Translations under genes and position numbers: made by a program | Shown: positions 1 to 64,000 of the stretch, piece after piece | Layout: each line of letters begins with the position of its first letter | Numbering within the stretch: the first letter of the stretch is position 1 | The notes under the pieces: generated by a model | Database searches by the model: none | What the model was told of the DNA's origin: nothing | Seen by the model: only the letters and a program-made list of their open reading frames with translations | From: Selaginella moellendorffii | Lineage: Eukaryota > Plantae > Lycopodiophyta | Length of the DNA: 64,000 bases | Direction: 5' to 3' | NCBI RefSeq assembly: GCF_000143415.4 | Contig: NW_003314349.1 | Span: forward strand, 71,172-135,171

Positions 1-261
1 TTTCATGGGCTTCTCTTTGTCCGTCTCGATTGATCCCAGATGGTGGTGTTCTTCCAGCGCTCATTCTTTCTGAGCTACATAACTTTAGTCTCCACACTTT
101 GTTCAAAGATTCTCGATTTCCTTAGCAAGAAGTTTGCTATCGTGCCGGCTTCTCGAACTTGGGCAGGACAACGTAGAAAATGACAAAGAACAAAGAGCTT
201 CTTATTGTTCCTCCATGTGGGGGGTTTCCGGATTGAGAGCAACAATGAATCTTCGCATTTC

Positions 262-580
262 TTCTCGTTGTGAGCGCAGTCGAGGGCCATGAGATCCTCA
301 GCAGGAGAAGCTTTCCAGAAGGCTTCGTGTTTGGAACATCGTCCGCGTCATACCAGGTAGAGCTTAGAGTTTTTCGTCATTCTTCAAGCAAAGTTTGCGT
401 TCCAATATGAAGGCGCTGTTAAAGACACACTCAACTGAAGTGGATCAGTATCATCGTTATAAGGTCCTGAAAGCTCTCTCTGGTTCTTTGCCCCGAAGAC
501 GTCGGATTGAAGGAGCCTCTATCACGTCGAGTATTGCAAAGAATTCCCACGTTGGTAACATCCACAGGAAGATCCTTTGA
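262..580 (+). pseudogene. GH1 beta-glucosidase relic (5' exons fused to last-exon remnant)
   Basis: Matches the 5' end of 8848-10956 ([23 protein letters not shown]), then jumps to sequence resembling that gene's last exon; large internal deletions. Confidence 0.85.
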
Positions 581-696
581 AATTTTTTTCTAGAAATTAG
601 CCTTTCATATTATACTCATCAGTTTAGCTTTTGTTAAAGTTTGTTCAATTTCCTTTTTATTTTAGAACAAATCAATGTTATAATTAGTCAAATTAA

Positions 697-769
697 GCGG
701 GGATAGCTCAGTTGGGAGAGCGTCAAACTGAAGATCTGAAGGTCACATGTTCGATCCACGTTCACCGCA
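697..769 (+). tRNA. tRNA-Phe(GAA), probably degenerate copy
   Basis: GCGGGGATAGCTCAGTTGGGAGAGCG...CTGAAGA...GTTCGATCC...CACCGCA followed by TTTTT. Relative to 12616 it has a mismatch in the anticodon stem (TCAAA/TCTGA) and in the T-stem (ACATG/CACGT). Confidence 0.85.
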
Positions 770-1209
770 TTTTTCGTTTCAGATGTGGAGGAAGATCGAA
801 GTTACAGCAGTATGAATCCAGCTCTAGGAAAGTAGCTTCTTCTTCTAAACTGCTTCCACACCGAGCTTATAAAAAGAAAGTGAATTTAAAACCTACAAAG
901 CTTTGAGCTTTAGAAAGAAAATCAAAAGACAACTATTCTAGAGCACGCTGGAACACAAGATCAATAGAAAAGCTTTGGCAATTTCTTACCAAAGCACCAC
1001 CTATTGCAAGAACTTATTAGAAAGTAAAACAAAAAAGAGAGACTTTAGCGTTCCAGGAAAAAGCTCATTTACTAATCATAAACCTATATAAACAGCATAA
1101 AACAAGAATTTTTTATGACGATCAAATTGATGAAAATAAAAGTCTGAGATGGCAACCACCTGTACCCTAATTTTTGACACGTAGTGCGCGACACGTAAGC
1201 GTGCGCCCT

Positions 1210-1257
1210 ATCCCACATGCGAAGGCGCAGAATCGTGCCGGGGCTTGAGTATATAAA
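1210..1257 (+). promoter_or_regulatory. Plant snRNA promoter: USE + TATA box
   Basis: ATCCCACATGCG at about -72 and TATATAAA at about -32 relative to the U2 start; matches the plant USE consensus RTCCCACATCG, and the positions fit Pol II snRNA genes. Confidence 0.85.
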
Positions 1258-1281
1258 GAGAGGGCTGGGCATAGGAAACTC

Positions 1282-1474
1282 ATACCTTTCTCGGCCTTTT
1301 GGCTAAGATCAAGTGTAGTATCTGTTCTTATCAGTTTAATAGCTGATATGGGACCACGTGTCCCAACGCTATTAACCTAATTTTTTGTGGGAGGGGGGCC
1401 ACCGGTAGCTTGCTACCCGGTCCTCCACGTGTCGCTTTGGTCTTACACTATCGCCTTAGCCTGGCACAACCCAA
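1282..1474 (+). ncRNA. U2: U2 spliceosomal snRNA (copy 1)
   Basis: ATACCTTTCTCGGCCTTTTGGCTAAGATCAAGTGTAGTATCTGTTCTT 5' end, branch-point recognition GTAGTA, Sm site AATTTTTTG, stem-loops III/IV (a few destabilising changes versus copy 2). 3' end approximate. Confidence 0.95.
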
Positions 1475-1606
1475 CCCCCCCAAATTTTAAACTCAAGAAG
1501 CATTATTAGTCTTTGTTGTGGCTTACGAACACCGGTTCTCTTGAAAGGAAACGCCCTGAAATAAAACTATGGCGAAACGCGCATCACATTTGAGGGCTGG
1601 ATTCCC

Positions 1607-2322
1607 ATGGGCCAAGTCGGTTTGCCAGCAAGCGCCATATGGTCTCGGAGAGGACGCTCGTCGAGGCGAGCATTCCAGATAAGATGTCCTGACCCAAGCT
1701 TCTTCTCGTCTGTGGTTCATAGCTTGGCGGCCGCTGAGCTCGCCATGGGGCTCCCAGAGCTCTGGAGCTCGACGTGAAGCGCTACAAGCTGCTGCTCTAC
1801 GAGGCTGGAGGACACTTCAAAAGTTCCACACGGAGAAGGAAGCTGGGATGTTTGCAACAGTGATCGTCCAGCTCGCGGTCCGCGCAGCTCCAGCAACTAC
1901 CTCTTGACTATCTTCTTTTGCGGCTGCGAGCACCAGCTCGAGGAAGTTACTGGCGGATCGAGGCTGTGCCTGGACGTGGAGTTCATTTGTGTCTTCGGTG
2001 AAAGAGCTTCTCTGGGAATGGGTCGAGAAAGGCGGCGGCGGCGTGGTGCAGAGAGCAAACGCGCCCAGAAGATCGAACGCACCCCTGATGCAACTCGCCA
2101 CGGTAAGCATCGATCTCTACTCTAGTTTTTTCCATTTCTAAGCGTTTGTGGCTTTGGCAATAGCGTGCGGCGAGGCCGAGGACTCAAGAGGAAGATGATG
2201 ATAGCTACGATGACGATGACTCATATGCATACTTTCTCAACCGCGAGGAGTAGCACTTGGCGATCCCGCTGGCTCACCAAGACTAGCCTCTCGTTTGCCG
2301 GGCTCAAGGGCCACGACCGAGA
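1607..2322 (+). pseudogene. Microbial-type 2OG-Fe(II) dioxygenase relic (copy 1)
   Basis: Frameshifted motifs in order: GQVGLP, QAPYGLGE.TLVEASI, YKLLLYEAGGHF, H-TEKEAGMFATVIVQL, FFCGCEHQLEEVTGGSRLCL, LAIPLAH..KTSLSFAGLKGHDR; putative 61-nt GT-AG intron at 2103-2163. Confidence 0.75.
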
Positions 2323-2381
2323 ACTTTTCTCGCTGCGATCAAGGCTTGCGGCTGCTGTGCAGAGGGGAGGCTGTGGAGATC

Positions 2382-5300
2382 TGTAGGAATAATGATGAAC
2401 ACGACAAGCAGTCCGAATCGTGATCAGATCTCTAGTGATTTCCGATTTGATTGAAGTTGTATATATATACAGCCATATATGAATCAAGGTGTGTGTGTTG
2501 AAGTGAAATTCGTTGTTCTTGCTCCGCTTTTCTTTCTTGGTATCGGAGCTTAGTTTCTGAACTCTTTCTTCTCCTTTCTTTGTGCCTCACATCATGAGCT
2601 GCAGCAAAGTTGGATTGATCTTGCTTCATGCCTTTGATGGGAGGAGAGGGTTCAACACCTGGTCCGAGAAAATGATGCGCGTGCTGCAGATGGAAGAACT
2701 CTGGGAAATCGTTTCACCACCGACAATCGCTGCAGATGCTCGTACGCGGCGAGCCCTTGCTGCATCGGGAGCTTCAACTTTGGTGGAAGGAGAAGTCGTG
2801 GATGAAGAGGCAATTCGTGCCTCTGTTGCAGCAGCTCGACAACAGCTTGATCCAGGGGAATAAGCTGTGCTGGAGAAGAAGGAATCTCGAGCAAAAGGAT
2901 TGATTCTTTCTAAGCTTGCAGATGCCCTTATGATGCGTTTGCGTCATAAGTGTGCTTCTGAGATCTGGGCTCATCTCCACAACAAGTATGCTGTTCTTTC
3001 CCTCTCCAAGATTAGCATGGTCGAGACTTGCATTCGTGAGACCCGTTTTCATCCAGGCGAGAACTTTGAAGAGTTCCTCGCCGAGATGCAAGATCTGTGG
3101 ATGGAGCTTGAAGGCAGTCCAGCAGCGTTCAACGAAAGCAAGAAAGTTCTGGCACTTTGCGAGGCCATGCAAGATTCATCTTTTAGTTCTTTCATCCCTA
3201 CCGTTCGCATGATGTCGCTCAACTTTGAACAAGCTGAGCAAACTTTATGCTCGGAGCTGGCTGCGAGAGGTTTGATTGTGGACTTTGATCAGAGGCCTTC
3301 CCATGTTTTGATCTCACAGTCTACATCAAATGCTTCTGCATCAATCAATCAATCAATCAGGGACTGATTCAGCTCTGTGGGCTGGAAATCATCGAGGCAG
3401 AGGAGGCCACGGAAGAGGAGGATGAGGCAGAGGTCACGGGTTTAGGAGAAATCCGCAGCAGCAGCAGAATTCAGGGAATTCTGGTAAAGAAGCAGTAGTT
3501 TGGGATTGTTTTGTGGGCAAAAACAAACAGGAATGTTGGACTTGTGGGATGCCAGGACACTACTCCAAGGATTGCCCAGTTGCAGCTTGGCTGCAGCGCA
3601 TGAACATAGGGCTCGCAGCAAATGCTCAGGAAGGGGAAACACAGGAACTTGCGGCATCATCTGAGGTAGCAGTTCCAAATGTTTCTGAAAAACTGACCAT
3701 CGATTCAGGTTCAGAGAGACACCTGATGCAAAGCGGGTCAAACTTTGTGCAGTTGCGTGCTGCAAAAGGGAAGTGCATTCGTGTGGGAGATGGAAGCATT
3801 TTATTTGTTTATGCAACTAGGGATGTGCGAGTTCCACTGGGAAGAAAGTCTTTGCTCTTGAAGAATGCATGGTATGTTCCAAAGATAGTGAAGAATTTGG
3901 TTTCTGTAGCCAGGCTTACGGATGAAGGTCTGGATGTGAATTTCTCCAAACATCAATGTCAAGTTCTTGCAAATGGCCGTCCATTACTACATTTTCCCAG
4001 ATGTGGTAACCTGTTTGAGAAGGAGATAGCTTTTGGAGAAAAATTGAATGCTCCTGAGATATGCATAACTGCAGATAGTTCTCTCTGGCATTCTCGACTT
4101 GCACATGCCAATCCCCCTCTCATCAGGCATATGCAGAAGCAGGAGCTTGTGGATGGCTTCAACGACCACGTTCTTCAAAGTTTAGCAAAATGTCACACTT
4201 GCATTCTTGGCAAGCAAACCCGTCGTACTTTCAAACCTGTTGTGATCAAAAGCACTCGTCCCTTGCAGCTCATTCACTCAGATGTTTGTGGACCCATGCG
4301 ACTGTTTGCTCGAATGGCACGAAGTATTTTGTGACATTTACAGATGATTTCTCCAGGCACACGGACGTCTTCTTTCTTCGTCACAAAGATGAAGTCTTCA
4401 GCAAATTCAAGCAATTCATAGTAGAAGCCGAAGTGAAAACTAGTCAGAGGGTTGGTTGTTTACATACTGATTCAGGAGGGGAATACGTCAACAAGTCCTT
4501 TCAGCAGTTCTGTGCTGAACGAGGAATTCTTCATCAGTGCTCTTGCTCTCATACCCCTCAACAGAATGGAGTCTCTGAGCGCAAGAATAGGACAATCATG
4601 AACGTAGTTCGGTGCTTCCTTCAAGAATCAGGACTACCAAAATTCCTCTGGGCTGAAGCAGTCAGATCAACTGTGCATGTTCAAAACCTTCTCCCTCATT
4701 CTCGCAATCCCAACAAGATCCCAGAAGAGCTTTGGACTGGTCAAAGACAATCGGTGGTGCATCTCAAGCGTTTTGGTTGTTTAAGCTTTGCAAAAAGGGT
4801 GGATGAGCATCTCAGCAAGTTGGAGAGCAGAAGCAAGCTGGCCTTTCTTGTTGGATACGATTCCAATTTAAAAGGATATCGCCTGTACCAGCCTGGTAAT
4901 CATCAAATTTTTGTAAGCACTGATGTTCGTTTTGATGAAAGAACAATCTACAAAGATCATGTTCAAGAAGAAGGAAGCTCAGATCAAAACATGAACTAGA
5001 CTCCGGAAGAATGGAGTTGGGATGGCGTTGAAGATGGTGATGAAGATGACGATGATCTGACAATCATCTATCCCTCATCTCCTTTAGCAAACAATCATCC
5101 AACACCAGTCTCTGGATCTTTTCTTTCTGAAGAACAGGGCGATGTTGCTCATCGTGCACGAACTGGAGAAGTCGACAGGCTCACACGTCATCTACCATTC
5201 AATGTGGAGAACTATGGGCGGACATCATCTAGATGATCAAGCAGAGCACCTCATCCCAAGCAATGGTCTTTTGCAGCAACAGAAATAGCTTTTGAACCAG

Positions 5301-7021
5301 TCAACTTTGAGCAAGCGATTTAAGCTCCTGATGCAGATAAGTAGATTTCAGCAATGCAAGATGAGTTGAATTTTCTTGATGAGAACCAGACTTATGACTT
5401 GGTGGAAGCTCCTGAAGGACGTGAAGTTGTTGGATCACGCTGGGTGTTCAAACTTCACAGAAATCTTGATGGATCGGTATAGCGTTACAAAGCAAGACTT
5501 GTTGCTCAAGGATATTCACAAGTTCCTGGAGTGGATTTTGATGAGACGTTCTCACCAATTGTGAAGCAGACAAGTATCAGAATGCTTATAACTTTTACAG
5601 CGGAGTTTGGTTTGTGCGCACATCACATGGACGTAAAAACAGCCTTCCTTAATGGGAACTTGAAGGAGGAGATATTTATGCGGCAACCCCTAGGCTTTGA
5701 GTTTTTTGGATTACAGTGCTCCGAACTTGTCTGCAAGCTTTGCAAGGCTCTTTATGGCCTTAAGCAGGCTTCCCGTCAGTGGTATGAATGTTTGGATTCT
5801 TTTCTTATGGATCTCGGTATGCAGAGGTTGAACAGCGATGGAAATCTATATCTTCTTCAGCAGGGTGATCACTTTGTTGTGAGAGCAGTTTATGTGGACG
5901 ACTGTTTGATTGTCAGCAACAATGACACTGTTTTGAAGGATGTGAAGATCAAGCTTATGAACAGGTTTGTGATGAAGGACTTAGGAGCTGTGTGGCAGCT
6001 GTTAGGGATGGAAGTTGACAGGGATGAAGCAGACAGGACAATCACCCTCACACAGCGCCAATATGTGAAGAAGCTTCTCAACCAGTTCAACATGACAAGT
6101 TGCAAATCCGTGGCTACACCAGTCGTCACTGGCATCAAGTTCACAAGCAAGATGGATGATTTATTTGATCAGCCCTCAGTCTACCGATCGCTTGTTGGAG
6201 GACTACTCTACCTCGCCAACATGACTCGCCCTGACATCTCCTTTGCCGTTGGTCTCCTCAGCCAATACATGCAGTCTCCGAGTTGTTATCATTGGCAGAT
6301 GGCGAAGAGAGTTTTGAGGTATTTGAAAGGAACAGCTGCTCATGGACTGGTTTACAAATGCTCAGGTCAATCCAAATTTGTTCTTCAAGCTTACTGCGAT
6401 GCAGATTGGGCTGGCAACTTGGATACACGACATTCAGCCTCCGGAATTTGCTGCATAATTGCTGGTGCTCCAGTTTCATGGGGAAGCAAGAAGCAAACGA
6501 CAGTTGCTCTTTCCAGTGCATAAGTAGAATACATAGCTGCCAGTACAGCAGCAAGGGAGATCATCTGGCTTCGTTGATTACTTGGAGAACTCAATCAACA
6601 GTAATCAAATGTGACCATTCTGCATTGCGACAGCAGAAGTGCAATCGCCATGTCAAAGAATCCTGTGTTTCATGCTTGTACGAAACATATAGACGTGCAA
6701 CATCACTTCATTCGCGAACATGTAGCAGCCGGAGATCTTCACCTGGAATATGTTCCTTCACAATATCAGTTGGCAGACCTTCTAACCAAGCCACTTTCGG
6801 AGCTCACATTCATCAAGCTGAGGAATCAACTTGGAGTGTCAAGCACCCTCAGCTTGAAGGGGGAGTGTAGGAATAATGATGAACACGACAAGCAGTCCAA
6901 ATCGTGATCAGATCTCTGGTGATTTCCGATTTGATTGAAGTTGTATATATGTACAGCCATATATGAATCAAGGTGTGTGTGTTGAAGTGAAATCCGTTGT
7001 TCTTGCTCCGCTTTTCTTTCT
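2382..7021 (+). mobile_element. Ty1/copia LTR retrotransposon, full length but inactivated
   Basis: 156-bp LTRs 2382-2537 and 6866-7021 (4 transitions apart), TSD AGATC, iMet PBS TGGTATCGGAGC at 2538, PPT GAAGGGGGAG; gag, CCHC knuckle CWTCGMPGHYSKDC, protease IDSG, integrase, RT (YVDD) and RNase H in copia order, with stops and a frameshift. Confidence 0.97.
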
Positions 7022-7319
7022 AGATCAACTCCCGGCTTCTCTGAAGAAAGGTATGGCTCACTCCAGCGTTTTCACTCGTCAACATGTATGCAAAATCAGT
7101 GACACGCAGGGAGTTTATGATCTTTGGCTGCATCGACAACGGCCAAGACGAGCTCGCTCTGGAGCTCTTCCGGCGCATGGTGCGAGAGATCCACGAGCAA
7201 ATCCGGGACAAAGAGTCGCCGCAATGGCTCGTTTGATGCGTGTCGTGGTCCACAATACCACGTCGGATTCTCTCTCTCGCGTCCGTGGATCGAAACATCA
7301 TTTAGGGTTTCAAGTCCCA

Positions 7320-8235
7320 ATGGATTCTCGTGCATACCATTCCCTGGGAACGACCCCACTGATGTGCTTCAGAGATGTTATAGAGCTCCTGGAGTTGCGT
7401 TTGTCAAGGCGCATGCAATTGATGGCCATGAGGTATTGCAAGCACTACAGCATGACATTGCAAGACTTGGTGTTGCGACTTGTAGATTCCACAGATTTCC
7501 ACAACGATGAAGTGGCTTTGACGTGGCTTAATTATGTGTTGGTCGAGGTCAAAAAGAACGCGACCGATGAAGTGGAGGAAGTTGAAGACCTCCACGAGGC
7601 CGTAAGAGCAGTGATTATATCACAGCAAAGAGCCGAGCTGGAGGACAAAGACGAGGATTACGGATCAAACAGGATCATCAAGACAGCCTATACTTGGTCA
7701 AGACTCTGCCTGAACATCTTTCAATGCAGTGGGTATCTGCACTTGCCACAGTCGCGGAAGCAGAAATCCTTTTGGCGGCCGGTGATACAGACATATTGAG
7801 CAGTGAGCACAGCGAAACTGAGGGACAAACTTGCCGAGTACAGCAGATGGGACATGAGATTGTGCAACCAAGGAGAGCAAGTTTTCCAGAGCTTGTTCCT
7901 CATACCATTCTTGCTGGATGGTGCCCCAAGCGAAGTGGAAGCCTGGCCTTTATCGCACCAGCTGCTTTCTCCTGGAGCCTCTATAAGTCGAGTGCACACT
8001 TTGGAGCCGCCGTTCAGGAGATCACAAGTCAGGCAGCTGCTGCATGATGGAGCTTCTCCACTCAAGGAGAGGCTGGCGATTCTGGAGGATTTGGGGTTTT
8101 CCTATAGTTTCACAAATGAACTCTAGGATGTGTTTGAGGTTGGCAAAGTTTTTGACCAGAAACAGCTCAGCGCACTTGAGAAGATCTATGAGTAATACAA
8201 GACAAACACTAGCTATGGTCAAGCTAGTTTGTTAA
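7320..8235 (+). pseudogene. Disrupted copy of the orphan ORF at 14621
   Basis: Near-identical to 14621-15565 but with deletions, frameshifts and premature stops. Confidence 0.85.
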
Positions 8236-8847
8236 GTTAAGATATAGATTATTTTGCTTTGGTAAGCAATTGCCACTCCAGGAGTTGATCGATCTTTCTT
8301 TCTCTGCCACGAAACTTTCGTCTTCACAGTTTGGATTCTCAATTCTTTGGTAAGCAATTGCCAAAGTTTTCTCACGAGTTAATCGCTCTTTCTCTCTGTT
8401 CCAGGGACAAACAAGTTTCTTTCTCTAGAAATAGTTCCTTTTCCATGAAACGTGTTACTTCTCTCGTCCAGCGCTCATTCTTTCTGAAAGAGCTACGAAA
8501 GTTTAGTCTTGTTTAAAGATTCTCAATTGCTTTGGAAGGCAATTGCCAAAGCTTTTCTATTCAGCTCTTTTTTTCTCTGCGTTCCAGGGACAAACAAGCT
8601 TCTTTCGTGCTCTCTACATTTCCATGAAACGCGTTACTTCTATTTGGCCGTCTCGGTTGATCCAAGATGTGGTGTTCATTCTTCTGGAACCTCGAGAGCG
8701 ACGTAAGTTTAGTCTTCACACTTTGTTCAAAGATTATCATTTTCCTTAACCAAATGTTTGTTTACAGTATTTCTGCTCCCCCGAACTTGGACAGGACGAA
8801 GTAGAAAACGACAAATAACAGAGCTTGCGTTCCTGCGAGGCTTGGCT

Positions 8848-10956
<2,109 letters not shown>

Positions 10957-12163
10957 TGGTGCCATGTATAGTATAGTAAATTCATTGCAGTATAAAAGAG
11001 TTGTTTAACTTGTCCCTTCCGTTTAGCAAATCATACTTAATATGATAATTAGTATGATTAAGCGGGATAGTGAAGAGATTTACTAGTTTTTAGCTATCAT
11101 CACCACCATAGAAATAGAAATGTGGCTCCAAATGTAGAGTTATGGAGATAGCTTTTTGTCTATTCTTTAAATTTTGTAATTGCAAAGGTTCAGAAAAGCA
11201 GCTGATATTAATATTTGGATAGCTATCCTAGATTCAAAAATGCATACAACTAGAGTGATATATGTAACATATACGTACGAAAGGCTGAACAGAGGAAGTA
11301 CTCTTGGGATCTGGAGTCTTTTCAGCTACACAGTGCAAGTTGTAAGAATAAAGCTTGCTATCTGCAGTTAAACAACTTTGAGGAACAACTTTGGCTTGTT
11401 CTTTTGCCTAGAACTGAACTGATCTTTAGGTAGAATTAATGCCAGATTTGCACTTTGTAATGATTCTATTAGCCTGGCAAATGGAATTGTAAAATTTTTT
11501 GTATGGGATATGCATTGAAAGATTAAGAAGGTAACCAAGTTTGCAGTCAATCGCCCTCAATCTTCCACGGGGTCCGCTCTAGTATAACGGGAGAGAAGAG
11601 AAATATTTTTAGGGCTCTTGATCTGTTTCTATTGTCATAGAGCTGCTTGCGAAGTCTGAAAGTTCATCAAAATTTCGCTTAGGTGTTTGAAGAACTTGCA
11701 AGAAATATAACCGTGAATCTGGTGGAAAGTGATCAGTTTAAGAGGTCAAACACTTCTACCCAATCTCGCCGCCTTTGTCCCCCATCCGTCATGCAGGGGC
11801 GCATTCCAAAACTTGTTTGATTGTATGGAGTCACTTTGATCGTCAGTACTGCGGCAAGCGTGGGCGTAGAGAGGAGACGTCGAGCTCTCTCCCATTTTCC
11901 TGGAACGCTAGTCTCTCTTTTGTTTTGCTCAAATCAAAGTGTTGTAGCTTGTTTTGTTAAGGGTTTTACTTTAATCGACCTTTTTTTCTCTGCGTTCCAG
12001 GAACAAACAAGCTTCTTTCTTGCTCTCTAGAAACAGTGTCAAGCATTCCATTTTCATGGGCTTCTCTTTGTCCGTCTCGATTGATCCAAGAAGGTGGTGT
12101 TCTTCCAGCGCTCATTCTTTCTGAGCTTCTTATTGTTGGGGGGTTTCCGGATTGAGAGCAACA

Positions 12164-12550
12164 ATGATTGTACTAATCTTTGCATTTCTCCTCATTGTGA
12201 GCGCAGTCGAGGGCCATGAGATCCTCAGCAGGAGAAGCTTTCCAAAAGGCTTCGTGTTTGGAACATCGTCCGCGTCATACCAGGTAGAGCTTGGAGTTTT
12301 TCGTCATTCTTCAAGCAAAGTTTGCGTTTCAGTATGAAGGCGCTGTTTAAGATACACTCCAGGAAAAGTAATGGATGGAACAACTGGAGATGTTGCAGTG
12401 GATCAGTATCATCGTTATAAGGTCCTGAAAGCTCTGTCTGGTTCTTTGCTCCTGACTGTGAACGAACAGGAAGACGTCGGATTGACCGAGCCTCTATCGG
12501 AAGGACTTGCAAAGAATTCCCACGTTGGTAACATCCACAGGAAATTTCTA
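12164..12550 (+). pseudogene. GH1 beta-glucosidase relic
   Basis: Exons 1-4 remnants ([23 protein letters not shown]; [17 protein letters not shown]) joined to a last-exon remnant; most of the gene deleted. Confidence 0.88.
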
Positions 12551-12615
12551 AGTGAGTTATTCAATTTCCTTTTTTTTTTTAAGAACAAATCAATATTATT
12601 AATTAGTCAAATTAA

Positions 12616-12620
12616 GCGGG

Positions 12621-12663
<43 letters not shown>

Positions 12664-12688
12664 GCGTGTTCGATCCACGTTCACCGCA
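12616..12688 (+). tRNA. tRNA-Phe(GAA), intact
   Basis: 73-nt plant cytosolic tRNA-Phe sequence; anticodon stem TCAGA/TCTGA and T-stem pair; TTTTT terminator follows. Confidence 0.97.
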
Positions 12689-13152
12689 TTTTTCGTTTCG
12701 CATGTAGTTGTCTCTATCGAAGTTACAGCAGTATGAATCCAGCTCTAGGAAAGTAGCTTCTTCTTCTAAACTGCTTCCACACCGAGCTTATAAAAAGAAA
12801 GTGAATTTAAAACCTACAAAGCTTTGAGCTTTAGAAAGAAAATCAAAAGACAACTATTCTAGAGCACGCTGGAACACAAGATCAATAGAAAAGCTTTGGC
12901 AATTTCTTACCAAAGCACCACCTATTGCAAGAACTTATTAGAACGTAAAACAAAAAAAAGAGACTTTAGGGTTCCAGGAAAAAGCTCATTTACTAATCAT
13001 AAACCTATATAAACAGCATAAAACAAGATTTTTTTATGACGATCAAATTGATGAAAATAAAAGTCTGAGATGGCAACCACCTGTACCCTAATTTTTGACA
13101 CGTCGGCGCTCAACGTGGGTAAAGGAGTGCGCGACACGTAAGCGTGCGCCCT

Positions 13153-13200
13153 ATCCCACATGCGAAGGCGCATAATCGTGCCGGGGCTTGAGTATATAAA
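13153..13200 (+). promoter_or_regulatory. snRNA USE + TATA
   Basis: ATCCCACATGCG at 13153 and TATATAAA at 13193, same spacing as copy 1. Confidence 0.85.
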
Positions 13201-13224
13201 CAGAGGGCTGGGCAAAGAAAACTC

Positions 13225-13417
13225 ATACCTTTCTCGGCCTTTTGGCTAAGATCAAGTGTAGTATCTGTTCTTATCAGTTTAATAGCTGATATGGGACCAC
13301 GTGTCCCAACGCTATTAACCTAATTTTTTGTGGGAGGAGGGCCACCGGTAGCTTGCTACCCGGCCCTCCACGTGTCGCTTTGGCCTTACACTACCGCCTT
13401 AGCCTGGCACAACCCAA
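13225..13417 (+). ncRNA. U2: U2 snRNA (copy 2, best-paired stems)
   Basis: Canonical U2 5' end, GTAGTA, Sm site, stem III GGAGGGCC/GGCCCTCC and GGTAGC/GCTACC. Confidence 0.96.
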
Positions 13418-13554
13418 CCCCCCCAAATTTTAAACTCAAAAAGCATTGTTAGTCTTTGTTGTGGCTTACAAACATCGGTTCTCTTGAAGGAAACGCCATG
13501 AAATAAGATTATGGCGAATCGCGCATGGACACGTTTTAGGGTTTAAGAGAGGTA

Positions 13555-14270
13555 TGGATTCCCAAGCAAGCGCCATATGGTCTCGGAGAGGACGCTCGTC
13601 GAAGCGAGCATTCCAGATAAGATGTCCTGCCCCAAGCTTCTTCTCGTCTGTGGTTCATGGCTTGGCGGCCGCTGGGCTCGGAGCTCGACGTGAAGCGCTA
13701 CAAGCTGCTGCTCTACGAGGCTGGAGGGCACTTCAAAAGTTCCACAGGGACACGGAGGGGATGTTTGCAACAGTGATCGTCCAGCTCGTGGTCCGCCAGG
13801 GGCTGGAGTGCTCCAGCTTTGATTTCTCGTAAGGCAGCTCCAGCAACTACCTCTTGACGATCTTCTTTTGCGGCTGCGAGCACCAGCTCGAGGAAGTTAC
13901 TGGCGGATCGAGGCTGTGCCTGGTTTTCAGCCTGGACGTGGAGTTCATTTGTGTCTTCGCTGCCTCGAGTGAAAGAGCTTCTCTGGGAATGGGTCGAGAA
14001 AGGCGGCGGCGGCGGCGTGGTGCAGATAGCAAACGCCCCCAGAAGATCGAACGCACCCCTGATGCAACTCGAGCATCGATCTCTACTCTAGTTTTTTCCA
14101 TTTCTAAGTTTTTGTGGCTTTGGCAACAGCGTACGGCGAGGCCGAGGACTCAAGAGGGAGATGATGATAGTTACAATGACGATGACTATCCCCTTTAATC
14201 ATATGCATACTTTCTCAACCGCGAGAGTACAAGAGGAAGCACTTGTCAATCCCGCTGGCTCAACGACCGA
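13555..14270 (+). pseudogene. Microbial-type 2OG-Fe(II) dioxygenase relic (copy 2)
   Basis: QAPYGLGE, YKLLLYEAGGHF, FHRDTE-GMFATVIVQL, FFCGCEHQLEEVTGGSRLCLVFSL; frameshifts and deletions. Confidence 0.75.
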
Positions 14271-14502
14271 GAACTTTTCTTGCTGCGATCAAGGCTTGCG
14301 GCTGCTGCGCAGTGAAAGGGGAGGCTGTGGAGATTGACTCCCGGCTTCTCTGAAGAAAGGCATGGCTCATTTTCCCTCGTCGACATGTACGCGAAATCGG
14401 CGACGTGCAGGGAGTTTATGATGCGTCGACAACGGCCAAGACGAGCTCGCTCTGGAGCTCTTCCGGCGCATGATGCGAGAGATCCACGAGCAAATCCGGG
14501 AC
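14266..14502 (+). pseudogene. Scrap of the neighbouring PPR gene
   Basis: Deleted copy of ~18283-18723 (CCGAGAACTTTT...GAGCTCTTCCGGCGCATG...GAGCAAATCCGGGAC); also at ~2318-2381/7022-7210 and ~61350-61840. Confidence 0.8.
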
Positions 14503-14620
14503 AAAGAGTCGCCGGTTTGATGCGTGTCGTGGTCCACAGTACCGTCGGATTCTCTCTCTCGCGTCCGTGGATCGAGTCCAAGTCCGAGAACTTGAACATC
14601 ATTTAGGGTTTCAAGTCCCA

Positions 14621-15565
14621 ATGGATTCTCGTGAATACCATTCCCTGGGAACGACCCCACTGATGTGCTTCAGAGATGTTATAGAGCTCCTGGGGTTGCG
14701 CTTGTCAAGGCGCATGCAATTGATGGCCATGAGGTATTGCAAGCACTACAGCATGACATTGCAAGACTTGGTGTTGCGCCTTGTAGATTCCACAGATTCC
14801 GGTTGCGTCCACAACGATGAAGTGGCTTTGAAGTGGCTTGATTATGGGTTGGTCGAGGACAAAAAGAACGAGACCGATGAAGTGGAGGAAGTCGAAGACC
14901 TCCACCAGGCCGTAAGAGCAGTGATTATATCACAGCAAAGAGCCGAGCTGGAGGACAAAGACGAGGATTACGGATCAAAGGTGACCAAGCTCATACAGGA
15001 TCATCAAGAGAGCTTATACTTGGTCATGAAGACTCTGCCTGAACATCTTTCAATGGAGTGGGTATCTGCACTGGCCACAGTCGCGGAAGCAGAAATCCTT
15101 TTGGCGGCCGGTGATACAGACATATTGAGCACAGCGAAACTGAGGGACAAACTTGCCGAGTACAGCAGATGGGACATGAGATTGTGCAACCAAGGAGAGC
15201 AAGTTTTCCAGAGCTTGTTCCTCACACCAGTCTTGTTGGATTGTGCTCCAAGGGAAGTGGAAGCAGGGCCTTTATCGCACCAGCTGCTTTCTCCCGGAGC
15301 CTCTACAAGTCGAGTGCACACTTTGGAGCCGCCGTTCAGGAGGTCACAAGTCAGGCAGCTGCTGGATGATGGAGCTTCTCCACTCAAGGAGAGGCTGGCG
15401 ATTCTGGAGGATTTGGGGTTTTCCTATAGTTTCACAAATGAATTCTGGGATGTGTTTGAGGTTGGCAAAGTTTTTGTCCAGAAACAGCTCAGCGCAATCG
15501 AGAAGATCTACGAGCAATACAAGACAAAGACTAGCTATGGTCAAGCTGATTTGGTTTGGAAGTAA
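14621..15565 (+). CDS. Orphan intronless protein (~314 aa), no family recognised
   Basis: Long open frame from ATG (MDSREYHS...) preceded by a telo-box TAGGGTTT; the two other copies are broken. Confidence 0.6.
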   Translation: MDSREYHSLGTTPLMCFRDVIELLGLRLSRRMQLMAMRYCKHYSMTLQDLVLRLVDSTDSGCVHNDEVALKWLDYGLVEDKKNETDEVEEVEDLHQAVRAVIISQQRAELEDKDEDYGSKVTKLIQDHQESLYLVMKTLPEHLSMEWVSALATVAEAEILLAAGDTDILSTAKLRDKLAEYSRWDMRLCNQGEQVFQSLFLTPVLLDCAPREVEAGPLSHQLLSPGASTSRVHTLEPPFRRSQVRQLLDDGASPLKERLAILEDLGFSYSFTNEFWDVFEVGKVFVQKQLSAIEKIYEQYKTKTSYGQADLVWK

Positions 15566-15713
15566 AGTAGTTTGTTAAGATACAGATTATTTTTAATCAT
15601 AGTAAACACATTTTATCACATTAGTTTAGCTTAGCATCCATCAGGTTTACCTGATTTTAAGTTGAACAACTCAATTAACTTAGGCGACCTACTAAGAAAA
15701 TCAGAAAGAAGTC

Positions 15714-17389
15714 ATGCGTAGCCACTTCTTCCCATTAGTTGTGCTAGCTCTACTTTCAGTTCCTGTGAATCTAGCTCTGAACTTTTCATTTTTTGAAGAA
15801 GCAGCAGATGCTAGATTCGCACCAGAAAGCTATGAGTACATCATTGTTGGAGGAGGTGTTTGTGGATGTGCACTAGCAGCAACTCTGTCGCAAAACTCCA
15901 AAGTCCTGCTCCTGGAAAGAGGCGACTCCCCGTATGGAAATCCCGTGTTCATGAGAGAAGAGAATTCTGCATTGAGCATTCTCGATCAAGCTCATTCTCA
16001 AGGATTTCTTACCACAGATCTGGTACCAAATGCAAGAGCAAGAATCCTTGGGGGAGGAAGCTCTATAAACGGTGGCTTCATGACTCGTGCACCAAAGTCC
16101 GAGATCGACCGGATCGTGGGCTTGGATGACTACGCTCAAGTGAATGCATCTTATGAGTGGCTTGAGAACGGGATAGCGTCGCTGCCTCGGACTGGACCCT
16201 TTCAGACCGCTTACAAGAATGCGCTGCTTCAAGCTGGTGTCACGCCCGATAATGGTGAAACTTACGATCATCTTCCAGGAACGAAGGTTGGAGGCACTCT
16301 CTTTGATGAGAATGGAACTCGGAGGCCTGCATCAAACTTGCTGCCTCTCTATGCGAATCTGACCAACGTCCAAGTCGTGATAAACGCTCTTGTTCAGAAG
16401 ATCATCTTCTCAGGTAATTATTCAATTTTTATAAGTTGCTTGAAACCCATGTGTTTTCGTTTTTTCTAAATAGGTTCTGGTACTCCAAGAGCTGTAGGTG
16501 TTCAAGTCATAGCCCGTTTATCCGGGAAAACGTTTGCTATTCTTCTCCGGAATTCATCCAAAAGTGAAGTGATACTCACAGCAGGTGCAATAGGCACTCC
16601 TCAGCTGCTGATGCTAAGTGGAATTGGTCCCAGAGACCACCTTCAAGCGAAGAACATCGAAGTGGTGGTGGATTCACCCGAGGTTGGAAAAAACATTGTT
16701 GACAATCCATCCACCAGAGTCTACATCCTCTCACCATCCCCAGTTGAAGTTTCTCTTATCCAGAGTGTGGGAATCGATCCTTCTGGAACGTATTTCGAAG
16801 CGTTAAGTGGTATACAGCACAGTCCAACCGTTGTGGTCACGCAGAAGGTTGCTAACCCTCGCTCAAGTGGAGAGATCCGACTTTTAACTCTGAATGCTGA
16901 TGATAATCCTCAAGTCACCTTTAACTACTTGAAAGACCCTGTTGATATGCAGACGTGCGTGAGTGGAGCCAACACACTTGAAGAAGTTTTACTAACTTCC
17001 AGCTTCAGCCATTTCATTACTGGTCTTCAGCCCATGCCTTCTGGTGGCACTGTGGCTGCTCCAAATCGAAAGAATCCTTTACTGAAGCCAACCATCAACA
17101 CAACTCTTGCACTATATTGTCGACTAAGTGTGGCAACCATGTATCATTACCATGGTAGCTGTAGAGTGGGAAAGGTGGTGGATCCTACTTACAGAGTTCT
17201 TGGGGTCGAAAAACTCCGAGTGCTTGATGGCAGCGTGTTTGATTTCTCTCCAGGGACGAATCCTCAGTCGACTTTCATGATGCTAGCAAGGTACAATTTT
17301 ATTTCTCATTTTTATTCTTCCTTGTTTGATTTGAACTTATGAGTCGCCTCTGCAGGTACATGGGATTGGAAATGATTAAGCAGGCTTAA
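15714..17389 (+). CDS. GMC oxidoreductase, HOTHEAD-like (3 exons)
   Basis: Signal peptide, IIVGGGVCG FAD motif, [21 protein letters not shown] and PGTNPQ active-site segments; introns at ~16414-16474 and ~17291-17355. Confidence 0.93.
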
Positions 17390-17559
17390 ATTTCAATATG
17401 CTTTACTTGGTTATTCTTACTTAATACTCTGTCATATGCATCAACACAATTTGCTTATGTGATTTATTCTGTGCTCTTCATTAAATAATGTTTGATATAT
17501 ATAATTGTCTTGGCTTAGTAGTAGTATGTTACGAATATTCTCTGTGGACTTAGGGCTTT

Positions 17560-19344
17560 ATGATCGCTCGCGCTAGCAATGCGCTGCCGGTCCAGGCGCG
17601 CGATGGGCGCGGCGACAGGGCGGAGATTCTCGCGGCATTGAAGGAGTGCGCCAAGCGCAAGGATCTAGCGCGGGGCAAGAGGATCCACGCGGCGGCGGTG
17701 GAATGCGGCCTGGATTCCGACCTGTTCGTGGGATCGAGCCTGGTGAGCATGTACTCCAGGTGTGGCAGCGTCGCTAGATCGCGCATGGTCTTCGATGCGA
17801 TGGAATTCCTGGACAGGGTATCCTGGAATTCTCTGGTGCTGGGCTATGCGGAGAATGGCTGGGGGGAGATTGCGCTGAAGCTCTTCCTGGCAATGCAAGA
17901 CGAGGGGCATTGCTCGCCGGATTCCTCCACGTTTGTGGCAGCGATCAAGGCGTGCTCGTCTCTCTCGGAGAGGGAATCAGGGGTGGAAGTGGAAGGAATG
18001 GATCGAAGAATCAAGGTGGAGTCGCTGGAAAAAGGGATGAGAATTCACAGGCAAGCTTGGAGCAGTGGATTCGAGAGAGATATCTTCGTCGCCAACGCTT
18101 TGATCCACGCGTATGCCAAGTGTGGGAGCTTGGTGGATGCCACCAAAGTTTTCCACGCGATGCCCCGGCGTGACGAAGTTTCTTGGAACGCATTGATGGT
18201 GGGAGCGGCGGACAATGGCGAGCCGGAGCTAGCTCTGCAGCTCCTGGTTTCCATGAAGAGCGAGGGACGAGTAGCTCCCAATCCGAGAACTTTTCTAGCT
18301 GCGATCAAGGCTTGCGGCTGCTGCGCAGTGAAAGAGCATGCCAAGGAGATCGACTCCCGGCTTGTCAAGCTTGCTTCTTTGGAGAAAGGTATGGCTCTCC
18401 ATTCTTTGGCTTGCGAGAACAAGTGTGACTCCAGCGTTTTCGTTGCCAGCGCCCTCGTCGACATGTACGCGAAGTGTGGAAGCATCGCCGACGCGCAAAG
18501 AGTTTTCGACTCCATGCAAGATCGCAACGTCATCTCGTGGACGTCCATGATCTTTGGCTGCGTCGACAACAGCCAAGACGAGCTCGCTCTGGAGCTCTTC
18601 CGGCGCATGGTGGAAGAGAAGCGGTGTCCTCTCGATGCCTGGACTTTCGTGGCGGCTCTCAAGGCGTGCGGGAACTTGGCGGCGCTGGAAACCGGCCGAG
18701 AGATCCACGAGCAAATCCGGGACGCTGGACTGGAAAGAGAGGCCTCCATCGCCGCGACGCTGGTCGATTTCTATGGAAGGTGTGGAAGCATGGATGAAGC
18801 TCTCGAGGCATTCCAGCTAAGCTCGCAGGAGGATATGGTGGCCTGGACGGCCTTGGTCGCAGGATATAGCAGGCAGGGAGACACTCCACGAGTTCTGGAG
18901 CTCTTCCAGGCGCTGCTAGACAAAGGCCTTCGTCCGGACGTGATGATCTTCTCCTCGCTTCTCTCGGCTTGCAGCCACGCCGGCTTGGTCGATCTTGGCA
19001 AACGTTACTTCGAAGAGATGAGCTCAAAGTTTGGGCTGGCTCCCGGGATCCATCACTACCACTGCGTGGTGGATCTTCTCAGCAGAAGTAACAGGCTCGA
19101 GGAAGCGGTGGCTATGGTGGCGAGGATGCCATTTGAGGCGACGCTGGTAACTTGGACGACAGTGCTCGCAGGGTGTCACAAATGGAAGAACTCGATGGTG
19201 GGGAGAATGGCGTTTCAGCGTTTGATTGCTCTGGACAGGAGATTAGACTCGGCCTACGCTCTTATGGCGAACATCTATGGAAGTCTCGGGCTGTGGAAGG
19301 AGAGGCAAGAGATCCAAGCGATGAGAAGTATGAACGTTTTGTAG
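17560..19344 (+). CDS. PLS-class PPR protein with E-type C-terminus, no DYW
   Basis: Repeats of the type SLVSMYSRCGS/ALVDMYAKCGS...VSWNAL, LSACSHAGLV...HYHCVVDLLSR; single exon. Confidence 0.95.
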   Translation: MIARASNALPVQARDGRGDRAEILAALKECAKRKDLARGKRIHAAAVECGLDSDLFVGSSLVSMYSRCGSVARSRMVFDAMEFLDRVSWNSLVLGYAENGWGEIALKLFLAMQDEGHCSPDSSTFVAAIKACSSLSERESGVEVEGMDRRIKVESLEKGMRIHRQAWSSGFERDIFVANALIHAYAKCGSLVDATKVFHAMPRRDEVSWNALMVGAADNGEPELALQLLVSMKSEGRVAPNPRTFLAAIKACGCCAVKEHAKEIDSRLVKLASLEKGMALHSLACENKCDSSVFVASALVDMYAKCGSIADAQRVFDSMQDRNVISWTSMIFGCVDNSQDELALELFRRMVEEKRCPLDAWTFVAALKACGNLAALETGREIHEQIRDAGLEREASIAATLVDFYGRCGSMDEALEAFQLSSQEDMVAWTALVAGYSRQGDTPRVLELFQALLDKGLRPDVMIFSSLLSACSHAGLVDLGKRYFEEMSSKFGLAPGIHHYHCVVDLLSRSNRLEEAVAMVARMPFEATLVTWTTVLAGCHKWKNSMVGRMAFQRLIALDRRLDSAYALMANIYGSLGLWKERQEIQAMRSMNVL

Positions 19345-19514
19345 ATAGCTGTAATTGCAAAGAATCGCGCGAAAGTAGTGCTGTTTCAGCTATATTGCTA
19401 AAAACTCCCAAGAATTAGGCAAAGTTCTTGTCAGTCAACGATAGTCAAACTTTCTAGTCAGCAAGTCAACTTAAAGCCCAGCAAGTCTGAAAGAGCCCTA
19501 GAATTGCAGTGGCT

Positions 19515-21952
19515 ATGGCGCCCGCGGTCAGGGTGCTATGCGATCTCGCCAAGCAGAGCCAAGAGAATGCCGGCGTGGCGTGGCTGATTGGAGTCCCGTG
19601 GATGCCCTGGACGATCGTTTCCTCGATCCGCTGCCTGCGCTACAAGGATGGCGATCCAGATTACGCTGCTGAGGAAGGTAGGGTTCCAGGCACAGAGATT
19701 TCGGGGTGGATGATCCGAGAATTTGGCCAGGTGAATTGCGGATCCTTCTTCCCGGAGGGCTGGAAGTGATTGGAGCATTGCTGGTTGGATCGGATGCTGC
19801 AAAGGCGTGTGCTGTGGCCACGAAAATCAGGGAGGTGTTAAATCTGGTCTCATCGAACGATATTGTTGCTGCTACTCGGTCCAGCTCCAGCGATGGCATT
19901 ACGTTCTTCTCTCAGGCTCTACAACCGATCGAGCAATCTTCCTTTTCCGCGAAAGAGTTTTGGGAATCCACAGCGCTTCTTCATTGTCAAGTCGAGCTTG
20001 GCCTTTCGATCTACACATCTTCTGGAACTTCCTCAGGTAGTTCGTCTAGACTTTTTTTTTCTCTTCTACTTTTCTAACTGTGTGACATTAGATCTTAAGA
20101 AGCAGCTGGATGGGAAAATTAGAGACCTTGCCGAGAGTTTCACGAGCTCAACCACTGTATGTATTATGGAAGGATCGTCGAGAAGTTTTCTCGCTCGCTC
20201 TCAAGCTAACGAAGAGCTACAATCTGTGTTCCCAGATTCAGCGCTTTTCGACTCTTCGGTAAGCTTTCAAACACCATTTTGTAAGAACTCTGATGAGGTT
20301 TCTTTCCAGATACCACATCCTCTGGCTGTCAAGCTTTTGACGCAGCAAAGCAAGCAGACTGATGAAGTGATTGCCCCCGTGGTTCATTACACTCCTTGTA
20401 AGTGGTGCCGGTTGGTTTATCCGCTTCTCATTTTTCTTACATAGCTGCAGAAGGAACGTTGCTACACACAGCCACGGTTTCCCTGGATGTGCTATGCTTA
20501 GTTTCCAGGAACTCCGCCTTGCACAAAGCGATGAACACAATCACTCGTGCTCTGACGATTCAACTGGAATCCATTGGTAAAGCTTTGTCAGCAAGGAATA
20601 CCAGTCTTCAGGTACGACTCGTGAGTAGAGTAGAGAGCCATGCTTACTTACACGGACGATGTAGTTGCGCCCATATCATTTCAAAGTTCCCGCTAGCGTG
20701 CATCCTGTAACAGCCATCTTCGATAAGAACCAACTTGAACGTGACTCTGGTGAGCTTTTATTACTTGCTTCAAATCGACTCACTGTCAAAGTGTGTGTTG
20801 TTATTGTAGTTGACCTCCGGAAAGCATTGCATTCTCGGCTCGGCTTGCCACTAGATCGTCCACTTTTTCGCGTTGCCAATGCATTAACTATCAGAGGGCC
20901 ACAGTTCATCTCCAACAGGATTGATGGTCTGGCTTTACTTGTGTTCAAGTCCGCGCTTGTAAGCACTTGGATTAAATTTTTCCAGGAAAGCGACTTTTGG
21001 ATGTTCATCTCGGTCTTCCTCGTTGCGGGAGTGAGTTCTTAATTTGTATTATGTTCTATGTTAGCTCACATCTGTTATTCATAGTTTCTGGTGGAGAAGT
21101 GAGTGTTATTGACGGCTCGTACGAGTACTATCACTACCTGCAGGATCGAATGGACGACAAAGTAAAAAAACAAAATCTGCTTTTTTTCTTTGCAACTCCC
21201 GTGACTTTGGATTGCTTGCTTTCCAGGGCTGGGGCTGCGCATATCGATCCTTGCAGACTATAATGTCGTGGTTTAGGCTGCAGCATTACACTTCTATGAA
21301 AGAACCTTCTCACAGGTGTAATCATCAATGGTCAGCAACTAATGCTTTCTTTGCTTTTTACTTTGCAGAGAGATCCAGGCAACACTTGTAGAAATAGGAG
21401 ACAAGGAGCCTTCTTTTGTTGGATCTCAAGAATGGATTGGAGCGATCGAGTTAAGCTTTGTACTAGACAAACTTCTCGGGGTACGTGTTCACTACTCCAA
21501 AGCATGGCTCCTTTTTTGTTGTTTTCTTAATCTCTCATTGACTTGTTTGTTTCTGTGTAGGTGACTTCGAAGATACTAAGCGTCCGTTCTGGAGCAGATT
21601 TACCGGAAAAATGCCGGGAGCTTGCGGCACATTTCGACACGCAAGGCACTCCAGTTATGATCGGTACGCTTCAAGCATAGAATATGATCTTTTCTCTCTA
21701 TAACCAAGGAAGTTAAACACAGGGGGTGGAGTCCTGGCATATACATTACTTGGCGTGGATTACAACGAATTTACTGGCGAGAGCGCTTTTCTTATTCTGG
21801 ATCCTCACTACACGGGCGGAGAGGACCTCAAGACCATCCGGAGTGGAGGCTGGTGTGGCTGGAAGAAGGCCGTGAGCGACACCGGCCGCGAGTTTTTCTT
21901 GCGCAACAAGTTTTACAACCTGCTGCTTCCACAGCGTCCTCAAGCTGTCTAA
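19515..21952 (+). CDS. Ufm1-specific protease (UFSP2-like, peptidase C78), multi-exon
   Basis: [13 protein letters not shown]-terminal motif, [20 protein letters not shown] (catalytic Cys), [19 protein letters not shown]. Confidence 0.93.
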
Positions 21953-23152
21953 AGTTTCAGGAAAGGTAAGTGCCAGTACGCTCTGGTATTTATAATTCTC
22001 ATGCATGAGATCTTCGCGCAGGAAATCCGAGTTGAGCCTGAGCGCATCAAACACAAGCAAGCATTTAAATCTTTTTTGTTATCTGTTGCCGAAGCTCGTG
22101 AATGGTGGACATCGGAGTCACAAGTACGTGGATCAGCACTGGCTTAAGGTACATTTATAATTTTCTTTCTACGCATTGCACACATGATGTTGAGTGATGG
22201 GCGATCCAGGCAGCGAACGGGCGGAGCACGCGCACGATCGAGCAGCGAAGATCATCCATCTATCAACATATTACTTTTTGCTCGAAGCGCAACTTCACGA
22301 TGTGTCTCGCAAGAACAACACAAAGGTTGGTGTCACTGTCGCAGCTTTTCGCTCACTTTGGAGGAGTGGTTTTTTCCAGTGGATGGAGTCGAGCTCACTC
22401 TATCCATCGCCAAGTTTCTACCTAGCACTCCAGCACCCATGATTCCAATAACACTTTAATCGCCTAAGTTCTATCTTTGATGATGTTTTATATCGCTAGA
22501 TTTTGTTAATCCTTTTCACGGGAATCCAATAACGGCCTATCAACAGAATCTCACGCCAAAGATCCTCGCGGGCTCGTAAAGAATATTCGCGCCGTGTGTT
22601 GGCACCGCCACGTGCACGAATTTTCTGCCGACGGCCACCGCGCGTCCACCGCGGCCGCCGCTCGCGGTGGCGCTGGAGCGGGCACATGGCATACCACGTC
22701 GCACCGCGCGGGGCCTGGTTGTTTGTTGAGAAAGTATAGTACGCTCTTCGCTAGAACAGCCCTGGCTATGGCGACGGCGAGGGGCGGTCGACCTCATCGC
22801 CACTTTGGCCACAAGAAGAGGGATTCTCCTCCATGACGATTTGCCGCTGCTCGATAGCGATCGACTCCTTCGATTGATTGCGAGATTTTCGATTCCCGGC
22901 GCACGCAGCGATCGATCGGGCGACGCCACTCTGTTTGTGTGTACCCGACGGCGATGGGCGATGGATCTTCTATCGCTCCTCCACAACCCACATTGCTTTT
23001 CGGGTGATCGTGGCGCGCGATAGCAGTGGATCTCCCGGGATTGGGCAAATCTCGCGAAGTGGAAGGAAGCGTTTTGGGGCCAATCTTGGATCCAAGAAGA
23101 AAGAACATAGGAAAACAGGGGAATGAGGGCAATCCTCTTCACGGAGGAGCTC

Positions 23153-24946
23153 ATGGGTGTGGCACTCAAATTCTCCAAGAAATCCTCTTCCATCGGCAGC
23201 TTGTGGGTGTGGTGGGAGCCCGCGATCAGCAATTCTTCCACACTCGCCCCGGATTCCTCCTCCAAGATCATCGCCAATCGCAAGCCCAGCTCTTCTTTTC
23301 ATCGGCGAATCCAAACAGGGATCTCGCTGTGCTTCGCCACGCTCCTCTTCACCGGCCTCGTCTTCTTCCTCGTCTGCGCTCTCGATTCTTCCTTCGCAAT
23401 CAAGAATTTCAATCACCCCCCTTCCTCGCCATCGCCATTCTCTTCTTCTTCTTCTTCTTCTTCTTCTTCCTCCTCGCGGCAGCAATCCAGGGCAGCGGCG
23501 ATGCAGGGAATGGGAACGATCTTCCGGCCGGGCACCAGATCGATGAGCGAAATCGTCATCGCCCACGTCGAGGAGGATCTCCCCAGCCAAGAACTCCGCC
23601 TCTTCCTACGCAGCCTCCTCCGGAGTGGATTGAGCGCCAGGGCCGACGTGGTGCTCCTCTTCCCTGGCGATCCGCGAGCTCCCGGCTATGCCGCGGTGGT
23701 GGAAGAGGAGATCGAGAGCTTCAACAATCTCTTGCTCCAGAGTGGCTGCTCGATCTCTAACGCTAGCACTAGCTCTAGAATCGCGAATGGATCCATGGCG
23801 CTGGGTCCGAGCTGCCGGAGAGGATCTCTTCTCCTCTCCAATTCCAGCCTCAGCCCATTGAATCTGGAAGCCTTCGCGAGGGCCGAGGAGGAGGGGCGAG
23901 CTCGTGCCGAGTGGGCACTGGCTAGAGCGCTCAAGAATTCCTCCACTCCCGGATTGAGCGAGCAAGAGATCGAGGAATGGATCCAGCGGCGCGCCGGCAA
24001 CTGGATCCCGCCGCTGGGATCGATCATGGGCTTCGACGTCGCGGAGCTGGAGCCGCTGGACACGCTCTCGGGCTTCATCGATCGCCCGCCCATCCAGCTC
24101 CGGCGATGGCTGTGCTACCAGATGCTCCTGGGGATGGCGCGGCAGCACCAGCGCTACCGCCAGGTGGTGATCGCGCAGGCCAAAGGAGTGTTCTTGCTGG
24201 GCGATTCGCTGCTGGCCATCGCACGGCGCCACAAGGACAGCCGCGCGCTAGTGCTCGTCACCGAGGATCGGACGTGGCTGGAGGAGGCCACCGCCAATCC
24301 CGGAAGAAGCTCTTCGGCGGCGAGAGAGATTCTCTCCAGCGGTAGCGGCGAGGAGGAGGAGGAGGAAGCGGCGCCGCCACAGCTCGATAAGCGGAAGAGG
24401 GCGTACGGACCCCGGCCCCGGCGGAGGCGGCGGCGGGTCGGGCTGATCGAGGAGGTGTACGGGCGCCAGGTGTGGGGGGCGATAGAGCGCGAGGACAAGG
24501 CGGAGTGGGCGGTGGTGAGCAGCGCGGTGGTGGCGGGCGGGACGCGGGCGGTCCGCGTGCTGGCGGAGGCGGTGGCCACGGAGGTGGCTCGCGCCGCCAT
24601 GATGCGGCCCAGCCGCCGCGCGTTTGGCGACCAGGCGGCGCTCAACTACGTGGTGAGGAGGAATGTCAACGTTTTGGGGCGCAAGGTGGTGGAGCAGATG
24701 GTCTTCGTGGATGCCGGCGGCGGCGTTGGCGGCGACGCCGGCGTCGTCCGGGTGGTGACGGGCGGTACGGTGCCCGAGCTCGGCGGTACCGCGCGGTACG
24801 ATGTGCTGGTGGCGGCGGCAGGTAGTAGCGGGGAGCTGGCTAGGATCGTGGGGGCGGATTTGTGCTCGTCTCCGCGGGAGAGTGCTGTGTACAGTGATTG
24901 CCAACAAAGTAGCAGCAGCGGTGATCGTGATCATCGGGATCAATAG
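23153..24946 (+). CDS. Uncharacterised plant type-II membrane protein (resembles the Arabidopsis At3g57400/At5g52500-type family)
   Basis: Single N-terminal TM helix, AAMQGMGTIFRPGTRSMSEIVIAHV...LRLFLRSLLRSGLSARADVVLLF, LEPLDTLSGFIDRPPIQLRRWLCYQMLLG; family assignment from memory. Confidence 0.75.
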   Translation: MGVALKFSKKSSSIGSLWVWWEPAISNSSTLAPDSSSKIIANRKPSSSFHRRIQTGISLCFATLLFTGLVFFLVCALDSSFAIKNFNHPPSSPSPFSSSSSSSSSSSSRQQSRAAAMQGMGTIFRPGTRSMSEIVIAHVEEDLPSQELRLFLRSLLRSGLSARADVVLLFPGDPRAPGYAAVVEEEIESFNNLLLQSGCSISNASTSSRIANGSMALGPSCRRGSLLLSNSSLSPLNLEAFARAEEEGRARAEWALARALKNSSTPGLSEQEIEEWIQRRAGNWIPPLGSIMGFDVAELEPLDTLSGFIDRPPIQLRRWLCYQMLLGMARQHQRYRQVVIAQAKGVFLLGDSLLAIARRHKDSRALVLVTEDRTWLEEATANPGRSSSAAREILSSGSGEEEEEEAAPPQLDKRKRAYGPRPRRRRRRVGLIEEVYGRQVWGAIEREDKAEWAVVSSAVVAGGTRAVRVLAEAVATEVARAAMMRPSRRAFGDQAALNYVVRRNVNVLGRKVVEQMVFVDAGGGVGGDAGVVRVVTGGTVPELGGTARYDVLVAAAGSSGELARIVGADLCSSPRESAVYSDCQQSSSSGDRDHRDQ

Positions 24947-25476
24947 CGTGGAGAGTTTCGCACTAAAACTACTCACAGATCGAGTGGATTCGTTCGTCAT
25001 CCATCACATACAGTAGCTAGAGACAGCGCGAGCGGGTTTCGTTTTGATATTGGGGGATAGGCCGGTGTACATTGTTCTTGAGAGAAATAAGCGAGATTGA
25101 TCGTGATGATCATGGCTTATGGGTGCGTGTGATCGGTGTTGTTGGGTGGTGATCTCGACTTGGGCGAGTTTGATTTTGTTAATCCGATGGATGGATCGAT
25201 CAGTTTCCCTACTCATCAGTGTCAGATCGTTAGGTGGCATCGTAAGATCCTGCGCAGGAGAATCAATGCGCTTGATGTACGTCCCCAGGACAAAATGCCC
25301 GCCTGTCTGGTCGTGATCTTTGCTCACCAAAACTCCAGTTCTTTTCCCTTGGGGTTCGTTCAACTCAATCGTGGTGTCGGTCCGGTCAATCAAACACCAC
25401 ACTTTGGATCGAAAACCAATGGATCCATCGATCATTTGCAACGAAATGGACAAGGTAACCAACCCATCAGCCACTC

Positions 25477-25677
25477 CGCCACCCAAAAACGAAAAAGAGG
25501 GCTTCAAAGTCTTGTCGTCGTCGACCGTAGTGAGGAGCGAGGAGATAGATTTGGATCCAACCACAAGCAACACCAACAAAAAACTTTGAAGCCTTCTTCT
25601 TCGTTATTGGGTGGCGCGTTGCTTGTGGTTGATTCCAAATCTATCTCCTCGCTCCTCGCTACGATCGACGACGACAA
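25477..25677. repeat. Two interleaved inverted repeats (A-B-A'-B')
   Basis: A 25477-25510 / A' 25583-25616; B 25512-25571 / B' 25618-25677 (60 bp, 4 differences). Confidence 0.9.
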
Positions 25678-26995
25678 TGCATCTACATCCCGGAATTGAC
25701 CGAAAGAACATTACGCTGGCGACGGATTAATCGATCCATCAATGGACGTTGCGGTTGAGGGATTTGCCGCGAGTGGGCATTTTTATGGAGTTTTCGGGGA
25801 GCCATAGCCAAGAGCATTGATTGCATGGTCTGGAAAAGGTGGTGGAGGTGGTAATGGTGACCATCCACCGACCTCTGTCCCCTTCGCAAATTCACATGAC
25901 CAGCGAGTCTTGTTTCGTGAGCTGGGGGAAAAGGCATATGCGGTGGCATATTCACGGGTTTTGCCCTTCTGTTCTGTCAACCTTTAAAGGCTTCCTCGCC
26001 CGTCTCTTTCATTCCATGTATGCCCAGGGAGTTATTTTAGAGGGGTCGCCTCGGCTCCACAAAATGCCACCTTTGGGCATTTTACTTTTGTCATTGTGGG
26101 TTTTGGTATTTCTTGTTTGGTGTTGTGGCAAAAGGGAGCAGTGAATCAGGCCATGCGAACGAAGAGCTGGCTGGCGGTGTGTCATGTTGTGGCTGCCATG
26201 GACACGAGTACAGGGTTTGGATTCTAGGGGTTTTTGTTCTTGGCGTGCGTCAACTTCGCAAACTTGGAAACGAGAACTTTGGAGGATTTGATATTTAATA
26301 TCGATTTGGATAGGCGACCTTTTCCTCTTTCTCTCGTTCTTTCTTTCTCGCTGCGAGCAATGCAACTTCCCCGTGCCAATCTTTTACATCTGTGGACCTA
26401 CGTAGAAAAGATCATAGAAAAGAAGAGGATCACGTAACTGTTTGGTCGAGATCATCAGATTTGTTTGCAAACGAGTTTTCCAAATTGTGGGGACGCTCCC
26501 TAGTTACACAGTTTCATGCGCTGTCCAGGATCTTGTGGAAAATTTGGCACGAACTTGTGAAGTGTCCATAGTGATAACTTCATTTCGTACAAATTTGGAT
26601 GTTTTCGCATCAGCTTTGAGATTGTCTCATTGGGTAGTTTGATTATAGTCATTGGATCTTATCATCACAGTTACGCAATTTTCTTATAGAAACTCGAGAG
26701 TTTGACACTCGAGAAGTCGGTTTGAAATACAAGTTTGCGTCCACCGCTGCTCAAGGTGAGTTTGGACACTTTAAATCTCTTCTCAAGGTCAAAACCAAGC
26801 CACTTGATCAGAGAGCCCTGTGTGAACTCCTTGATGATAGAGCAAGCCGAGGAGCATTTTTCTTCGTCAATCGCTTGACTTAACAGTGCTCTTAAGTTCT
26901 TCGTTTGGATCGGCCAGAAACTAGTTTTTCCAAATCCCATCAATGTTATAAGCAGGACTGTACAATGCAGATAGAACCTTTGCTTGCTTACGTGA

Positions 26996-27874
26996 TCATA
27001 CCTTCTTTGATTTCCCTGACCTGAATTTCGCAATCTCCGCGCCAACTTTGTTCCGAACATTCTTGTAAAACCCCGGGTAAGGTTCGTATCCAAACACGTC
27101 ATGAAGCACCTGAAAAAAACCTGCCATGCGTGAGCAAAGTCTGCAGGAAACAAGCTCCTCTCACCTCGAGCAAGACGAAGAATGGTGCCATGAGCAGCGC
27201 TTGGACGAGATTATCCAAAAGAGCCGGCGCTCGACGCTGGATTGTTTCGCAAAGATCGTTAGAAAACCAACCATCGCTATGGACGCAAAATAGCTCACCT
27301 CAAACACTCCATGGCCGATGAACTGCGCAGTCCAGCAAAAAATCTGGCCACCAGCAGCAACCTGGCCAAAGCAAAACCGAAAAAAAGTTGGATGATCGAA
27401 GTCCCAGCGAGAAGAAAAAAAATTTAAATCCAATCTCAAAGAAACAATGGATCAACCAGAGAACGAAAAAAAAATGGAGACCAGGAAATCGATCGAAAGA
27501 AGAAAAGAAGAACTGACCTTCCATCCAAGAGAAAATCCCATTTTTTGAGCTGCCGCATTGGCCCCAATCCAACACGCCAGGCACATCGCGGCCGCCAGCG
27601 AGCCAGCGCGCTTATCCAGCGCCGTGTAGAAGAGCGCGTAGAATCCAGCAAACAGGAAGCTGTAGTTGATCACCATGAAATCCTGGAGCGGCAGCGTCTT
27701 GGCGGGCAGCGGCAAGGGCATCAGCGGCTTCGGCGACGCCAGCGCCATTAGAATGAGCGCTGTGAAGAGGATCGGCCACACGAACACGACGTGGATGCCG
27801 ACATTGATCCTGTTGCTGTGATAGGCGCCATAGAAGGCGAAATGCTTCTCCAGATCGAGGATCCCTCTCGCCAT
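26996..27874 (-). CDS. DUF962 / MPO1-like 2-hydroxy fatty acid dioxygenase (4 exons)
   Basis: LDLEKHFAFYGAYHSNRINVGIH, QFIGHGVFE, KRAPALLDNLVQALLMAPFFV, FGYEPYPGF. Confidence 0.92.
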
Positions 27875-27955
27875 CGCTAGAGTTTTAGGGCTCTTGCGGA
27901 GATTTATACCCAAACGCTATCTGGCCGTACACGTGGCAGAATTAGGGTTCTAGCT

Positions 27956-29748
<1,793 letters not shown>

Positions 29749-29843
29749 CCAAGAGTTCCAAATTTTGAGAGACTGGTAGCTATGATTCAGGTTTTGATTC
29801 TCAGGCAGGTATGAGAAAACTCAAAACTTCGTACTTATTTTTG

Positions 29844-30279
29844 TTATGGATGATCCACAAACAAGACAGCGAAAAGAATATCGAAGTGCTCACGCGGAGT
29901 AGTCGATATCGATGACTCCTGCGATTCTTCCGAATGCCTTCTGGGTATCAAAAGCTCTCCTGGACAGCAGCCATTACCAATACATTTGGTGGAGTAGAAG
30001 TGTCCACATGCGGCTTTAATGTTATAGATCCCTGGCGATGCCGCTGCAAACATAAAATCTGATGGAAGATCGCCGTTCTCGTAGCAGGCCTATTGCGAGA
30101 CGAAAGAGAGAGCTCATCATCCTACTGGTATAGTGAAAAGTTCCAGTTATCTTCTTACACTCTTTTTGTTTGTGGTGCATAGCTGTGCTAAGAATTCCCA
30201 GGCTTGGCTCGAGGATTGCCATGAACACTACGGTGGCAATGGCAAGAGCAGCGAAGGCTTTGGCAGTAGAAGCCATCAT
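29844..30279 (-). pseudogene. EG45-like (expansin domain-1 / natriuretic peptide-like) relic
   Basis: Signal peptide exon + ACYENGDLPSDFMFAAASP..AACG; C-terminal half deleted or frameshifted. Confidence 0.8.
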
Positions 30280-30639
30280 GGAGGAAATGCAAATGCGACA
30301 TGGAACTTGTCGAGAAACGCGTGCGTACGCATTGCGTATTTATACTCGACCAAGAAGCGCTAAAGACCGACTTTGGGAAAGAACAGTGACCGCAATGGTG
30401 CCATTTTTTTCTCTTGAAGCCTCTAAACTCCACGTCCCAGACTTTGCCATGCAAGCTCGCTACGTACCACGCCATTAAAGCTTGGTAGAGATTTCAAAGC
30501 TCTCACGATTGTGTATGGGTAAGAAGGCTGGAATCGAGAAAGAAATAACAAGATGTCAATCTTCTTGATAAATCCTTTTATTGTGATCATGGATCATTGT
30601 AGTTCTTCTTTAGGGCAGCGATAGTGCTTTGGAGCATAT

Positions 30640-31092
30640 CTAGCATGCGTTGTAGTTGACACTGATAACTCCAACAGCTGGGTCTGCAATCCGTGCAAAT
30701 GCCTCTTGGGAGAGATCAAAGGCGCCTGGACAGCCCGGGCAAAGATCCACGATCTGCACTCGGATGGTGTCGCCATTCCTGCAGCCATTTCCAGTGCATC
30801 TCACGCAGAAAAAGGTCCCGCAAGCTGCGCCATTGTTGTAGACTGCCGGAGACGCCGCTGCGAACAGAAAATCTGCTGGGAGAGGATTAAACCCAAAGCA
30901 AGCCGACGCTGCACGAGAAGTTGATCGAGATTTTCACGAATGAGAGTTTAGAACTGCAAAGATCTTACGCTGGTATGGAGGTGTGTAGAACGTAGCCCTG
31001 CTGGAAATTCCCTGGGCCATGCTTGGCACCACGAGTGCCAGGAGAAGTGCGGAGGCAATGACTAGAGCAGCAAATCCTTTGCTAGAAGCCAT
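30640..31092 (-). CDS. EG45-like DPBB secreted protein (2 exons, intact)
   Basis: Signal peptide, ATFYTPPY|PSACFG...AACG..CVRC..IVDLCPGCPGAFDLSQEAFARIADP. Confidence 0.92.
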
Positions 31093-31657
31093 GATTCGTG
31101 TAGCAAGAGTGAGAATGCTTGTATTGAAAACTCAGACTTTATACTCAAGAGATCGCTGGGACGGGAATGCAAAAAGTGTTCTACCTTGAAGTTTCACAGC
31201 GGAGTTCCTGGACCACCAAAAACGACTCTGGTGATTGACGTGGGATTTTCAACACGGCTCATCTCAGATTTCCTCACGGCTCATCTCAGTTTTCCTCAAG
31301 ATCAGTTGTCCGTTCTGGAGACGTGTTTAAGTTTACGTAGAAAAGAGTTTTGCCGTTCTCTGAGTCACGAGCCATACGATCATCAAGAAAGTCTATCCAA
31401 TTCTAGACGATGAAGAGTTTGGGTGGCGAAGTTTCTTACATGTCCAAGGTGCCACGAGCCCTATGACTCTCGAAGTCTATGAAGACAATTGAACATGACG
31501 TGGAAGACTCTTTTTTAATCTTATTCATAAGTTCTAGCGTTTAGTTTTTTCAACACTTCTTTCCAGAGAAATACGGCTAGCACCTATGATAAGAGAGATT
31601 ATAACATCACCAACATAGATTTCTTTTATCATTCTTACTGGTAGTAGTCGATGTTGT

Positions 31658-32053
31658 TCATGCAAATGCCTGCTGGGAGAGATCAAAGGCACCCGGGCAG
31701 CCCGGGCAAAGATCCACGATCTTCAAGCGGATAACATTGCTGTTCCTGCAGCCATTGCTCGTGCATTTCACGCAGTAGTAGCGTCCGCAAGCGGCTCCAT
31801 TGCTGTAAATAGATGGAGCCGCTGCTGCAAAGCTATAATCTGATGGAAGAGAACCATAGCCATAGCAAGCTGATGCTGGTGGATCAGAGAAAAACATTTT
31901 TAGGTGTTACTGTGCATGATGAATTCGTGAAAGCTTAAGTTTACGCTTGTATTGGTTGTAGAAAGTGGCTTTGCTTGCGATTCCTAGGCTTGGCTCCGCC
32001 AAGAGCAGCGTGGTGGCAATGAAGAAAGCAGCAAAGGCTTTGGTAGAAGCCAT
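31658..32053 (-). pseudogene. EG45-like protein, C-terminally truncated
   Basis: Duplicate of 38429-38880; a deletion after FDLSQQAFA creates a stop. Confidence 0.8.
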
Positions 32054-32589
32054 GGATGTATGGAACAGGATAATCACGAACGAGTGTTTGATGTTGAAAA
32101 TAATCGTGCGATGGGGAAGATAATCGTCATGTGATTAGATGTGTAAAAGTTAAATTCTGCAATTCAAGAAAAGATCTTATTTCAAAGCCCTTGGCAAACC
32201 TATCTCAAGTTGAATACTTCATAATGAATTGAAAGTAGAACGAGTGTTCAAGAGACTGTTTGATGTTGAAGCTTATCGTGAACGAGTGCTTGATGATGAA
32301 GATAATCCTCATGTGATTATATTATAGTTGAGGAATGAAAGTTCAAAACGATATCAAATTCTGCGATGCCAGAATAATTCAAGACTAGAACATGATGCTG
32401 GATGCGTATAGAATCTTATTGCTGGAAGAGCTTATTTGAAAGCCGTAAAATTCCGTGTAACCATCAACACCAAACTTCAATAATGCGAGCAAAACCATTA
32501 GATTAAAAATAAATAAGCTGTAATTAAATGTAGTTATTAGAATTTTTTTATTGAAGTTAGGGTCAGGATTCGAACTTGTACAAAGATTT

Positions 32590-33640
32590 GTTTGTATCTT
32601 GGCTCACATCGAAGCTCACTTCCACTTTCTTTCCACCACTCTTCTCGACCAAGGCCTTGTAGCTTAGTGTGAAACTTCCCTTCCTTGTCTGTGGAGCCAG
32701 AGAGCTCCGTCTGCCACAGCCTCTTCCCAGCTTCATTCACAACATCCTGCCAGAATCCCCACAGCACCACTCCCTCCACCGCTGGATGTGCAAACGCTTC
32801 GCGCAGCACAGCCTCCAAGTCGTCCGCTCGGACGTGCTCGTTGCTTGAAGACACGTTCAGCAAGCCACAAAGAATCATCCCCACGGGAATGTAGACATGA
32901 CCTTGGACTCAGATACCACTGACTGGAGCACCTTGTGTTGAGTATATACACTCTCTATGACATGAGCTTAAATAGCAGTAGTGCCACCTCACTGATCCAG
33001 GTGTAGGCTAGAGGTGTGTTTCTTGATCATGTCTATCTTTGTCCATTGTAACTTCTGCATATCTCTTCATGGTATCAGAGTTGTAAGTTTTTGAAAGGGA
33101 AACAGAGTCCTGTCGTGGATATGAGAGAATGATTGGATGCAGAGGGGATTCATGTCATTGAGATTAAGAGGGTGTTAAGTATATATGCTTTCTATGACAT
33201 GAGCATGGTGCCACCTCGTGTACGCTAGATCTTGATCATGTATATTTAGCTATGACAATATATTCAAGCTATCCTTGTCCATCATAGCTTCCACATATCT
33301 CTTCACCTTGCGCGGTTGAACTCTCAATTTGCTGGACGTGTCTCTGAGCTGAGGAGCTCGCCTCTCGACCATCTTCAACGTGGTAGTCATTGACGAAGAG
33401 CCTGACCGGTGGATCCAGAGCTTGAACATGTTGGCGTGAACCTCGTCATCCAGCCTGCTCTTGTAGAAACCCTGTCGTTGTTCACGTCGTAGTGTTGGAA
33501 CTGAAGGCAGGGCTCTCTCGACCACCTGATCACGTTCTAGAGGTTGCTCTAAGCCTGTCACCCTGGAAGCTTTTATGGACTCTTCCAGGATTCGGACAGA
33601 CTTTGGAGAACTTTGCCCACTCGGCAGAGGCATCTCCTCT
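32590..33640 (-). pseudogene. GH10 xylanase 3' relic interrupted by a TRIM
   Basis: Deleted copy of ~39570-40410 (VSSSNEHVRADDLEAVLREAFAHPAVEGVVLWGFWQ). Confidence 0.88.
32936..33305 (+). mobile_element. TRIM (miniature non-autonomous LTR retrotransposon), 370 bp
   Basis: TG..CA LTRs 32936-33069 and 33173-33305, PBS TGGTATCAGAG, purine tract before the 3' LTR, TSD CCTTG; the empty site is visible in the intact xylanase (~40025). Confidence 0.92.
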
Positions 33641-33660
33641 TCTCCTCATAGTGTTAGCAG

Positions 33661-33859
33661 CATCTCCGACAGTGTTCAACAATCTCAGAGCTTCTTCTGC
33701 TTGAGATGCACTGGAAACGGCTGCAGGGATGGGAACACCATCCGAGTGCAGATCGTGGATGTTTGGCCGTGCTGTCCAGGCGCCTTTGATCTCTCCCAAG
33801 AGGCATTTGCACGAATTGCAAACCCAGATGTTGGAGTTATCAGCGTCATCTACAACTGA
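33661..33859 (+). pseudogene. EG45-like 3' half relic
   Basis: CTGNGCRDGNTIRVQIVDVWPCCPGAFDLSQEAFARIANP with no signal exon. Confidence 0.85.
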
Positions 33860-35357
33860 TGCTAAATGTCTCTGATATCCTTCTGATATCTCACTCGCAC
33901 GTGTTTCCATGATCATACACAATAAACGGATTTATCAAGAGGATTGGTAAATCAAAGGATCTCATTTTTGGCTGATCGATTCTATCTTCCCTTCCCACTT
34001 GTAATTGCGAGAGCTTTGAAATGACCACGAATACGGATGTGGTATGTAACACTGTCATAAACATTTGAGAGTATGCAATTTTCCCTTGCTTTAAACCAAT
34101 GCTTCTAAAATAATGGTTTTGATTTTCACATATTTCTTATGAATTTTTAGAAAGCCTTTTAAATTTCTCAATGTAACTTGCACTTGCCCTTATCATATTG
34201 ACATCGCTGTGGATTGTTGATCAACTTGCTTGACCAGCTGTCTCCTTGTGCCGCATCTTAGGGCCTGACTCTTAATCCAGGCCCGGGCCTCCATGGCACT
34301 GAGTTGTCACCCTCAGCACAGAATGCTCTTCGGGTGATTCACAGCAGATCCATCCAGAATTTCCAAGACGATGGCAATTCCCTTGCCACACCACACACCC
34401 AGCCTGAGCATGCAGGGACTTCCCGTCTGTAGATGTTAGTCCACTAGTGATGAGCAAAGCCAAGGTCCATAACTTTCTGTGATTGTGTGGGATTCAGATG
34501 AAGCCATCATAATCTTACCCATACAAAGAGCTTTACAAGCTCATTGAATTATGCCCCTTGAAGTTTTAATATCCTTATGAAGTTTAAGAACTTCAAGAGG
34601 AAAGGAAGATCTCCATGCTTTCACGCTCACCTATAGTGTTTGTGATTGTGATGGAATGTCTACTGCCATTGTTCAAAGAGATTGTTAGTCCCAAACAACT
34701 TGGGGAATGGCAATTCTTAATGCCTACCAGGTTTTCAACCAGATGGGATATAGTAAGCCAGAGGCTTTTGCAAATATGACAAATTCCAGGGGCTTTTATG
34801 CAATTTTCACTTAATGGAAAATGGGGCTTAAACTTTTACAAACTAACATAAACCAACATAAATTAACAGTTGGCCAAAACGAATACTTCTACAGATGTCA
34901 TAAGGATTATATGAAAACAAAGATAAGAGTCTTTCACGTCGTTTTCAAATGGATAGACTTCGATAATCTTGCCCGTGACAACTCCAAGTTTTCTAGAGTG
35001 AGATATAAGAAAACTTCGCACCCAAACTCTTCATCGTTTAGAATTGGATAGACTTTCATGATAATCGTATTGCTCGTGACTCAGAGAGCGGCAAACTCTT
35101 TTCTACGTAAACTTGAACACGCCTCTAGAACGGAGAAACGAGACAACTGATTTGAGGAAAAACGTGTTGAAAATCCCACGTCAATTACGCAGAGTCCTTT
35201 TTGGTGGCCCAGGAACTCCGCTGTGAAACTTCAAAGTAGAACACTCGTTGCATTCCCGTCCCAGCGAGCTCTTGAGTATAAAGTCCGAGTTTTCAATACA
35301 CTCGTCTCAAGCAGCTCCATATCTTCTTCAAACATTCTCGTTCTTGCTACACAAATC

Positions 35358-35819
35358 ATGGCTTCTAGCAAAGGATTTGCTGCTCTAGTCATTGCCGCCG
35401 CGCTTCTCCTGGCACTCGTGGAGCCAAGTGTGGCCCAGGGAATTTCCAGCAGGGCTACGTTCTACACACCTCCATACCAGCGTAAGATTTTTGCAGTTCT
35501 AAACTCTCATTCGTGAAAATCTTCAACTTCTTGTGTTGCTTCTCGTGCAGCGTCCTCTTGCTTTGGGTTTGATCCTCTCCCAGCAGATTTTCTGTTCGCA
35601 GCGGCGTCTCCGGCAGTCTTCAACAATCGCGCAGCTTGTGGGACCTTTTTCTGCGTGAGATGCACTGGAAATGGCTGCAGGAATGGCAACACCATCCGAG
35701 TGCAGATTGTGGATCTTTGCCCGGGCTGTCCAGGTGCATTTGATCTCTCCCAAGAGGCATTTGCACGGATTGCAGACCCAGCTGTTGGAGTTATCAGTGT
35801 CAACTACAACGCATGCTAA
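35358..35819 (+). CDS. EG45-like DPBB secreted protein (2 exons, intact); inverted duplicate of 30640-31092
   Basis: MASSKGFAALVIAAALLLALVEPSVAQGISSRATFYTPPYQ|PSSCFG...IVDLCPGCPGAFDLSQEAF...NYNAC*. Confidence 0.92.
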
Positions 35820-36614
35820 ATATCTCTGATATCATGATCAGCAATCATACACAATAATTTATCAAGAGGATTGATGAATCGTTCTCGATTCTAGCCTTCT
35901 TACCCATACACAATCGTGAGAGCTTTGAAATCTTTTCCAAGCTTTAATGGCGTGGTATGTAGTGATCTTGCATGGCAAAGTCTTTCTGGAAGAGAAAGAA
36001 GTTGCCTCAGCTGAGTGTCAATGTTTGCAAGGTGTTCCTCAAACGTGAAGTGGTTGATAACTTCAATGTCAGTGCTGTTGCAATGAAAAGTTTCCATCTT
36101 GGGCAATGAAAAATCTTCGTTCAACTCAACAGTTTATGGGAAGGACTTGTAGTTGAGGATGTGACGACTTGTGAAGAATCTTGTGCATTCAGATAGTGGC
36201 CATGGGCATTATAGAGTGTGGCCTTTGAATGTCCATTGGAGATGTCCATCTTTCCAAGCTTCCAAATGGTGATGCCATTCACCTGCTTATGCCATCCGCA
36301 TTCAAGGATTATGGAATCCGTCAAAGGTGTGGAGCCAAGCTGTTGATAGTCCACCACCACAAAATCTGCCTATGAAAGGATGCCAAATACTGAAAACAGA
36401 ACGCCACTGGCAAATACCTGTGGGAACCATAGTGTGATCGGTAAATGTCTTCAGGATTAATGTGTGCTTTGAGATGTGAATATGTGATGCTTGGACAACT
36501 TCCATGGAGAGCTTTAACCAGAGTCGACGGGAGCGTCAAGGATGGGCAATCCATGGCTGAAGTCCACTAGTGCAAAGAATGTGCCAGGATCTGGAAAAAC
36601 AGTTTTGTCAATCA

Positions 36615-36856
36615 GATGTGCGAACAGGAAATCTGCTGGAAGAGGAAAGGCAAGACGACGCTGCATGAGGAGCAAGAGAAGAAGTTGATCAAGATTTGAT
36701 TACGGGTGAGAGTTTCTATACAAAGATCTTATGCAGTTATGGAGGTGTGTCGAATGTAGCCCTGCTGGAAATTCCCTGGGCCACGCTTGGCTCCGCGAGT
36801 GCCAGGAAAAGCGCGGCGACAATGACTAGAGCAGCAAATCCTTTGCTAGAAGTCAT
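36615..36856 (-). pseudogene. EG45-like 5' half relic
   Basis: MTSSKGFAALVIVAALFL...ATFDTPP* followed by a short piece of exon 2, then truncated. Confidence 0.82.
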
Positions 36857-37110
36857 GAGCGAGACTGTTTGAAGAAGCACTGGGGCTGCTTGAGACGAGT
36901 AACTCGAGTGTGCGAGGACTTTATACTCGAGAGACATGTATTCTACGTTGAAGTTTCACAGCGGGCCACCAAAAACAACTCTGAGTAATGGACATGAGAT
37001 TTCCAACACGACTTATCCTCAAGATCAGTTATCTCGTTTCTCCATTCTAGAGTCGTGTTCAAGTTTACGTAGAAAAGGGTTTTACCGTTCTCTGAGACAC
37101 GAGCCGTAAG

Positions 37111-38187
37111 TATTCGGGATAGAAATCACGAATGTACTCTGGAATGCCAGCCGCTGCTGGCGCTACGCCCGGGGCCTGCCGGGCGTCTCTCTTATTGACT
37201 ATAAGAACTGAACAGACACGACGGGTCAACTTGACCCAAGAGGGAATCACGAATATTCCCTCAATACTCCCACTCAAGTTGAGCTCGTGATACTTCTTTT
37301 CTTCACGCCCAAAGCTTGTACGTGTCGCGCAAACACTGCTGGTGGAAGTGCCTTCGTGAATATATCTGCCACCATCTCCGTGGTAGCACAGTAGACGAGT
37401 TCCACTTTCTTCACCGCTACCTGTTCACGAATAAAATGAAACTGAACCTGGATATGTTTTGTCCTGCGATGAAATCTTGGATTCTTTGTCAAGGCAATAG
37501 CTCCGATACCATGAAGAGAAGAAGAGTGGAAGCTCCCATGGTGGATGACTCTCAGGATAATCATATATAATATCAAAGATATATATACATGATGAAGAGA
37601 CACGCCTCTAGCCTACACCTGGATCAATGAAGTGGCACTCCTGCCACCTAGGATCATGTCATAGAAAGTGTATACCTCAACACTCCCTCTCAATCTTGAT
37701 GACATGAATCTGAGATCACTCTCCCTCTGCATCCAAGCACTCTATCGTATCCACGACAGAAATCTGTCTCTGCTCGGTGCCTCCTCTCAACACCTCTACC
37801 AGCGCCTTTTCACACCAGCACTTCACTCAGCGTTCCAGTGCAGTCTCTGCTCGGCCAGCCCTCGGGGCCTTGCTCAACTCGCTAGTGCCATTATCTTGGC
37901 ACTCAGTGCAGCACAGTGCCAAAACTTGGCACCTCTCAGCCACATCTGGTGGCTCATCATCATCCTCACTGGCCTCCTCCTTGGCCAGTGCCATCGTCCT
38001 AGGATCTGAAGCCCTCAAGGCTCCGATACCATATTCGGGATAGAAATCACAAATGTACTCTGGAATGCCAGCCGCTGCTGGTGCTACGCCCGGGGCCTGC
38101 CGGGCGTCTCTCTTATTGACTATAAGAACTGAACAGACACGACGGGTCAACTTGACCCAAGAGGGAATCACGAATATTCTCTCAATA
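37111..38187 (-). mobile_element. Chimeric non-autonomous LTR element (TA..TA-ended LTRs) containing a TRIM internal region + LTR and a copia RNase H tail
   Basis: 156-bp LTRs 37111-37266 and 38032-38187 (3 differences), TSD GTAAG, PBS 38021-38031, TRIM LTR 37512-37682, second PBS 37501-37511, RNase H end KNPRFHRRTKHI...VADIFTKAL, PPT. Confidence 0.9.
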
Positions 38188-38428
38188 GTAAGATTATCAA
38201 GTAAGTCAATTGAAAACGATGGCCACAATATTATCAAGTCTATCCAATTGAACACGACATGAAATCTTTGTTTTGTATTAAGGCTTATTCATATCATACG
38301 AGTGGTTAGTTTTTCAACATTGAAATACGTACTTACTTCGGCTTAAACCTTTCATCACGTCCCAAATGCTTAGCACCTATAATAGTTAAGAGATTATAGC
38401 ATCACCAACAAAAGATTCCTTATCATTC

Positions 38429-38880
38429 TTACTGGTAGTAGTCGATGTTGATGACACCGGCATCTGGATTTGCAATTCTTGCAAATGCCTGCTGGGAGAG
38501 ATCAAAGGCACCTGGGCAGCCCGGGCAAAGATCCACGATCTTCACGCGGATAACATTGCTGTTCCTGCAGCCATTGCTCGTGCATTTCACGCAGTAGTAG
38601 CGTCCGCAAGCGGCTCCATTGCTGTAAATAGATGGAGCCGCTGCTGCAAAGCTATAATCTGATGGAAGAGAACCATAGCCATAGCAAGCTGATGCTGGTG
38701 GATCAGAGAAAAACATTTTTAGGTGTTACTGTGCATGATGAATTCGTGAAAGCTTAAGTTTTTACGCTTGTATTGGTTGTAGAAAGTGGCTTTGCTTGCG
38801 ATTCCTAGGCTTGGCTCCGCAAATGCCAAGAGCAGCGTGGTGGCAATGAAGAAAGCAGCAAAGGCTTTGGTAGAAGCCAT
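38429..38880 (-). CDS. EG45-like DPBB secreted protein, second subtype (2 exons, intact)
   Basis: Signal peptide, ATFYNQYK|PSACYGYG...AACGRYYCVKC...IVDLCPGCPGAFDLSQQAFARIANPDAGVINIDY. Confidence 0.92.
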
Positions 38881-39546
38881 GGATGTATGGAACAGGATAA
38901 TCACGAACGAGTGTTTGATGTTGAAAATAATTGTGAACGGGTGTTTGATGGGGAAGATAATCGTCATGTGATTATATATAGTCGAGGAATGAAAGTTCAA
39001 AACGATATCAAATTCTGCAATTCGTGGTGTGTGTGTGGTGTTCTATTTGGTAGCTATAATGCCATTAGATTAAAACAAATCAGCGGTAATTAATAGTTTT
39101 AAGCATAGTTATTACACTTCATATTGAATTGAAAGTACACTGTATTCCAGGAGAGACCTTCTAGCCATGGATGTATGGAACGAGTGTTTAAGAGAGTGTT
39201 TGGTGAAGATTATCGTGACGTCACGTGATTTTATTATAGTTGAGGAATGAAAGTTCAAAACGATATCAAACTCTGCGAAGCCAGAATAATTCATGAACAT
39301 GATGCTGCTTGCGTATAGAATCTTATTGCTGGAAGAGCTTTGAAATAAGCGGTTTCCACGTAGATTGGCAAACCTGTAAATTCATCAATTTTAAAATCAG
39401 CACAAAATCAAAATTTAACAAATGCTTACCTGATAGACAGCAAAGCAGAAGGTGTTTAAGCATAGTTATTAGAGTTTTTGTATAAACTTTTATTTTTTAT
39501 TGAATTTATCGAACTGCTCACAACTTTGCACTCCAAAGATTTGCGA

Positions 39547-42500
39547 TCACAGGCGTAACTCTATGGTGTTCGTATCTTGGCTCACATCGAAGCTCACTTC
39601 CACTTTCTGTCCACCGCTCTTCTCGACCAAGGCCTTGTAACTTCCACAGTAGCCGCGAAACGCAAACTTCCCTTCCTTGTCCGTGGAGCCAGAGAGCTCC
39701 GTCCGCCACTCTCCTCTCAGAGCTTCCAGCCTCTTCCCAGCTTCGTTCAGCGTCCCATCCACCTCCACAAGGTGGCCATCCGATCTACAGCACCCCTGCC
39801 AGAATCCCCACAGCACCACTCCCTCCACCGCCGGATGAGCGAACGCTTCGCGCAGCACTGCCTCCAAGTCGTCCGCTCGGACGTGCTCGTTGCTCGAAGA
39901 CACGTCCACCTCCGTGAGCCAGATTGGAAGTCCCAGCATCGCGAGCTCGTCCAGCGAGCCGCGAAGAATCGGCCCCACGGGAACGTCGACATGGCCTTGG
40001 ACGCCGATACCACCGACTGGAGCACCTTGCGCGATCAAACTGTCGATTTGCTGGACGTATCTCCGAGCCGAGGAGTTCGCCTCTCGACCATCTTCGACGT
40101 GGTAGTCATTGACGAAGAGCCTGGCCGAGGGATCCAGACGATGGATTTGCTTGAACATGTTGGCGTGGACCTCGTCACCCAGCCTGCTCTTGTAGAAATC
40201 CCCGTGTAGCATCTCGTTGTTCACGTCGTAGTGCTGGAACTTGCCCCGGTATCGCGACACCAGCTTTTCTATGCGGCTCTCCACTGCTGCTTGGAGCTTC
40301 TCCTTGCTAAGTTTCTTCAACCAGCCTTGGACGCAGTGCTCCACCTCCCAGAACACGCAGTGGCCTCGGACAGGGAGCTTGTGATCGGCACAGAACTTGC
40401 AGAGCTCGTCCGCTTCTCTGAAGTTGAGCTTTCCCTGCTCAGGCTCTGTCCATCCCCACTTCATCTCGTTCTCAAACACCGTGTAGTTGAAAGTCTTGAG
40501 GAAGTAGTCCACGTACTTGGCGTTTTCCAGATTGATGCGGTTGATGCAAGCTCCCAGCGCGAAGCTCGAGGATATTTGCTTGACTTGTAGGCGTAGAGGA
40601 TTATCGCTTTTGATTCGAAGCACCACGTCGCGTTTCCTAACCTGTATCGAGCACAAAGAAATAAGATCTGAAAGCTTCCAGTTGAGTTTCCTAGTACCTG
40701 GTCAGCTTGCTTCTTCAGAGCGGCGTATTGATCACTGCGATTCACTGAAAAAATCCGGAGGTTTGCCACCATGATATCAAGACCTGCGTCAGGACCCTGA
40801 ACGTAAACCATGACTTCCGAAGGCTTCTTCTCAAGCCGGAAAGAACCCGCTACTTCTGTCCAGGAGCTCGAGCTTGCTTCTACTTCGCCACCGCTCATCC
40901 ATTGCCCATCCACGGAGAGAGCCACATTCACTCTCGCAAGATACTGGCTGCTTCCACCGATGCGCACCCAGGCACAGACTTGGTAAGGAAGAAAGAGCTG
41001 GATTCTCTCCGTGAGTTTTTGAGCAGGACCTTCCCATCCGAACTTCCTGTTTGTTGCAACGATGAAGTTTCCGCTAAACTCTGGGTGGAACTCCAGAGAC
41101 AGCTTTGCGGACGGTGGAAGAATTTTCGGTGCACCAGTTGCAACACGGAGAGAGCATGATCCCATTGAAAACCAGCTCGACAGTCCCTTGTGGAGATCCG
41201 AGTTCTCTACAATATTGATGCCGAACATGGGATTCTGCAACAAGTTTTCACCAGTAAGAAACAGTTAAGTATTCTGATCACCTGGAAAGACGGCGGAGGG
41301 CTTGGCTCGGGTTTCTTTGCTGGACACACAGAGAATGAATCAACCAGAATATCAACACCAGGTGCCGGACCCTCAAGGAAAATCACAGCTCGTTTCGGCA
41401 TGCTATGGATGGTAAAGCAGCCTTGCAAACTCGACCAGCTTTCGGCTGAAGCAGTTGTCCTAGGAAAGGACAATATAAGCACACCGAAACCCAACGAAGT
41501 TGCAAACATACCTTCCGATGGTCATGTATTGCTCTTGCATGTTGGACTTTCGAATGTACAAAGTCGCTAGAACTTCCGCTCGTGAAAGGCCTCCACGGAT
41601 GCGAACAGTAGCTCGCACATCATACATGATGTTCGCAGACAAGCGTCCCGTTACGTCTTGCTCGATTCCGTGCCATGTCTGTGTTCGATTCGATGCTATT
41701 GCAAAGTGATATCCTGTGCAGGGGGAGACATGAGGATCATCCAGTGTAAGTGTACACGATCTTGCAGACCACCCTTGCAAACCCCGAGAAAAGCAAGCAT
41801 TCTTTATGACCGAATCACTGGGGGAAGTGTCGGGCACGTCCTGCATAAAAAACAATGTTTGAGCTCAAGAAATCTAAAAAGTAGCGCACCGAGCAATCCT
41901 GTTTCCCAGGCACTATGCCAGAACTTTGTGTGGTGATGCTCACGCTGTCGACTAAAATATCAATTCCAGCAGGCGGTCCTTCCAAGTACACCAAAACTTT
42001 GTCAAAACTTTCGTTTAGAAGCAGCGGTCCTTGTATTCTTGTCCAAGTGCCTCTTGAAGCTCTTGCTCTGCAATGAAAACTCAAACTTTGTCAGGGAAAA
42101 GATCAGAGCAAATTACCTCCCAAGCTGCATATATTTCGTATCAGAATCCTTCTTTTCCAGTTTCGCGGTAGCAAGAACATCCGCTTCGGAAACTCCAGCC
42201 ACACTGACGAACGCAAGAACTTCATACTTGATGCCTGGCTTAACCCGTTCACTGATATCCTGCTCAATCCCTTGCCACCCTTGCGTCCTCCCCGACACAA
42301 CAGCCACAAACTCACCGCCGCGAGGCTGGATCCCTTGTAGCGCGTTCGGATCACAGAGCGAAACTTTGCATCCATACGAGGCCCTCCAGCCCTCTAATCC
42401 ACTGTCGAAGTTTCCATTGATGATAATGTCCTCGTCCCTCATAGCTCCCGCAGCTCCTGCAGCTCCAGCACCTACAAAAGACAATTTTTTCAAGAACAGT

Positions 42501-42564
42501 CACGATGGTCTTGGATCTTACCTTCTGGCTGCCGCTTCAGCTTGGAAGCTAGAAAACTCCTCAT
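39547..42564 (-). CDS. GH10 endo-1,4-beta-xylanase with tandem N-terminal CBM22 (CBM_4_9) modules
   Basis: Three CBM-like modules (NGNFDSGLEGW, NACFSRGLQGW, NSDLHKGLSSW; EGPxxGxDILV-type ends); catalytic domain FENEMKW, RGHCVFW, YDVNNE, IWLTE. Start codon inferred. Confidence 0.93.
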
Positions 42565-42735
42565 GCCACCACAGCAATGGCGGATCTTGATTCGTCGCCG
42601 AGCACCAATTGGAGCCTGCAAAACCATGACCATCGACTCATCAGAGAAACTCACAAGAGGATGCAGCCAAAACTTCAGATGCAAACCAAGCATCGGAATC
42701 GAGAGACTTACCCGGCCAGCAACTCGCAAGAAGCC

Positions 42736-44538
42736 CTATGATGACGACACTGTGCTGCTTTGCTCTTGTTCTCGCATAGTGTAGTAAATGTTGGCTAGCG
42801 ACACGTACGCTCCAGCCTCTCTCCTGTCAAACTCGAGAACTCGCTCGGCCGCTACCGCAGCCCTCTCCAGATCCCCATGAATCGCGCAGCAACTTAGCAG
42901 GATCCCCCACGCAGTAGCGTCCGCGGAGAACGGCATGCCCTCCACGAGATCCTGCGCGTTTCTCAGCTGTCCTGCCCGTCCCAGGATGTTGACAATGCAG
43001 CAGTAGTGGAAGAGCGAGTGATCCACGCCGTGATCATGGAGCATCCCTCTGAAGCAGCCGAGTCCTACGCTCAGCGTCCCGACGTGAGTGGACGCCACCA
43101 AGACGTTCCTCAGCGTCGGCTCGTCCGTGTCCACTCCCTGGAGAAGCATCCGCTGGAAGAACTGGAGAGCTCGTCTTGGATAGCTCCTGCTGCTACTACC
43201 ACTGCCGATGATCCGAGAGTGGGCATTTGCGGCAATGATCGAGGTCCATGACACTGCGCTTGGCTGTGGGAGACGCTCAAACACTGCCTCGGCTTGAGCC
43301 ATATACCCGTTGTGGGCATACCCGGACAGCATCGTGTTCCAAGCGACCGTGTCTCTCACCGGCATTTGCTCGAACTGGGCTCTCGATTCCGCCACGAAGC
43401 CGCTGGCTGCGTAAGCGTAGATCATCGCAGTGCTCGCCACAACGTCCACCGAAGGCATTCGATCGAACATCGCCTTGGCTTCTTCCAGTCGCCGGCTCTC
43501 GGCAAGGAGCTGGAGCATCGACGTCCATATAACCACGCTTCCCTCTGGGATCTCGTCGAAGAACACCTTGGCTTCCTGGATTCGTTCCCGGCTGTGAGCG
43601 TAGGCCTGGAACAGCGCGGCCCACGAGAGAGAGTTGTGCTTGGGCATCTCGTCCAAGAACTTCTTGGCCTCTTCCACATCCCCGAGCTGGGCATACGCGG
43701 AGATCATCGAGTTCCACGAAGAACAGTCGCGCTCGATCATGGCGTCGAAGATCTTCTTCGCGCCAGCCACGTCTTCGATCTCTGCGTGAGCGGCTATCAG
43801 AGCGTTGCACGACACGATGCTGAATTCCGGCATGGATTGGATGATCTCGCGACATTTCTCGTGATCCCCTATCTGGGCATATGCAAGAACCATCGTTGTC
43901 CACGAAACGATGTCCCTCTGGCTCATATTGTCGAAGATCTTTCTCGCTTCATCGATCCGAAAATGCGAGCTATAGCTCGAGATCATGATGTTCCACGACT
44001 TGACGTTCCACTCGGGCATCCTTTGGAACAACTCGTTCGTTCCACCCATATCCCCATTCTCCGCATTTGCTGCGAGAACGGCATTCCAGGAAGCCAAATC
44101 CCTCTGAGGCATCGTCTCGAAGAGATCACGCACAGAATCCATCTCGCCACTGTCGGCATAGGCGCTGATCATCGTAGTCCATGACACAATGTCCCTGAGA
44201 TCAGCCATTCTCTCAAAAATCGCCCGGGCATCCTGGATCCTCCCGGCAAGCACATAGCTCTGGAGCATCACGTTCCAGGAGAAGACGTTGGGCTCCGGGA
44301 TGGCCTCAAACACCCTCCGCGCATCATCCACGCTCCCACACTGCCCATACATTTGCACCACGACATTGGCCAGGAATCGGCTCCTGGCAAAGGCGCCGCT
44401 CGCGATCTTGGCATGGATTTCCCTCACCTCCTCAGCAGTGTCGCAAGATCGCACCAGTCTTGCGAGATCTTCCTTGAGGACCTGCTGCTGCTGCTGCCGG
44501 CGATCCAATCCGGCGACGCTGCTGCGCGATCTAAGCAT
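42736..44538 (-). CDS. PLS-class PPR protein with a long run of short (S-type) repeats and an E-type end
   Basis: About 31-aa repeats (DIVSWTTM...AR.IFD.M), HYCCIVNILGRAG, AWGILLSCCAIHGD. Confidence 0.93.
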   Translation of the reverse strand: MLRSRSSVAGLDRRQQQQQVLKEDLARLVRSCDTAEEVREIHAKIASGAFARSRFLANVVVQMYGQCGSVDDARRVFEAIPEPNVFSWNVMLQSYVLAGRIQDARAIFERMADLRDIVSWTTMISAYADSGEMDSVRDLFETMPQRDLASWNAVLAANAENGDMGGTNELFQRMPEWNVKSWNIMISSYSSHFRIDEARKIFDNMSQRDIVSWTTMVLAYAQIGDHEKCREIIQSMPEFSIVSCNALIAAHAEIEDVAGAKKIFDAMIERDCSSWNSMISAYAQLGDVEEAKKFLDEMPKHNSLSWAALFQAYAHSRERIQEAKVFFDEIPEGSVVIWTSMLQLLAESRRLEEAKAMFDRMPSVDVVASTAMIYAYAASGFVAESRAQFEQMPVRDTVAWNTMLSGYAHNGYMAQAEAVFERLPQPSAVSWTSIIAANAHSRIIGSGSSSRSYPRRALQFFQRMLLQGVDTDEPTLRNVLVASTHVGTLSVGLGCFRGMLHDHGVDHSLFHYCCIVNILGRAGQLRNAQDLVEGMPFSADATAWGILLSCCAIHGDLERAAVAAERVLEFDRREAGAYVSLANIYYTMREQEQSSTVSSS

Positions 44539-44920
44539 CTATGTCCCGAAATATCCAGTGCTAGCTCGAAATTTTCCAGCGAAGATCTTTCACCGCGGCC
44601 ATGCGATGCTGCTGCCGGCGTTCCAATGCCGCGATGCTGCGGCGCAATCTAAGCATCTGTGCCCCCTGCCGATCGACATATCCAGTGCTAGCTCGAAATT
44701 TCCCAGTTTAGATCTGTCATCGCGGCCGCAAGCATCTAGAGCTCTTCCGACGATCGATCCTTCCCCCTGGAATTTCTAGAATCGCGAAGATTTTCCAGCG
44801 AAGATCTTTCATGCGATGCTGCTGCCGGCGATCCAATGCCGCGACGCTGCCCATTGAAATATCCACTGCTAGCTCGAAATTTCCCAGCGAAGATCTTTCA
44901 TCGCGGCCGAAAGATCTTTC
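44490..44920. repeat. Imperfect tandem repeats (~110-bp unit, about 3 copies) over the PPR start/promoter
   Basis: Recurrent GCTGCTGCCGGCG.TCCAAT, ATATCCA.TGCTAGCTCGAAATTT and GCGAAGATCTTTCA blocks. Confidence 0.85.
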
Positions 44921-45428
44921 CATCCCAATGCAAGCATAACGATCGATGGCGGAGGAAGAAGCGCTCTCTAGAGAGAGCCCTGGAATTTTTTTACTTCTAT
45001 CTACCTGGGTCTACCTAGGGTTCAAGAAGAATGAAGAACAAGGTGGAGGAGAGGAGGAGCCCTTGTTTGTGAGGAGGCAATGGCGCCCAACATCGAAGGG
45101 CCAATCCTGGGGTTGTGCGCGGTGGTGGCAGCTGCGGCGGCATCCGCGACGCTGGTGGCGGCGGTGGTGGCCGCTGCCGCTGCGCTCATGGCGGTGGGCT
45201 ACATTGCCTTCGTGGAGCTGGACAAATTCTTGCGCGGCGGCGCTGCCCCGTCCTCGGCCAATCGCCGCAGTTGAGTGATCGATCGCGCCGGATCGATCGA
45301 GGTAACACAGTAGGTTCTCGTAGTAGTGGACAAAAGGGAAAGAGAGAAAGGGAAATTTCCTAGGGAGGAGGTAGCGATTGAGCGATCGATCGATCGATCG
45401 ATCGATCAATGACTGCTAATTCATCGCG

Positions 45429-47395
45429 ATGGAGCCGTCCTCTTGTTGCGGATTTCTTCCCGTCCCGCCGGAGGTGGTGATTGGACGATTCAATCCTTTC
45501 AGCGAAGCGCAGCAAGTCCAGCTACGTGCGCAGATAATTGTCTATGGCTCCATCGTGTAAGTTTCTTCCATCTTTTCTTCCCTCTTTCTAAAACTCTCTC
45601 TCTCGTGTCTCCTCAGCCGGGAGCTCGCTCCCGAGGAAACTTTGATGAGCTTGTGCTTCGCGGACATATCCACGGGTGAGTTTGCTCTTCTCGTTCTCGA
45701 TAGAGCTTTTAAGTTTCTTAAGCTGTAGTTATGACACAGGAAGTAGTGTGGAGGATTTTCACGAAGGGAATCTGGGGAGGAGTGCATGGGAGAAAATCTG
45801 GCAAGCTGCTTCGTTCAATAGTGCTCGAGCAAAGAAACCGAGCAAAAGCAAGGCAGCATCGGCAGCACCATCTCCGGCTCCTCCAGCGAAGACGAAAGCC
45901 CCGAAGCCTGCTATCAAACGCAAGGCCTCCAAAGCTGCGACGGCCAACTCTAGCAGGAAGAAAAGTGTGAAGCAGAAGAACATATCGGATCTGGATTCGG
46001 ATGTCGTCGTCGTGCAGCAAGTCATCACGGATGCTACTGAAACTCAGAGCAATAGTGAGGAGGAGGAGGAGGAGAAGCAAGGTGGAGAAGAAGCGGACAC
46101 AGAGCTCGAGCAGCTAGCAGCTTCTGCCATCAAAGCGATGAGCGATCTTCCTCCGACTGCTGGCAAGAAGAAGGGGGGCAGGCAAGAAGAAGAAGGCACA
46201 GAGGAAGGAGAAGACGAAGAAGAAGAAGAAGAAGAAGAAGCTCATTGCAAAGCTTCCGAGGACAACACGTCCAGAGATCCAGGGGACTTGACGGACGAAA
46301 AGGCCGAGTCAATGGAGATTGATGATGCTGAAACCAGCAAAATCTCGAACGTGGAGGAAGGGCTAAGGCGGCATTGGAAAGAGATTGTGCAAGGAGCTAT
46401 GGTTGAGGTTCGTATGCTTGTTTTCGGTTTCTCGATCGAGGGAAGGGAATTCTAATCAACTTAATCAATCCATTCAGGTTATTTCGGACGAAGACGGACT
46501 TCACGGAGTTTGGTTCTCGGGGAAGGTTCGGACAGTTCGGAAAGACAAAGTGCAGGTTGTCTACACCGATCTTCTCCATGAAGATGGTAAGAAAAAAAAA
46601 TTTATCTTTGTTCTTTTCCTGAATTATTTGTCAGGACAAACTATGCTGCAAGAATGGGTGTCCTCTTGCGATTTGATGAACGACGCCCCAAAAATCCGGC
46701 TGGCTCATCCCGTGACGTCGGCTGATCTCCCGCTGAAAAGGAACAACTTTTCAGTTGGAGATCATGTTGATGCTTGGATGAATGACGGGTGGGTTTTTAA
46801 AGTTTCTCTTCCATGGTTCTCTCTTACACTGTGGTGTCGGAAACTTCAGGTGGTGGGAAGGAATAGTAGAGGGTATTAACAGCGAGAACCAAAAGCAAGT
46901 GACGCTGTTTTTCCCAGGTACCATCGTATTATCTCTGTCGTCATGCTTATCAGGGAGACGCTGTGCTTTCAACAGGAGAGGGAGACATTGGTGTGGCTAA
47001 GATAAGCCACTTACGCCCGTCCCTTGTCTGGAAAAACGGGGAATGGATTCTTTGGGCTCCAAAAGAAGGCGGAAAGAAGGTACCATGGCTTGCTTTGGTT
47101 TTCATCTCTTGTTCACGTATTTCTCTCTGACCAGGTCAGGAAGCAACCGGTCTCAAAGCCATCTCAGGTGATTCCCGAGAAGAAGTTTGTTGAAGTTACG
47201 CCGGTGGTATTGGATGGGAAGCGCAAACGCGAGCGGCCAAAGAGGCTGGCGGATGGATTGGACGACGAGCAGCCCCCGAGGAAGCCTTACACGAGAAGAG
47301 CTCCTCCAGCGAGCAGGGGGAGCGAAGCCAACCCCACCAAGAGAGTACTGCCCCCTCGAAACAAAGCCAGCTCTTCGAGAGCCAAGAGGAAGTAG
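45429..47395 (+). CDS. Agenet/Tudor chromatin protein, SWO1/G2484-1-like, multi-exon
   Basis: PFSEAQQVQLRAQIIVYGSI...GRSAWEKIWQAA motif, acidic/basic linker, two Agenet-like segments (VEVISDEDGLHGVWFSG; FSVGDHVDAWMNDGWWEGIV). Confidence 0.82.
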
Positions 47396-48339
47396 ATGAT
47401 AAGTCACACTTTTGAGTTGTAAAGAACGCAAAGAAGAACTCGATTTTGAGTGATCATATAAATGTAAACACTTGGTTGACACAATCTTTCTCTAGAGCTT
47501 CTTTTGTTCTTCCTTTTAGTTTCTTTACTCCAGTAACCATTCCAATCACAATGCCAAACCATCTTCTTGCTTTTTCCGCAGTGGAGAAGGCCAGGTTAAA
47601 TCGCGAGGACAGCACAAAATCCATGCTTTGCTTCGAGCGCCTCAATGTAAAACTCGATTTTTTGAGCGTCCAAGGCATTGGTTGAGCTTCAATCATAGGT
47701 GGTGGAGATTGATTAGCAGTCCATGACGAGGCTCTTTCGTGTTTGTTACCTCCCATGGTTTGCCAAGAGAATTCAAGACGTTTATGAGTGTGGCGTCCGG
47801 CAAGGGTGCTTCTCCCGCAAATCTCTCGAGCCTCTGTGTAGATAGACAAGATCTTACACACCAAAGACTTGACAAGAACAATGTACTACACCGTCTTCTT
47901 GCAATCTCGCTGCTTAAATCTCAAACCAGGAGCTCTTGAAGAAGAATGGAGAGATTTAAGGCAATACCTGGGATCTTCTACAGAAGATGTGAGCATCATC
48001 CTGTGTTGTCAGTGAGATCGTCAATGATACTGGCCTTCTGAAGAACACCAATCAGTTGCAGTGGAAGCTCTGCAAAGAACAATGATGCTCAAGACGACAA
48101 AGATCTGAGCAAACCTTGATAGGATCTAACGCGATAGTGGGGCAGTGAGCTGTGCTATTTGATGGTTTCACGGCAAACTCCATGTTTTCTTCATGGAAAA
48201 ATGCTAGCATGAGCAAACAAAAGTACACTTCCACCTTCATGGTTAGGATGTCCTCTTTGATCGATGCATTAGACAAAAGTTGCATCTTGAACACAGTTAG
48301 AGAACTGCAAATGTTCTTGATCTCAAATTGTTGGTAACT

Positions 48340-50560
48340 ACTTTCTTGTAAGAGTTAGAAGAGTGTAAATATTAAATAGTGTGCTCAAACAATTATTAAC
48401 TATCTTAACCCATACATAATTATTAAATTTAGGACTAGAGCTTTTTCTTTCACCTTTTATGATTTGTGTTACACACTATACTTTTATAAAGGCTCTAAAA
48501 TTAATTTAATCCAATCTCAAGCTAATCTAAAATCTAATTAAGATATGGTCCTAAATACTCATCCATATGCATAAAAAGCTTTGAGTGTAAATTCCATGAG
48601 TAAAGGTTTAAGATTTGATTTCACAGTGCCAAGTAGTAGCGAATATACTTTTCAGTAAATATAAAAATATGGTAATAACACTTAATTTATGGCATATAAA
48701 TTTTTTAAAATGCAAACTATTACTCCCAAAATTACATGAATGGGAAAAAATTCAAGAAAAGTTCATTCTAGTAGTTTTTACTCATAAGTATATCTTTTAT
48801 GAAACTTTTGGCTTTATTAACTAATAAAAATTTAATTTAATTTGTAATAATATTTTGATAAATTTATTATTTAGTTTTTATTAAATTATTTATGATTTAA
48901 TATGAATATAAAATAAACTAAATTTAAAATTTTAATTTAAAATTTTTTAAATTATAAACATAAAGATGAAATATTATAAATATATCAAAATTTCTAGAAT
49001 TTTATTTTTTATATTTATCTTTTTTAACACAACTAACATGCTTTAATTTAGAAAAAATAATTATTAACAGCCAAAAGATATTATTATTACAGCTATATAT
49101 AATTTAATTAAGAAAGTTCACTTAAGATATTTTTATTTTGCAACTTATACAAATTCAATATAAGCACGTACTTCATTAAAAAATATTAAAGTACTTATTA
49201 AATGAAAAATTACATGCTTAGCTATAAAAGATATTAAAAGAATGAATATTACACATGGTTTAAAAAAATATTAAAATATCTTAGTTATTTTAAATATAAT
49301 ATTTTTAATTTGTTTTTACAAAGAAACTCCTTAATATTTAATATGATATACATTAATAAATCATTCAGATTCTACTTTTATATATTATAAGTATAAAAGT
49401 TATTTCTTTAATTATTTATTCAATTTTTTTATAAAAGTGATTTATACAATGATTTAGCTCTTTTTAAATTTTATAAAATTTATTTTATATTTTTTGTAAT
49501 TTAATTGTATAAAAACTTAAAATTGGATATTTATTCATCCAAAAAAAACATTTAACTATGCTTTACCTTTAGAAAATCAAGAAAATTTAGTTTTAAAACA
49601 TAATAGTGAAATAAATATAGCCTACACAAAAAAATTCTAAATATCTATGTTTAATACTAATCATTATTTATTATTTTACATTGTTTTTTTATAAAATGAT
49701 TTTCTATAGGTAATTTTTAGCAATAATTTCTAATTATCTTTTATGAATATCAAGTACTATTAATAAAAAAAAATTCTTAACATAAATTGACTAGATACTA
49801 TTATGTATAAATAATAATAATTATAATATTAGTGGTAGTAGTAGTAATGAAAATTGTTAATAATATAATTTTATTTTCTGGAATTTCATAATATTATTTA
49901 TATAATTAATATATCATTTTAGAATTTTTTAAATAAAACTAAGCTTTTTGTACTTTTCTAATATAACTTATATTAAAAAAAAGACTTATAAAGATTTTTA
50001 TAACTACATTTTCCCAAATAAATTTTATTAAATATAAAATCTGTAGATATTCATTTCACTTACCTAAAAAAACCAACATATATATATGATCCTTGAAATG
50101 TGGTGTAAGTTACTTACACAACCGTAAAATATCAAAAATTAATATAAGATTATAGGAAGGAACCACATAAGCATTATGGTGAATTTTAAACTTCTTGAGG
50201 CTAAAGGTAAAAAAAGAGATTGATGGCTATTTTGAGTTATAAGATAATTAGGGAGCTTATAGAAAGACTTTGGCATAAGCTCTATTGATTAAAGTTAATA
50301 TCTTTAGAATGAAAATCACCAATCTTGAGCACATACCAAAAGCCAAGAATCTGTTAAACAAATGTTATGACTAGACCTCCTAGGATTTCCGATTGCAAGT
50401 CACATCAAATTTGGTAATATTGTAAATTGAAAACAATTTAACTTTTAGTTTTATATAAACAGAACTGCTAATTATTAATTAAAAAGAAAACCAAAAACTA
50501 AAAAGATAAGCTCCACTAAATAACATTTTCAAAAACTATATTTCTCGGGTGAACTAAGGT
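48340..50560. other. Very AT-rich non-coding island
   Basis: Long A/T runs and almost no ORFs, in sharp contrast to the flanks; AT content judged by eye only. Confidence 0.8.
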
Positions 50561-50562
50561 AA

Positions 50563-50592
50563 TAAACCCTAAACCCTAATAAACCCTAAACC
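50563..50592 (+). promoter_or_regulatory. Telo-box cluster / short interstitial plant telomere repeats
   Basis: TAAACCCTAAACCCTAATAAACCCTAAACC. Confidence 0.75.
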
Positions 50593-52269
50593 GAAAGCTT
50601 GGCGGCGCCGCCATCCTCCGAGGTCGTTGAAGCTGGAAGCTTCAAATCTGGTGTTGAAGCCATTCCCGATCCAAGCAAACACTAGATAAGGATTCGATTT
50701 GGTATTTTGTGTGGCTTTAAACAAGGTCCGCTAGACATTAGTTCCCCAACATGATCAAAATCCTTGCATTCTCTCTAAGACCTTGCTTGATCCCAGTCTT
50801 TTTGGATCTTTCAAGGATTTTCCTGGATGCCCTTGACTTTAGTACAACGAAACACTGCCACTGGCATAGTACGCTGATGCGCTCCACGAGATTTTCTCTT
50901 CCATCGATCGAGGACTCCTCTTGGAAGCTTTCTCTGTCCTTTATTCGTTTTGCAGGAGCTGAATGGCTCTTCTCTGATGAATTCTCGTCGATTTCGGCGC
51001 TGGGCGTTTGGTCCATCTAGTGACTTGCCTCACGAGCTTGACTCAATGTAAACGTTTTCTACAAAATATAAAGCGAGAAACTATATATATTTTCCTGTCC
51101 GTGCAAGCACATGCCAGAGAGATTGAGTCCTCTAACCGAGGAACTGGAGCTGTCGCACGCTACTCCAATCCAGACGCATGGCTGCTTCCAGTCGTTTAAG
51201 ACTGCTCTCCAGATTGGATCAAAACTGCAAAAGAACCGCAACCTCGTTCTCAGACTAGCAGTGACACCAAGGAAAAGAGAAGTAGTGAAAACCATATTGT
51301 AGTACATCTTTGAGAAATTGTGACGCATTTTCCATGAGACTCACATGAAAACATAAGAACACCTGTGCTCGCGAGAAGTTGCTGTAGATTCTAGGTTAAG
51401 TGGTCCTTGGAGCTGTTAGTCAATGAGATTTTTTGACTAATATGGACTATGTAGTGACTGCTGTTGACTTTTCGAGCTTTAGAAGCTCTACAATGATGGC
51501 TTTAGATTTCTTTCCAGAATTGTTTGGTTCTATCCGTGATTTGTTGAAACATCTTTATTTTGCTAAAGCTTTAAATGCTTGGATCTTAAAGAGCAGTAAA
51601 AAACACGTGAGAAAGTGTTTGATTTCTGGCCCAAATTCGCGAAAGGAACTGTTATTTATTTATGATTGGAACTTACTATTGCAAGAATTTGTCCTCCTGG
51701 AAAGCTGAGTAAGGTGGCATGTCAAGAGCTGCCTTGGCAATGTGTCCATCTTCGTGGATCTTGTTAATCAGATCCTCTAGCAACGAGAAATTGGCCTGGA
51801 CAAATACAACCATTGTTTCTCAAAAGAAATGGATAAGGATTGTTTACCTCTGGCCGAATGTAGCTGACAACAACGAGCCGGAGCTCCTCTCCCTAGAAAT
51901 CTTCTGGGAATTCGTGCAATAACGAGGGCTTCTGTAGGAGGAGCAATAGTAGGAGCAACTGAGCTTTCTTCCTAGCAAATGTAAAACTTGCATTTACCAC
52001 TGTTTTTTCTGCATTGTCGAAATATGGATTCCAGCTGACGCTCATCACCATCTTAAACACTCCCTTGTCCGAAAGCCTCGCCCAGCCTAGATAAATCCCA
52101 CAAACTTGCTCTGCTAGTTGCTTGGAGAATGCTCCAGTCGGGAGATTCGCTGCACAGAAGGAAACAAATGATCAAGCCCGTGTTGCAAGAAGTTTTACGT
52201 ACCAGTGGGAATTCCGAGGACTTTGAAGCCTCGACCAAAGCCTCTGAGCACGGGTCCAGAGATGTACCA

Positions 52270-53170
52270 GTTGCTCACGGCCTTCTTCTAGCCACACCAG
52301 CCTCCACTCCGGATGCTCTTGAGGTCCTCTCCGCTCGTATAGTGAGGATCCAGAATAAGAAAAGTGCTCTCGCCAGTAAGTTCGTTGTAATCCACGCCAA
52401 GTAATGTATATGCCAGGACTCCACCCCCTGTGTTTAACTTCCTTGATTATAGAGAGAAAAGATCATATTCTATGCTGATCACAACTGAAGTGCCTTGCGT
52501 GTCAAAATGTGCCGCAAGCTCCCGGGATTTTTCTGGTAAATCTGCTCCAGAACGGACGCTTAGTATCTTCGAAGTCACCTGCACAGAAACAAACAAATCA
52601 ATGAGAGATTAAGAAAACAACAAAAAGGGAGCCATGCTTTGTGAACACGTACCCCAAGTACAAAGCTTAACTCGATCGCTCCAATCCATTCTTTAGATCC
52701 AACAAAAGAAGGGTCCTTGTCTCCTATTTCTACAAGTGTTGCCTGGATCTCCCTGCAAAGTAAACAGCAAAGAAAGCATTAGTTGCTGACCATTGATGAT
52801 TACACCTGTGAGAAGGTTCTTTCATAAAAGTGTAATGCTGCAGCCTAAACCAACAACATTATAGTCTGCAAGGATCGAGATGCACAACCCAGCCCTGGAA
52901 AGCAAGCAATCCAAAGTCCCGGGAGTTGCAAAAAAAAAAAAAGCAGATTTTGTTTTTTTACATTGTCGTCCATTCAATCCTGAAGGTAGTGACAGTACTC
53001 GTACGAGCGGTCAATAACACTCACTTCTCCACCAGAAACTATGAATAACCGATGTGAGCTAACAAAGAACAATACAAATGAAGAACTCACAAGACCGAGA
53101 TGAACATCCAAAAGTCGCTTTCCTGGAAAAATTTAATCCAAGTGCTTACAAACGAAGATTTAAAGCCAGA
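52270..53170 (-). pseudogene. UFSP relic, 3' part
   Basis: Reverse complement of ~20925-21890 with deletions; introns retained. Confidence 0.9.
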
Positions 53171-53879
53171 TCCGCCCCGCGCAAGCGCATCCCTTCCGAC
53201 GATCGAGCAGCACGACGCCTTTGTCCGCCTCGCAGATCTGGCCGCCAGCGGCGCTCGCTAGCGATCGTATTGGCGATGGCGCCAGAGACTCCCTCGCATC
53301 GATGATCTTGACTCCAAGAACCACGATCGCGATGGTAGAAACAGCTGCGACCACATTCCAGACAGATATTTCAGGAGCACGATTCTTACCAGCGAGGAAG
53401 CACGCCAAGAACAGTGAAAATCCTCGGTCGCTTGGAATCCATGAGTGATCGGCTCGCGCGAGCTTGGATTCCTCGCTCGCCAAGGAGCGCCTCGTCCATT
53501 GCTCGTCACATGCAAGGTACAAAATTTTCTCAAAGCCTTTCAAGTTCGAATCCCGGGACTTATAAGGTCTCAAGTTCGAATCACGGGACATACAGGGTCT
53601 GCAGTTCGATTCTTGAGAAATTTCCCTGGCTTTGAGAGCTCCAGTGATACTTTAGATAGCTTGAATCAGAGCTGAATGCTTGTTCGTTTCTCTAGAGAAT
53701 TTTTTAGTGTTCTTGGTCGTTCCAAATTAGTAACATGTTTTATTTGGTCTGGCCATTTTATCGTTGGCGTCTTCCAGGTACGAAAGCTTTGCATAAGCCG
53801 ATATCATCGCGTTCCAGGAGACAACATTGAGCTCGAGCATGGAGTCGCCAATGCGAGGTACTTATGGTTTTGTGTTCTT

Positions 53880-54304
53880 GCCGCCCTTTTCTGGAGCACG
53901 GAGATGACACTGACGCAGCCATAGATTGGATCTTTCACTCGCATGTCCACCTCGTACGCCAAAGTGTTGATGCAATCCTCATGGAAGTAGACGAGGAGCT
54001 CGTTGAGCATCTTCCTCACGTTGGAGACGCCAAAGACGTTGTGAACGTTGGCAAAGCGCTCAGGCTGGTCCGGCAGGAAGTATGGCGCGAACAGGCACTC
54101 GGGCGTGCAGCGCCACTGTAGGTTTTGGCAAGCTGTGCAGGCGGAGGTGGTGCTCAACTGCTGGTGGTGGCTGTGGTGGTGATTTTGAGTTTGAGTTTGG
54201 TGGTGGGAGGAGAGATTTTGGGGGTGACTTTGGAGATTTTGGTGGTGGTGCTGCTGCTGCTCAGCTTTCTGCAGCTTCAGTTGGAATGTCAGTTGATTGG
54301 CCAC
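53880..54304 (-). pseudogene. LOB-domain (LBD) transcription factor fragment
   Basis: CX2CX6CX3C (CTACQNLQWRCTPEC), FAPYF, FGVSNV, DPIYGC; zipper truncated and conserved residues substituted. Confidence 0.85.
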
Positions 54305-54556
54305 TGAACAATAACCGTTTCAAAGCCTTCGTTTTTCCCCCTATTTTTTGTTTACTTATGCTGATTAAATAAAACTACTTTGCTCATGGCAGTAGCAGTC
54401 ATGGAAGAGATTAGTGATACATCAATGTATTCTGGCTATTCATCTGATTATACAACACAAAGAAGCTTCATCTTTGATGAAAGCCCTACTTCTCTACTCT
54501 CTATCCAAATTGTATGTTTGTACAGTTTGGTTACAAAATTATGTGTGAGTGATGTT

Positions 54557-55654
54557 TCAGTGGACAGTTTGCCATGCTCCATTTATACATCGCAGTCGAA
54601 TCTTTTTTGGCTCGATCATTATAGTTTTCAAGTGTTCTTCTTCCCGCTTTCTTTTCACACACCATTTCCCGGGCTCTGACTGCTGGAAAACCAACTTCAA
54701 ACTCATTTTCCCTGCCTTTGTTTGATCCTGGAGCTTTTCCATTGTCAATTCGTGTTGTGGACTTGACAAATTCCTCACCACCCAAGGATGCTTCTTCACT
54801 TTTTGCAAAGACAGCCTCTTCTCAGGGTCGATGTTGAGCAAATGCAGAATGAGTTTTTTAGCTTCGTTGTTTATACCTATCCAATCGAGAGAGCTTATTG
54901 GCAAATCCTCTAAACATCCTAATCTTTTCTCAATTTCCTGCGATGCCAGCCCTGGAAATGCACACTTTCCAGACAACATCTCATAAAGAACAATCCCCAT
55001 GCTCCACACATCAACCCTCTCGTCATAAACACAGCCAGGAGATGACATCTCAGGAGCTCTATACCTCTCTGTCCCAACCATCCCCCTCATGATCATACCT
55101 GGTGGTGACCCCTTCTTTGAAAACCTTGACGATGTTCCAAAGTCTGCCAACTTTACATTCCCAAATAAGCTTTCCCCAAACCCAAGAAGGATGTTCCCAG
55201 GCTTGATGTCCCTGTGAGTGACACCCCTCCTGTGCATCTTGTGGACTGCCTTGGCCACTTGCTTGATCACAATTGCAGCTTCGTGCTCACTAAGCCTCTT
55301 TTTTCTAAGTAGTACATCTCTTAGTGAACACTGACATAGCTCCATGACAAGATGATAGTAATCCTCATCCCTAAAAACCTCCACAAGCTCAGGTACCATT
55401 GCTCCACCACTCGGACTATGCATCTTTGAGAGATGCACCAGTGCCTCAATCTCTGCCTCAGCTTCTTCTCGTAGGCCTCCATCTGGGAGCGTGTCATCGG
55501 TGATCGAGTCTTCAATTGCGTAATCACTCACTCGAATTGTTTTACATGCGAAAAACTTGCCATCTACCTTGCGCTTCATCTTGTATACGATTGCTTGGCC
55601 ACCACGACCGAGCTCTTCCTCCAGAGTATAAAAGTTCTCTATATCACTCCCCAT
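54557..55654 (-). CDS. Intronless CAMK-group Ser/Thr kinase (PPCK/PEPKR-like, no EF-hands), 365 aa
   Basis: ELGRGGQAIV, ACK, HRDIKPGN, LADFG, RAPE, DVWSMG all intact; start MGSDIE at 55654. Confidence 0.88.
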   Translation of the reverse strand: MGSDIENFYTLEEELGRGGQAIVYKMKRKVDGKFFACKTIRVSDYAIEDSITDDTLPDGGLREEAEAEIEALVHLSKMHSPSGGAMVPELVEVFRDEDYYHLVMELCQCSLRDVLLRKKRLSEHEAAIVIKQVAKAVHKMHRRGVTHRDIKPGNILLGFGESLFGNVKLADFGTSSRFSKKGSPPGMIMRGMVGTERYRAPEMSSPGCVYDERVDVWSMGIVLYEMLSGKCAFPGLASQEIEKRLGCLEDLPISSLDWIGINNEAKKLILHLLNIDPEKRLSLQKVKKHPWVVRNLSSPQHELTMEKLQDQTKAGKMSLKLVFQQSEPGKWCVKRKREEEHLKTIMIEPKKIRLRCINGAWQTVH

Positions 55655-55859
55655 TCTCGCTGCTCTCTGTCCTCTCTTAACAATATACCCTAACAAAAGG
55701 ATTCCGTAGTAAAGGCAAATATATTTCTGCGTTATTCTGAGGAAAAATATTTCTAGACAGTAAAAGAGAAAACAAGCAAGAAAAGAAAAGATACCAGTGC
55801 CAGCGTAGCCCCTCCCCAAGATGGAGGAGGCATTCCAAGAACAGCCGGCCCTTCGGCCC

Positions 55860-56330
55860 ACCCGGCCCTTCGTTGGCAATCAGCTCCAGCGTCCTGGCCA
55901 GCTCCTCGTTGCGAAGAACATCACCAGCTTTCGCCAGCTTCCCATTCCGCGAGAGGAACTTTCGAAGCGTTCTGTGAGCTAGAATCCCCTTGAGACTCTG
56001 AGCAATTTCAAATTCCAGGTAAGGTGTTACCACGAATCCATCCCGGGCTAGCTTGATGGCCGGCTCCAAGAGCGATTTCCAGGGCAGCCTTCCAAAGTGT
56101 TGCCACGCGAGGTGGAGTCCAGCGAGCTCGCCAGGAACTCCAGCGGACGAAACAGCATCGACGTTAGAGGATGGCTTCTTTGCGTACATGTCCTGGAAAA
56201 AAACGAGAGGAGTTCTCCGTGGATGGAATGTAATGTAATGAAAGATAGAAAAAACCAAGTACCTTGGATGCCGCGGCTGGGGCGATCTCGCGCATGTCAT
56301 AGGCGATGGCGGAGGCGAGTTGCAGGAGCA
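55860..56330 (-). pseudogene. Gamma-glutamyltranspeptidase internal fragment (with one intron)
   Basis: AYDMREIAPAAAS|DMY...GVPGELAGLHLAWQHFGRLPWKSLLEPAIKLARDGFVV...LARTLELIANEGP. Confidence 0.88.
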
Positions 56331-56351
56331 AGAACCTCGCAAACAGCCAAA

Positions 56352-57655
56352 CCGGTTGGAGATGAACTGTGGTCCTCTGATAGTTAATGCATTGGCAACG
56401 CGGAAAAGTGGACGATCTAGTGGCAAGCCGAGCCGAGAATGCGATGCTCTCCGGAGGTCAACTACAATAACAACACACACTTTGACAGTGAGTCAGGCAA
56501 GTAATAAAAGCTCACCAGAGTCGCGTTCAAGCTGGTTCTTATCGAAAATGGCTGTTACAGGATGCACGCTAGCGGGAACTTTGAAATGATATGGGCGCAG
56601 CTCTCTACTCTACTCACGAGTCATACCTGAAGACTGGTATTCCTTGCCGACAAAGCTTTACCAATGGATTTCCAGTTGAATCGTCAGAGCACGAGTGATT
56701 GTGTTCATCGCTTTGTGCAAGGCGGAGTTCCTGGAAACTAAGCATAGCACGTCCAGGGAAACCGTGGCTGTGTGTAGCAAGGTTCCTTCTGCAGCTATGT
56801 AAGGAAAATGAGAAGCGGATAAACAAACCGGCACCACTTACAAGGAGTGTAATGAACCACGGAGGCAATCACTTGATCAGTCTGCTTGCTCAACCAACCA
56901 GAGGATGTGCTATCTGGAAAGCAAACTCATCAGAGTTCTTACAAACTTGTGTTTGAGAGCTTACCAAAGAGTCGAAAAGAGCTGGATCTGGGAACACAGA
57001 TTGTAGCTCTTCGTTAGCTTGAGAGCGACCGAGAAATCTTCTCGATGATCCTTCCACAATACATACAGTGCTTGAGCTCGTGAAACTTCTCTAATCTTCC
57101 CATCCAGCTGCTTCTTAAGATCTAATGTCACACAGTTAGAAAAGTAGAAGAGAAAAAAAAAAGTCTAGACGAACTACCTGAGGAAGTTCCGGAAGATGTG
57201 TAGATCGAAAGGCCAAGCTCGACTTGACAATGAAGAAGCGCTGTGGATTCCCAAAACTCTTTCGTGGAAAAGGAAGATTGCTCGATCGGTTGTAGAGCCT
57301 GAGAGAAGAACGTAATGCCATCGCTGGAGCTGGATCGAGTAGCAGCAACAATATCGTTCGATGAGACCAGAGGCTTTTCCTGGCCACAGCACACGCCTTT
57401 GCAGCATCCGATCCAACCAGCAATGCTCCAATCACTTCCAGCCCTCCGGGAAGAAGGATCCGCAATTCACCTCGCCAAATGCTCGGAACCCCGAAATCTC
57501 TTTGCCTGGAGCCCTACCTTCCTCAGCGGCGTAAATCTGGATCGCCATCCTTGTAGCGCAGGCAGCGGATCGAGGAAGCGATCGTCCGGGACTCCAATCA
57601 GCCACGCTACGCCGGCATTCTCTTGTCTGTGCTTGGCGAGATCGCACAACACCCT
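56352..57655 (-). pseudogene. UFSP relic, 5' part
   Basis: Reverse complement of ~19530-20920. Confidence 0.9.
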
Positions 57656-57782
57656 AAGTTGACTTGCTGACTAGAAAGTTTGATCTTCATTGACTGTAAT
57701 TCTTGGGAGTTTTCGCAAATCCTCCTAGCAATATAGCTGAAACAACACTACTTTCGCGCGATTCTTTGCAATTACAACTATC

Positions 57783-59510
57783 TAAAAAACGTTCATACAT
57801 CTCGGATCTCTTGCCTCTCCTTCCACAGCCCGAGACTTCCATAGATGTTCGCCATAAGAGCGTAGGCCAAGTCTAATCTCCTGTCCAGAGCAATCAAACG
57901 CTGAAACGCCAATCTGTTGAGGTATACGCTCCCTATGACATGATCCTAGGTGGCAGGAGTGCCACTTCACTGATCCAGGTGTAGGCTAGAGGTGTGTCTT
58001 TTCATCATGTATATATAGCTATGATATATACGATTATCTTTTGAGTCATCCACCATCGTAGCTTCCGCTCTTCTTCTCTTCATGGTATCAGAGCCCTGAG
58101 GGCTTCAGATCCAGGGACGATGGCGCTGGCCGAGGAGGAGGCTAGCGAGGATGACGATGAGCCACCGGACGTGGCTGAGAGGTGCCAAGATTTGGCACTA
58201 TGCTGCATTGAGCACCAAGAGACTGGCCCAGAGGCGCTGGCAGAGGTGCTGAGAGAGGGCTGGCTTGAGGCACCGAGTGGTATTGGAGTGCTGAGTGAGG
58301 CGCTGGAGAGCAGCCGAAGGCGCTGGCAGAGGCGCTGAGAGGAGGCACCGAGCAGAGACTGCACTAGGGCGCTGAGCAAGGCGCTAGGGCTGGCTTGAGG
58401 CACCGGAGCGCTGAGTGAGGTGCTGGTGCGAGAGAGCGGCCCTGAGGCGCTGAGAGAGTGGTGCAAGGCACAGAGGCGCTGGCAGAGGCGCTGAGAGAGG
58501 AGAGACTGCGATCAGAGGCCGTGAACAAGGCGCTAGGGCGTGTGAGACCCCACGGAGACTGGCCAGAGGTGAGTGCCAGGCGTAGAGGCACGAGGCCCTG
58601 AGGGCTTTTGAGTCATCCACCATCGTAGCTTCCGCTCTTCTTCTCTTCACAATCTCCCCACCATAGAGTTCTTCCATTTGTGGCACCCTGCGAGCACGGT
58701 CGTCCAAGTTACCAGCGTCGCCTCAAATGGCATCCTCGCCACCATAGCCACCGCTTCCTCGAGCCTGTTACTTCTGCTGAGAAGATCCACCACCCAGTGG
58801 TAGCGATGGATCCCGGGAGCCAGCCCAAACTTTGAGCTCATCTCTTCGAAGTAACGCTTGCCAAGATCGACCAAGCCGGCGTGGCTGCAAGCCGAGAGAA
58901 GCAAGGAGAAGATCATCACGTTTGGACGAAGGCCTTTGTCTAGCAGCGCCTGGAAGAGCTCCAGAACTCGTGGAGTGTCTCCCTGCCTGCTATATCCTGC
59001 GACCAAGTCTGTCCAGCCCACCATATCCTCCTGCGAGCTTAGCTGGAATGCCTCGAGAGCTTCATCCATGCTTCCACACCTTCCATAGAACTCGACCAGC
59101 GTCGCGGCGATGGAGGCCTCTCTTTCCAGTCCAGCGTCCCGGATTTGCTCGTGGATCTCTTGGCCGGTTTCCAGCGCCGCGAAGTTCCCGCACGCCTTGA
59201 GAGCCGCCACGAAAGTCCCACCGCTTCTCTTCCATCATGCGCCGGAAGAGCTCCAGAGCGAGCTCGTCTTGGCTGTTGTCGACGCAGCCAAAGATCATGG
59301 ACGTCCACGAGATGACGTTGTGATCTTGCATGGAGTCGAAAACTCTTTGTGCGTCGGCGATGTTTCCACACTTTCGCGATCTAGCGACACTGCCACACCT
59401 GGAGTACATGCTCACCATGCTAGATCCCACGAAACAGGTCAGAATCGAGGCCGCATTCCACCGCCGCCGCGTGGATCCTCTTGCCCCGCGCTAGATCCTT
59501 GCTCTTGGCG
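57783..59510 (-). pseudogene. Relic of the PPR gene 17560-19344, interrupted by a TRIM
   Basis: Reverse-complement match with a ~690-bp internal deletion and frameshifts. Confidence 0.92.
57915..58649 (+). mobile_element. TRIM with a truncated 3' LTR
   Basis: 5' LTR 57915-58082 (TG..CA), PBS TGGTATCAGAGCC, GC-rich repetitive interior, last ~45 bp of the LTR at 58605-58649, TSD CAATC. Confidence 0.9.
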
Positions 59511-59639
59511 CCATATACTAACCACTGTTACTGCTAAGCCGAGACAATTATATATATCAAACATAATGTATTGAAGAGCAGACTTCAAATCAGAATAAAT
59601 CAAATAAGCAAACTGTGTTGATGCATATTCAGTAAGTAT

Positions 59640-60340
59640 AATCAAGTAAATCATAATGAAATTTAAGACTGCTTAATCGAAGTGGACTGCTGGAGAGAAA
59701 TCAAACACGCTGCCAAGCACTCAGAGTTTTTCGACCCCAAGAACTTTGTAAGTTCCACCACCTTTCCCACTCTACAGCTACCATGGTAGTGATACATGGT
59801 TGCCAGACCACCTTTCCTGGGCTTCAGTAAAGGATTCCTTCGATTTGGAGCAGCCACAATCCTATCTGATTTGTGAGATAAACCATGGTTTAGCCTTAAG
59901 GGTCTTAAAGTAGTTTGTTAGGTTAAAACACATTATATTTTATCCTTTGAATTCATACAAATGAGAAAGAAGTCATGCGTGCTGATGCTAAGTGGAATTG
60001 GTCCCAGAGAACACCTTCAAGCTAAGAACATCGAAGTGGTCGTAGATTCACCCAAGGTTGGAAAAAACATTGTTGACCACCAGAGTCTACATCCTCTCAC
60101 CATCCCCAGTTGAAGTTTCACTCATCCAGAGTGTGGTACTTGATCCATCTGGAACGCACTTCGAATCGTTAAGTGGTACACAGCACAGTCCAACCGTTGT
60201 GGTCAAGCAGAAGGTTGCTAACCCAGAGATCCGATATTTAACTCTGAATGCTGATGATAATCTCAAGTCACCTTTAACTACTTGAAAGATCCTGTTGATA
60301 TGCAAACGTGCGTGAGTGGAGCTAACACACTTGAAATAAT
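59640..60340. pseudogene. GMC oxidoreductase scraps in both orientations
   Basis: 59640-59860 is the GMC 3' end on the minus strand; 59975-60340 is the GMC ATG fused to exon 2 on the plus strand. Confidence 0.85.
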
Positions 60341-60354
60341 TTAACAAAATATAC

Positions 60355-61271
60355 CTAGCTAGTCTTTGTCTTGTATTGCTCGTAGATCTTCTCGAGTGCG
60401 CTGAGCTGTTTCTGGACAAAAACCTTGCCAACCTCAAACACATCCCGGAATTCATATGTGAAACTATAGGAAAACCCCAAATCCTCCAGAATCGCCAGCC
60501 TCTCCTTGAGTGGAGACGCTCCATCATCCAGCAGCCGCCTGATTTGTGATCTCCTGAACGGAGGCTCCAAAGTGTGCACTCGACTTGTAGAGGCTCCGGG
60601 AGAAAGCAGCTGGTGCGATGAAGGTCCTGCTTCCACTTCCCTTGGAGCACCATCCAACAAGACCGGTGTGAGGAACAAGCTGTGGAAAACTTGCTCTCCT
60701 TGGTTGCCAAATCTCATGTCCCATCTGCTGTACTTGGCAAGTTTGTCCCTCAGTTTCGCTGTGCTCAATATGTCTGTATCACCGGCCGCCAAAAGGATTT
60801 CTGCTTCCGCGACTGTGGCCAGTGCAGATACCCACTGCGTTGAAAGATGTTCAGGCAGAGTCTTCATGACCAAGTATAGGCTCTCTTGATGATCCTGTAT
60901 GAGGCTGATGACCTTTGATCCATAATCCTCGTCGTTGTGCTCCAGCTCGGCTCTTTGCTGTGATATAATCACTGCTCTTACAGCCTCGTGGAGGTCTTCG
61001 ACTTCCTCCACTTCATCGGTCGCGTTCTTTTTGTCCTCGACAACCACATAATCAAGCCACATAATCAAAGCTACTTCATCGTTGTGGAACCGAACTCTGT
61101 GGAATCTACAAGGCGCAACACCAAGTCTTGCAATGTCATGCTGTAGTGCTTGCAATACCTCATGGCCATCAATTGCATGCGCCTTGACAAACGCAACTCC
61201 AGGAGCTCTATAACATCTCTGAAGCACATCAGTGGGGTCGTTCCCAGGGAATGGTATTCACGAGAATCCAT
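60355..61271 (-). pseudogene. Frameshifted copy of the orphan ORF
   Basis: Matches 14621-15565; frameshift after RLVDST. Confidence 0.85.
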
Positions 61272-61534
61272 TGGGACTTGAAACCCTAAATGATGTTCCG
61301 ACTTGGACTCGATCCGTGGACGCGAGAGAGAGAATCCACGACACGCATCAAATGGCTGGATCTCTCGCACCATGCGCCGGAAGCGCTCCAGAGCGAGCTC
61401 GTCTTGGCCGTTGTCGACGCAGCCAAAGATCATGGACGTCCACGAGCTGACGTTGTGATGTTGCATGGAGTCGAAAACTCCCTGCGCGTCGCCGTGTCGA
61501 CGTGTCGACGAGGGAAAATGCTGGAGTGAGCCAT

Positions 61535-62375
61535 ATCTCTACTCTAGTTTTTTCCATTTCTAAGTCTTTGTGGCTTTGGCAATAGCATGCGGCGAGGCTG
61601 AGGACTCAAGAGGGAGATGATGATAGCTACGATCTATCCCTTGTATTCATATGCATACTTTGTAAACCGTGAGGAGTACAAGAGGAAGCACTTGGCGATC
61701 CCGCCAAGACTAGCCTGGCTCAAGGGCCACGACCAAGAACTTTTCTAGCTGCGATCAAGGCTTGCGGCTGCTGTGCAGTGAAAGGGGAGGCTGTGGAGAT
61801 CGACTCCCGGCTCGTCAAGCTCGCTTCTCTGAAGAAAGGTCGATGCTTACCTTGGCGAGTTGCATCAGGGGTGCGTTTGATCTTCTGGGCGCGTTTGCTC
61901 TCTGCACCACACCGCCCCCGCCTTTCTCGACCCATTCCCGGAGAAGCTCTTTCACTCGAGGCAGCACTATGAACTCCACGTCCAGGCTGAAAACCAGGAT
62001 CCGCCAGTAACGCCCTCGTGCTGGTGTCTCAAAAGAAGACCGTCAAGAAGTGCTGCCTTGCGAGAAATCAAAGCTGGAGCACTCCAGCCCCTGGCGGACC
62101 GCGAGAGCTCCTCCGGTGTGGCCGCGAGAGCTCCTCTGTGGGGAGATGGACGATCATTGTTGCAAACATCCCAGCTTCCTTCTCCGTGTCCATGTGGAAC
62201 TTTTGAAGTGTCCTCCAGCCTCGTGGGGCAGCAGCTTGTAGAGCTTCACGTCGAGCTCCAGAGCTCTGGGATCCAGCCCCAGAAGCTTGGGGCAGGAGAT
62301 CTTATCTGGAATGCTCGCCTCGAGGAGCGTCCTCTCCGAGACCATATGGCGCTTGCTGGCAAACCGACTTGACCA
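61535..62375 (-). pseudogene. Microbial-type 2OG-Fe(II) dioxygenase relic (copy 3; 3' part 61535-61840 re-inverted)
   Basis: YKLLPHEAGGHF, FHMDTEKEAGMFATMIVHLP, GHTGGALAVRQG on the minus strand; LKGHD segment on the plus strand. Confidence 0.72.
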
Positions 62376-62537
62376 GACCCTGCTGGCCCCTGGAAATCCA
62401 CAGCTCTCTTAAACCCTAAAATGTTCTGTGCATCTTTCTTACTTTTATTCAAGAGAACCGATGTCGTTGACGTAAGCGTTATAAAATAAAAAGACTAAAA
62501 TAATACTCCTGCTTCTTGGGTTTAAAATTTGGGGGGG

Positions 62538-62730
62538 TTGGGTTGTGCCAGGCTAAGGCGGTAGTGTAAGGCCAAAGCGACACGTGGAGAGCCGGGTAGC
62601 AAGCTACCGGTGGCCCTCCTCCCACAAAAAATTAGGTTAATAGCGTTGGGACACGTGGTCCCATATCAGCTATTAAACTGATAAGAACAGATACTACACT
62701 TGATCTTAGCCAAAAGGCCGAGAAAGGTAT
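62538..62730 (-). ncRNA. U2: U2 snRNA (copy 3)
   Basis: Reverse complement of copy 2, essentially identical and without indels. Confidence 0.95.
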
Positions 62731-62754
62731 GAGCTTACCATGCCTAGCCCTCTC

Positions 62755-62802
62755 TTTATATACTCAAGCCCTGGCACGATTCTGCGCCTTCGCATGTGGG
62801 AT
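62755..62802 (-). promoter_or_regulatory. snRNA USE + TATA
   Basis: ATCCCACATGCG (62802-62791) and TATATAAA (62762-62755) on the minus strand. Confidence 0.85.
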
Positions 62803-63268
62803 AGGGCGCACGCTTACGTGTCGCCCACGTTGAGCGCCGACGTGTCAAAAATTAGGGTACAGGTGGTTGCCATCTTATTTTCATCGTCATAAAAAATTCT
62901 TGTTTTATGCTGTTTATATAGGTTTATGATTAGTAAATGAGCTTTTTCCTGGAACGCTAAGTCTCTATTTTTTGTTTTACTTTCTAATAAGTTCTTGCAA
63001 TAGGTGGTGCTTTGGTAAGCAATTGCCAAAGCTTTTCTATTGATCTTGTGTTCCAGCTTCTTTCGTGCTCTAGAATATTTGTCTTTGATTTTCTTTCTAA
63101 AGCTCAAAGCTTTGTAGGTTTTTAAATTCACTTTCTTTTTATATTTCTTCATCACGTAAACTCGGTGCGGAAGCAGTTTAGAAGAAGAAACTACTTTTCT
63201 AGAGCTGGATTCGTACTGCTGTAACTTCGATCTTCCTCCTGGCGAAACAAGACATCTGAAATGAAAAA

Positions 63269-63318
63269 TGCGGTGAACGTGGAACGAACACGCGACCTTC
63301 AGATCTTCAGTCTGACGC
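63269..63318 (-). pseudogene. tRNA-Phe 3' fragment
   Basis: GCGTCAGACTGAAGATCTGAAGGTCGCGTGTTCG...CACCGCA; the 5' 23 nt are replaced by GH1 sequence. Confidence 0.88.
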
Positions 63319-63845
63319 AGAACCTTATAACGATGATACTGATCCACTGCAACATCTCCAGTTGTTCCATCCATTACTTTTCCGGGAGTGTGAGCATAAA
63401 CGTCCCAGATGCTTGGGCCCCTTGCACCTTCTTTAACAGCGCCTTCATACTGCAACATAAACGTTGCTTGAAGAATGACGAAAAGCTCTAAGCTCCACCT
63501 GGTATGACGCGGACGATGTTCCAGCTTGAAGCAGCGCATTCTGGAAAGGGTCCAGTCCGAGGCAGTGACGCTATCCCACTCATAAGATGCATTCACTTGA
63601 GCGTAGTCATCCAAGCCCACGATCCGGTCGATCTCGGACTTTGGTGCACGAGTCATGAAGCCACCGTTTACAGAGCTTCCTCCCCCAAGGATTCTTGCTC
63701 TTGCATTTGGTACCAGATCTGTGGTAAAAAATCCTTGAGAATGAGCTTGATCGAAAATGCTCAATGCAGAATTCTCTTCTCTCACGAACACGGCATTTCC
63801 ATACCTCTTTCCAGGAGCAGGACTTTGGAGTTTTGCGACAGAGAT
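63319..63845 (-). pseudogene. Fused GMC exon-1 fragment + GH1 5' relic
   Basis: REENSALS...[14 protein letters not shown] (GMC) joined near 63520 to GH1 [28 protein letters not shown]. Confidence 0.87.
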
Positions 63846-64000
63846 GTATAATATTTTTACTATTCCTATCTCTGTGCGGATCCTCTGGCAGGTTTCAGCA
63901 TCCCTTTAGCTTTCGCATGCCATCAGTGCCGCAGATGGGAGATTCTAGCTCCTTCACCAAAAAGCCAATGCAAAAAAACTCCGAGGCTTCTAAACACCAG

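What the first reader, a model, noticed from the sequence alone, without database searches (positions are those of the whole stretch)
1607..2322. Fossil microbial-type 2OG-Fe(II) dioxygenase downstream of each U2 gene: candidate horizontal transfer
Seen: piecing frames together across three copies (1607-2322, 13555-14270, 61535-62375) gives G.VGLP...QAPYGLGE.TLVEASI...YKLLLYEAGGHF.FHRDTEKEAGMFATVIVQLP..GHTGGALAVR...FFCGCEHQLEEVTGGSRLCLVFSL...LAIPLAH..KTSLSFAGLKGHDR, i.e. an HxD...H iron triad and the 2OG-binding Arg. Knowledge (recalled): this motif series (APFG.G..TLVD, YKLLLY..G.HF..H.DTEK..GMFATL..QLP, CEH...VT.G.R..L.YNL, H.Y....LKG.D) typifies an uncharacterised prolyl-hydroxylase-like family of fungi, oomycetes and bacteria, not the plant DOXA/B/C oxygenases. 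A putative 61-nt GT-AG intron (2103-2163) is of host-like size. All three copies share the frameshift at CACTTCAAAAGTTCCAC. Inference: a transferred gene that died before the cassette triplicated; a live paralogue may exist elsewhere in the genome. The ORF track misses it because of the frameshifts.
Basis: partly seen in the sequence, partly recalled or inferred. Interest (0 to 1): 0.75.

Follow-up and report, generated by a model that had tools for sequence, protein, structure and literature searches.

The report
Dead oxygenase gene fragment beside U2 genes
Downstream of each of three U2 snRNA genes in this spikemoss (Selaginella moellendorffii) region lies the same broken, truncated copy of a resident iron/2-oxoglutarate oxygenase gene; it is an ordinary duplicated pseudogene, not a separate fossil of gene transfer from a microbe.

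Summary
All three places carry a decayed fragment of a prolyl-hydroxylase-like Fe(II)/2OG oxygenase gene (tblastn of intact relatives against the window, E 1e-24 to 1e-26, HSPs in several frames).

The fragment covers only about residues 20-293 of a 930-1060-aa protein. It starts about 125-140 nt after the U2 gene (copy 1) and is fused at its 3' end to a PPR gene fragment.

The three copies share four lesions (-2, -21, -8 and +2 nt), so the gene was dead before the ~3 kb cassette (U2 in all three, tRNA-Phe in two, the fragment) was copied.

The parent is a Selaginella moellendorffii family of at least 14 annotated gene models. One is an intact intronless 1029-aa ORF. The closest relative, EFJ13617, is 85-86% identical in DNA and itself frameshifted.

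The family also occurs in a moss and a liverwort. In an ML tree, land plants form one clade that follows the species tree (99/94) and lies outside the fungal and bacterial clades. An AU test rejects Selaginella+fungi (p 3e-6).

The "microbial-type family", "shared frameshift", "intron" and "live paralogue" points are therefore right. Horizontal transfer at this locus or into Selaginella is not supported.

Interest is low.

The parts
1282..1474 (+). U2 snRNA gene, cassette copy 1, with plant-type USE (T-C-C-C-A-C-A-T-G-C-G) and TATA upstream
   Evidence: Rfam RF00004 163.9 bits; promoter elements read
13225..13417 (+). U2 snRNA gene, cassette copy 2
   Evidence: RF00004 169.4 bits
62538..62730 (-). 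U2 snRNA gene, cassette copy 3 (inverted)
   Evidence: RF00004 167.4 bits
697..769 (+). tRNA-Phe(GAA), part of the cassette in copy 1. A second one lies at 12616-12688 in copy 2. Copy 3 begins inside this gene and has none.
1599..2322 (+). Oxygenase pseudogene fragment, copy 1. It corresponds to residues ~21-292 of P0002. It has 14 indels that are not a multiple of 3, in-frame stops, and has lost the R-D of the HxD motif.
   Evidence: tblastn; DNA alignment; indel table
2103..2163 (+). 61-nt GT...AG stretch, homologous in position and sequence to the annotated 54-nt intron of the P0002 gene model. It is absent from the intronless P0006 gene.
13540..14272 (+). Oxygenase pseudogene fragment, copy 2. 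It has 13 frame-breaking indels. It keeps H-R-D and C-E-H..R in different frames. A 44-nt deletion removes the S-L-S-F-A-G-L-K-G piece.
61837..62415 (-). Oxygenase pseudogene fragment, copy 3, 5' part. It has 11 frame-breaking indels and has lost the Arg of the G-G-S-R-L piece.
61535..61812 (+). Copy 3, 3' part: rest of the intron, acidic linker and start of the PPR piece. It is locally re-inverted relative to the rest of copy 3.
   Evidence: self-blastn (2113-2381 matches 61535-61801 in direct orientation); alignment
2308..2361 (+). PPR gene fragment fused to the 3' end of the oxygenase fragment (residues ~239-256 of the PPR ORF at 17560-19344). It continues at 7066-7209 after the retroelement. 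The matching pieces are 14255-14350 and 14422-14502 in copy 2, and 61727-61852(+) and 61344-61493(-) in copy 3.
2382..7021 (+). LTR retrotransposon inserted into copy 1 only. LTRs are 156 nt and 97.4% identical; the target-site duplication is AGATC.
1819..1820 (+). Shared +2 nt frameshift between the codons for G-G-H-F-K and F-H-R-D. It is also at ~13735 in copy 2 and ~62204 in copy 3. Other shared lesions are -2 at 1648, -21 at 1674 and -8 at 1694.

Best explanation
The stretch is a non-functional relic: the 5' third (about codons 20-293) of a Selaginella moellendorffii gene of the 'group A' branch of a resident family of prolyl-hydroxylase-like Fe(II)/2-oxoglutarate oxygenases.

The family has a ~420-aa N-terminal module and a long, probably helical C-terminal part, 850-1060 aa in all.

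Proposed history:
1. The fragment lost its start. It now begins about 125-140 nt after a U2 snRNA gene in copy 1.
2. It lost everything after the L-K-G-H-D-R motif, where it is joined to a piece of a PPR gene.
3. It picked up at least four lesions (-2, -21, -8, +2 nt).
4. The ~3 kb segment (U2 and the fragment in all three copies, tRNA-Phe in two) was then copied by segmental duplication, once in tandem (11.9 kb spacing) and once inverted.
5. Each copy decayed further on its own: private deletions, an LTR-retroelement insertion in copy 1 and a local inversion in copy 3.

The fragment does nothing today. Its link to U2 is only that both lie in the same duplicated segment.

Shown: the homology, the truncation, the shared and private lesions, the family and its distribution. 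Inferred: the order of events, and that the U2 genes are the functional cargo of the segment.
For: Homology:
- A profile of stop-free pieces finds four S. moellendorffii family members plus one weak unidentified hit among 1.84 billion proteins.
- tblastn of P0002, P0004 and P0006 against the window gives E 1e-21 to 1e-26 at the three places, covering query residues ~9-292 and nothing of the C-terminal 640 aa.

Closest relative:
- The P0002 locus (L001) is 85-86% identical in DNA. The three copies are 90-94% identical to each other.
- The window copies and P0002 share the V-K-E-L-L..E-W-V-E-K-G-G-G-G stretch and the acidic D/S/Y linker, which other paralogues lack.

Lesions: four are shared. 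Each copy has 11-14 frame-breaking indels.

Breakpoint: the 3' end runs into PPR sequence.

Family:
- At least 14 Selaginella gene models exist.
- P0006 is an uninterrupted 1029-codon ORF.
- H138, D140 and H198 are invariant and R208 is near-invariant.
- An AF2 model of the P0006 N-terminal module (pLDDT 84.8) matches bacterial P4H, PHD2 and PiuC structures (E 2e-8 and weaker).

Segmental duplication structure.
Against: - None of the annotated paralogues is a near-identical parent; the best is 85-86% in DNA. The true source copy may be lost or unannotated.
- I could not search the whole Selaginella genome for further copies of the cassette.
- No transcript data were available, so 'does nothing' rests on the lesions alone.
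- The annotators did build a gene model (EFJ10512.1) on copy 3.
Confidence: 0.9

Rival explanations
1. One reading: the fragment is the fossil of a gene horizontally transferred from a fungus, oomycete or bacterium into this locus or into Selaginella. It died soon after arrival and was then triplicated.
For: Outside land plants the family is found in fungi and bacteria, and the ESM Atlas neighbours are oomycete and fungal clusters. No seed-plant member appeared in the two word searches. Most Selaginella members have no or one intron.
Against: The nearest relatives of the fragment are Selaginella paralogues, at 85% DNA identity against about 30-35% protein identity to microbes. Selaginella has at least 14 models in two old subgroups. 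Chromosome-scale moss (Ceratodon purpureus) and liverwort (Calypogeia fissa) genes group with Selaginella in species-tree order, with support 99/94. The AU test rejects Selaginella+fungi, p 3e-6.
Confidence: 0.04
2. The chimeric piece (oxygenase 5' part plus PPR fragment) was assembled and spread by a gene-capturing transposon (Helitron or Pack-MULE type), not by plain segmental duplication.
For: Fragments of two unrelated genes are joined and the unit is repeated. The P0002 locus also holds loose family fragments in both orientations. One family gene model (P0004) runs into a Helitron_like_N domain.
Against: The duplicated blocks extend well beyond the cassette (15.9-21.9 kb matches 63.8-52.3 kb inverted) and include ordinary genes. 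No terminal repeats or Helitron ends were sought or seen. All copies lie within one 64 kb region.
Confidence: 0.06

Closest known systems
S. moellendorffii EFJ13617.1 / SELMODRAFT_424217 (P0002, UniRef D8SP67, named 'Prolyl 4-hydroxylase alpha subunit Fe(2+) 2OG dioxygenase domain-containing protein')
   Same: It is the closest relative of the fragment at 85-86% DNA identity. It has the same acidic linker, the same short intron at the same place, and the same motifs before and after the oxygenase core.
   Different: It is full length (933 aa) and lacks the four lesions shared by the window copies. It has its own 8-nt deletion just after D-T-E-K, which the gene model bridges with a 32-nt pseudo-intron, so it is probably dead as an enzyme too. 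No U2 gene lies beside it.
S. moellendorffii SELMODRAFT_403360 (P0006), the intact group A member
   Same: Same family and subgroup, with about 52% protein identity in the best HSP to copy 2. The full H..D..H..R set is present and the modelled fold is a double-stranded beta-helix.
   Different: It is an intact intronless 1029-codon ORF with a different linker sequence. The window copies are truncated and broken.
Prolyl-hydroxylase-type 2OG oxygenases with solved structures (Pseudomonas PPHD 4iw3/4j25, human PHD2, PiuC, B. pseudomallei 6n1f); Pfam PF13640
   Same: The parent family shares the fold and the iron/2OG ligand pattern: Foldseek E 2e-8 to 1e-5, and PF13640 at 21-34 bits against a cut-off of 27.
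   Different: Sequence identity is only 11-16%, and no PDB relative is found by sequence (E 0.13). The family adds a conserved ~200-aa extension (the L..P-L.H.Y and L-K-G.D motifs, then Y.G-N.G...W-P) and a 400-600-aa C-terminal part. Substrate is unknown.
Earlier finding of this scan, s1-355779 (intronless 990-aa 2OG oxygenase of the same genome, judged an old land-plant gene)
   Same: Same genome, same kind of protein (intronless, about 1000 aa, fungal/bacterial-looking), and the same conclusion reached here independently: present in moss and liverwort, not recently transferred.
   Different: I could not compare sequences with that finding, so identity of the family is likely but unproven. 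That locus is intact and this one is a relic.

Membership tests
2OG-Fe(II) oxygenase superfamily, PF13640 / prolyl-hydroxylase-like branch | Match to the Pfam model at or above its gathering score (27 bits) | tested here: inconclusive
   The window pieces alone give no hit because they are too short. Among parent-family members, P0012 scores 28.1, P0079 29.2, P0111 31.6 and P0051 34.2 and pass. P0004 at 26.3, P0007 at 26.2 and P0006 at 21.7 fall just short.
2OG-Fe(II) oxygenase superfamily, PF13640 / prolyl-hydroxylase-like branch | HxD...H iron triad and 2OG-binding Arg at the canonical spacing | tested here: met
   In the family, H138, D140 and H198 are invariant and R208 is at least 90% conserved. 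In the window the remains are there but in different frames. Copy 2 keeps H-R-D, C-E-H and S-R-L. Copy 1 has lost the R-D. Copy 3 has H-M-D and has lost the Arg.
2OG-Fe(II) oxygenase superfamily, PF13640 / prolyl-hydroxylase-like branch | Double-stranded beta-helix fold | tested here: met
   Tested on the intact paralogue only. The AF2 model of P0006 residues 1-462 has pLDDT 84.8 and pTM 0.82. The best Foldseek matches are 6n1f, 4iw3, PiuC and PHD2, probability 1.00. The broken window copies cannot be folded meaningfully.
2OG-Fe(II) oxygenase superfamily, PF13640 / prolyl-hydroxylase-like branch | An open reading frame able to encode the domain (a functional member) | tested here: not met
   Each copy has 11-14 frame-breaking indels and in-frame stops. 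The start and the C-terminal two thirds are missing. It is a pseudogene of the family, not a working member.
Horizontally acquired gene (recent, into Selaginella or this locus) | Recipient sequences nested inside a donor (fungal or bacterial) clade | tested here: not met
   In the careful IQ-TREE tree, land plants form their own clade (99/94), with an unidentified compact-genome eukaryote as sister (100/99). The main fungal clade and the bacteria lie elsewhere. The AU test rejects Selaginella+fungi, p 3.1e-6.
Horizontally acquired gene (recent, into Selaginella or this locus) | Absence from related host lineages | tested here: not met
   Orthologues lie on chromosome-scale scaffolds of Ceratodon purpureus (moss) and Calypogeia fissa (liverwort). 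Ferns, hornworts, seed plants and streptophyte algae could not be searched exhaustively with these tools.

The most novel reading that the evidence does not exclude
The parent family, not this fossil, entered the ancestor of land plants by an ancient transfer from a fungus-like or protist donor. Its nearest outside relative is an unidentified compact-genome eukaryote (P0111), followed by a mixed clade with Pseudozyma and EukProt sequences. It expanded in Selaginella and was lost in seed plants. Within it, the P0002/window sublineage gained a new short spliceosomal intron in an acidic linker that is intronless in its sister genes.
Probability: 0.25. Interest if true: 0.4.

Novelty: new member of a known kind. 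Interest (0 to 1): 0.15.

Why it matters
The practical effect is tidying up.

- It removes a horizontal-transfer candidate. The "microbial-looking" fossil is a decayed duplicate of a resident, old land-plant gene family.
- GenBank EFJ10512.1 is a chimeric model built on a pseudogene. EFJ13617.1 bridges a frameshift with a pseudo-intron.
- Minor positive points are a datable series of events (gene death, then tandem and inverted segmental duplication, then retroelement insertion and local inversion) around apparently intact U2 genes.
- It also points to an uncharacterised prolyl-hydroxylase-like family, expanded in Selaginella, whose substrate and deep origin remain open.

Tried and rejected
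Searches that gave nothing:
- Pfam on ten stop-free pieces.
- A word search with the 84-aa piece.
- PDB sequence searches with the piece profile and the 121-aa piece.
- tblastn against plasmids returned only chance hits, E 2 or more.
- Rfam on the P0002 locus found no U2 there, so the U2 link is not a family trait.
- The literature search found no paper on this family in Selaginella.

Ideas considered and rejected:
- The 332-aa ORF downstream (14567-15565) is not the family's C-terminus. Family proteins give no tblastn hit there.
- The loose N-terminal fragment upstream of P0002 (L001:7524-7864) is not the source of the window copies. It lacks their shared lesions.
- The intron is not old in the family. 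P0006 has none and P0012 has only a distant one.

All searches used stop-free pieces by reference, a profile of such pieces, or intact relatives compared with the window DNA.

Full report
**What is in the window.**

Rfam finds three full-length U2 snRNA genes: 1282-1474 (+), 13225-13417 (+) and 62538-62730 (-), at 164-169 bits. It also finds two tRNA-Phe genes just upstream of the first two. Each U2 gene keeps a plant-type upstream sequence element and TATA box.

A self-comparison shows that these genes sit in a ~3 kb segment present three times:
- Copy 1 is 641-2381 plus 7022-8225.
- Copy 2 is 12557-15547.
- Copy 3 is 63318-60337, inverted.

Copy 1 is interrupted at 2382-7021 by an LTR retroelement. 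Its LTRs are 156 nt and 97.4% identical, and the target-site duplication is AGATC. In copy 3 the piece 61535-61812 has been turned round again. Larger blocks around copies 2 and 3 are also duplicated in inverted order (15.9-21.9 kb against 63.8-52.3 kb). The setting is therefore segmental duplication.

**Checking the observation.**

The pieces alone are too short for Pfam, the word search, PDB or a plasmid tblastn.

I aligned only stop-free pieces of one frame (A3) and ran the profile against 1.84 billion representative proteins. There were five hits at E 0.001 or better:
- The gene model on copy 3 itself (P0001 = EFJ10512.1).
- Three other Selaginella moellendorffii proteins: P0002 = EFJ13617.1 at E 1.9e-9, P0003 and P0004.
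- One weak hit, P0005 (E 7.5e-4), which I did not identify.

P0001 matches copy 3 at 98-100%. This identifies the organism, in agreement with earlier notes of the scan.

tblastn of the relatives back onto the window hits exactly the three places, in several frames, with E 1e-20 to 1e-26. It covers query residues ~9-292 only.

**Anatomy of the relic.**

A DNA alignment with the P0002 locus (L001) shows 85-86% identity. The three window copies are 90-94% identical to each other.

All three copies share four lesions that the P0002 locus lacks:
- A 2-nt deletion in the codons for G-L-G-E-R.
- A 21-nt deletion.
- An 8-nt deletion.

Each copy has 11-14 indels that are not a multiple of three, plus in-frame stops.

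Homology starts at about residue 20 of P0002, which in copy 1 is about 125-140 nt after the end of U2. It stops right after the L-K-G-H-D-R motif (copy 1, about 2322). There the sequence continues as a fragment of a PPR gene, corresponding to residues ~238-388 of the intact PPR ORF at 17560-19344. The C-terminal ~640 residues of the family are absent from the window.

The 61-nt GT...AG stretch (2103-2163) is homologous in place and sequence to the 54-nt intron of the P0002 gene model. The intact paralogue P0006 has no intron. Group B member P0012 has only one, far downstream. The intron, if real, is therefore young and specific to this sublineage.

**The parent family.**

Two word searches find at least 14 S. 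moellendorffii gene models in two subgroups. The window copies belong to group A, with about 50-52% protein identity in the best HSP, against 38-39% for group B and about 30-35% for microbes.

The family shares a ~420-aa N-terminal module:
- H138, D140 and H198 are invariant, and R208 is nearly so.
- It sits at the edge of PF13640, scoring 21-34 bits against a cut-off of 27.
- It has no relative in the PDB by sequence.

An AlphaFold2 model of P0006 residues 1-462 (pLDDT 84.8) matches bacterial prolyl hydroxylase, PiuC and PHD2 structures (Foldseek E 2e-8 to 1e-5).

**Horizontal transfer?**

The profile search also returns:
- A moss gene (Ceratodon purpureus KC19_11G044100, on a 16.6 Mb scaffold).
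- A liverwort gene (Calypogeia fissa, on a 15.2 Mb scaffold).
- Many Basidiomycota and Ascomycota.
- Planctomycetes, actinobacteria and a gammaproteobacterium.

The ESM Atlas adds oomycete and fungal clusters as leads.

A careful IQ-TREE analysis (53 rows, 416 columns, LG+C20) gives these supports:
- Selaginella: 100/99.
- Moss plus liverwort: 99/91.
- Land plants together: 99/94.
- Land plants with one unidentified compact-genome eukaryote (P0111) as sister: 100/99.

The main fungal clade and the bacteria lie elsewhere. The AU test rejects a Selaginella+fungi clade (lnL difference 82.6, p 3.1e-6).

The family thus behaves as an old land-plant gene, expanded in Selaginella. I could not search ferns, seed plants or algae exhaustively. 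An ancient transfer into the land-plant ancestor stays open, but that concerns the family, not this locus. I could not compare sequences with it.

**Most likely history.**

1. A group A gene close to P0002 lost its 5' end and its 3' two thirds.
2. It became joined to a PPR fragment and accumulated frameshifts.
3. The segment carrying it and U2 (with tRNA-Phe in two copies) was then duplicated in tandem and in inverted orientation.
4. Private deletions, a retroelement insertion and a local inversion followed.

The lesions and duplications are shown. The order of events is inferred. The relic has no function, and its association with U2 is positional.

**Method note.**

The joined search was left out. 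It was replaced by a profile of stop-free pieces and by comparing intact relatives with the window DNA.

Noticed in passing
L001:10001-12899 (GL377631.1, gene SELMODRAFT_424217 / P0002): The closest full-length paralogue carries its own 8-nt deletion right after the D-T-E-K codons. The gene model bridges it with a 32-nt 'intron' (10411-10443), so about 40 residues of the oxygenase core are read out of frame. It is probably a pseudogene or a dead enzyme.
   Followed up: partly
L001:7524-7864 and L001:13045-14735: Loose fragments of the same family lie around the P0002 gene: an N-terminal piece upstream and C-terminal pieces in both orientations downstream. The family leaves debris at more than one locus.
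   Followed up: partly
window 14567-15565 (+); also 7370-8213 and 61221-60358: A 332-aa ORF without any Pfam match is part of the cassette. It is intact in copies 2 and 3 (it forms most of EFJ10512.1) and frameshifted in copy 1. It is unrelated to the oxygenase family.
   Followed up: partly
window 2382-7021: A 4.6 kb LTR retroelement (gag-like ORF near 2594) with very short 156-nt LTRs and TSD AGATC, inserted after the copy 1 / copy 2 duplication.
   Followed up: partly
window 15714-17342 and 17560-19344: An apparently intact GMC-oxidoreductase-like gene (two ORFs, by eye) and an intact 594-aa PPR gene lie just downstream of copy 2. Partial inverted duplicates of both lie near 56-60 kb and 63.5-63.8 kb.
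   Followed up: no
window 48001-50000: A sharply AT-rich stretch (GC 21% against 41-59% in the other 2-kb windows).
   Followed up: no
P0004 (SELMODRAFT_420502) and P0011 (SELMODRAFT_437525): Two family gene models are fusions. P0004 runs from the oxygenase module into a Helitron_like_N domain. P0011 has a glycosyltransferase-8 domain (PF01501) in front of the module. They are likely annotation mergers, or real chimeras.
   Followed up: no
P0104 (Bemisia tabaci, 57 Mb scaffold): A whitefly protein of this family falls inside the fungal clade on a long branch. It is either contamination or one more fungal-to-whitefly transfer.
   Followed up: no
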